Shown one piece after another: positions 1-64,000 of a stretch of DNA of 64,000 nucleotides (position 1 is its first letter; each line of letters opens with the position of its first letter). The notes below the pieces were generated by a model, which worked only from the letters and a program-made list of their open reading frames with translations, had not been told where the DNA came from and searched no databases. This DNA is from Macrostomum hystrix (Eukaryota; Animalia; Platyhelminthes), in assembly GCA_950097015.1 (NCBI GenBank), contig CATNEN010000039.1:2914001-2978000 (forward strand), in the 5' to 3' direction. A program made the translations under genes and the position numbers.

Positions 1-3000
1 AATCCGCACAGGTTTAAACACTATCTGCTTACGGTGTGTACTAAATTATCTTTTTTATAAGTTTGCTGTTTTTTTCGCTTGCTGGTTTTTTTGTACTTCA
101 TTACTGTACTTTACTGTCGCTTCAATTATATGTTTGATTGTTATTCGAGTCCCGATTCTGCGGTGTAAAAATATTTAATTTTAGCCCCCCTTTTAAGAAC
201 TTTTCGGATTTCCTGCAACGCCCGCAAATTCTCCCATGTGAATGCAGAATACAGTCCGTCTGTCTGTAAATTTCTGTTGCTTTTTTTCCTAAATCATAAT
301 AAGAATCAGTTGTGTAACCTGATTGTTGTATGATCCCTGTGCCCCTCTGCTCAGCTCCTGTTGAGTTATTTAGTTCTTTAAATGAAGAATCTAGTTTTTT
401 TCTGAACGCTTTTGTGTTAGCAAAATTAGTACTGTTATATCCGGGGACACATTAGTACAGCAGCACTATTGGCTCCATCAAGCATTGTATTTGACAATAT
501 AAATTGCCTGCTTTATATGTATCGCAATAAGTCACTAAACTGGTAGGTAATGCTGTTATTATTGTTTTTAACTAATTTCTGACCGCACGCGCTCGCAACA
601 CCTGCGCTATTAATAAACTGTCGCCTATTCCCTGTCTCACTCTCAGTGTCTGCTGCACTATTTCGGCCTTCCCTCCCTCAAATATCGCTACACCCAAATA
701 ACACGCCGGGGTATTTGCCACCTTCCGCTCTCTCCGGCCTCTTATCGTTTGCACTTTGCTGCCTTGAGATACTCTTCTGCTTTTTGCTTGCGTGGGAGGG
801 CCGGACAGCGACTCCTCTCTCCTTACTGCTGGCTTCTATAATGCCCCGCCTGTTCACTTGTCCGCTATTCTTTGCCCGCCACAGCAACCTAAACCAAACT
901 CCTCCCTCACCCGTCTGGAGATTAAAGGAAGAGGGAAAACACACAGACGCATGCGTGGCTGGGTGAAAAGTACTTTCTGTCCTCGCTGGCCTGGTTTCCT
1001 CGCTTTATATATTTAACTGGCAAGAGTGCAGCCTCAGTGTATGTTTATTAAAGCACAGCCGACCCTGTCAATGCCGAGCCCGCGCTCGATCGCCTCCCCG
1101 ATTCTCCCCGGAAAAGGACAAGTGGAGTCAATGCAGGTCAGGGCGAGTGAACACTACCATTTAATAGTGTAGGCCTGCCACAGTCGCTGCGCCAGTTTGT
1201 TTGCTTGAGCTATAAAATTCTACCAATTTTTAATTACTAATTTAAATTCTATGCATAATCCTGTCGAACAAAATTCTCGCAGCGTATGCGTACAGCCCTA
1301 CTGAGTCAGTAGTGCGGCGAGTACAATAGCCCCAAAGTCTGGTATTTTCGCGCTCCTATCGTCCTAGAGACTTCGGCTTTCCTTGCCAATAATTTTACAC
1401 TGCCCAAGCTAGCACGCGCTGTTGTTACTACGGTACAGTCAGTTTTGTGCTGCATTTTGCCTCTGCCCACTTTCAACTTCGGTGTCTCTTCTAAATAAAA
1501 CGCGTGCAACTTGCTGTTTTCCTCTCTCAGTTCTGTTATTTCCGGGCTCTGTCAAGCATTGCGCTGTTCCGATTCATGAATTCTATCTTCGCTTATTTTT
1601 AACTTGTTCGAGCACGGTGTTGCGGTTTTAATGGGCCGGCGCCTTCGCCACCATCTTGTGTTAGCTTTAGTTTGCTTGCTATACGTGAATTTTTTTTAAA
1701 TTATTGTAGGCGTTATTAATGTTGCATTTTCGAGCATCCTGTTCATTATGGTTTGTTTGCGCGTCATGTTTGTAACCCTGGCGCACTTGTATTTGTTTCT
1801 AACTGGTCTTTTCATAGCTGTTCTCCCCCCGGCCGCGGCGGCCTCTTAACAAGATGAGTCGCTGCTTTCATGTTTCATTCTGTTTCTCCGTCTGTCTGTT
1901 TCAAAGTGTTGTTTGGCAAAGTTTACGTGTGTAAAGAATAAATTATTACTGCACTGGGATCCATCCGCAGTGAATATACTCAATACTCGCTGCTTGTTTG
2001 CGCGAGTGGCTTTGCTTTCTCTGTCTGTCTCTCGCTATGTTGATAATTAAATCATTAGCTGTCTTAGCGTCAGTGTGGGTACTTCTGACTGTCTTCTTTT
2101 CTTCAAGTCATCGTTTATTTAGCATTGCTTTGACGGAAAATATTTAATTGTAATTGCACTATAAACGGGTAAACTAAAAATTCAAACCACCACAGCCGAG
2201 TATTAACTCAAAATTAATGAAGTTATATACGTGCAATGTCATTTTATACTTGTCATACTTATGCATACAATGCACTTAACTGAAATATCAATTAACAGTT
2301 ATGGATCAAATGTTTGACAGCAAGCTCTTCACGACACGAGTGTAAATTACAGAGCATTTTTGTTTGACTCGTCGGTACCTAATTTTTCATGGTAAGCAAT
2401 CTGGATTAAAGTAGGGCTCGTACTAGCAGGTAATTATTTTCCTTTAATGTCGCATCCGGACGCAACTCCCTGCCCCTTAATTTAAACGAGAAGTTGAACA
2501 ATTGAACGCAAGCACAAATAATCAGGGGTTCAGGGGTAGAGGTTAACTATACCACTATATATATATTATGGTCCAATATTAATGATGGTTAGTTGATACC
2601 ATCGTTAGGTTCTGTTGGGCCACGAAAGCAGACACTTAATTCAACAATTCAGATCGTTAACACAATCACACCGTTCACGTTGACAGCATATCGCTTAAAC
2701 AAACAATTGTCAATGCTCGACAACATGATAAGTATAAAATTCTTATGCATACTTTGTCGTTCGGAATACTAAGAAAAGCTATAAAATTTGCTGAAACTTT
2801 TTGTTACATAAAATAGCAATGTTGCGCAAAGGTCAGCAAACAAGCTTCCTAATTTGTCCATCAGAGTTTTTCAATTGCAGTGTGTGCTTTACATGTGTTC
2901 TAACTTTTGTAAATTTTCCGTACTAGACTTGCGAATCTACAGACATATCCTAATGTTATTTGTCACTTCTGAGTCGCCAGGTTAGCTTTTCAAAGCTTAC

Positions 3001-4850
3001 ACAAGCCTTACAAAGTGTACTTAGCATTACGCGGTATGGCGCAACTGCCATCTACCTAGTTTATTTAGTAAGTGTTTTGATAAACCTTGCTATTGATTGC
3101 CTGTTAATACGTTTGAAGACCATTGAAGTGTACACCAAAAGTGCAACTGATAATACATAATACATAGCCAATAGTCAATAAGTCAAATCACAGTGATTAA
3201 TGCTGACAGAATCTGCAAGGACTAAGCATAGGCCTACTGTTTTTTAGATAGAAGTCCAAGAGATTTTTGCCAACCAACAGTTATTTACTTAAAAGGTAAG
3301 AGTCAACAATTTTTTAAACTTTTGTCTCCTATATTTTCGCGTGTGCACTTTACTTCTAAAAGTAAAAATAATTTATATTTAGCTAGGCCTAGTTTAAATA
3401 AGCAAATAGGCCTACTTTTTTTACTAATTATAGACTATAATCTATGGCCTAGGCCCTACTTATAGGGCCTAGCTTTATAGGGCCTAGCTATAGAATAGCT
3501 AAAGTGTTTAGTTGGCCTAAATCCAAAAATATTTAGGGACCCTAGGCTTATGTAACCCATGTAACCTTAGCCGTATATAACTTAGTCATAATGTTAAAGC
3601 CCTATATAAACTAATAAACTATATTAGGTTAGTAACCTTACAATACATAACCTTACATAAGGCCATATGTAACCTTGTCCTTAGCTTGGAATTAGATAGC
3701 TGCATATAAGAATATAATGAGCTACACAAAAACTAACAATTTAAAATTTTGTTAGGCCTAATAAATATATATTTCAAATGAAAACTAGACATATATGTAT
3801 GTATACAACTAAAAGGATATTATCTAATTACAATTTATTTTTAAAGCCTAATATGTAAATAGTATAGAAGTTTTGTTACACTATTTGAACAACCTTCCCT
3901 TTTTTCATAATCAGATTTTTATTTAGGGTCCGCTTGGTTTATTCTAATCATGATCCAAAAAGCTTAGAGTCCTAGGTCAAATTCTGAGCCAATCCCAAAA
4001 ATCCAAATTTGGTCTAGGAATCTAGGATCCTTCAATCTTTTAATATCAATTTCAACCCCAAATATGAGTTCTTATGCTTGTAGGGTCTTAGCCAAAACAG
4101 ATTTTCTAATCTCATTTGATCCCAAAGTTGAAAACAGTTTTCCCTTTATTTTTATGACAGTTTTTTAGTTATTTTTGTTTCTTTAGTCCTTTCACATATG
4201 CATACTGCATTTATCATATTTTATGTATAGCTATTGAAATAGGTAGTCCTAATGTGTTGCATTTTTCAGAAAGACCAAAAAGGGCTTGAAATACTTATAA
4301 ATTCAGGTTGCCTAATGCCTATACATATGCTAAGCTAAATATAACAAATAAAACTATACATATCTGCTCCAACCTTCAAATCATCACAGAATGTATACTA
4401 TTGTTGTGCCTTTGGGCTTTGCCATTGTGGCCCATGGCTTAAATTGTGCACCAAGGTCCAAGCCTTCTCTCTGTATTGTGCTCCAAATATTACTCTGCCA
4501 TCCACTCCCCTATTATCATATTCCAAACAATGATGTTGCAGTTTTATTTTAAGTACACTTGCTATTGACATCATATTTTGTAACTAAAGTGAGAAATGAA
4601 TACATTTCAATGCCACAAGTTTAGTACCTTCGTTACTTCAAAATAAATAGACAATAGATAGTTTTAGAGGACTTTTAGTATCATTTGGATATAATTTTGT
4701 GTAGAACTTTCTCCATTAAAATGTAGGGAAAAGTCATTGTGATGAAAGCATGCGCTATTGGCTAAGCTTTTTTAAACTAAACTTGCATTCGATGTTGGTT
4801 ATTGGCTTTTATTTTTTCCTTTTACCCTAGAGTCCCAGCCAAGTGCAGCA

Positions 4851-7181
4851 ATGCGACCGCCACAGTCTGCCGAAGCGGCCTCTGCTCCCGCTGCCATCTC
4901 CGCCGTCGACAAGCTGCACAAGCATCCGCTGCTCCAACAGCGGGACTTTGAGAAAGTGCGTCGCCTCGGCGTTGGCAAGTATGCCCGGGTGTACGTCTGC
5001 CGGCAGACCAGGGCCTCCTCCAAGGATGGCGCAGCGAAGACTGACAGTCGCGAATTCGCCATGAAGGAGGTCCGAATGAACACCGGCTGCCACAATGAGT
5101 ACCTCATGCGGGAGCGCGACCTACTCATCCTGTGCGCTGAGTCGCCGTTCATTGTGAATCTCATGTGTACATTCCAGGTGAGCTACAATGCGAGCTTGCT
5201 TCTTTAAATAGCAACACTTGTTTTTAGTTGAGCTTTGAGTGTTTTTTGTTAAGTCAAGTCTTTTTTGGACACTCGGACGTGGTAAGCCTACGCTCGTGTG
5301 AGGATCGGGTCTTTTTACAAGCTATAAATTTCATTAGAAAGCATCAGCTAGTATGATATAATCTCTAGCGCGTTCGCCTCTCGCACCAAGGTCCTGAGCT
5401 CGAATCCGTGGTGAGACCACATTCACTTGAGGCGCAGCCTAGAGGATTACGACCTTGAGGGCCAATCCCCTAGGCACAGTAATATTGTACAATTGCCTGA
5501 CAATGGGAAAGTCGTGGCAGATGTACAGATTGTGTTTAGATTTCAGTGTGGATTGGACAGAATTGCCTCTCGCTGGTTGCTGGCTGTTGTACCGTCAGCC
5601 ACAGCCCACAGCCATCCTGCAAGTATTGTGAAAATAGAGGGTTTTTGAAATCGACCCCTAGGTCGGATGGGTTCGCATTCTCCTCAATGCTCATTTCATC
5701 GCCTGCCACCCCGCCGTTGAATTCACTAGGAGCCGCAGCACCAGCGGGCCTACCTCATCCTGGAGCTGGGCGAAGGCGGCGATCTGTACGAGCTGCACGA
5801 AGACGTCCACCTGTTCAACGAGCAGGAGGCCAGATTCTATTTGGCCGAGATCACATGCGGCTTGGAGTTTATGCACGAGCGCGGCATCATTCACCGGGAT
5901 GTTAAGGGCGAGAATATCCTGCTAACAGGCACCGGGCACGTCATGCTGTGCGACCTCGGCCTGGCCAGGTAAGACTAGCTAATTAATATCATGCAATTGA
6001 CGGATTTATCTGCAGAAATTGCACTTGCCACTCAGGAAACTCACCGGACCAGACGATCGGGCGCGCACATTCTGTGGCACATTGTCTTACATGTCGCCTG
6101 AGATGGTGCGACGGCAGCGTTACGGTACCAAGACCGACATCTGGAGCCTGGGCGTCCTGCTGGCTTTCCTGGTTACCGGCGAGGAGCCGATTCTGGGTTG
6201 GTTACTGGCGGGATTAATGAAGCTTATTGGCATTGACTGTCACTCCCTCTGAACCTTATTGGCATTGACTGTCACTCCCTCTGAACCTTATTGGCATTGA
6301 CTGTCACTCCCTCTGAACCTTATTGGCATTGACTGTCACTCCCTCTGAACCTTATTGGCATTGACTGTCACTCCCTCTGAACCTTATTGGCATTGACTGT
6401 CACTCCCTCTGAACCTTATTGGCATTGACTGTCACTCCCTCTGAACCTTATTGGCATTGACTGTCACTCCCTCTGAACCTTATTGGCATGGACTGTCACT
6501 CCTTCAGCTTTCATATCGTCTTCCCATTTCATGGTTTCTCCAGGCAACAACGAAGATGAGAAGCAGAGCAACATCATGAAGGGCCGCTACCACCTGTCCT
6601 GCATCGCCAAGATGTCCTACGCCTGCAAGAGCCTGATATCCAACATGCTGAAGGCTAATCCGGATCAGCGCCCGACAGCGGCCGAGCTGAAGTCGCGCCG
6701 CTTTCTCAACAAGCTGGACTGGTCCGTGGTGTCCAGCGGCGGCCTGCAGCCGCCCTACCAGCCGCGCTACGGCCGCAAGTGTCGCCGCGGTGTCGGCCTG
6801 GGCGGCCTTGTCACCGGTCCGGCTAACGACGCCGCCGCTCTGGTGGCCGGCCAGGCCGAAGCCGACGATCGCCAGCAGCCGACTCGGCGTCACAAGAGCC
6901 GGGGCGACTCGCAGTTTCGCTTCCACGCCGACGACGACAGCAAGCGGGGCCAGCAACCGGCCACGGCGGCCGGCGAGGCCTCCGACTCCGGCGATGGTGA
7001 GCTGGTCGGAGACTCCGCTGGAGCCCAGCCCATGGAGGGCTTCGACTGGGTGTCGCCGGAGCTGCTGGCGATGATTCTGAGCCTGGACCTAGTGCTTAGC
7101 AATGACGACGCGGTCGGTGAAGGCGCCGTTCGTGCTGAAAGCTCCTCCGCGTCTGACGGTGTTGAAGACCTGCCCAGGTGA
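4851..7181 (+). CDS. AGC-group Ser/Thr protein kinase (S6K/RSK/PKC-like, divergent), 4 coding exons, ~454 aa
   Basis: Exons 4851-5177, 5730-5968, 6036-6196, 6544-7181 are joined by phase-compatible GT-AG introns (1365 nt total). Motifs: LGVGKYARV, FAMKE, HRDVKGEN, DLGLA, RTFCGTLSYMSPE, DIWSLG, and an AGC tail (LDW..PPYQP, MEGFDW). An acceptor at 4829-4830 implies an upstream exon. Confidence 0.9.
5366..5630 (+). mobile_element. tRNA-derived SINE family A, degenerate copy in kinase intron 1
   Basis: B-box-like GAGCTCGAATCC. The body aligns by eye with 20661-21190 (ttgaggg..tgcctgac.atg.gaaa..ggcagatgtaca; gccc.cagcc.tcctgcaagtattg). Confidence 0.7.
6223..6502. repeat. Minisatellite, 32-bp unit x9 (CTTATTGGCATTGACTGTCACTCCCTCTGAAC), kinase intron 3
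   Basis: Exact 32-bp periodicity with unit starts at 6223, 6255 ... 6479. Confidence 0.97.
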
Positions 7182-9362
7182 CTAGACTTACAGTTTATGG
7201 GATATTCCAGGGTGGGCAATTACAGACCTGCTCCAGCGTGCACCTGCGCTAATAGGGACTGTTTTAGGCGTTCTAGCGATGGGAAATGTGTACTGGAATT
7301 TCTTGACAGTAACAGGATGAGGCCTGCTAATGCTGCTGCTGCTGCTTTTTCCTGTGCTGTGTATTATATTCCATTATGTGCAGCGTTCGACAGATTGAAA
7401 CTATTAAGAAGTGCCCACAATGTTCAAGCACTAGTTAGGCCTGCTAGCAGATATTTATTTAGCAAGGTCAAATGTCAGCAGAAATCTCAATTCAGTTTTT
7501 AGTGCTAACTGGCAAGATTTTATTTTTTCTAGTTGTTCTTCTAGCAAAGCGGCTCAGGGGCTACAGAATTGCTTCACCTCAGCATTTTGTGATATCCACT
7601 AAACCTCTCACTATTGAACGCTTTAATGACCTCTGTGTGCTTGCTTAGCAATCAACAGTACCCGCCCTGATAGAGTGCATAGCAGGTGTTTCCCAGGTGT
7701 CTTGTACTTTTCTGCAGCGTGGCGCCAATCTACCCGGCTTTCTGCAAAGTGAAACACCCGAATTATATTTTTGCTCTTGTATTTTTTTGTTAAAGAAAAA
7801 AACTTTTCTTTCCCATGTTTATTCTTCGCTTTGGCTTTGTTTGCTTTTTGTTCTTGCCGCCTTTTGTGAGGCCAACTATAGAGGCGTGGGAACTGGTTTC
7901 AGCTTGCAATCTGCTGACAATTATCTTGAAAGCTAATAGTTTTTGTCGATGCTTTGCGGTTATCCTTTAATTAAAGTCAATCCTTCGCGCTAAATTTAGT
8001 TGCCATGGCAAGAATGAAGTAAGCCAAATGGTAGCCCATAAATGGTATCGCACTGTATCTACAGTAAATTAAGTATTCCTATCATCCAAGCTAGATTTTT
8101 TTTCTTTTTTCCACCTCAACTTCGCACAGTAAGCAAGCAGTCCAGATTGATTCTGAGGAATCATTGTTCCAATAAACATTAATAATATTTATTGGTTTTG
8201 CTTTTTAGAAGTAATAAACCTGAAACTACGAGTATTTTTCACCGTTAAATTACTTTACTTTTACAAATTAAGATGAGTTAGTTAGACAAGGCGTCCTTAC
8301 TAGAGTAAGATCATCCTCACTATTGTAAGCACCTAGTTTTCTAATTTAGTAGTTATATATCATGTACCATGCTCATAGATCAAACTTTAGTCCAGTAAAT
8401 TTTCAAGCCTTAATGAAGTGAACCAGTTTCAAAGCTAGCTCATCTTAGAATTTACGCTTATCGTATTTCTGTTGCTTAAATTGCATGTCCTTAGAAGTAG
8501 AGAAACGCCACATGTACCGATCTATTTTGCGCGACCTACATACACGCCTACAAATACGGCTAATACTCATTGATATACTAGTTTTGTGTGATAGAGCTGC
8601 ACAAAATTTAATAATAATTTTTTATTTTTTTATTCACATTTGCTTTTTATTTTCTGTGAAGACGGAGTTCAGTGGCATGCGTCTGCTAAAACAAAATATC
8701 TTCTTGCGCTATGCTCAACTACGTGGCAGAGACCAATATCGGGGAGTCTCGTTCTTGAGACAGTTCTCCTAACAATAAACATATACGGATGAGGTGCCTG
8801 GGGTTGCTTTTATTTTCTTGTACCTCCGGGTTGAGGTTGACGAAAAAAATATTTTTGGATTGTTTAGAGTTCAAACTTTCTATTGGCATTTAAGGAGGGA
8901 ATTGATTTTCTATTTTACGAAACTATTCAAATATATACTGCAGCTTGTAAATTTGAACTTAATCTGCAAAGTCTGTTGTCAGGTCCGCTTCAGGCATGCA
9001 CAAATTGGGATAATAGTACCAATAGTCAGGTATTAGAATAATTCAACAAACGTAGCTAGAAAAGATAGTGCCAAGAACCACTAAAAGGGCGGGAGGCATC
9101 GTTTCTTGGAAAATTTATCACAGGCAGATTTTTTACAGAAACTGCACTAATGAGATACTAGAGGAACTTTTCACATGATTCTGTAGCGACAGAATTGTTT
9201 TACTAATGGCTTTTTAAAAACCGGTCGACGATTTTTTTTAAACTTGCCGGTTTTCTTAGAAACTTTTGATTGATGTTAAAAACTTTCATCATTAAATATT
9301 TAATTTAAAGCAGACTAGCCACTTGAAAAACATCCTTTATAATACAAATACATACAAAGTAC

Positions 9363-14753
<5,391 letters not shown>

Positions 14754-15530
14754 GCGCCGTGGAAAAGCTTGCAAATTTTGCGCTACTTTTCCAGCTTTTT
14801 GGATTTTGAGAATTTTCCGCACATGCTTAGAGTCCGGATTTTGCCGCCCTTCCTGATTTTTGTTCTTTTTTTGTCGCCGTTTGTCATCTATGGATCCTTG
14901 AATATTTTTTCGTGCCGAGCCATCCCATTATCGATTCCGCAGGCAAACTTGCCATGCTTTCAAGCTTAGTTTGGCATTACCGATTTTAATGGTTTTTAGA
15001 TATGCATATTTCTACTAGCACTACTAACATACACTACGATCAGTAGTGTATTGCGCTTAGTTTTTCGTGTAATTCTTCTGATAGTGGGGAGTACCGCATT
15101 GTATAGCCTGTGAGTCCCGCTTGTTTTAGCGAAATTGCTCCAAAGGAATTTTTATTTATATCACAGGTAATTTTCCATTACAATTGCATTCATCTGACTT
15201 GCAACTTGCAGCTTTTAGCGTCATAGCTATTTGAATTTTGTATTGAAATCATTTCTGCTGGTCTGTTGTCTCCTATCCTATCTGATTATAGCCATTATTC
15301 ATGCATACAATATGAACTTAGCGAGAAGCATTCGCAAGTTAGAAGCATATCTGCTGCCATTTATTGGTTCACTTGTTGTCTGTTAAATCTGTAGCAAATC
15401 CCTATTATATTAGCGTTTTGCAGTGCAATATACATCTATCTTTTGAAAGACTTATGTTGCGAGAAAAAATTCAGATGTCCTCACAACTTTTATTAATCGC
15501 TCGTCTTAAACACTACTTAAGATAAATTTC

Positions 15531-15907
15531 GTCAGCTGACTCCTGTGTCAGTGATTGTAGGTCAGCTGACTCCTGTGTCAGTGATTGTGGGTCAGCTGAC
15601 TCCTGTGTCAGTGATTATGGGTCAGCTGACTCCTGTGTCAGTGATTGTAGGTCAGCTGACTCCTGTGTCAGTGATTGTAGGTCAGCTGACTCCTGTGTCA
15701 GTGATTGTAGGTCAGCTGACTCCTGTGTCAGTGATTGTAGGTCAGCTGACTCCTGTGTCAGTGATTGTGGGTCAGCTGACTCCTGTGTCAGTGATTGTAG
15801 GTCAGCTGACTCCTGTGTCAGTGATTGTAGGTCAGCTGACTCCTGTGTCAGTGATTGTAGGTCAGCTGACTCCTGTGTCAGTGATTGTAGGTCAGCTGAC
15901 TCCTGTG
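15531..15907. repeat. Minisatellite, 30-bp unit x~12.5 (GTCAGCTGACTCCTGTGTCAGTGATTGTAG)
   Basis: Near-perfect tandem copies; the unit contains the palindrome GTCAGCTGAC. Confidence 0.97.
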
Positions 15908-15909
15908 AT

Positions 15910-16100
15910 TCCACAGCTTCCGTAGCTTCCACAGCTTCCGTAGCTTCCACAGCTTCCGTTGTTCCACAGCTTCCGTTGTTCCACAGCTTCCGTTGTTCCA
16001 CAGCTTCCGTAGCTTCCACAGCTTCCGCAGCTTCCGTTGCTTACTCAGCTTCCATAACTTACACAGCTTCCGTAGCTTCCACAGCTTCCACAGCTTCCGC
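15910..16100. repeat. 9/18-bp minisatellite (TTCCACAGCTTCCGTAGC) abutting the previous array
   Basis: Tandem periodicity. Confidence 0.9.
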
Positions 16101-16619
16101 TGCTCCTTCTTCCGCCAAAGCAGCTGTATTCGGGATCTCCCTAAGCTGGCTTCCTGGCCTGTTTCCGGCGGCCTCAATTCGCTGTTGGTCTTGCCCTCTT
16201 CCCGGCTCGTTTTGCCTTTATCTAATTTCAGCCGGCCGTCAAATTCAATGACGAGGGCGGCTAATGCAGTTGAGTCTGCCAGCCGGGGTCAGGGCTTCCG
16301 GGTGAGCCGGCCTGCCTAATCATCATCAGCGCTGCTTCGGCCTCCAAAACCCATAAAATTTGTTTGCCCCAGTCTTGGCCACTGCCACCAACACAAGCCA
16401 GACCTGAGACGGCTCAGTCTTGCATAGGATCGCATTGCCATAGTGATTTTAGTACCACAACTTTATGGACTCAGTCACGAGTTGGGCTTTTAGTATATAT
16501 ACTGCTATTACTGTGCCTACTTTGTTTCAAATACCAGCTTATCTACTCATGATGTTACCTTTGACTTTAAGTTCCTCTTTCACTTCAAGTTGTCCCTTTT
16601 GAATCTTAGGCTTCAAAAA

Positions 16620-17940
16620 TCCCCATACTGTTCCATCCCCTTCCAGATCCCCATTTTACTCTTTCATTTCCCAGATCCCCATTCTACTGTTCCATCCCCT
16701 CCCAGATCCCCATTTTACTCTTCTATCTCCCAGATCCCCATTTTACTGTTCCATCCCCTCCCAGATCCCCATTTTACTGTTCCGTCCCCTCCCAGATCTC
16801 TATTTTACTGTTCCATCCCCTCCCAGATCCCCATTCTACAGTTCCATCCCCTTCCAGATCCCCATTTTACTGTTCCATCCCCTCCCAGATCCCCATTCTA
16901 GTGTTTCATCCCCTCCCAGATCCCCATTTTACTCTTCCCTCTCCCTGATCCCGATTTTACTCTTCCATCTCCCAGATCCCCAATTTATTGTTCCATCCCT
17001 CCCAGATCCCCATTTTATTCATCGATCCCCTGCCAGATCCCCATTCTCCAGTTCCATCCCCTCCCAGATCACCATTCTATTGTTCCATCCCCTCCCAGAT
17101 CCCCATTCTACTGTTCCACCCCCTCCCAGATCCCCATTCTACTGTTCCATCCCCTCCCAGATCCCCATTTAACTCTTCTATCTCCCATATCCCCATTTTA
17201 CTGTTCCATCCCCTCCCAAATCCCCGTTTTACTGTTCCGTCCCCTCCCAGATCCCTATTTTACTGTTCCATCCCCTCCCAGATCCCCATTTTACTGTTCC
17301 ATCCCCTTCCAGATCCCTATTTTACTGCTCCATCCCCTTCCAGATCCCCATTTTACTGTTCCGTCCCCTCCCAGATCCCTATTTTACTGTTCCATCCCCT
17401 TCCAGATCCCCATTTTACTGTTCCATCCCCTCCCAGATCCCCATTTTACTGTTCCGTCCCCTCCCAGATCCCTATTTTACTGTTCCATCCCCTCCCAGAT
17501 CCCCATTCTACAGTTCCATCCCCTTCCAGATCCCCATTTTACTGTTCCATCCCCTCCCAGATCCCCATTTTACTGTTCCATCCCCTTCCAGATCCCTATT
17601 TTACTGTTCCATCCCCTTCCAGATCCCCATTTTACTGTTCCATCCTCTCCCAGATCCCCATTTTTTACTCTTCCATCTCCCAGATCCCCATTCTACTGTT
17701 CCATCCCCTCCCAGATCCCCATTCTACTGTTCCATCCTCTCCCAGATCCCCATTTTTTACTCTTCCATCTCCCAGATCCCCATTCTACTGTTCCATCCCC
17801 TCCCAGATCCCCATTCTACTGTTCCACCCCCTCCCAGATCCCCATTCTACTGTTCCATCCCCTCCCAGATCCCCATTCTACTGTTCCATCTCCCAGATCC
17901 AAATTCTTCTGTTCAATCTCCCTGATCCCTATTCCAGTTC
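16620..17940. repeat. ~31-bp C-rich minisatellite (CCCAGATCCCCATTTTACTGTTCCATCCCCT)
   Basis: About 40 variant tandem copies. Confidence 0.95.
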
Positions 17941-18494
17941 CCTAGCCTAGTCATCAATTTTCTAATCCTCGTCTCGACGCATCCAACTCTCAGGGCTGCA
18001 ATTTGAGACCATTAACTCAAACAGACAGGATCCCAGCTGCTCAGGCGGTGAGGAAAGATGAGACTTGAGTCTATAGCCCCGGCAGTATGATGTAATGAGG
18101 GCCAGCTCACCCCGCACTGATCGGCTGAGCACACATTCGAGGGCCGCATGCAGACCCTGTGGAAATTGCTTTAAAGACACGGGCTGGGAGGGTCCGACAG
18201 TCAGTAACATGTGGCAGCAAATTAGACCCAGCGCTCTCAGAAGCTGCAAGCTTTTTTCCTTCTGTTTGAAGGCCAAAAATTACAGGCTCAAGTAAGACGC
18301 CACATCTGTATCTGGGCGGCCGCAAAGACTCTTTTGATGATATCGGCTCCAACTTTAACTCCAAAAATGATCATCTATTATGGGCTAGAAAGCTACTGTC
18401 GAATAACGAAATCAAATGCAAGCAGTTTTGTCTGCTCTCCTATCTTTTTCCTTCTCCACTTGTCTTTACTATCCACTTGTCTCTATGCGTCTTC

Positions 18495-18900
18495 CCCTTT
18501 CCTCTATCATTCTCCCTCTTTAGTCTATTATTATCCCTCTTTCGTCTATCGTTCTGCCTCTTTCCTCTTTCATTCTTCCCCTTTCCTCTATCATTATCCC
18601 CCTTTCCTCTATCATTATCCCTCTTTCCTCTTTCATAATCCCTCTTTCCTCTTTCATAATCCCTCTTTCCTCTTTCATAATCCCTCTTTCCTCTTTCATA
18701 ATCCCTCTTTCCTCTTTCATAATCCCTCTTTCCTCTATCATTCCTTGCCTTTCCTCTATCATTATCCCCCTCTCCTCTATCATTATCCCTCTTTCCTCTA
18801 TCATTCTCCCCTTTCCTCTATTATTCTCCGTCTATACTCTATCATTCTTCCTCTTTCCTCTATACTTCTCCCTCTTTCCTCTATCCTTCTACTTCTCTCC
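18495..18900. repeat. 21-bp pyrimidine-rich minisatellite (CTCTTTCCTCTTTCATAATCC)
   Basis: Homogeneous core 18620-18730 with degenerate flanks. Confidence 0.85.
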
Positions 18901-19943
18901 TTTCCTCTATCTTTATCCCAATTTCCACCGTCCTCCCATTTTCTGTATCCTCCTCCAACTCTCATTTATCATCCTAGCTCTTTTCTGCTGCATCTGCTTT
19001 GGCAACAATTAATTTTCCCCCAGGTAAATAATTCAGCTAGTCGCTAATTGCTGCACAACACCATACCGGTCAGCAAGAATTCGAACCCAAGATTTCCAAC
19101 GGGAATTCTCAGTGCAGCTTGATGAAACGCCGTAGGCCTATCTAACCTGGAGACAGTCCCCATGTTAGACTAGCAGCGGCGGCAGCATCCTTGGCCTCGG
19201 TGAGTCACACTCGCCCACAGTTTCGTGAGACAGTCCGCCGGGCCCAGATTTGCATAAACAAACGGTACCCGGGGCGATGGCGACAGATGCCCCCCATACA
19301 CAGTCCAGGATGAAGCAATTCTTGCAACTACCATGTCATCTTTTCCTGCTTCGGGTCTGAAAGCTTGGACCTGGGGATCGCAGCTGACAGCTTATAACAT
19401 GGCGTGACAGCGGATTGCACAACTCTTCATCTCCCTGCATTCTGAGAGTTCCGTGCGCCAGGTGACCCAGGCTTGTCAAACTGAATCCATGCTGACCTAT
19501 TTGCTGAACAGTTGAGGGTTGTATTGGTATTTGAAGAAAAACTGATTTTTAAGTAGCCGTGATAAATTCGCGAGGACCATTATATTCCATTCACACAGAT
19601 AAATTATATACAGGATATTTTTTTGCGAATCAAAACTAACAAAAACTATGCGTTTCAAATTATAATTAATTCAATAACGAGACACGACAGCGACTTGCTC
19701 ATGTTGTTCTAAAAATAGAAAGAAAACTATGAGTCAACCATTTTGAGCTATAAATAGAAACTGAATTTTTCTATAAAAAGAATGGAAACGAGGGAGTTAC
19801 CCCTCCGAGATACTAAGAAGACATTTTAAAGCCAAAATTTACAGCCAGCCATTTACAGAGAACGCCATAACAGCAGGCCAAATTAGTGACAGAAATTTCC
19901 ACATTTTAAATAAAAAGGCAGCCGCCATCAACCGCCAGGTGTT

Positions 19944-21655
19944 TTAGACGAGTGTGGCAAAGTAGATAATGTCTGGACTGTCGCAGTCCGTCAAGCACTC
20001 TGTGCGATACAGCCTGAAGCTCCTAGCCGCTTTTCTGCCGAAACAGGGCAAGCGTGGCGCCAGATGCTGCTGCTGCCGATGCAGCCGATGGGGACAGCAA
20101 TTTTGCAGCTGGTCTGAATCTGATAGAGCCATGCTGCTGACTCCCGTGTCACTGTCGCCGCCACCACCACCGACGCAGCCGACGGCCCTAAAGTCGGAAC
20201 TCACCAGCGTTGCTGTTGTTGACAGCAAACGAACCTCCAATACCTGACGGCTGCGTCGGCGGCGGTGACACCGGCGACTGCTGCGATCTTCGGCTGCTTC
20301 CTCAGTCACCGGTGTCGGTTCAACCAGGTTCAGCCGGCGCATCCAGTCCCGAATGACCTGTCCGGACTCGTCCTGCGCATTCGCCGAGCGGCACTCGGTC
20401 GTCCTTTCCCTGTCGACGCCGTCCGCTTCATCCTCAGTTTCGTCCACTTCAAAGGTGACTCGCCGGCGTCGGCGAAGGCGCACCCGGAGTCGATAAGTGG
20501 ACTGGCGGCGCCGGCTGAGGCGGCGGAGCAGTCGCTCCACTGGGAGGTTGTCGCGAACTCGCTTCAGCTTGCCTTTGTGAGGTTTCGGAGTGAGGGAAAT
20601 GCGAGGCCAATCACTTGAATGAGTACCTGAATAAAGGAAACCTGAGCATACACCTGACAGGGGGCTGAGTGGCAGAGCGGTTAACGCATTTGCCTCTAGC
20701 ACCAAGGTCCCTGAGTTCGATTCCGCGGAGAGGCCCCATTTATTTAGAGAGAAGGCTTGTGGGCTTGTAGTGTGACTTACGCCGTTGAGGGTCAACCTCC
20801 ATGGTACAGTGAGAGTGTACACCTCCATGGTACAGTGAGAGTGTACACCTCCATGGTACAGTGAGAGTGTACACCTCCATGGTACAGTGAGAGTGTACAC
20901 CTCCATGGTACAGTGAGAGTGTACACCTCCATGGTACAGTGAAAGTGTACACCTCCATGGTACAGTGAGAGTGTAAACCTCCATGGTACAGTGAAAGTGT
21001 ACACCTCCATGGTACAGTGAGAGTGTACACTGCCTGACGATGAGAAAATCAGGGCAGATGTACACACCTGTGTAAGCGTATTTCTGCGTACAGTATCTGA
21101 CTCCTGTGTGCGTGTGTGCTCAGGAGCTGGCTGCGGGTCTGGTTTCACCAACTGATATGACATTGCCCGCAGCCCTCCTGCAAAGTATTGCTACTATTAA
21201 TATTATTAGTATTGTTGTTATTATTATTACACACCTGACAGCTCAACAACCAGTTCGTAGCGCCGAGTATCGGCCTGCAGGCACTCGGCATTCAGATCCG
21301 CATCCAGCTCGCACTCGCAGCAGCAGCCGCTGGCGGTGGCTGCGGCGGAGGAGGCGGCCGCGACTCGCTGAAACCAGAGCAGCGCGTAGACCAAGTCCTT
21401 GCACAGAGCCGCGTCGTCCAGGGACCCCAGGCCGGCCAGCCTGTACAGCCTGCCGCAGAAGGACACGTCCAGCTCGTTCATTGCGTCGACCGCATGTTCA
21501 GCAGGCTGCTCGAGCTGGCATCGTTTTTTGCGGCTCAGCTGCTGCTGCTGCCGATTGCGTCCTCGATGCTGTTTCAAGCTTGCAGCTGGACATAAAAACG
21601 AGTCAGCAGATGACACGGACGAAGCGTATGGGTACCAGTGCGAGTACCGATTCAT
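19944..21655 (-). CDS. N-terminal RASSF family protein (RASSF9/RASSF10-like), 2 exons, ~376 aa
   Basis: Exon 1 21655-21235 and exon 2 20653-19944; in-frame alternative acceptors would start exon 2 at 20641 or 20626. RA-domain-like ELDVSFCG..LAGL..CKDLVYALL..YELV, the RASSF9/10-type C-terminal motif DSDTGVSSM..SDSD, and a PDZ-ligand-like end ATLV*. Confidence 0.75.
20661..21230 (+). mobile_element. Full-length tRNA-derived SINE family A with (TTA)n tail and 11-bp TSD; constitutes the RASSF intron
   Basis: Head GGGGCT..GGCCCC, A-box TGGCAGAGCGG, B-box GAGTTCGATTCC, TTA-rich tail ~21195-21229. TSD ACACCTGACAG at 20650-20660 and 21231-21241. A homologous copy lies at 5366-5630. Confidence 0.85.
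20797..21030. repeat. 26-bp minisatellite x9 (CCTCCATGGTACAGTGAGAGTGTACA) inside the SINE
   Basis: Tandem copies; the corresponding segment is single-copy in the SINE at ~5467-5491. Confidence 0.95.
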
Positions 21656-22099
21656 GATGGTCAGCTTTCTGATTGCTCAGCAGCAGATGGCTTCAGCGGT
21701 CCCCGAATCCGCCTTTAAAATGAGACAGAAGAAAGAAAATCTTCAGCGGATTTCTAGCCCCAGGGCTTCTCCGATTGGACGGGATCCCATTTTCCCACGG
21801 CCCGCCGCGGCGGTCGCCGTTTCTTTTACTTTCCATACACACTCGCGATTTCTCTGCCCCAGTTTTGGACTTTTTTTTCCTAATTCGACCCCCGCCAGAA
21901 AAGATATTAATGAGCCCATGAATATTTATTCCAGGAAACGCTGATCCGAACAATCAAACTGACTACTCGAATCCCTGAATCCCAGGCTCCGCAGCAACAG
22001 TTCTTGTTTCGTCAAAGAAAATTTTGCATAAAATTTTAGGCATAAAAATACAATGTCATTTGAGAGCGTTGACAAATGTCGTGTTTGAAATGCTCGTCC

Positions 22100-25000
22100 C
22101 TTCTGTCTCTTCTCTCTTCTCTTCTCTCTTCTCTCATCTCTTCTCTTCCCTTCTGTTCTTCTCTCTCCCCCCTTCTGTTCTTCTCTCTCCCCCTTCTGTT
22201 CTTCTCTCTCCCCTTCTGTTCTTCTCTCTCCCCCTTCTGTTCTTCTCTCTCTCCCCTTCTGTTCTTCTCTCTCCCCCATTCTGTTCTTCTCTCTCCCCAT
22301 TCTGTTCTTCTCTCTCCCCTTCTGTTCTTCTCTCTCTCCCACTCTGTTCTTCTCTCTCCCCTTCTGTTCTTCTCTCTCCCCCCTTCTGTTCTTCTCTCTC
22401 CCCTTCTGTTCTTCTCTCTCTCCCATTCTGTTCTTCTCTCTCCCCCCTTCTGTTCTTCTCTCTCCCCTTCTGTTCTTCTCTCTCTCCCCCTTCTGTTCTT
22501 CTCTCTCACCCTTCTGTTCTTCTCTCTCTCCCACTCTGCTCTTCTCTCTCTCCCACTCTGTTCTTCTCTCTCCCCTTCTGTTCTTCTCTCTCCCCCCTTC
22601 TGTTCTTCTCTCTCCCCCCTTCTGTTCTTCTCTCTCCCTTCTGTTCTTCTCTCTCCCCTTCAGTTCTTCTCTCTCCCCTTCTGTTCTTCTCTCTCTCCCC
22701 TTCTGTTCTTCTCTCTCCCCCATTCTGTTCTTCTCTCTCCCCTTCTGTTCTTCTCTCTCTCCCATTCTGTTCTTCTCTCTCTCCCACTCTGTTCTTCTCT
22801 CTCCCCTTCTGTTCTTCTCTCTCCCCCCTTCTGTTCTTCTCTCTCCCCTTCTGTTCTTCTCTCTCTCCCATTCTGTTCTTCTCTCTCCCCCTTCTGTTCT
22901 TCTCTCTCCCCCACTCTGTTCTTCTCTCTCCCCTTCTGTTCTTCTCTTTCTCCCCTTCTGTTCTTCTCTCTCCCCCATTCTGTTCTTCTCTCTCCCCCTT
23001 CTGTTCTTCTCTCTCCCCTTCTGTTCTTCTCTCTCTCCCCTTCTGTTCTTCTCTCTCTCCCATTCTGTTCTTCTCTCTCCCCCTTCTGTTCTTCTCTCTC
23101 CCCCACTCTGTTCTTCTCTCTCCCCCTTCTGTTCTTCTCTCTCCCTTCTGTTCTTCTCTCTCTCCCATTCTGTTCTTCTCTCTCCCCCTTCTGTTCTTCT
23201 CTCTCCCCCACTCTGTTCTTCTCTCTCCCCTTTCTGTTCTTCTCTCTCCCTTCTGTTCTTCTCTCTCCCCTTCTGTTCTTCTCTCTCCCCCACTCTGTTC
23301 TTCTCTCTCCCCCTTCTGTTCTTCTCTCTCCCCCTTCTGTTCTTCTCTCTTCCCCTTCTGTTCTTCTCTTTCTCCCCTTCTGTTCTTCTCTCTCCCCCAT
23401 TCTGTTCTTCTCTCTCCCCCTTCTGTTCTTCTCTCTCCCCTTCTGTTCTTCTCTCTCTCCCCTTCTGTTCTTCTCTCTCTCCCATTCTGTTCTTCTCTCT
23501 CCCCCTTCTGTTCTTCTCTCTCTCCCATTCTGTTCTTCTCTCTCCCCCTTCTGTTCTTCTCTCTCCCCCACTCTGTTCTTCTCTCTCCCCCCTTCTGTTC
23601 TTCTCTCTCCCCTTCTGTTCTTCTCTCTCTCCCATTCTGTTCTTCTCTCTCCCCTTCTGTTCTTCTCTCTCTCCCCTTCTGTTCTTCTCTCTCTCCCATT
23701 CTGTTCTTCTCTCTCTCCCCTTCTGTTCTTCTCTCTCTCCCATTCTGTTCTTCTCTCTCCCCCTTCTGTTCTTCTCTCTCCCTTCTGTTCTTCTCTCTCC
23801 CCTTCAGTTCTTTTCTCACCCCCTTCTGTTCTTCTCTCTCTCCCCCTTCTGTTCTTCTCTCTCCCCTTCTGTTCTTCTCTCTCCCCCTTCTGTTCTTCTC
23901 TCTCCCACTCTGTTCTTCTCTCCCCCTTCTGTCTTCTCTCTCTCCCATTCTGTTGTTCTCTTTTCACCATGGCTCTGTCTTCGATTTCCCAGGCCCACAA
24001 TGTTCCCACTTTCATCCGCTCTGTTCGCCTCGAATCCCGAATCAATCCTCTATGAATCCGGGCCATTCTCTCTCCCCCTTCTGTTCTTCTCTCTCCCTTC
24101 TGTTCTTCTCTCTCCCCCTTCTGTTCTTCTCTCTCCCCTTCAGTTCTTCTCTCTCCCCCTTCTGTTCTTCTCTCTCTCCCATTCTGTTCTTCTCTTTTCA
24201 CCATGGCTCTGTCTTCGATTTCCCAGGCCCACAATGTTCCCACTTTCATCCGCTCTGTTCGCCTCGAATCCCGAATCAATCCTCTATGAATCCGGGCCAT
24301 TCTCTCTCCCCCTTCTGTTCTTCTCTCTCCCTTCTGTTCTTCTCTCTCCCCCTTCTATTCTTCTCTCTCCCCTTCAGTTCTTCTCTCTCCCCCTTCTGTT
24401 CTTCTCTCTCTCCCATTCTGTTCTTCTCTCTCCCCTTCTGTTCTTCTCTCTCTCCCATTCTGTTCTTCTCTCTCCCCTTCTGTTCTTCTCTCTCTCCCAT
24501 TCTGTTCTTCTCTCTCCCCCTTCTGTTCTTCTCTCTCCCTTCTGTTCTTCTCTCTCCCCTTCAGTTCTTCTCTCACCCCCTTCAGTTCTTCTCTCTCCCC
24601 CTTCTGTTCTTCTCTCTCTCCCATTCTGTTCTTCTCTCTCTCCCCTTCTGTTCTTCTCTCTCTCCCATTCTGTTCTTCTCTCTCCCCCTTCTGTTCTTCT
24701 CTCTCCCCCATTCTGTTCTTCTCTCTCCCCTTCTGTTCTTCTCTCTCTCCCATTCTGTTCTTCTCTCTCTCCCCTTCTGTTCTTCTCTCTCCCCCATTAT
24801 GTTCTTCTCTCTCCCCTTCTGTTCTTCTCTCTCTCCCATTCTGTTCTTCTCTCTCTCCCACTCTGTTCTTCTCTCTCCCCTTCTGTTCTTCTCTCTCCCC
24901 CCTTCTGTTCTTCTCTCTCCCCTTCTGTTCTTCTCTCTCTCCCATTCTGTTCTTCTCTCTCCCCCTTCTGTTCTTCTCTCTCCCCCACTCTGTTCTTCTC

Positions 25001-25894
25001 TCTCCCCCTTCTGTTCTTCTCTCTCCCTTCTGTTCTTCTCTCTCCCCTTCAGTTCTTCTCTCACCCCCTTCTGTTCTTCTCTCTCTCCCCCTTCTGTTCT
25101 TCTCTCTCCCCCTTCTGTTCTTCTCTCTCCCCCTTCTGTTCTTCTCTCTCCCCTTCTGTTCTTCTCTCTCTCCCATTCTGTTCTTCTCTCTCCCCCTTCT
25201 GTTCTTCTCTCTCCCCTTCAGTTCTTCTCTCTCCCCCTTCTGTTCTTCTCTCTCCCTTCTGTTCTTCTCTCTCCCCCTTCTGTTCTTCTCTCTCCCCTTC
25301 AGTTCTTCTCTCTCCCCCTTCTGTTCTTCTCTCTCCCCCTTCTGTTCTTCTCTCTCCCCCTTCTGTTCTTCTCTCTCCCCCTTCAGTTCTTCTCTCACCC
25401 CCTTCTGTTCTTCTCTCTCTCCCTTCTGTTCTTCTCTCTCCCCCTTCTGTTCTTCTCTCTCCCCCTTCAGTTCTTCTCTCACCCCCTTCTGTTCTTCTCT
25501 CTCTCCCCCTTCTGTTCTTCTCTCTCCCCTTCTGTTCTTCTCTCTCCCCCCCACTCTGTTCTTCTCTCTCCCCCTTCTGTTCTTCTCTCTCCCTTCTGTT
25601 CTTCTCTCTCCCCTTCAGTTCTTCTCTCACCCCCTTCTGTTCTTCTCTCTCTCCCCCTTCTGTTCTTCTCTCTCCCCTTCTGTTCTTCTCTCTCCCCCTT
25701 CTGTTCTTCTCTCTCCCCTTCTGTTCTTCTCTCTCCCACTCTGTTCTTCTCTCCCCCTTCTGTCTTCTCTCTCTCCCATTCTGTTGTTCTCTTTTCACCA
25801 TGGCTCTGTCTTCGATTTCCCAGGCCCACAATGTTCCCACTTTCATCCGCTCTGTTCGCCTTGAATCCCGAATCAATCCTCTATGAATCCGGGC
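22100..25894. repeat. CT-rich ~21-bp minisatellite (TTCTGTTCTTCTCTCTCCCC) with three copies of a ~100-bp complex cassette
   Basis: 3.8-kb pyrimidine array; cassette at 23961-24064, 24195-24298 and 25792-25894. Confidence 0.95.
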
Positions 25895-26242
25895 TTTCTC
25901 TCAATTCCCAGCCAGCCATGTCTGACAAGCCTGAGAGCACTCAGACAGCTAAAAAAACTGGCATCTGCGCTCAGCCAAATTTGTTCGTTTCTGGATTTGC
26001 TTATCAGTACTTTAAGTCCTCCATCGAAATGCACTGAAATGAATTCTGCTACTTTGAGCCTTTTTCTATAAATGTACTCTTAGAAATCGGAACTCACTAC
26101 TTTTGCAATTTAACTTAAAGTAGTAAGAAAGGAATTTTTTCTTGGAAACTTACAGGTACTAATTACTTTAACTATCAAAGAATACTTGACCTGTAAAAAA
26201 AACTTTGATTCTGTGTAATGCTATTTTAAGACTAGCCTAGAA

Positions 26243-26515
26243 GGGGTTTCAGCTTAGTGTTTAGGGCGTCCGACTCACGACTTAAAGGTCGGGGGTTCGA
26301 TTCCAGACTCTAAGTGGAACATTTGTCTCGTTTAGCAAGACATTTAGCTCTGCATTGCTTCAGTTCACCCAGCTGTTAAATGGGTACCAGCATTAGCTTG
26401 GGTAATTAAGGGTGGGTGAGGCGTCCCCCCAGTCCATGGACTGAACATCTGTACACAGATTTCAGATGCCATGCGCCATAGATTTGGCTGTACTGTCGGC
26501 TGCACATCTGGCCCA
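26243..26515 (+). mobile_element. tRNA-derived SINE family B
   Basis: tRNA-like head with B-box GGTTCGATTCC; body cacccagctgttaaatgggtacc..ccagtccatggactgaaca..ggctgtactgtcggctg, matched by an inverted copy at 45960-46187. Confidence 0.8.
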
Positions 26516-26574
26516 ATCGACGCAGGTATAATTAATTAATTAGCAAATTATAAATTAAGACTCTGGATTATTAA

Positions 26575-26892
26575 TATCAGATTCTGTGCAGATGTTATAT
26601 CAGATTCTGTACAGATATAACATCAGATTCTGTACAGATGTAATATCAGATTCTGTACAGATGTAATATCAGATTCTGTACAGATGTAATATCAGATTCT
26701 GTACAGATATAATATCAGATTCTGTGCAGATGTAATATCAGATTCTGTACAGATGTAATATCAGATTCTGTACAGATATAATATCAGATTCTGTGCAGAT
26801 GTAATATCAGATTCTGTGCAGATATAATATCAGATTCTGTACAGATATAATATCAGATTCTGTGCAGATGTAATATCAGATTCTGTGCAGAT
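26575..26892. repeat. 23-bp minisatellite (ATCAGATTCTGTACAGATGTAAT)
   Basis: About 14 tandem copies. Confidence 0.95.
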
Positions 26893-27649
26893 GAAGTTTC
26901 TGATACAGTACATTTGATTCCCAATCCAAATTTTTAAGCAGAGACAGGACATGTTCATATGTTTGTTGTAGTCTTCTTCTGCAGTCGAATCAAGCAGCAA
27001 AGTGGGGTGCAGAGTCAACAGCAAATTTGTAACCATTTTTAAAGATACAAGCGAGGGTAAAATGCAGCATCAGCACTGAAAACCTTGGCTCCCAAGTGCT
27101 TCAACATTGTTTAGATACAAACAGTTCTCAATGAAGAGCAGATACAAAACCTTGAGAGGAAATCCAAAGCGCGACAATTGGCCATTCTGCTGTGAGCAGT
27201 CGGCTTCGCCCGAGCTGCGCAGGTGCTGTCAAGCAGAGGCAGGTGACACGCAAGCAGCATGAAGTCCTCCAGCCACCGCCTGCACTCGCTAAGTGAAACG
27301 GGAAACGAGGCGGGCGGGGGGTGGGCAGTGAATGCTCACTCATTCGAGATCCCACCGGCTGGCGCTGAGAAATTTGTTTTTTTTCGTCCAACTTCGGACA
27401 CTTCAAATCCCCTTGCGCTGCGTACCTGCTTTCACCTTTTAATTATCCCCCTGTTCTGCCAGTCTTCCTGTAACTGTACAAAACATGTAACTTGCAGCTG
27501 GCATTCAATAGCTATTAATTATTCATTTGTGCTTTTTCTAGAGCGGATACTGAGCCCAGCTTCAAGTGCAAAACAATAATTTACCTGAACTCCTCTCTCT
27601 GCCTCTCCATAACACCCTGCACCTCTCCCTGCTTCTCTTCTCCGTTCAA

Positions 27650-27844
27650 TGTTCTCCCCTTCTGTATCTCCTCCCTCCCTGCATATCCTTATCTCCCTGC
27701 ATCTCCTCCCCTCCCTGCATCTCCTCCCTGCATCTCCTCATCTCCCTGCATCTCCCCCCTCCCTGAATCTCCTCCCTGAATCTCCTCCCTGAATCTCCTC
27801 CCTGCATCTCCTCCCTGCATCTCCTCATATCCCTGCATCTCCTC
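27650..27844. repeat. Left part of an 18-bp C-rich minisatellite (CTCCCTGCATCTCCTCCC) split by the Polinton-like insertion
   Basis: Same unit and same orientation as 32608-33920. Confidence 0.85.
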
Positions 27845-28149
27845 AGTAGTATGCAAGAGGGCCTACCCTCGTATCTGGGACAAACGTTTTCGCAGTCTCC
27901 ATAATACACATTATATTAGCTTTATTGTTTCCGCAGAGATCAGGAACAAAGGGTCCTCCCCTCTCCAAAAATCTGTCGCTAAATTAAAAATTTTCTACTT
28001 TAATTCTTTAAGTACATATTCCACAATAGGTACTTAAAATGGGTCACAATCATTCCGAGTTATATTCTGTGAGTATCGTTTTCTAGGACAGACATCATCG
28101 CAGCCTCCATATTAACTTTATTATTCCCAAAGAGATCAGGAAAAAGGGT

Positions 28150-28375
28150 AACAATGAGTTGCAGATCTGAATTTCATTTCATCTTGATCGGACTTAGTTA
28201 ATGGAACAGTCTGAATAGCGGCAGTCTTTTTCTGTAATTCCATCATCATATAAATTAATTGTTCAAATCATTGGTCAACTAAGAAATAGTTTGAGCTAAT
28301 ATATAAGAGTCACTTCCAGTAAAGAGATACGCAACAGAATTAGGGACATGCTTTTTGGTTTCAGGGTTTATAGTG
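28150..28375 (-). pseudogene. Probable remnant of a Polinton protein-primed DNA polymerase B N-terminal region
   Basis: Broken minus-strand frames read KKHVPNSVAYLF and VPLTKSDQDEMKFRSATHCY, resembling the H-x-P-x-S and F-x-x-AT-x-C(Y/H)IC segments of Polinton PolB. Truncated at the TIR. Recognised by eye only. Confidence 0.55.
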
Positions 28376-28800
28376 CAATAATTTTTTTATGCAAGCGGTC
28401 TGTTCTTAGCACCCAATATCGCAGACATTGTAAAATGTTTGGATTTTCTTATCAGAAGTAATCTCAGCCTTGATTGGGTATTTAACGGAAAGCGAACAAA
28501 TATTTGGTACAACATCTGAAACTCTGTTGCTGGAGGACAGATGCTGGTAGAGAAACCAAATCCAGTGAAAAGAGTTGAGTATTGAGTAATAAGGAGATTC
28601 ACGAGATTGTGCTGCAGTTTGAAACTGAAGATGGTGCTGGCGTTGATTTCAACGGTGATGAATTTGTATTGACGTTGATCATTGAGAGAATGAGAGAAAA
28701 AATAACAATAGCTTAATGATTTCTGCAAAGTTATAGTGGCTGTCGTAATCTTTTATGGCCACTCCATACTTGTGATACCAGTGACTCTTAACTGCTAGAT

Positions 28801-29846
28801 TAATATAGCTTTTTTCAGACTATTTGGGCTTACGCGCATTTAATTTAATCCGGGATATGTTTGTCAATGTAACTGAGCTTTAGTCTGTGGTCACAAGGGT
28901 GGCGCAGCAGCATTTAATTTAGTCCAAGAAGCATCAATTTGGTCCATAGCGGCTCTCTAACTTCAGTCCTAGATTTTTAATCTATTTAGAATTAACATGA
29001 CGGACACAAGCAGTGAGGACGAAAGCAATCCTTCATTTGCAACTGCTGCGGAGGAACAAGATCAGCCCCAGAATCGTGGACCATATGCTAGACTATCGAA
29101 TGAGCGCCACGGACTTGTGATCGAAGCACTCGACAGAGGTGAACACCCAAATGACATTGCAAGGTTGCTGAATGTCAAAGAAAAGACTATTTATAGCATC
29201 CGTCAGCGGGTTGAAACTACTGGCAGAAGAGATCGTCTGCGAAGGGGCGGCAACCGCCAAAGCAAGTTGTTGGAGCCTCAGGTCCAACTGCTACTAGATG
29301 CAATTGAAGCAAACCCTCTGTTGACGTTGCAGCAAATGCAGCAGAAGTTGAACCAACAGTTTCAGTTGGTTGTCAGCATTTCGACTATCAGCAGAGCTCT
29401 GGAAAAGCGACTGATAACACTGAAAATTCTTGGAAGAGACACTGACATTCCAATGGTACGCAACAGCCCTCAGACGGTTGCGAGAAGGCAGGAATTTGCT
29501 GAATGGCTAACGGCTCTTGACCCTGCGGTTTATCTGGTTTATCTAGACGAGACTGGATTCAACATTTGGACTCGAATTCGAATGATCTTGTTCCTCCGCA
29601 GCAGTTGCAAATGAAGCATTGCTTTCGTCCTCACTGCTTGTGTCCGTCATGTTAATTCTAAATAGATTAAAAATCTAGGACTGAAGTTAGAGAGCCGCTA
29701 TGGACCAAATTGATGCTTCTTGGACTAAATTAAATGCTGCTGCGCCACCCTTGTGACCACAGACTAAAGCTCAGTTACATTGACAAACATATCCCGGATT
29801 AAATTAAATGCGCGTAAGCCCAAATAGTCTGAAAAAAGCTATATTA
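28801..29846 (+). mobile_element. Tc1/IS630-superfamily fold-back derivative with TA target site
   Basis: 264-bp inverted repeats (28801-29064 and 29583-29846, 1 mismatch seen) including the terminal TA, enclosing a truncated transposase. Confidence 0.9.
28997..29614 (+). pseudogene. Truncated Tc1/IS630-like transposase (HTH domains plus first catalytic Asp only)
   Basis: DIARLLNV..TIYSI; RRGGNR linker; NPLLTLQQM..VSISTISRAL; YLDETGFN. The ORF then runs into the inverted repeat. Confidence 0.88.
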
Positions 29847-30380
29847 CGAACATTTATTGTAGTTAGCCTACGCGTTTTGAAACGAGGTTGAAACTAGCGG
29901 CAGCCTGCCCTCTGCTGTTGTCTATGGTCGAATTCCATAGATATGCACTGCGGGCGGGCCGTGAAACGCGTTTCACGCCCGCTAACTACGAGTACAACAC
30001 CAATATTGATAGGCTCCTCGGCCTGAAACGAGGTGAAGCGCCTCGGCGCTACGCGCCTCAACGTTTTACCTCGTTTCAGCCCTCTGCAGCCTATACCAAT
30101 ATATCAATATTGGTATATTGTGTCTAGAGATCGCGGGCCATATCGTGGAAATAATCGTCTGTGTGCTGCCCCGGAATTCGTAGTCTACGGACGAATTTGT
30201 GCCAGAAAATTAAACGTCCGGGATATGTAACGTATATTTAGCACATTTAACCATTGATGAACTATAGATCGATTGAACGTAGGTTTTGTCATTAATACTA
30301 CTACCAAGGACACACTAAGCAATTCGTCCACTGCTTATAGCTATTCACCGCTTTCATACAGTCACAAGAATAAGCTAATT

Positions 30381-31590
30381 TTAGCACCATCCTTCTCCAA
30401 AGTTGCGATTGGGTTGCGCGACAGTCTCGTTGGTCTCTGATTCACGGCATTCGATTGCAAGCACCTTTGACGTAGTAGTCTCGTGGTGCAAACCTGCCGT
30501 GAGACTGTGAGAAACCTGGATCTTCCTCTTCTCAGAGATGCGTGTACCGGCCGACGGATTCATCGCGGCGATGGCCTACAAATAAGCGGGAGAATAAATA
30601 TAGGATCTTAAGTTATGTAAAATACGATACATTTTTTCATATTTAGCGCGCTACTGACCTGTAACAGCCTTGATTTCTTCCATGGAATGACCAGCTTCAG
30701 CCAGGTTCGTCACGGTCGTAGTTCTGACGCAATGGTTGGTGTAGACTCGGCTCAGTCCGTCACGCTCAGAAATTTTCTTCATTATCTCTTTTAGCATGTT
30801 CTTGCCAAGAACGCAGGTTGAGGAGTACCAATTTTCTGATCCAGGTTTGATCTTGAGAGGTTTCGGAAAAAGCACACTGACCTGCTGCGGAACCTTAGAT
30901 AGGTACATCTCCACGGCTGCAACAGGGCATCGGGCATCGTCGGTTGCGAAAAGACGAATCTGTTTGCCGTCTGTCCAATCCCTCTCGGTGATGCTTTTCT
31001 CAGCTCCATCCTTGACCAGATCGATACACTTGACGCCGTTCTCTGACGAGACAATCGGGTCTGACTTCTTCAGAGCTCGGATCGACTCTCTGCCACGGAA
31101 GCCAAAGTGGTACATAACCAAAAAGAAGATCTCATCTTGAAGCTTCTGCGGATTACTTTTATCAAAGTACCCGCACAGCTTGTCCATATCGCTAGCGGTG
31201 ATAGCCCGATACCCAAAGCTGTCGCCAATTGTCCGCTTGCGATGCTTGCAGCTCAAACGCAGCATGCCGTTGTACGTTTGATTACTACGGCGAAATACGA
31301 GAAACGTGCAGTTTCGTCTGGGCCACGGTTGCGGCAGATTTGGAGTCCTCCTCCACCTTTGAAATCAAGGCCAAATCAGCTTGATTCAGCTCCACCGTTG
31401 TTGTTTCCATGCTAGTGACCTCCTCGGAGTCTAGCTCAGTCAAAAATTTATCCAGAAATTCACTGTCCTCCAGTGAAACTCCAGTGTATTGGTTGATTAC
31501 GCCAGGCGCATCTGGGCTCATCGACAACTCATCTTCCTGCCGTTCGAGCCCGGCGATTTCTCCCTCGGCAATTCTTGCTAAATTTATCAT
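30381..31590 (-). pseudogene. Crypton (DUF3504/KCTD1-ZMYM-type) tyrosine recombinase, disrupted, with an 83-bp intron
   Basis: PQKLQDEIFF..FGFRGRE (R), CPV..EMYLSK, LGKNML, YTNHCVRTT (HxxR), then VTG|HRRDESVGRY (H, Y) across a GT-AG intron at 30658-30576. Frame breaks near 31285 and 30543. The element probably spans ~29870-32075. Confidence 0.85.
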
Positions 31591-32607
31591 GTTGGCTTGC
31601 AAAGCGAGCAGAAGAACTGCGAAGACTTGAATGATTGTTAAATGAGAATGAAAATCAGAACTGAAAGAGCTCAGATAACAAGATTCAGATTCTCGAAAAA
31701 CTTGTCTATGGCTTCGCCCCCTCACCCAATTTGTACTCAGCCTCGCAGCGGGCCGAAATACAATATGTCGAATAGGCGCCCGAGTATTTTTCAATGACGC
31801 CCGCAAAGCTTGGGTATCAATTTTATTGTACCATAGACGTTTTTGCCACTTCGGGGTGCCATAGACATTTAGCCTCAGTAAGCCATTCCTATTGGTCGAT
31901 GCCTTTTTGCGGGTGGTTAATGGCTATTAACTGCCCGCAAGAAAATTACCGAGCATTAATTCATCTATGGCCATTAACGGGCAAGACTTTCTGCCCGCCG
32001 GGCAAAAGGTTCATGGTACAATATGGATACATAGACATATCTATATATTGTGTGGTCGGGCCAATATTTCCTCGGCATTCTAGTTTGCATCGGTACTTAC
32101 TCTTGTAATTGGGCTCGTCCTTGGCATAGTAACATCCTGGAGAGACGATCGGAAACATTTTTATTGAGAATTTATGTTTCGGGGATGGGCACCCTAGTTT
32201 TGGGATCTTGAGTTTTGGATTGGGATTTTGGCGCTAATTTGATTGTCTTGGCATACTTTTTGCAGGGCTGGGAGGCTGGAATATGGAGACAGATTTTGTG
32301 ATAGGCAGGTACCCTTTTTCCTGATCTCTTTGGGAATAATAAAGTTAACATGGAGGCTGCGATGATGTTTGTCCTAGAAAACGATACTCACAGAATATAA
32401 CTCGTAATGATTGTGACCCATTTTAAGTACATATTGTGGAATATGTACTTGATTAAATAAAATAGAAAATTTATAATTTAGAGACGGATTTTTGGAGATG
32501 GGAGGACCCTTTTTTCCTGATCTCTTCGGCAATAGTAAAGCTAATATAATGTGTATTATGGAGACTGCGAAAACGTTTGTCCCTGATAGCCCCTCTTGCA
32601 TACTACT

Positions 32608-33920
32608 CTCCTCCCCTCCCTGCATCTTCTCCCTGCATCTCCTCCCCTTCCTGCATCTCCTCCCCTTCCTGCATCTCCTCCCCTTCCTGCATCTCCTCCC
32701 CTTCCTGCATCTTCTCCCCTTCCTGCATCTTCTCCCTGCATCTCCTCCCCTTCCTGCATCTCCTCCCCTTCCTGCATCTCCTCCCCTTCCTGCATCTCCT
32801 CCCCTTCCTGCATCTCCTCCCCTTCCTGCATCTCCTCCCCTTCCTGCATCTCCTCCCCTTCCTGCATCTCCTCCCCTTCCTGCATCTCCTCCCCTTCCTG
32901 CATCTTCTCCCTGCATCTCCTCCCCTCCCTGCATCTCCTCCCCTCCCTGCATCTCCTCCCCTCCCTGCATCTTCTCCCCTCCCTGCATCTTCTCCCCTCC
33001 CTGCATCTCCTCCCCTCCCTGCATCTTCTCCCCTCCCTGCATCTCCTCCCCTCCCTGCATCTTCTCCCCTCCCTGCATCTCCTCCCCTTCGTACATCTCC
33101 TTCCCTCCCTGCATCTCCTCCCCTTCCTGCATCTTCTCCCCTCCCTGCATCTTCTCCCCTCCCTGTATCTCCTCCCCTCGCTGCATCTCCTCCTCTTCCT
33201 GCATCTTCTCCCTGCATCTCCTCATCTCCCTGCATCTCCTTCTCTCCCTGCATCTCCTCCCCTCCCTGCATCTCCTCCCCTTCGTACATCTCCTTCCCTC
33301 CCTGCATCTCCTCCCCTTCCTGCATCTTCTCCCCTCCCTGCATCTTCTCCCCTCCCTGTATCTCCTCCCCTCGCTGCATCTCCTCCTCTTCCTGCATCTT
33401 CTCCCTGCATCTCCTCATCTCCCTGCATCTCCTTCTCTCCCTGCATCTCCTCCCCTCCCTGCATCTCCTCCCCTTCCTGCATCTCCTTCTCTCCCTGCAT
33501 TTCCTTCCCTCCCTGCATCTCCTCCCCTTCCTGCATCTCCTTCTCTCCCTGCATCTCCTCCCCTCCCTGCATCTCCTCCCCTTCGTACATCTCCTTCCCT
33601 CCCTGCATCTCCTCCCCTTCCTGCATCTTCTCCCCTCCCTGCATCTTCTCCCCTCCCTGTATCTCCTCCCCTCGCTGCATCTCCTCCTCTTCCTGCATCT
33701 TCTCCCTGCATCTCCTCATCTCCCTGCATCTCCTTCTCTCCCTGCATCTCCTCCCCTCCCTGCATCTCCTCCCCTTCCTGCATCTCCTTCTCTCCCTGCA
33801 TTTCCTTCCCTCCCTGCATCTCCTCCCCTTCCTGCATCTCCTTCCCTCCCTGCATCTCCTTCCCTCCCTGCATCTCCTTCCCTCCCTGCATCTCCTTCTC
33901 TCCCTGCATCTCCTCATCTC
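32608..33920. repeat. Right part of the 18-bp C-rich minisatellite, with higher-order repeats
   Basis: Tandem CCTGCATCTCCTCCCCT(T/C) units; a variant block (cgtacatc..gtatctc..cgctgc) recurs three times. Confidence 0.95.
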
Positions 33921-34689
33921 TCTGTAAGCAATCCAATCTCCCTACGCCCTGTCCCCCGCGAACCAATTCTGTTCTTCTGTACTTTCACCTGCATCATTTT
34001 GCCAGTTCACACCTGTCTCTGTGAAATGATTTGGTCTCGCTGAGTCCAAGCTCATGGCCTAGAAAGTAAAATTCTGCTCAAAATGTAATTCAAGCAAGCA
34101 CTCATGGCAGGCAGTTAAACCTACTAGCTGAAGCAGTTAAAGCGGTATTATCTCATGGCAATCAAGTGAAGTGTCTGTACCCCAGTTGTCTCGGGGCTAA
34201 AAATGTTTCCTTAAAACCAGATTCTTGTCCTCGCCAGATTGAAGAGAACTTTGAGCTTGAGTAAGCGGACCCGATTGAACGCAAATGAATTCTATGTCTT
34301 AGGCAGCACTCAGAGTGGCACTGCAAGTACTTATTAGCTGACGGGTGTCTTTAGCGACTGTTTTCTAAAGGCGTTTGCCTTTTAGCTGCCCCTGCTGCTG
34401 CTGCTGCCTGCATGACAACTGCCACTTTTCAACAGCTGTTTATTCTTGTCCCTTCTTCGAAAGCTAAATACACTCGTAGAAACTTGAGCACTGCTTCATT
34501 ATAGCTTTCTCTGAACAATATCTTAGTACCTCTGAGCTGCACCATGGTATAGTAGAACTGTCACAAAGGTTTGCCGTACATTCGTGAAATGTTGACAGTC
34601 GCAAAGCTCAATCCACTTAAAAATTGATGCGAACTCACCGATGTTGTCGACGTTTTCGTTTTACATTCCTAGAAACTATTCGGTTTTTC

Positions 34690-34935
34690 ACGAAACCATT
34701 CTGTTTTCCATGTAACCATTCTTTTTTCCACGAAACTATTCTGCTTTCCTAGAAACCACTGTGCTTTCCTAGAAACCACTGTGCTTTCCTAGAAACCACT
34801 GTGCTTTCCTAGAAACCGCTGTGCTTTCCTAGAAACCACTGTGCTTTCCTAGAAACCACTGTGCCTTCCTTAAACCACTGTGCTTTCCAAAAAACCACAG
34901 CGCTTTCCTAGAAACCATTTTACTTTCCAAGAAAC
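34690..34935. repeat. 20-bp minisatellite (GCTTTCCTAGAAACCACTGT)
   Basis: Homogeneous core with degenerate edges. Confidence 0.9.
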
Positions 34936-35440
34936 CTAGACAATGACTTAAAAAATACTATGGATTTGTCGAAAAATCAAAGCCGTTTTTTTCAAGATAG
35001 TTTAACAAATTCACAATAAGTCCCCCGTATGCTTTCCTTACAATGATTTCCAAGAAATCGCAGCCGAGGCCTTCACTCCGCACCTATGATATCCGGTAAA
35101 TCTAGAAGTCCATTTAAAGTGCTCTGGCAATTAAAAGTGAGATATTTCTTTGTGCTTCCCCACCTAAAAAGGCGCTGTTCTTCCGTAGCCCACCAGCGAA
35201 GTGAAGTGAGCACTCTCACATCGTGGGGGCGTGGCAATCGATCGTGATCGCTCATGAGATAATGGGACGCTCATCGATTTCGAAGGTGCGAACGTGCCAT
35301 TTGTTTGTCATTGCGATGAGGCGCTAATTGGTAAGTCACACTGGAGTCTGATTCCTTATCTCTTATTAGATAAGCGGTGAAATCACCGACCAGAGCAAAT
35401 GGGGGAAAGAGAGTGACACAAAGTGGAGGAGGCCCGCCAG

Positions 35441-35692
35441 CCAATGAGAGCGCGGGACGAGCCAGGCGTGGCAGACAGATGCTGGTATATTAGAAGTGCA
35501 TTTTCTGTCTGCACTACGGTCTCCCCAACATTTTTAGATAGTCGAAAAATTCATTTCGGACCGCTCGGCAGATAATAGTTTTCAATTAACCTTTTCCCAT
35601 TCGGACCGATGCTCCGCGGCAGATCTCGCCGGTTCTGAGGTCTGCTGTCGCCAGGCATCTTTGGCGAAGGTTTTCAGAACTTTCAGTCAACG
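35441..35692 (+). promoter_or_regulatory. Putative promoter and 5'UTR exon of the DEG/ENaC gene
   Basis: CCAAT at 35441, TATATTAG at 35486, donor CG|GTGAGC at 35693 and acceptor CCCCTTGCAG ending 36327 just before the ATG. Motif inference only. Confidence 0.35.
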
Positions 35693-36337
35693 GTGAGCAG
35701 AATGCAGCCTCTAGCTTTTAATTTAGCCCCCATCCTGACCCATCCCATGCCAACACCTGTGATGGATCGCTGCAGTCAACCGCTTGCCTCCTACCTGTTC
35801 AGCCATATATTAGGTCGCACACGGGAAAGCTACTGTTAATATTGAATAATTCTCTAAGCAAGCTGTCGATACAGGAACCGGGGCTACCGGCAGCAGCCCC
35901 TAGTAGAAGCTTGTCCCTTCGTAGCTGCAGCTTATTCTCTAAGCGAACACACGAAGCTTCTGCATAGAATAACTCTCGGCTGCACTTTTAAAGGCTTCTT
36001 GTGTCTGATGGCTGTGTTTGGGATTAATGCTAAAATAGAAAGGAAGTGAATGATGAGGCACCGTACGCTTGGATTGGAGCGCATTGTTAAGTCTAGAGTG
36101 AACCCTGCAACCCGGATGCATTTCGAATCCTTTAAAACGATGAGTCATTTTCAATCAGCCGAGTCTCCGCTGAGGAACTGCAAACCTGAGGAATTCGTGC
36201 CACTGAACCCTGAACATTAGACTAACCCGGCCTTGCTCGCCTACACAAACGGAACTGAAATCGCCTTAGGCACCTGGCTTGGTTCTGAAAGTCGGATTTA
36301 ATACAGTCCTTCTGCATCCCCTTGCAGAAATCAAGGG

Positions 36338-38224
36338 ATGACCACGCTGTTCGACTTTGACCCTGCCATGGAAATGAGCCAGCAGCAGCAGCATCAGCAG
36401 TTGAAGGAGCCGCTGAATGCTGATCTGGAGACCGCGGCACCGAAGAGGCCCTGCAGCCAGCCGGCGAAGCGCATCGCCCAGGTGAATGCGGCCTTCCAGG
36501 AGAATGCCATCCCGGCCATCCGCAAACTGGCCCGCTCTGGCGACAACTGCCACCGAGTGTTCTGGGCTGTGGTGTTCCTGGCCACCTTCACCGGCTTCGT
36601 CATCCACCTGGCCTCCATCACCATCCGGTACCGATCCACTCCGGTGTCCACGGAGACTCGCGTCGAGCGCGTGGACCGTATGCCGTCCATCCTGCTGTGC
36701 CCGCAGAACTACCTCAGCGGCACTCGAATTCGGGCCATGCTGAAGACGCCGAATCCGCGGCTGCAGAACATCACCTTTGACAATATCTACAATGAGATCC
36801 TGCCGATGTTCTGGAACTTTATCTATAAAGTGCGCGACACGGCTGTGGACCGCAAGATGGTCGGCATGAAGATCAAGAACAACTTCCTGTGGTACCTCAT
36901 TCACGTTTGGCGGGAGCGCGGCCAGATCCAGCACGAGAAGCAGGACGTCTTCGTCCACATCGGACTGCAGGACGACGAAGAGCCGACAATGAAGGACATT
37001 GGTACCACGTTTGACAGCCAGCGGAATCGCTGCTTCTCCTGGGAGCCCGCGGATCACGGCACCAGCCCGCTGACCGCAGTGCTGAACGTGCCCGACGGGT
37101 GGTATTTCTACGCGGAGCAGGATGCCTTCGAACTGGTGTCAGACAGCGGTCTCTGGCTGTACATATGCTTCAACGAGTCCTTCGGCTGCCACGACAGCAT
37201 TCGCTACTTCCTTCGCACCGGGCACTACACCAAAATCGACCTCCGCAAAATGGTCGTCTCCCAGCTGCCGGTGGTGTCGGACAACAAAACCAGCTGCATC
37301 GCGGGCAACAAGTTCTACTCGATCAAGGAGGACCTGTTTGTGGCGAACAGCGCCACGCTGAAGGTGGCCTACACCTCAGCCCTGTGCTCCGATGTCACTC
37401 TGCAACGGCAAATCTACGAGCGCTGCGGCTGCATGAGTGCCCTGCTGCCTACCGAGATCGAGCTGTACGACGCTGCGCTGGGCAGACTGGGCGACACGCG
37501 CGAGTTGTTCTGCAGCCTGCCGCCTGACGAGGCCTTCACGCACCAGCAGTTTCCGCGGGACTGCCGGGACGATCCGCAGAACGACAGCGCCTGCATGGTG
37601 ACGGGTCTCGACGGCGTCTCCGCGATACCGTTCAGCCAGCTGCTGAAGCACAAAGCCATCGCGAAGTTCCTTGAACGCGACGAATGCCATGACGACCAAT
37701 TCCGCGAGCGGGCGCCGGTGGAAAAGTGCCCCAAAGTGTGCCGCCGCGAGCAGTTTTCCTCCGTGCACTCCATCGTGCCGTGGCCGGAGTCCCAGCTGTC
37801 CAGGAAGCATCCGAGCACCTTCGCAAGAATCTTCGTCAACACCATTAAGCCATTCGTTGACAAGGCCATCGCCCAGCTGAATGATACGAGCGTCGGAGCG
37901 CGGGTTCTCGAGACCATGCGGTCCGCTTTCCTCAGCGGCATGAACTTTAGCAACCCCCAGCCGAAGCCGCTGTACGAGGCGGGCCTGCAGTACATGCAGG
38001 AACGGCTGCTGCTGCTGGAGATCGGCTACGCGTCCGCAGACATGCAGGTGATGTCCGAGTCAGAGTCCTACCCGCTCAAGTCCTTCCTCAGCGACATCGG
38101 CGGCATCATGGGCCTGTGGATCGGCATGGCCATAGTCAGCATCTGCGAGTTCCTGCTGATATTCGGCCGGCTTGTGTACTTTATCGGGCACAAGTGCGTC
38201 AAGCATAGGCAGCGAAAGACTTAA
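36338..38224 (+). CDS. DEG/ENaC (amiloride-sensitive Na+ channel) family subunit, 628 aa, intronless CDS
   Basis: TM1 RVFWAVVFLA..Y..PVST, MPSILLCPQN, Cys-rich thumb (YTSALC..C.C..CPKVC), pre-TM2/TM2 ESYPLKSFLSDIGGIMGLWIG..SICEF; strong GC3 bias. Confidence 0.93.
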   Translation: MTTLFDFDPAMEMSQQQQHQQLKEPLNADLETAAPKRPCSQPAKRIAQVNAAFQENAIPAIRKLARSGDNCHRVFWAVVFLATFTGFVIHLASITIRYRSTPVSTETRVERVDRMPSILLCPQNYLSGTRIRAMLKTPNPRLQNITFDNIYNEILPMFWNFIYKVRDTAVDRKMVGMKIKNNFLWYLIHVWRERGQIQHEKQDVFVHIGLQDDEEPTMKDIGTTFDSQRNRCFSWEPADHGTSPLTAVLNVPDGWYFYAEQDAFELVSDSGLWLYICFNESFGCHDSIRYFLRTGHYTKIDLRKMVVSQLPVVSDNKTSCIAGNKFYSIKEDLFVANSATLKVAYTSALCSDVTLQRQIYERCGCMSALLPTEIELYDAALGRLGDTRELFCSLPPDEAFTHQQFPRDCRDDPQNDSACMVTGLDGVSAIPFSQLLKHKAIAKFLERDECHDDQFRERAPVEKCPKVCRREQFSSVHSIVPWPESQLSRKHPSTFARIFVNTIKPFVDKAIAQLNDTSVGARVLETMRSAFLSGMNFSNPQPKPLYEAGLQYMQERLLLLEIGYASADMQVMSESESYPLKSFLSDIGGIMGLWIGMAIVSICEFLLIFGRLVYFIGHKCVKHRQRKT

Positions 38225-38596
38225 TCGAGACCTGACAAGGCCAATCTGGCTGGCTATGCGTGTTGTCCACTCGCGTGTCTGTGTCTTTTCTGCAACCGAA
38301 GCTATGTGATATGGGCCCGGCAGCAGTCAATCGACGATCTGTTAAGTGCGTTTTATGATGGGGACTTTACGGCTGGCTGAACTCACCGGGACTTCTGTGA
38401 GCAAGTCTTACTCCCCGCACCGTGTCAGTGTCTTAAAAAGCGCCATTATTGTCCGTCTCGGCTCTCCTAGTCGTTTATTGATATTTTCTTGAAGTCCCTT
38501 CCCGGCTGCTTCTCAAGTATTGTTTTCCTACGAGTCGTATTTAATACCCCATGCGTCGCCAGATGCTCTCGCAATGTCCAGGTCAACACTCAGTGA

Positions 38597-38830
38597 AAAT
38601 AGGTGACAGTAGAAAGACCAAGCTCCCCCCTTGACAAAGAATACCAGGGGATTTCAAATACCCGCTGCCTACTTCACGATAGCTCCCAAACCTGATGACC
38701 GATTTTCGTGAAACTCCACCAATTGTAGGCCGTGTTTTGGATTTTCAAAAATAAAAAAAAATTATGTATTTAATATACCCGTGGTGTTTCTATTGTTAAG
38801 AAGGTACTGCTAATCTACTGTCACATTATT
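38597..38830. mobile_element. Possible MITE / dispersed repeat
   Basis: Inverted ends GTGACAGTAGA / TCTACTGTCAC. The internal 38651-38721 recurs inverted, with a 14-bp deletion, at 52921-52976. Confidence 0.45.
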
Positions 38831-39000
38831 CAATGCTTTTGCAGGGGTCCCATGCAAACTTTTTTCTTGCTTTCGTAGGTGTTTGTTAAAATATTGCCAA
38901 TGCGATTATCATCATTGGGTTACAACCCACCCTATCTCGCCTTTGTAAGCTTGTAGCTCGCATGAGCATTTGTTAGACCAACCCTGCTGACTTTCACGTC

Positions 39001-39395
39001 CGTGTGGTTCTGTGGTACTCAGATTGTGTCTGTGTGGTTCTTTGGTACTCAGATTGTGTCTGTGTGGTTCTGTGGTACTCATATTGTGTCTGTGTGGTTC
39101 TGTGGTACTCAGATTGTGTCTGTGTGGTTCTGTGGTACTCAGATTGTGTCTGTGTGGTTCTGTGGTACTCAGATTGTGCCTGTGTGGTTCTGTGGTACTC
39201 AGATTGTGCCTGTGTGGTTCTGTGGTACTCAGATTGTGTCTATGTGGCTCTGGTACTCAGATTGGGTCTGTGTGGTCTTCTGTCTGTTACTCTGGTACTC
39301 AGATTGGGTCTGTGGTCTTCTGTCTGTTACTCTGGTACTCAGATTGGGTCTGTGTGGTCTTCTGTACTTTTAGGTCTAGTACTCTGGTACTCAGA
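39001..39395. repeat. 30-bp minisatellite (GTGTGGTTCTGTGGTACTCAGATTGTGTCT) grading into a longer variant
   Basis: Tandem periodicity. Confidence 0.93.
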
Positions 39396-40227
39396 TCCCC
39401 GTCCGAAGTCATGCAACGCTAAAAGATAAAATACTAAAACGACAAAGGCGTTTTCTTATTATTTGCCTCGCATGTTGTGGACCTGCTTCTGTAAGCAGAT
39501 CTTATTAAAGTTAATTTTTCTGCCTGCTGCTTTGGCGCCACTGTGTACACAACTTTTCCGTATCTTAGCTTGATTTTCTGCTTTGTATGAATATAAAAAA
39601 TCAATTGGTAAAATACAATGAGAAAAAAAGCCTTTTGCAAAAACTATACTTGATTCTATAGTAAAAATCAATAAGGGCATGTATTTGATAAAGGCCAACC
39701 TTCAGGTGAATCGGTCATGCTTGAAGAGCCGTCTTACCTGTTGGAGATCGCAATGGTTCAAGGGCCACCAGCGCATTGTCTGGCGGCTTGCTCTGTGATC
39801 ACATCATATTTATTCATTCACGAGTGTGATTAATGCATCGAGGAACACGGATAAAGCTTCGTGGGTCTCGACGGGTGACGGGTGGGGGGGCAAAAGTTTG
39901 AAGCTGAGGTTCAATGCAGTTTTAGCTGGGACATTGTGGCCACCCCCCATCCGGCCGTTGCCACTCGAAATGCCCCCAGCGGTGAAGCAGCTGGTTCAGC
40001 GGATCTATCTGGCGCTCCTTTTTCCTATTGATGCTTCCCTTTTCCGGAAAAAGTGCTTAGAAATTTTTGTCTGGCTCCAGTTCCACGCACAGCTTTCAAG
40101 TGGTCAGGCAATGGGAGTTTGCACTTTTTTCAACTCTGTAATTCAGGTAATAAAATCAGTGAATCTTACTCGACTTTGCAGGGCACTCGAATACTCAAAA
40201 ATAGATTGGGAGAGATTGCAGCTTTCA

Positions 40228-43200
40228 GACGGGAGAGGGAGAGGCGAGTCGGGAGAGGGAAGAGGCGAGTCGGGAGAGGGGAGAGTCGAGTCGGGAGAGG
40301 GAAGAGGCGAGTCGGGAGAGGGAAGGGGCGAGACGGGAGAGGGAAGAGGCGAGACGGGAAAGGGAAGAGGCGAGTCGGGAGAGGGAAGAGGCGAGACGGG
40401 AGAGGGAAGAGGCGAGACGGGAGAGGGGAGAGGCGAGACGGGAGAGGGAAGAGGCGAGTCGGGAGAGGGAAGAGGCGAGACGGGAGAGGGAAGAGGCGAG
40501 TCGGGAGAGGGAAGAGGCGAGACGGGAGAGGGAAGAGGCGAGACGGGAGAGGGAAGAGGCGAGTCGGGAGAGGAAAGAGTCGAGTCGGGAGAGGGGAGAG
40601 GCGAGACGGGAGAGGGAAGAGGCGAGTCGGGAGAGGGAAGAGGCGAGACGGGAGAGAGAAGAGGCGAGTCGGGAGAGGGGAGAGGCGAGACGGGAGAGGG
40701 AAGAGTCGAGTCGGGAGAGGGGAGAGGCGAGTCGGGAGAGGGAAGAGTCGAGTCGGGAGAGGGGAGAGGCGAGTCGGGAGAGGGAAGAGGCGAGACGGGA
40801 GAGGGAAGAGGCGAGACGGGAGAGGGAAGAGGCGAGTCGGGAGAGGGGAGAGGCGAGTCGGGAGAGGGGAGAGGCGAGTCGGGAGAGGGGAGAGGCGAGT
40901 CGGGAGAGGGGAGAGGCGAGACGGGAGAGGGAGAGGCGAGTCGGGAGAGGGAAGAGGCGAGTCGGGAGAGGGGAGAGGCGAGTCGGGAGAGGGAAGAGGC
41001 GAGTCGGGAGAGGGGAGAGGCGAGTCGGGAGAGGGCGCGTCGGGAGAGGGAAGAGTCGAGTCGGGAGAGGGGAGAGGCGAGTCGGGAGAGGGAAGAGGCG
41101 AGACGGGAGAGGGAAGAGGCGAGACGGGAAAGGGAAGAGGCGAGACGGGAAAGGGAAGAGGCGAGACGGGAAAGGGAAGAGGCGAGACGGGAAAGGGAAG
41201 AGGCGAGACGGGAAAGGGAAGAGGCGAGTCGGGAGAGGGAAGAGGCGAGACGGGAGAGGGAAGAGGCGAGACGGGAGAGGGGAGAGGCGAGACGGGAGAG
41301 GGAAGAGGCGAGTCGGGAGAGGGAAGAGGCGAGACGGGAGAGGGAAGAGGCGAGTCGGGAGAGGGAAGAGGCGAGACGGGAGAGGGAAGAGGCGAGACGG
41401 GAGAGGGAAGAGGCGAGTCGGGAGAGGAAAGAGTCGAGTCGGGAGAGGGGAGAGGCGAGACGGGAGAGGGGAGAGGCGAGACGGGAGAGGGGAGAGGCGA
41501 GTCGGGAGAGGGGAGAGGCGAGACGGGAGAGGGAGAGGCGAGTCGGGAGAGGGAAGAGGCGAGTCGGGAGAGGGGAGAGGCGAGACGGGAGAGGGAGAGG
41601 CGAGTCGGGAGAGGGAAGAGGCGAGTCGGGAGAGGGGAGAGGCGAGTCGGGAGAGGGAAGAGGCGGGACGGGAGAGGGAAGAGTCGAGTCGGGAGAGGGG
41701 AGAGGCGAGTCGGGAGAGGGAAGAGTCGAGTCGGGAGAGGGGAGAGGCGAGTCGGGAGAGGGAAGAGGCGAGACGGGAGAGGGAAGAGGCGAGACGGGAA
41801 AGGGAAGAGGCGAGTCGGGAGAGGGGAGAGGCGAGTCGGGAGAGGGGAGAGGCGAGTCGGGAGAGGGAAGAGTCGAGTCGGGAGAGAGGAGAGGCGAGAC
41901 GGGAGAGGGAGAGGCGAGTCGGGAGAGGGAAGAGGCGAGTCGGGAGAGGGAAGAGGCGAGACGGGAGAGGGGAGAGGCGAGTCGGGAGAGGGGAGAGGCG
42001 AGTCGGGAGAGGGAAGAGTCGAGTCGGGAGAGAGGAGAGGCGAGACGGGAGAGGGAGAGGCGAGTCGGGAGAGGGAAGAGGCGAGACGGGAGAGGGAAGA
42101 GGCGAGTCGGGAGAGGGGAGAGGCGAGTCGGGAGAGGGGAGAGGCGAGTCGGGAGAGGGGAGAGGCGAGTCGGGAGAGGGAAGAGTCGAGTCGGGAGAGA
42201 GGAGAGGCGAGACGGGAAAGGGAAGAGGCGAGTCGGGAGAGGGGAGAGGCGAGTCGGGAGAGGGAAGAGGCGAGTCGGGAGAGGGAAGAGTCGAGTCGGG
42301 AGAGAGGAGAGGCGAGACGGGAGAGGGAGAGGCGAGTCGGGAGAGGGAAGAGGCGAGTCGGGAGAGGGAAGAGGCGAGACGGGAGAGGGAAGAGGCGAGA
42401 CGGGAGAGGAAAGAGTCGAGTCGGGAGAGGGGAGAGGCGAGACGGGAGAGGGAAGAGGCGAGACGGGAGAGGGAAGAGGCGAGTCGGGAGAGGAAAGAGT
42501 CGAGTCGGGAGAGGGGAGAGGCGAGTCGGGAGAGGGAAGAGGCGAGACGGGAGAGGGAAGAGGCGAGTCGGGAGAGGGAAGAGGCGAGACGGGAGAGGGA
42601 AGAGGCGAGACGGGAAAGGGAAGAGGCGAGTCGGGAGAGGGAAGAGGCGAGTCGGGAGAGGGGAGAGTCGAGTCGGGCGAGAGGAGAGGCGAGACGGGAG
42701 AGGGAGAGGCGAGTCGGGAGAGGGAAGAGGCGAGTCGGGAGAGGGAAGAGGCGAGTCGGGAGAGGGAAGAGACGAGTCGGGAGAGGGGAGAGGCGAGTCG
42801 GGAGAGGGAAGAGGCGAGTCGGGAGAGGGGAGAGGCGAGACGGGAGAGGGAGAGGCGAGTCGGGAGAGGGAAGAGGCGAGTCGGGAGAGGGGAGAGGCGA
42901 GTCGGGAGAGGGAAGAGTCGAGTCGGGAGAGGGGAGAGGCGAGTCGGGAGAGGGAAGAGTCGAGTCGGGAGAGGGGAGAGGCGAGTCGGGAGAGGGAAGA
43001 GGCGAGACGGGAGAGGGAAGAGGCGAGACGGGAAAGGGAAGAGGCGAGTCGGGAGAGGGGAGAGGCGAGTCGGGAGAGGGGAGAGGCGAGTCGGGAGAGG
43101 GAAGAGTCGAGTCGGGAGAGAGGAGAGGCGAGACGGGAGAGGGAGAGGCGAGTCGGGAGAGGGAAGAGGCGAGACGGGAGAGGGAAGAGGCGAGACGGGA

Positions 43201-43360
43201 GAGGGGAGAGGCGAGTCGGGAGAGGGAAGAGTCGAGTCGGGAGAGAGGAGAGGCGAGACGGGAGAGGGAGAGGCGAGTCGGGAGAGGGAAGAGGCGAGAC
43301 GGGAGAGGGAAGAGGCGAGACGGGAGAGGGGAGAGGCGAGTCGGGAGAGGGGAGAGGGGA
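40228..43360. repeat. 21-bp purine-rich minisatellite (GGGAGAGGGAAGAGGCGAGTC/AC)
   Basis: 3.1-kb array. Confidence 0.97.
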
Positions 43361-44312
43361 AACAGGAGGGGGAAGATGGAAGAGGGGAGAGAACTGATAA
43401 GAAAGAGAACGCGAAAATAGACGAGATAAAAGAGAAAATATCATTCTCATTTCAACATTCAGAAATGTTTCTGCATAGCGCCGGCTGCAGCTGTGCGACC
43501 TCTGAGCTCCACCCAGTTGAGCTTGGGTTGCTAAAAAATCCCGATCTAGCCTGCCCAAAAAAGGTCTAGAACTCGAGCAGAACTCCGGCTAGTCTCCGAG
43601 GACTCGCTCACTTTTGAAGGGTGGGGCGGAGCCGAGTGTGAGGCGAGAAACTGTCACAGATTTCGGAGTGACGAGTGCTGGGGTTGGTGGGTCGGCCCTG
43701 CACGCTCGGGCCCACATCAGAGTGGCTAATGCGCTGATGCCCTCTGACTTGGACCAAACCCTGAAGCCCTTGTTGATGTTCCGGCCGTCTAGGTGGTGAG
43801 TGTGTGCGTGTATGTGCCGACAGCCGCAAGATCCTTTGTGCCCGAGGGGGATTAATTAAATGCAAAAGTGCAGTCAATCCCATCTCGCAGCTGCTTTTAC
43901 TGCACAGTAAACAGCATGCGAGTGTGTGAGTAAGTGTTGTGTGTATTCACGTCATGCAAAGCAAATGAAAATGATCCAGTCCATTGGGATATGAGGCCGG
44001 TATAATCCAGGTTCGGAGTATCATAATTCAAATGCTGTGCTTGATTTTTGCTTGTAAAAGAAAATTTTCGAACAAACCAATCATTGATCTGAAAAATGCA
44101 TTGTCAAGCCTGGATTCTAGTTGTTTTTCCTTCGTGCGGGCCTCACTGAACATTGAGCGGTTGGGATTTTGTGGGATCATAAAAAGTTTTCTGGAAGGAT
44201 GACTGATTGCTACTTCACTTCCAGCAGTGCTCAAGAGAGCTGTGCTCATTTTGAAACCCTTCAAACTGGGGTCCATTTTGGGATTTTGCTTCGAGGATCG
44301 AGAAATTGGTCG

Positions 44313-45330
44313 TGGGAGTGAGACACTGGGGTGGGAGTAAGACATTGGGGAGTAAGTGAGACATTGGGGTGGGAGTAAGTGAGACACTGGGGTGGGAGTA
44401 AGTGAGACACTGGGGTGGGAGTAAGTGAGACACTGGGGTGGGAGTAAGTGAGACACTGGGGTAGGAGTAAGTGAGACACTGGGGTGGGAGTAAGTGAGAC
44501 ACTGGGGTGGGAGGGAGTGAGATATTGGGGTGGGAGGGAGTGAGACACTGGGGTTGGGGGAGTGAGTCATTGGGGTGGGAGGGAGTGAGTCATTGGGGTG
44601 GGAGTAAGTGAGACACTGGGGTAGGAGTAAGTGAGACACTGGGGTGGGAGGGAGTGAGATATTGGGGTGGGAGGGAGTGAGACACTGGGGTGGGAGGGAG
44701 TGAGACACTGGGGTGGGAGGGAGTGAGACACTGGGGTGGGAGGGAGTGAGTCATTGGGTTTGGGGGAGTGAGACATTGGGGTGGGAAGGAGTGAGACATT
44801 GGGGTGGGAAGGAGTGAGACATTGGGGTGGGAAGGAGTGAGACATTGGGGTGGGAAGGAGTGAGACACTGGGGTGGGAGGGAGTGAGACACTGGGGTGGG
44901 AGGGAGTGAGTCATTGGGTTTGGGGGAGTGAGACATTGGGGTGGGAAGGAGTGTGACATTGGGGTGGGAGGGAGTGAGACACTGGGGTGGGAGGGAGTGA
45001 GACATTGGGGTGGGAAGGAGTGAGACACTGGGGTGGGAGGGAGTGAGTCATTGGGGTGTGAGGGAGTGAGACACTGGTGGGGGGAGGGAGACACTGGGGT
45101 GGGGGAGTGAGACATTGGGGGGGGAGTGAGACATTGGGTTGGGAGTGAGACACTGGGGTGGGAGGGAATGAGTCATTGGGGTGGTAGGGAGTGAGTCATT
45201 GGGGTGTGAGGGAGTGAGACACTGGTGGGGGGAGTGAGACACTGGGGTGGGGGGAGTGAGACATTGGGGGGGGAGTGAGACATTGGGTTGGGAGTGAGAC
45301 AATGGGGTGGGAGTGTGAGATTGGGGTGGG
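44313..45330. repeat. ~23-bp G-rich minisatellite (GGGAGTGAGACACTGGGGTGGGA)
   Basis: Tandem variant units. Confidence 0.95.
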
Positions 45331-45943
45331 ATTAACTTGTATTTAGGTGTTTAATAAGTTGGAGAAGGTTGATACAGCGGAATAAAGGCAAAGAAAAAAG
45401 AGCATAGTGCTGTCAGGAAAGCAAAGTCTGAAATAAGCTTATTAGAACGAAAAAGTCAGGGAACGTAGCAGAGCAAGAACAGCAGCAGCAGCAGCAGCAG
45501 CATCAGCAGCAGTGCGAGCTCTTATATTTGCGCAACAGCAGCCTGAACTAGAAGTGCATTAGCAGCTTGAAGTCCCACCGTGTTTCAGGAAAACTATCTG
45601 TTACTATGCGAGCTACAACAGCGCGGGTTGGCTAGAAATGAAGCCAGACGAAAACAGCACGGCCTGACCACCTCCTTGATCGCCATGTGCGCTGCTTTGT
45701 CTTCTGGCCTGGAATTCTGAAGAAATTGTTTTTAGTTGTTGCCTTTTGTCCGCATATTTTTCCTCTCCTCGGAGGCGGCTGGGGAGGCAGAGTTTCGCAC
45801 ATTTCCAATTTGGTCCGGGAACTGCCACGGCGATCTATTAGTCTCAGCCCTGCTCACTGAGAGCTCAGTCAGTTTGGATGCACCATAAGTTTTCAGTTTA
45901 TTTATCCTGGTTTCCAAAATTTAATGATATTACAATAACACTA

Positions 45944-46187
45944 ATAATAATAATAACATGTCCAGCCGACAGCACAGCCGGAGCTATTGCACGGAGCATC
46001 TGTTCAGTCCATGGACTGGGGGCACGCCACACTCAATTACCCCCAGCTAATGGTGGTACCCATTTAACAGCTGGTGAGCTACGAGTATCTTGCTAAATGA
46101 TATAGATTGTTCCAGTGGAGTCGGGAATCGAACCACTGACCTTCAAGTCATGAGTCCCCGACGCTTAAACAACTAGGTTACTAGCCC
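45944..46187 (-). mobile_element. tRNA-derived SINE family B with (TTA)n tail
   Basis: The reverse complement gives gggctagtaacctag..ggttcgattcccg..ccagctgttaaatgggtacc..agtccatggactgaaca, homologous to 26243-26515. Confidence 0.8.
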
Positions 46188-46919
46188 ATTAAAAAGATAA
46201 AAGCATTGATACAAGCTTAGGTGTAATGTGTGTTGTATCTACCTTGAGTGGCAGCGTGTCCTATCTGTAATTTTGCATTATCTCTGTTTTAATTGATACA
46301 AAGCATTCTATTAGGGAACAAATTACGCCAGGAAACTTTTCGATCAGCTCCTTAAGTACAATTAAGCAGCTTTCACGGTGTGCCCATTCTGTGCCTGTAT
46401 CCATGGCTACCAGCGATTAAAACTGATTATTATTCGCCACTGAAAGCTTGAAAGCTTTTGATGTGACGTTGGAGCCGTTAGGTTGTAAATTTCCTCATTT
46501 TTTATTGCTTAAAACTATTCTCATTGTAGCATGCCATTGTTCACGTTCTGTTGCATTGGAACAAATTGACGATAATTGAACATTTTTTGTATTGAGACAT
46601 TGAGGTTGCAGAACTAGACATTGTTTCGATGGAAGATGCTGGCTTCGCCTGGGAATCTGACTGGGAATCTCTTTGTGTGTTTGAATGAACTGACAATGAA
46701 AGAGAATGACAGAATGGCTGGTGCGCACTGCAGACAGACTGCAATCAACTGTTGAAATAGATGCTTAAAACATTGCAGAGGTGCCCGGTGAAACACCTGA
46801 CGCTTAGACTCAGGGACGGGGCGAGATGGGGCGAGAGAGGGAGGGTAAAATGGAGAGTAACAAAGAAACAGAATGGGAGAAGTAGAATGAGAGGGAGAAT
46901 AGGAGAGGGAGAGTGCGAG

Positions 46920-48095
46920 ATTGAGAGTGAGAGAGTGAGAGTTAGAGAGTGAGAGTTAGAGAGTGAGAGTTAGAGAGTGAGAGTTAGAGAGTGAGAGTGA
47001 GAGTGAGAGAGTGAGAGAGTGAGAGAGTGAGAGAGTGAGAGAGTGAGAGAGTGAGAGAGTGAGAGTGAGAGTGAGAGAGAGTGAGAGAGTGAGAGAGAGT
47101 GAGAGAGTGAGAGAGTGAGAGAGAGTGAGAGTTAGAGAGTGAGAGTTAGAGAGTGAGAGTTAGAGAGTGAGAGTTAGAGAGTGAGAGTTAGAGAGTGAGA
47201 GTTAGAGAGTGAGAGTGAGAGAGTGAGAGTTAGAGAGTGAGAGTTAGAGAGTGAGAGTGAGAGAGGGAGAGTGAGAGTGAGAGAGAGTGAGAGAGTGAGA
47301 GAGTGAGAGAGAGTGAGAGTTAGAGAGTGAGAGTTAGAGAGTGAGAGTTAGAGAGGGAGAGTGAGAGTGAGAGAGTGAGAGAGTGAGAGAGAGTGAGAGT
47401 TAGAGAGTGAGAGTTAGAGAGTGAGAGTGAGAGAGGGAGAGTGAGAGTGAGAGAGAGTGAGAGAGTGAGAGTTAGAGAGTGAGAGTTAGAGAGTGAGAGT
47501 TAGAGAGTGAGAGTTAGAGAGTGAGAGTTAGAGAGGGAGAGTGAGAGAGTGAGAGTGAGAGAGGGAGAGTGAGAGTGAGAGAGTGAGAGAGTGAGAGAGA
47601 GTGAGAGTTAGAGAGTGAGAGTTAGAGAGTGAGAGTTAGAGAGTGAGAGTTAGAGAGTGAGAGAGAGTGAGAGTTAGAGAGTGAGAGTTAGAGAGTGAGA
47701 GTTAGAGAGGGAGAGTGAGAGTGAGAGAGTGAGAGAGTGAGAGAGAGTGAGAGTTAGAGAGTGAGAGTTAGAGAGTGAGAGTTAGAGAGTGAGAGTGAGA
47801 GAGGGAGAGTGAGAGTGAGAGAGAGTGAGAGAGTGAGAGTTAGAGAGTGAGAGTTAGAGAGTGAGAGTTAGAGAGGGAGAGTGAGAGTGAGAGAGTGAGA
47901 GAGTGAGAGAGAGTGAGAGTTAGAGAGTGAGAGTTAGAGAGTGAGAGTGAGAGAGGGAGAGTGAGAGAGAGAGTGAGAGAGAGTGAGAGTTAGAGAGTGA
48001 GAGTTAGAGAGTGAGAGTGAGAGAGAGAGTGAGAGTTAGAGAGTGAGAGTGAGAGAGAGAGAGTGGGAGAGTGAGAGAGAGTGAGAGAGTGAGAG
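46920..48095. repeat. (GAGAGT)n / GAGAGTGAGAGTTA micro/minisatellite
   Basis: Low-complexity GA-rich array. Confidence 0.97.
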
Positions 48096-49574
48096 TTCAT
48101 CCTGTCTCATCAAGTATTTCTGCTGGATTTCATCCTGTCGCTTAAAGTGCTTCTGTTTTACAATTCAGTTTTAGCAGTTTGAGCAAATCAATAATGGCGA
48201 TGATTGTAGTCTTAGCTCCTGGCTAAAAGTGCACATGGTTATTGGCCGATGACACCTCAGTCGTGTCTGATTTGGGCGTGAGTTGCTAGCTGTGTCATTT
48301 TTGCTTGAGAAGACAGTTGTGAAAATGCAGTCTCTCAAAGCCTTGCCAAAGCTGTTACCTTGGCCACTTTGCCTGTGTCGGACCGCCTGAAGGAGATGGC
48401 CCTTAATTATTGATACTCTGAGGCATGACTGTCCTGAATTGGCCGTGTCAATTGGAAACAGAATCGGGGATGCACTTTTAGAACACTGTCTCCATGCCCG
48501 CTGCGAATCTGTTTAAACAAAAGATCATTAGTTTTATATTACCTTCTAGCCTTTTACCGCCAATTTCGGCGCGATTTTAAGAAAATGTAGTGGATTAGAC
48601 AGTCAATGAATTCTTGCTAGGAGTAAAAAATGTTAACGCCTGTGAAGTTAATTAACGATTCATTTTTGGGTCGGATTGCAAACCCAGTTAAATAAACAAA
48701 ATCCTGGAAACTGGATCGGCCATTTTTGGAGCATTTTTTCGAGTGTAGGGAGGGCTGCTTCGGGGTGCAAAAACAGCAAGGCAGACACACAGACCTTCCA
48801 AATGGGATTTCGATATGGGAAAGAAGACAGGAACGCCACCGTTTCTGCTTTTTGCATTTCTCCAGTTTCTTTTTCGGCCCTTCATCCGCTTAGTTTTAAA
48901 TCGCTTTAACCGGCGCCTCCCTCGCCTCGGAAAGTTGGCGAATGAATGGGAAAAATATGGCAACTGAAGCATGAGCTGGGCATTTTTGTCGTTCGGGCAG
49001 GAAGGGGATTCTGAGAGGAAGGAGATTACCTTGCCTTGGGACTTGGATTGGCGCGCAGGTGCACACAGAGAGCAGCAGAAAATAATTCTTCAAGTGGCAA
49101 GCCCAGAGAGCCTCAGGTGGAGGAAGGCAATTAGGCCAATATTTCCCCAGTGTTCTTCAGCTGTTCAGTTCTTTATATCCCCATTTCTTCCCGACCAATG
49201 GCCCGACCAGCTTGTCTTTCTACTTATCACCCAGCCTCATTTAGTTTTTTTCCTGATCATTGTTCGCGCGGACTTTATCGCCTAGTTGCGTTTGATACTC
49301 CGCCCGCATAGCGCATTCTGCAGGGATTCTGCAGGGATTCTGCAGGGATTATGCAGGGATTCGCAATTTGCAAATACCAAATTAACTGGCTCAAGGCTGC
49401 GGTTCCGTACCTTTATTTTCAAACCGGAGCGAAAATTGTTGGTGAAACTTATCATAAAGCCTACATTTTGGGACAGTCACTGACCTGCTGCAGAATAATC
49501 TAACTCTTTTATAACAGTTTGGCATACTGTCTAACAAATTTTTGGGAATCGCTTAACAGTTTGGGACAATCTCT

Positions 49575-51780
49575 AACAGCTTGAGGTGCTGTCTAACAGC
49601 TTGAGGTGCTGTCTAACAGCTTGAGGTGCTGTCTAACAGCTTGAGGTGCTGTCTAACAGCTTGAGGTACTGTCTAACAGCCTGAGGTACTGTCTAACAGC
49701 CTGAGGTACTGTCTAACAGCCTGAGGTACTGTCTAACAGCCTGAGGTACTGTCTAACAGCTTGAGGTACTGTCTAACAGCCTGAGGTACTGTCTAACAGC
49801 TTGAGGTGCTGTCTAACAGCTTGAGGTACTGTCTAACAGCTTGAGGTACTGTCTAACAGCTTCAGGTCTGTGTAACAGCCTGAGGTACTGTCTAACAGCT
49901 TCAGGTGCTGTCTAACAGCTTGAGGTATTGTCTAACAGCTTGAGTTACTGTCTAACAGCTTGAGGTACTGTCTAACAGCTTCAGGTCTGTGTAACAGCCT
50001 GAGGTACTGTCTAACAGCCTGAGGTACTGTCTAACAGCTTGAGGTACTGTCTAACAGCCTGAGGTACTGTCTAACAGCTTCAGGTGCTGTCTAACAGCTT
50101 CAGGTGCTGTCTAACAGCTTGAGGTACTGTCTAACAGCCTGAGGTACTGTCTAACAGCCTGAGGTACTGTCTAACAGCCTGAGGTACTGTCTAACAGCCT
50201 GAGGTACTGTCTAACAGCCTGAGGTACTGTCTAACAGCTTGAGGTACTGTCTAACAGCTTGAGGTACTGTCTAACAGCCTGAGGTACTGTCTAACAGCCT
50301 GAGGTACTGTCTAACAGCCTGAGGTACTGTCTAACAGCCTGAGGTACTGTCTAACAGCCTGAGGTACTGTCTAACAGCCTGAGGTACTGTCTAACAGCCT
50401 GAGGTACTGTCTAACAGCCTGAGGTACTGTCTAACAGCCTGAGGTACTGTCTAACAGCCTGAGGTACTGTCTAACAGCCTGAGGTACTGTCTAACAGCCT
50501 GAGGTACTGTCTAACAGCCTGAGGTACTGTCTAACAGCTTCAGGTCTGTGTAACAGCTTGAGGTACTGTCTAACAGCCTGAGGTACTGTCTAACAGCCTG
50601 AGGTACTGTCTAACAGCCTGAGGTACTGTCTAACAGCTTCAGGTGCTGTCTAACAGCTTCAGGTGCTGTCTAACAGCTTGAGGTGCTGTCTAACAGCTTG
50701 AGGTACTGTCTAACAGCCTGAGGTACTGTCTAACAGCCTGAGGTACTGTCTAACAGCCTGAGGTACTTACTGTCTAACAGCCTGAGGTACTGTCTAACAG
50801 CCTGAGGTACTGTCTAACAGCTTGAGGTACTGTCTAACAGCTTGAGGTACTGTCTAACAGCCTGAGGTACTGTCTAACAGCCTGAGGTACTGTCTAACAG
50901 CCTGGGGTACTGTCTAACAGCCTGAGGTACTGTCTAACAGCTTGAGGTACTGTCTAACAGCTTGAGGTACTGTCTAACAGCCTGACGTACTGTCTAACAG
51001 CCTGACGTACTGTCTAACAGCTTCAGGTGCTGTCTAACAGCTTCAGGTGCTGTCTAACAGCTTGAGGTACTGTCTAACAGCCTGAGGTACTGTCTAACAG
51101 CCTGAGGTACTGTCTAACAGCCTGAGGTACTGTCTAACAGCCTGAGGTACTGTCTAACAGCTTGAGGTACTGTCTAACAGCCTGACGTACTGTCTAACAG
51201 CCTGACGTACTGTCTAACAGCCTGACGTACTGTCTAACAGCTTCAGGTGCTGTCTAACAGCTTCAGGTGCTGTCTAACAGCTTGAGGTACTGTCTAACAG
51301 CCTGAGGTACTGTCTAACAGCCTGAGGTACTGTCTAACAGCCTGAGGTACTGTCTAACAGCTTGAGGTACTGTCTAACAGCTTGAGGTACTGTCTAACAG
51401 CCTGAGGTACTGTCTAACAGCCTGAGGTACTGTCTAACAGCCTGAGGTACTGTCTAACAGCTTGAGGTACTGTCTAACAGCCTGAGGTACTGTCTAACAG
51501 CTTGAGGTACTGTCTAACAGCTTCAGGTGCTGTCTAACAGCTTCAGGTGCTGTCTAACAGCTTGAGGTACTGTCTAACAGCCTGAGGTACTGTCTAACAG
51601 CCTGAGGTACTGTCTAACAGCCTGAGGTACTGTCTAACAGCCTGAGGTACTGTCTAACAGCCTGAGGTACTGTCTAACAGCCTGAGGTACTGTCTAACAG
51701 CTTCAGGTGCTGTCTAACAGCTTGAGGTACTGTCTAACGGCTTGTAGTATTGCCTAACAGTTTATGAGACTGTCTAACAG
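49575..51780. repeat. 20-bp minisatellite (TGTCTAACAGCCTGAGGTAC), ~110 copies
   Basis: Highly homogeneous array. Confidence 0.98.
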
Positions 51781-53091
51781 GTTTATTCAATGTTTTGCAC
51801 TTAAACATAGGTCCCTCTATTAGCTCAGTAAGCCATCTGAGAGTTAAGCTCGATTTTGTCGCCTGGAGTTAAAGAAATTCTCAGCGCAAAAGAGCTGAAC
51901 AATGAGAGAAATTCTTGGACTCCAATTTGGCCCCGCTATCTCGGAGATGATAAAATCAAAGAAAACGAAACTCTCCCGCTGGTGCCGTTCCATTCGAGTT
52001 TAATCCAATCTGTGCTTCGATTTTGCATTGCAATTCCCTTGTCGCATGGGACCCAAAGCCTCAGAAAAGTTCCCGCATCGGCTAACGGCCCGGAGGCCTC
52101 CTGTGCAGCTTTGTAACTGTGGCTAGAGAAATGCATGGGCAAGCAGCAAAAAACAAATTGCAGCCCACCGGCCCTAGCAACCAAAGCCGCGACTGTGATT
52201 GCACGGCCGCCGCCATTATTCACAATCCGTGTTTTCTCCCGTTTTGGACAACGGCATCGGATTTTATCTATCGAAGCTGAACGATTTTAATTCCTGATAA
52301 TTTATTACCCCGTAGGAAAACTGTGAATACGCAATGTAATTACGAGCTAACTGAAAAAATCATGTTTCCGCACTAGCCTACTCAAAGTAGACTAATATTC
52401 AAATACGAAAGCATATTTTAACGAAAAATGTATCAAAATATCAGAAAATTATTGAAAATCAAGCAGATTGTTTTGGAAATTTAGAAAAACTTCAAATTCA
52501 AATATCAAATACCAACATTTCTCTCTTTTTTCTGAATCTCCTAAAATATTCAAGCAATCACCATGAAAATCGAAAACACGGGCTAAAATTTTCCGCTCTA
52601 TCAGATGAAACAACTTCCAGAATCACGAAGCATCGACATCGTCGAATTATTCAACGATTCTCGTTGGGGTGTCTGGAGGCAAAAACCAGCAATATAGGCA
52701 AACATTTTCTGCTCACAAAATTTTATCATGCAATCATGTCACCTACTATTTTGACTAGACTGGTTTGATTATGGATTCGCCATAAATATTTACACAGAGC
52801 AATGTTAGTTGTCCGTGTCACCGGGGTCCTCGACAAGAATCACTGAATATCTCGACGATGCTGACGTCGGACGGCTTTGAAAGTTGGTTCATCGAAAAGG
52901 GCGGAAAATGTTGATCCGTGTGGTGGAGTTTCATGAAAATCGGTCATTCGGTTTGGGAGCAGCGGGTATTTGAAATTGCCGCCTGCTGTATCTCCTCAGA
53001 GGGATAATGGCTCTTTCTACTTTGATAGGATTTATCAAGCAGGTTTTTCTTCAAAAGCTCCACATTCTTGGTGAGCTCAAACTCGGTGAGC

Positions 53092-53868
53092 TCAAACTCG
53101 GGTGTCGCGGATCAGGGGCAGCGCCGTCGCGGTCTTCTCCGCCTCGACTAGCTCGTTCAGCTCAGAGTTGCTGACGGCGGCGACTGTCCGTCGGCTCACC
53201 AGGTGGCAGGCGTTGACGCACAGCAGCGCAACAATCAGGCCAGCCAGGGCGGCGCTGGCCACAGTCAGCAGGAATGTCAGGACGGAGCCCGCCCTGCCGA
53301 GGTCGATGTCGCCGCCAGCCCTGTCCGAGTTTGCGCAGCCGGGTCCTTCGTCTATGAGTCGCAGGCAGAGCAGGCAGTTGACGCTGGCATTTGCGAAGGC
53401 GTCCCGCAACGGGGTCAGCTGGACCTGGCGGAACTCGTGGCTGGCCGAGTAGACAGCGTAGCCCGCAGCCGGGCCGGTGATAATGAACTCCAGCGTGTCG
53501 CCGAGCTGGAAGAGTTCCGTCAGGCTGTCCACGGACACAGCTGATCGCATTGCGTAGGCCTCCCGATAGCTGGGCAGTCGGGCATTGTGCAGGCCGCAGC
53601 GGCTGGCCGCCACTCCGGCGGTGACTGTCCAGATGGTCGCGCCAGAGCCGCCTTTGGGCAGCAGCTGGAACAAGACGCTGCTGGCTGTGGAGAGGCCACA
53701 GTCTGCCGCGTGTCTTCGCTGCTGCAGGCTGAACAGATGCGGGCGCCAGGCTGTCTCGCGAATCGTCAATTCCGGATGTTCGGAATGAGGCGTGGCCGTG
53801 CAGCCAAGCAGCGACAGCAGCAGCAGCTGCAGTGTCCAAGCCTTTTCAACTAGGCGGTGAGAGTTCAT
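53092..53868 (-). CDS. Uncharacterised type-I membrane protein, 258 aa, single exon
   Basis: ATG-initiated GC-rich ORF with a signal-peptide-like LQLLLLSLLGCTA, a Cys-containing ectodomain, a TM segment VLTFLLTVASAALAGLIVALLCV and C-terminus DTRV*. Confidence 0.7.
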   Translation of the reverse strand: MNSHRLVEKAWTLQLLLLSLLGCTATPHSEHPELTIRETAWRPHLFSLQQRRHAADCGLSTASSVLFQLLPKGGSGATIWTVTAGVAASRCGLHNARLPSYREAYAMRSAVSVDSLTELFQLGDTLEFIITGPAAGYAVYSASHEFRQVQLTPLRDAFANASVNCLLCLRLIDEGPGCANSDRAGGDIDLGRAGSVLTFLLTVASAALAGLIVALLCVNACHLVSRRTVAAVSNSELNELVEAEKTATALPLIRDTRV

Positions 53869-54910
53869 TGTTGATCGTTGGGAAGGCAGGGTTTGGCCTG
53901 GCAGTTAAATGTGTGTTTCCTCTGCTCTCAGCCCTCGTCTCTGATTGGCTAGTTCAGAATGCACATTGTGAATGTACATTGTGCGGAGTGCACGCTGGAC
54001 AATTAAATTAGCAGGTCAATTGTTGTGAAATCGATTGCTCAGACAATTAGCTTGTTTTGCTAACCCTTGAACATTCGCGAGAAAGATCACTCGTGCATGT
54101 GTCCCTGACTTTCTTGGCTATTTTGTTTAAACATAAATTACGGTTCAGTGGAGCCCAGACCATTTCAACAAATTCCTCGTAGTTTTCTTGACAAAGAACT
54201 GCATGAAAGACTGCGATTCAGGAAGACCTTTTATGTCTATTTATGCTTTTACAGAATTGTAACATGTAATAGCTGGGATAAATAAATGTTATTTAAAGTG
54301 ACACAGGCAACAGGAAAAAAGAATGAAACTCAAAGTCGGAAGGCAAAAAATCTGAATGTACTTTGAAATGTTCACAACAAGGAAAGTAATAGTTGTAATA
54401 GTTGTACATTCTCATTGTACATTTAGTTGAGGCCGGTATGGGCTTAAAGTTAAACAGACAAAAAAGTTTTGGTAAGTTCAAAGCGAATGCAAACGAAGAT
54501 AAATCAAGAGAAAACAAGATATTAAAGTAATGATGTGGAGTGTACTTCGGAATCGAGTGGGGTTGTGAGCCAGCCTAATTTTTCCAATTTTTAGCAAGTC
54601 AATAATCGCGACCCACATAGCAGCTGGCCGCAGAACACCATCATTAATCTTAGGGCCAGACATTGGGCGGAGGTGAATTAAGTAGCCGCCGATTCCCTTT
54701 GTCTCGGATCTGTCTAGTCCCCTGTAGGAGTGACTGATCGCGGAAATAGCAATACTGTATGGACTAGTTTAGGTTATAATTCCCCTCCAAACCGCGATCA
54801 GATCGTCGGGATCACTCATGCGTTTAGAGTGAGCTTTAATTCTTCATGTCCCTCTTCTTTACTGTAACCCGAGCCGAAGCTCGATTATGACCTTTCCCCC
54901 TTTAGATACA

Positions 54911-55695
54911 TGTAACGACACTATAGGCAGGTCGGCGCCTGCGCTTCCCATATCCCGGCGGGATCACAATCATTGGCCGACTGCCGGCAGACGCTCCTAG
55001 TGGGGCATCTGGCGATTCTCGCCGCCGCTTCAGTGGGCAATTGGGGTGGCATAATGCCGACCCGATTCCTCGCTGACAGGCTGGCGAGCATGTGGGTTAT
55101 TTTGATGAATGCGAGGTTGGCGGAGCTGCAGGACTATTTAAGAGAGCGCGCTGCGCTGCCCCTAGGACAACCTTGCGCCGAACCTTCCCTCCACCCTGGA
55201 CTAAAACCTACCCCCTTCCCTTGTCCGGTCCCGGAACTCGGTCCGTGGACTCTCCCCCTTACTAGATAGCACTTAGTCCCTGAGCCTAAGGCTCCAGATC
55301 ATAGCAGCAGGCAACTACCTGCTAGTGCCCTTAAGCGCAAGCCACCTCCTTGGGTGCGCTCCAAATTGAGCCTTGAGCTCCCTGCAGTCTGGCCCCTTGC
55401 CAACTGTACTCAGCAATCCCTCACCTTTCCTCCCGTTCATTTGCATTCCCCCGCGAGATCGACGACCTGCAGCCTGTCAACCAGCGTAGTCAGATAAGTA
55501 ACCCGCGCAGCGGACTGTTATTGCTATCCCTAAGGGATTTACTATTTAGCTAGTGGGTAAAAGGGCAAGGGCAGGGATTTGATTTAGCCTAATAAAACTA
55601 TTAATTCACAACTTATCTAATTTATTGGGCAATTTAATAACAACTTAAATCCTTTTTACTATGCATTCCACTTTCTCTTATTTTATCGTTAGACA
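54911..55695 (+). mobile_element. Possible degenerate solo LTR
   Basis: Starts TGTAACGA, TATTTAAG near 55135, AATAAA at 55591, ends TCGTTAGACA (imperfect inverse). No clean TSD and no second copy. Confidence 0.25.
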
Positions 55696-56924
55696 GCCCT
55701 CGATCATGAGTGGCTAACTTATTAGGGGGGTGGGCTCTGGTGATGCCCAGCTGAAAGCTGCGGCAGGAGGATAACTGTGAGCGCGCATGGAAGTAATAAG
55801 GAGCTAGGGATTTGCGAGTAATATGCGGAGCGTAGCATGTGTTTCTCTGCTAGGGGTGGGGGAATTCCTTGGCGGGTTTTTCCTCTCTTTCTGGCAGATC
55901 AAGGAGTGCGTGTCAACCTCCCTTGTCAATGAATGTTTCCCTTCTGTTCCCCGCCTCTCGCTGCCGCCGCCATGGGAGCGAGGGGTGTGATCTAATAATT
56001 TCCTGCTTGCATAATCACTCAGCCAGTGTTCTGCTCAATCTCTCCTGCCTCTGATTTCCTCATCTCACACAGATTCGGATTTGCTAGTTATTTAATGTGT
56101 AGGCTGCAATCTAATGTACGGAATGTGTCCAATGTCTCATGAGTAGGATTCTGGCTATGGATTTCTCATTCGGGTTCGGAGTACCACCTTTCTAGACCAC
56201 TGTAGCGCAGTTTCAGGAATCCCCTTGTGAGGCGTGACTCGATCCATTCTGGGGTTCTCACCCTAGTCTAAAACGGAAGTTACAGAATGCTCTATTTTTT
56301 TCGGCTTGTCTAAGATCTGTGTGACAAACTGGGAGCTGCGAGCTCCGGGGACCCAAGTTCCCAAATGTCTGCGGTGGCGACGCAGGCGCATTGGGTGGTG
56401 GCGCTACCTTCGATCATTATCCGCTTTGCCGATAGCCTTTCCGCATTTCTAAGACAAGAGCCTAGGCCGAGTCGACCACTGCTACCAAAGTTAGGAGTCA
56501 GTTACGAACATGCTACTGATGACAGTAGGCTATCTAGCCCTGTCCTATTCGCTTGCGGGTAGTCCGACATCTATTTAGACTTTTAGCCGGTTTCGGGCAC
56601 TGCTTGGGGTGGGCACGGCAGTCATGCCTGTGGCCTATGGGTTGGGTGGGACTGGCCAGCCTGAGGCCAATAGGACCACTCACTTGCATCCTTTGTACCG
56701 CCTCATCTCTCCCTTCATCTCTCCCTTCATCCCTCCCTTCGTCATCCCTCTCTGCGACAACTCGCGGCAGCAGCGATCGACCTCCGACTCTATCGTCGTT
56801 TTTCCACACTCCTATCTTTCATGAGGGCGGTCATCGGCTAGCAAAAGACCCGCACTATTTCAGTAAATTGATTGATCTAATAGTTATGAAGGTTATGGGT
56901 TCCTTTATGAACACTTTAAGGGTT

Positions 56925-57583
56925 CCGATGGGATGGTTTGGGTTCCGAAGGGTTTTTTGGGTTCCGAAGGGGTTTTTTGGATTCCGAAGGGGTTTTTTGG
57001 GTTCCGAAGGGGTTCTTTGGGTTCCGAATGGGTTCTTTGGTTTCCGAATCGGTTCTTGAAGATCCATATGGGTTCTTTGGGTTCCGAATGGGTTCTTTGG
57101 GTTCAGAATGGGTTCTTTGGGTTCCAAACGGATTCTTTTGGGTTCCGAAGGGGTTTTTTCGGTTCCGAAGGGGTTGTTTGGATTCCGAATGGGTTCTTTG
57201 GGTTCCGAAGGGGTTCTTTGGATTCCGAAGGGTTCTTTGGGATCCGAAGGGGTTCTTTTGGGTTCCGAAGGGGTTTTTTCGGTTCCGAAGGGGTTGTTTG
57301 GATTCCGAATGGGTTCTTTGGGTTCCGAAGGGGTTGTTTGGATTCCGAATGGGTTCTTTGGGTTCCGAAGGGGTTTTTTGGGTTCCGAAGGGGTTTTTTG
57401 GGTTCCGAAGGGGTTCTTTGGGTTCCGAATGGGTTCTTTGGGTTCCGAATCGGTTCTTGAAGATCCATATGGGTTCTTTGGATTCCGAAGGGTTCTTTGG
57501 GATCCGAAGGGGTTCTTTTGGGTTCCGAAGGGGTTTTTTCGGTTCCGAAGGGGTTGTTTGGATTCCGAATGGGTTCTTTGGGT
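56925..57583. repeat. 20-bp minisatellite (GGGTTCTTTGGGTTCCGAAG), left of the LINE
   Basis: Higher-order variant pattern that continues at 59856. Confidence 0.95.
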
Positions 57584-59855
57584 AGAACTTCCCAAAGAAC
57601 TTGTCAACTTCCGAATGCCTTCTTACTGTAGAGCTAGGGCGGGCCCCGCTCTCCCCAAACCAGCACGCCTTTCGGGCGGGCCGGTCCACGGAGAGCGCCC
57701 TCCACTGCATTGTGGAGACTCTCGAGAAGGCAGTGCTGGGCAGCGGTTTTGCCCTGGCTGTTTTCCTTGATATTGAGGGGGCCTTCGATAACGTTATTTT
57801 CGAAGCCTTTGAGAAGGCCCTGGTTTCCAGGGCCACTCACCCCCACCTCGTCCGCTGGGTCATGTACATGATCCGGAATCGCCACGTGGTGGCCCACCTC
57901 GAAGGCAGGGTGCTCTCGGCACCTGTCCTAGAAGGAGGGCCCCAAGGCGGCGTCCTCACCCCACTGCTGTGGAATCTCGTCATGGATGAGCTGCTAAAAA
58001 GCACTCGGCCTGACCCAGTCCTGAAGGTGGGATATGCAGACGATGTGACCGCCATCTGCGCGGGCCCCTCGGCGGAAACCACCAGGGACCTCATTCAGGG
58101 CTTTATCAACAGGGCGGTGCGCTGGGCGGACCAATGCGGGCTCCGACTCTCTGAGTCCAAGACCGTTGCGGTTATGTTTACCAGCAGACTGCGCTGGACC
58201 ATTGAGCCTCTGACTCTCTATGGCAAGAATATTGCCATGGAAAAGCAGGTCCGGTGCCTTGGTCTCCTGCTAGACCATAGGCTTAACTGGACCCCGCACA
58301 TCACCACAAAGGCCAAGAGGGCCCTGGCCATTCTGGCGCAAGTCAGGCGAGCCGTGGGCACCACTTGGGGGCTAACCCCCAAAAACCTTTGGTGGATTTA
58401 CACGGCGATCATTAGACCGTCAGTCGCTTACGCTGGCCTCATCTGGGCCAGTGCCATGAGCATCCAGAAAAACCTGGAGGCGCTATATAGGGTGCAGGGC
58501 AGAGCCTGTCGTATGACGCTGGGCGCCCCACCCTCCACTCCCTTTGAAGGCATGAACGCTTTCCTCAACGCTACACCCATTGACATTTTTGTTAAGGGGG
58601 AAGCGGCAAAGTCCACCCGTCGTCTCCTTGATGCGGGTGTATCCTTCCAGAATTCGCGAGCCTTCTCGAAGCGCTCCCTTCTGCCTCACTCTGACCTCTG
58701 CCTGAAAACTCTGGGCGAGTGCGGAGGGCTCACCATCCTTTCGGACGGGGCCCCGGCCACTTTACTCCGGAGCCACAGGTACAAAGTCAGCATCTTCCCT
58801 CACAATGAGGTAAAGGACTGCTGGGATGACCCCGCAGTCCATTGTTACACTGACGGCTCCCTGATGAACGGTAAATCGGGATTCGGGGTGTGCGTCGCCT
58901 CGGGTGGCGAGGTCCTCTGGACCCACTCCCAATACTGTGGCAAGAGCTCAAGCGTTTTCCAAAACGAAGTGCTCGCCATCAGTTTCTGTGCGGCTGAGCT
59001 GCGCCAGAGGCAGCTGGCTGGTCGGAGGATCTTTTTTCACTCCGACAGTCAAGCAGCCCTCAAGGCCCTCAGTCGCTGCACCTCTCGCTCCAGAACCACC
59101 TTGGACTGCAACACCCAGTTAAACGGTTTGGCGCAGTCTAACAAGGTGGAGCTGATGTGGATCCCTGGGCACGCCGGGCTCACAGGGAATGAGATGGCGG
59201 ACCAGCTTGCAAAGGCTGGAGCAGCCAGCTCCCTGATGGGCCCGGGCCCGGAATCCCCGATCCCCATCTCCGTTGTCAACTCCAGCATCAACCACTGGAT
59301 GGAGACCCAGCACCGGAGGAGGTGGTCTAGCACCCTGAACTGTCGCCAGTCCAGGGCTGCGGTGCCAACCCCCTCTAGCAACCCTGCGTAAGGCCTTACT
59401 CAGGCTAAACCGCAGAGACCTGAGAGCAGTCACCATGGCCCTTTCGGGACATGGCTGCTTCACCAGACACCGCTACCTCCAAGGCCACGTGCCTGAGGAA
59501 ACGTGTCCCTTCTGCTGCTCCGGCCGTGAAAACGCCGAGCATTTCATCTGCCACTGCCCGGCTTTCACCCGGGCTAGGCTAAAGCACCTCGGGCCGGCAC
59601 CGACTCTTGCCGAAGCCTGCTCGCCCGAGAACATCCCACAGCTCGCCCACTTCCTCCGGGATACCGGCCGAGCTGATTTCTTCCCAGCCTATGGCGAGGA
59701 AGATCGCGCGGCGGAACCGACCGACGGACCACCCTGAGCGGCACCGCCTCGCTGGAGGCCGTCTGGCTGCCAGGGGTTAGCGATATGGGCGGCACCAGCC
59801 GCCTCCTCGCTGCGTCCGTCATGGAGGCCCCCTGCCGCTAAGTCAAGTAAGTCAA
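57584..59855 (+). mobile_element. 5'-truncated non-LTR retrotransposon (LOA/R1-group: RT + RNase H + Zn knuckle)
   Basis: QHAFRAGRST, FLDIEGAFD, GGPQGGVLTPLLW, GYADD; RNase H YTDGS..FQNE..SDSQAAL..WIPGH..GNEMADQLAK; CPFC..H...C. Tail TAAGTCAAGTAAGTCAA. TSD GGGTTCTTTGGGT at 57571-57583 and 59856-59868. One frameshift near 59383. Confidence 0.93.
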
Positions 59856-60192
59856 GGGTTCTTTGGGTTCCGAAGGGGTTGTTTGGATTCCGAATGGGTT
59901 CTTTGGGTTCCGAAGGGGTTTTTTGGGTTCCGAAGGGTTTTTTTGGGTTCCGAAGGGGTTCTTTGGGTTCCGAATGGGTTCTTTGGGTTCCGAATCGGTT
60001 CTTGAAGATCCATATGGGTTCTTTGGGTTCCGAATGGGTTCTTTGGATTCCGAAGGGTTCTTTGGGATCCGAAGGGGTTCTTTTGGGTTCCGAAGGGGTT
60101 TTTTCGGTTCCGAAGGGGTTGTTTGGATTCCGAATGGGTTCTTTTGGTTCCGAAGGGGTTGTTTGATTCCGATGGGATTTTTAGGGTTCCGA
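59856..60192. repeat. Right part of the 20-bp GGGTTCTTTGGGTTCCGAAG minisatellite
   Basis: Same units and variant order as 57311-57570. Confidence 0.95.
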
Positions 60193-60320
60193 AAATCTGA
60201 TCTGATGGAGTTATCTGGGTCCTGCTGAATAATGTTGGCATAAAAGTGAGCAAAATTAAATTCTATTCTCCGGGCGGCAATGAGGATAAAACTCAGGAAA
60301 GTCCACAGACAGCAAGACTG

Positions 60321-63300
60321 CTAAGTCCTGCTGCTCCCGCTGTCCGATTTCAAAGCGCAGAGGCCGTCCAGATGCAGCCGCTTCCACAGTGTGCTGAGGT
60401 CGGAGGGAGTCTTGTAGCCGTGGGATGCCACCAGCCGCATCAGGGTGGGCATGTCGGTGGAGTTGGACAGCACGGGCTCGTAGGCGTGCACGGTCTCCAT
60501 GTGCAGCGGAGACAGCAGCAGCTTGTGCGCCACCAAGCCGATGAAAATGTCGTCGAAGCGAAGGTACCTGGTGTACTTCATGGCCAGGGAGATGTCCTCC
60601 AGCACCTGCAAGTAGAATGCGATCCTTCTCGTCATCACTTTTCTGCTCACAACCTTAAACTATCTCTTCCGGATTTTCTCAAGTGTCCCCACCTGTCTCA
60701 AGTGTCCCCACCTGTCTCAAGTGTTCCCACCTGTCTCAAGTCTCCCCACCTGTCTCAAGTGTTCCCACCTGTCTCAAGTCTCCCCACCTGTCTCAAGTGT
60801 TCCCACCTGTCTCAAGTCTCCCCACCTGTCTCAAGTCTCCCCACCTGTCTCAGGTGTCCCAACCTGTCTCAGGTGTCCCAACCTGTCTCAGGTGTCCCAA
60901 CCTGTCTCAAGTGTCCCCACCTGTCTCAAGTCTCCAAACCTGTCTCAAGTCTCCAAACCTGTCTCAAGTCTCCAAACCTGTCTCAAGTCCTCCCCACCTG
61001 TCTTAAGTATCCCCACCTGTCTCAAGTCTCCCACCTGTCTCAGGTGTCCCAACCTGTCTCAGGTGTCCCAACCTGTCTCAAGTGTCCCCACCTGTCTCAA
61101 GTATTCCCACCTGTCTCAAGTATCCCCACCTGTCTCAAGTCTCCCACCTGTCTCAGGTGTCCCAACCTGTCTCAGGTGTCCCAACCTGTCTCAAGTGTCC
61201 CCACCTGTCTCAAGTGTCCCCACCTGTCTCAAGTGTTCCCCACCTGTCTTAAGTATCCCCACCTGTCTCAAGTCTCCCACCTGTCTCAGGTGTCCCAACC
61301 TGTCTCAGGTGTCCCAACCTGTCTCAAGTGTCCCCACCTGTCTCAAGTATTCCCACCTGTCTCAAGTATCCCCACCTGTCTCAAGTCTCCCACCTGTCTC
61401 AGGTGTCCCAACCTGTCTCAGGTGTCCCAACCTGTCTCAAGTGTCCCCACCTGTCTCAAGTCTCCCCACCTGTCTCAAGTGTTCCCACCTGTCTCAAGTC
61501 TCCCCACCTGTCTCAAGTCTCCCCACCTGTCTCAGGTGTCCCAACCTGTCTCAGGTGTCCCAACCTGTCTCAGGTGTCCCAACCTGTCTCAAGTGTCCCC
61601 ACCTGTCTCAAGTCTCCAAACCTGTCTCAAGTCCTCCCCACCTGTCTTAAGTATCCCCACCTGTCTCAAGTCTCCCACCTGTCTCAGGTGTCCCAACCTG
61701 TCTCAGGTGTCCCAACCTGTCTCAAGTGTCCCCACCTGTCTCAAGTATTCCCACCTGTCTCAAGTATCCCCACCTGTCTCAAGTCTCCCACCTGTCTCAG
61801 GTGTCCCAACCTGTCTCAGGTGTCCCAACCTGTCTCAGGTGTCCCAACCTGTCTCAAGTGTCCCCACCTGTCTCAAGTGTCCCCACCTGTCTCAAGTGTC
61901 CCACCTGTCTCAAGTATTCCCACCTGTCTCAAGTGTCCCCACCTGTCTCAAGTGTCCCCACCTGTCTCAAGTATCCAAAGTCCCTATGCGTGTCCCAAAT
62001 CCCTCCCCACAGATGCAGACAGTCGCAGCCTACGCACTGGTCGCGACATGAACATGGCCCCAGCCGCCACGTAGGGCGGGTAGGCCTCCCACTTGTATTC
62101 AGAGATGGAGATGTCCCACTTGCTGCGATGCTGCCTGGTCCTGCGTCTGGGCAGCGAGGTGCGCCAAACGTAGCCACCTAGGAACCGGGCGAACACGGCA
62201 GCGCTGATGGAGTCCAGCTGGCGCTCCACCTGAGTTTCAACGGGTTCGGAGAAGCAAATTTACGAGCTGGTGCACTCGGCTGCCAGATTATTTGATTGCA
62301 ACAAAATTTTACCCCTAGCAACTAAGCTACTGTCATAGCAACCAAGCTACTACCATAGCAACCAAGCTACTGTCATAGCAACCAAGCTACTACCATAGCA
62401 ACCAAGCTACTGTCATAGCAACCAAGCTACTACCATAGCAACCAAGCTACTGTGACAGTAGCCAAGCCACTGTCACCCTGTTGGCCACTAGCAACCAAGC
62501 TATTGTCATGACAACCAAGCTACTGTCATAGTATCCAGGCCACTGTCACCCTGTTGGCCCCTAGCAACCAAGCTACTGTCATAGAAACTAAGCTACTGTC
62601 CTAGAAACCAAGCTACTGTCATGGCAACCAAGCTACTGTTATAGAAACCAAGCTACTGTCATGGCAACCAAGCTACTGTCATAGAAACCAAGTTAGTGTC
62701 ACTAGTTGGCCCCTAGCAACCAAGCTACTGTTTCCTACTCAGCAGAGTAGTTGCGAACCTGATAAGGATTTACGAAAAAATCATCGTCCACAAATGCAGT
62801 GAAGCGAGCCGAGGGACACTCCGCCTCAGACCACTGGATTCCGGACATCAGCTTCAGCGTGTTGTTGAAGTAGTGATCAACAAACTCGCGCACCAGCAGG
62901 TCGCGGTGTAGTTTATCCTCCTGGGCCAGGGCGCGGCGCCAGTTGCGCACCCGGCGAATAACCTGACGGCCGCGGCGCACCCCGTAGGCCGCATCGGCAC
63001 CGAGCAGGAAGTACACTCGCAAATGTCGCTGCCAGCACTCCGGCCTGGCCCAAGTTCTCCGGATCGCGTCCCGATTGGCCACATTGGCCGGGTGCGACTT
63101 CACCAGCAGCAGCAGCTGCGGCTCGGAGTCGTTGCAGCCGCCGGCGTGCCGGATCAGCCAGGGGTAGTCCAGCTGGTTGATGGGGCTGACGGAGACTGAC
63201 TGACCGGAGCGGAGCCGCGCCAGCAGCTCAGGCATGTCGACGCTGAGCGGATAGCGGAAGTCCTGACTGCCGTAGCCATTCAACCGACCGGTTTCGGTCA

Positions 63301-63766
63301 GGACTTCCAACGGGAGGCGGCCGACGTCGCTCCTGCCGCCCGGAGACTCTTCGAACGCGCTCTCTTCAATGAAGACATCGTTAACGGACTTCCGTTCGTA
63401 GAGTACTTCGCCGTCGCCGCTGCCAGGCCCCTTGCCACTCTCGGCGCGAACCGAGGCCACACCGGCCGAAGCCGCATTTCGATTGTCGCTGTCATCATCG
63501 GAGGCCATCAAGCCGGCGGTTTCCGCCGCCGCAGCCGCCGCCTCCGCCGCCGTGTCCTTCATGCGGAACAACATGACCCGTTGGCCGCCGCGGAGGGAGC
63601 CGCTGCTGCCGCGGACAACGATGGCCAGAATGAAGATGAAGCAGAGGACGTACACAAAAGTGCAGGTGAAGATGCACAGCAGGCAGTCGGGACTTTTCAA
63701 CCGATTCGAGAGCCGGCCCCAGACGGCTGAGCAGACGCGGGCAGCTCGCCGGGATTTGCGCCACAT
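60321..63766 (-). CDS. GT31 beta-1,3-glycosyltransferase (brainiac/B3GALT-like), 3 exons, ~494 aa
   Basis: Exons 63766-62759, 62229-62038, 60605-60321 (phase 0, GT-AG). Type II TM anchor; VKS..RDAIRRTW, FVDHYFNNTLK, FVDDDFFVNP, YPPYVAAGAMFMS, RFDDIFIG. Confidence 0.9.
60678..61975. repeat. 18-19-bp minisatellite (CCTGTCTCAAGTGTCCCCA), GT31 intron 2
   Basis: Tandem variant units. Confidence 0.96.
62315..62730. repeat. 20-bp minisatellite (TAGCAACCAAGCTACTGTCA), GT31 intron 1
   Basis: Tandem variant units. Confidence 0.92.
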
Positions 63767-64000
63767 TCCGAGCTGCAAATCCTTAACAGTCTGCCGCTGA
63801 TTTTCCCGCGACCGTCCAGTAAGTCGCAGTTGCTGCGGATGGCAAGTCACGTGACTGCATGCGTATTTCAGGCAGGACTGCTGGGTCTTTGAGTATGTTA
63901 GCAACCGGGAACGACATCCCCACCCGAATTCGGTCTCAAGGGCTACGAGTATTTTCTGAGCGTTTGGTGCTTGGAGTCTGCTCCCGGTTATAGGGGCCGG

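Follow-up and report, generated by a model that had tools for sequence, protein, structure and literature searches.

The window, a stretch of 64,000 nucleotides of the Macrostomum hystrix genome, carries on its minus strand an orphan, single-copy gene of two exons, between which lies a SINE in antisense orientation. The reading frame of the gene opens with an ATG at 21655 and proceeds to ...YELVVELSGV, where it meets a TAA. A second open stretch on the same strand, in matching frame, runs from 20660 to a stop codon at 19946-19944. We searched the assembly for a paralogue or an empty allele using exon 1 and found that exon to be present in a single copy. In the order in which the gene is read, the features of the locus are:

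21235-21655, minus strand: coding part of exon 1, from the ATG at 21655 to the last exon base at 21235, ending in codon phase 1
20573-21234, minus strand: spliced intron of 662 nt with GT..AG ends, phase 1, from the contig junction in runs X2, X3 and X4
21231-21241, minus strand: copy of the target-site duplication (TSD) adjoining the SINE tail; it carries the used donor CAG/GTGT and is followed by GTAATAA of the tail
20661-21230, plus strand: SINE copy of 570 bp, antisense to the gene, delimited by family alignment
20795-21030, without strand: minisatellite of 26 bp x 9.1, grown from a single SINE unit
20650-20660, minus strand: TSD copy adjoining the SINE head; its CAG/GTGT is intronic and unused as an acceptor in steady-state RNA contigs
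20573-20653, minus strand: probable ancestral intron of 81 nt, GTGTAT...CTCAC(-19)...AAAG, from zero RNA-contig depth and composition
19944-20572, minus strand: coding part of exon 2 including the stop codon at 19946-19944, from the open reading frame, the contigs and composition

Homology searches were performed on the two exons separately, and the joined reading was used for composition only. Pfam returned no family at E<=1 for either exon, exon 2 brought up no relative in a word-index search, and phmmer with exon 1 found no match among 1.84 billion representative proteins. A single-sequence AlphaFold model reached a pLDDT of 44 and consisted of helices only, too poor for a fold search. The first-pass annotation of the locus had called the gene RASSF9/10-like; Pfam, word search and phmmer lend this identity no support, with no RA domain and no homologue for either exon, and we dropped the label.

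Tandem repeats flank the gene. Directly upstream, at 22100-26040, is a very long G/A-rich array of short units like GAGAGAAGAACAGAAGG, which gives rise to spurious open reading frames, the longest 1337 aa, in several frames and on both strands. Downstream, at 18334-19047, an open reading frame consists of repeated PSFLFHN/PFLYHY-like units and is most likely another tandem repeat and no gene.

As the first-pass annotation had pointed out, an 11-bp direct repeat, ACACCTGACAG, occurs at 20650-20660 and again at 21231-21241; the two copies are identical and read CTGTCAG/GTGT on the coding (minus) strand. The repeat abuts both ends of the element as the family defines them, with the head starting at 20661 and the A/T-rich, (TTA)n-like tail ending at 21230. 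When aligned with 10 other copies, the head of the window copy is in register with the first base of the family. An in-register head at one end and the family tail at the other show that the repeat is a genuine target-site duplication and no chance match.

The SINE family is dispersed and present in high copy number. In the M. hystrix genome, a search turned up more than 1761 first-look candidates, and counts of heads came to 1283 with a 20-nt degenerate pattern and 968 with a 19-mer of the head. The copies have simple-repeat, (TTA)n-like tails, and TSDs of 9-18 nt were found in some of them. The window copy had been described as an antisense tRNA-SINE; it is indeed an antisense copy of an abundant SINE, but neither ARAGORN nor Rfam called a tRNA in the head. 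Motifs resembling an A box and a B box (TGGCAGAGCGG and GAGTTCGATTCC), read by eye in the alignment, are conserved across copies, and a tRNA-derived origin of the head is plausible. Elsewhere in the window, at 5366-5423, lies a fragment of the SINE head, 59 nt with 81% identity to head positions 22-80.

Other copies of the family measure ~360-380 bp and contain one 26-bp unit, whereas the window copy contains 9.1 units, in agreement with the earlier claim that the SINE has gained a minisatellite. The window copy departs from the majority base of the 10 other copies at 8.5% of positions, compared with 2.6-8.1% for those copies themselves, and it has suffered deletions of 13 nt and 29 nt. This divergence, the indels and the expanded minisatellite together mark the copy as old and make a lasting presence/absence polymorphism unlikely. 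The minisatellite is free of stop codons in all three minus-strand frames, and open reading frames of 96, 123 and 373 aa pass through the element (20740-21163). That they are open follows from the repeat unit itself and gives no evidence of coding.

To follow splicing we turned to sequencing contigs. Four runs of one study (X1-X4) contain the stretch, and three further runs (X5-X7) contain next to none of its words. No run is recorded as RNA; X2-X4 are labelled 'DNA?', and we take them to be RNA because of the way in which they cover the locus. X1, with 197 Mb of contigs and a depth of ~80x everywhere, looks like a genomic sample. In X2, X3 and X4, which comprise 42-63 Mb of contigs, coverage of the locus is limited to 19700-20571 and 21234-21683, and depth is zero over 20580-20659 and 21700-22090. 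Because coverage is limited to exons, X2-X4 behave as transcriptomes and their contigs as spliced mRNA. The RNA-type contigs span 21234-21683 at exon 1, whose boundary we placed by the GT-AG rule.

One contig in each of X2, X3 and X4 (records 9, 19 and 24) joined 20571 to 21234 with no letters between. The joint is ambiguous by 1 nt (G), and its canonical placement puts the GT at 21234-21233 and the AG at 20574-20573. The junction is then 21235->20572 in all three runs, with GT..AG ends and with the frame kept; a genomic deletion that happened to have exact GT..AG ends and to preserve the frame is a far-fetched alternative. The spliced reading, ...ELS-G-KLKRV..., stays in frame over 349 codons with a GC3 of 0.69, and retention of the SINE would give a TAA two codons past the junction. 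The contigs of the three runs thus bear out the expectation that the SINE is spliced out and the gene expressed with an intact frame.

Only one of the two splice sites is the one that had been predicted. The donor is: the upstream duplicate, CAG/GTGTGT, is used, with 21234 as the first intron base, and the change from GTGTAT to GTGTGT contributed by the SINE tail is seen in the sequence. The acceptor, by contrast, had been placed in the TSD (21235->20653), with 20641 and 20626 as alternatives, and none of these junctions is present in the contigs. The acceptor in use is the fifth AG (20573), 81 nt past the TSD; splicing passes over the four before it, at 20654, 20642, 20627 and 20614. The SINE had also been regarded as the only interruption of the frame, but the contigs remove 81 further bases (20653..20573) along with it. 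The boundaries of the intron therefore do not coincide with those of the element plus its TSD: the donor lies within one duplicate and the acceptor 81 nt beyond the second copy.

The interpretation of the locus turns on these 81 nt. When the SINE and one duplicate are removed, they remain as GTGTAT...CACAAAG (20653..20573), a segment with GT..AG ends of its own. The frame is then continuous, as had been noted, and the open stretch is 1149 nt long. In composition, the segment is unlike the rest of the gene. Its GC content is 0.457, whereas coding 81-nt windows do not fall below 0.49 and have a median of 0.62, and the coding sequence overall stands at 0.615. Read in frame, its GC3 is 9/28 = 0.32; the coding sequence has 0.69 and its lowest 28-codon window 0.43. 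Even at a GC3 of 0.65, the binomial probability of 9/28 or fewer is 4e-4, and the likelihood ratio is ~200 in favour of an intron-like composition. A length of 81 nt is normal for the short, AT-richer introns of this genome: in CCT genes we found an intron of 75 nt with a GC content of 0.44 (L014 2143-2217), another of 123 nt (L015 2208-2330) and, in further CCT genes, gaps between exons of ~71 and ~90 nt.

Splicing itself points in the same direction. As a rule, the first AG past the branch point is the one that gets used. With four AGs skipped, this rule places the branch point within the last ~40 nt of the intron, in non-SINE sequence, where a CTCAC with its A at -19 lies behind a run of pyrimidines. 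One property of the segment speaks against an intronic origin: it is a multiple of 3 and has no in-frame stop, so that it can be read as 27 codons (GVCSGF...PKPHK), as expected if it was once coding. Shuffled sequences of the same composition are stop-free in 31% of cases, which, with a further factor of 1/3 for length, gives a chance of ~0.10 for this coincidence.

Taking composition and splicing logic together, we consider it likely that the 81 nt were already intronic before the SINE arrived. The insertion site had been described as probably mid-exon, a view that sits poorly with these data. An older intron at the site, in the form of a 27-nt remnant, had been named as something that would refute that view; what we find has the look of an older intron, but is 81 nt long rather than 27. 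We propose that, quite probably, an 81-nt intron was present beforehand, the SINE entered it between positions +4 and +5 and thereby gave it a second copy of its donor, and no intron was born in the process. The central claim of the first-pass annotation, a new intron with both splice sites supplied by the TSD, most likely fails here, given an acceptor outside the TSD and 81 nt of intron-like sequence.

The sequence of events would have been as follows. The gene would previously have had a short GT-AG intron of 81 nt in phase 1, now found at 20653..20573. The SINE would have entered in antisense orientation by target-primed reverse transcription between intron positions +4 and +5, with a priming nick on the coding strand at GTGT/ATGC, as suggested by the position of the tail. 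The 11 bp of the TSD would comprise 7 bases from the end of the exon and 4 from the start of the intron (CTGTCAG/GTGT). Together with the tail, the upstream duplicate would then have come to read CAG/GTGTGTAA, gaining a G at +5 relative to the old CAG/GTGTAT. By the standard rule of U1 pairing a G at +5 favours a donor, and the new donor should thus equal or surpass the old one. The insertion would have left the original acceptor, AAAG/GC, and its branch region, with CTCAC at -19, untouched and still in use; the intron would have been lengthened to 662 nt, and the mRNA would be unchanged.

The same origin could be combined with a different route of splicing, in which the intron is removed in two nested steps. 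An inner intron, with its donor at 21234 and the CAG at 20654 as its acceptor, would be excised first, and the rebuilt CAG/GTGTAT would then be spliced to 20573. The second duplicate does present an intact AG/GT, preceded by the pyrimidine-rich antisense head and a TTAAC, and fungi have nested introns in which a donor is split (PMC12403724). Against this route, splicing can go straight from the upstream donor to the old acceptor, which makes a second step needless. No intermediate was seen among the contigs, which could not show one. The perfect match of the duplicates cannot be called upon either: at 8.5% divergence, an 11/11 TSD has a probability of ~0.38, and we rejected it as a sign of constraint. 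We regard two-step removal as unlikely, though it is the strongest of the competing accounts. If it were true, the locus would hold a twin intron in an animal, with a SINE as its origin: a recursive splice site made by a retroposon, with a zero-length exon.

We give a lower standing to a true gain of an intron, in which the SINE would have landed mid-exon at a CAG/GT and splicing would have recruited a cryptic in-frame acceptor 81 nt downstream, at the cost of 27 codons. Such an origin would account for the continuous 1149-nt frame across the empty site and for a segment that is both stop-free and a multiple of 3 (chance ~0.10), and other eukaryotes are on record as having introners that stem from non-LTR retrotransposons (PMC12130899). 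It would, however, require a segment of coding composition to have fallen from a GC3 of 0.69 to 0.32, and the drift since the insertion, ~8.5% if neutral, is too small for such a change. At a mid-exon site, moreover, the CAG of the duplicate would restore the original mRNA exactly, which leaves no obvious reason for it to be skipped along with three more AGs. The acceptor that is used comes with a branch-like motif and a run of pyrimidines of its own, both in sequence outside the SINE. These results make intron gain at this locus improbable.

Least probable of all is that the SINE-bearing allele is dead or mis-spliced and that the contigs come from a SINE-less allele with the 81-nt intron: its mRNA would be identical, so that the junction cannot discriminate, and X2 and X3 contigs differ from the assembly by several SNPs and by indels in the 3'UTR, as expected if other haplotypes are expressed, but the insertion is old and unlikely to have stayed polymorphic, both exons are open over the 349 codons at the coding GC3 given above, no empty-site contig is listed in the deep DNA run X1, and X4 contigs that are near the assembly haplotype have the same junction. 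Returning to insertion into an existing intron, we infer that the SINE is probably fixed and that alleles carrying it are the probable source of the transcripts. The differences from the assembly in the 3'UTR are substitutions and small deletions clustered at 19907-19930 in X2 and X3 contigs; these variants mean that more than one haplotype is expressed. Coding SNPs in the RNA-type contigs (3 synonymous and 2 non-synonymous) are too few for a test of selection.

The first-pass annotation had further proposed that this SINE family may generate introns, and had looked to a genome-wide count of copies with CAGGT in their TSD. Of the 1283 heads, 6 have ACCTG, which is CAGGT read in antisense, at a distance of 0-6 nt on their upstream side. 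This is no more than chance, for which a rough expectation is 8-16, the upper figure coming from a sample biased towards that word. By this crude test, neither a preference of the family for CAGGT sites nor its survival at them could be detected.

Among the six ACCTG loci, a long and unique open frame across the empty site exists at the present locus only. We set the other five aside: one sits within a tandem repeat, another has an open stretch of only 201 nt, and three are without a detectable duplication. The locus with the 201-nt open stretch across its empty site (L020, G000:C29:957250-960279) holds a 354-bp copy whose head lies at ~1511 of the reverse-complemented locus and whose 11-bp TSD, TACCTGCAGTA, reads TACTGCAG/GTA in antisense; here, too, the SINE may have inserted at a splice junction or close to one. 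The tandem-repeat locus (L019, G000:C24:3635178-3638208) holds a copy with an 18-nt TSD inside the repeat, which yields GIPAT-like units in translation, and we discarded its long open stretch as a repeat artefact.

Insertions of SINEs such as Alu into introns near splice sites are an ordinary occurrence, and recursive splice sites with zero-length exons are likewise of a known kind. The present locus resembles ordinary SINE and Alu insertions in that a retroposon lies in antisense orientation a few bases from a splice site and is tolerated by the gene. It departs from them in that the insertion is unusually close (+4/+5), the TSD copies the whole core of the donor, and the new upstream donor takes over while the old one becomes an internal decoy. 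As in recursive splice sites and in stwintrons (PMC12403724), an inner, potentially spliceable unit interrupts an outer donor and leaves an internal AG/GT. In stwintrons the inner intron must be removed first so that the outer donor is rebuilt, whereas here a complete upstream donor permits removal in one step.

A comparison with introners, transposable elements whose insertion creates introns, is also instructive. Introners derived from non-LTR retrotransposons have already been documented, making up ~5% of classified families (PMC9860276, PMC12130899), and an earlier survey recorded introners in only two animal groups (PMC9860276). Like an introner, the SINE described here belongs to a dispersed kind of element, sits within a gene from whose RNA the spliceosome takes it out, and has a TSD that supplies a splice site, in this case the donor. 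Unlike in introners, the acceptor and the 81 nt before it are not part of the element and resemble an older intron, most likely no intron was gained, and the heads of the family show no excess of CAGGT-type TSDs.

We therefore see the locus as a tidy but ordinary case, in which a gene tolerates a hit 4 nt from a splice donor and in which TSD and element tail jointly rebuild a working donor slightly nearer the consensus than the old one. It also calls for caution, because a SINE that has CAG/GT in its TSD, in a frame that stays open once the element is taken out, looks exactly like an insertion that creates an intron. As transcripts and composition show here, such an open frame can belong to a short intron that is a multiple of 3 and stop-free, with a chance of ~1 in 10. 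The locus may serve as a useful false-positive template for 'retro-introner' calls, and other calls in this genome that equate a SINE with an intron need checking junction by junction.

A minor observation concerns the 5' end of the gene. Alignments of the RNA-type contigs end at 21683, 21678 and 21640, and in two of the contigs a further 9 and 17 letters are left unaligned. Near these ends, at 21692-21691, is an AG. About 20% of M. hystrix genes are trans-spliced (PMC10468722), and the unaligned letters could be a spliced leader or merely variant ends.
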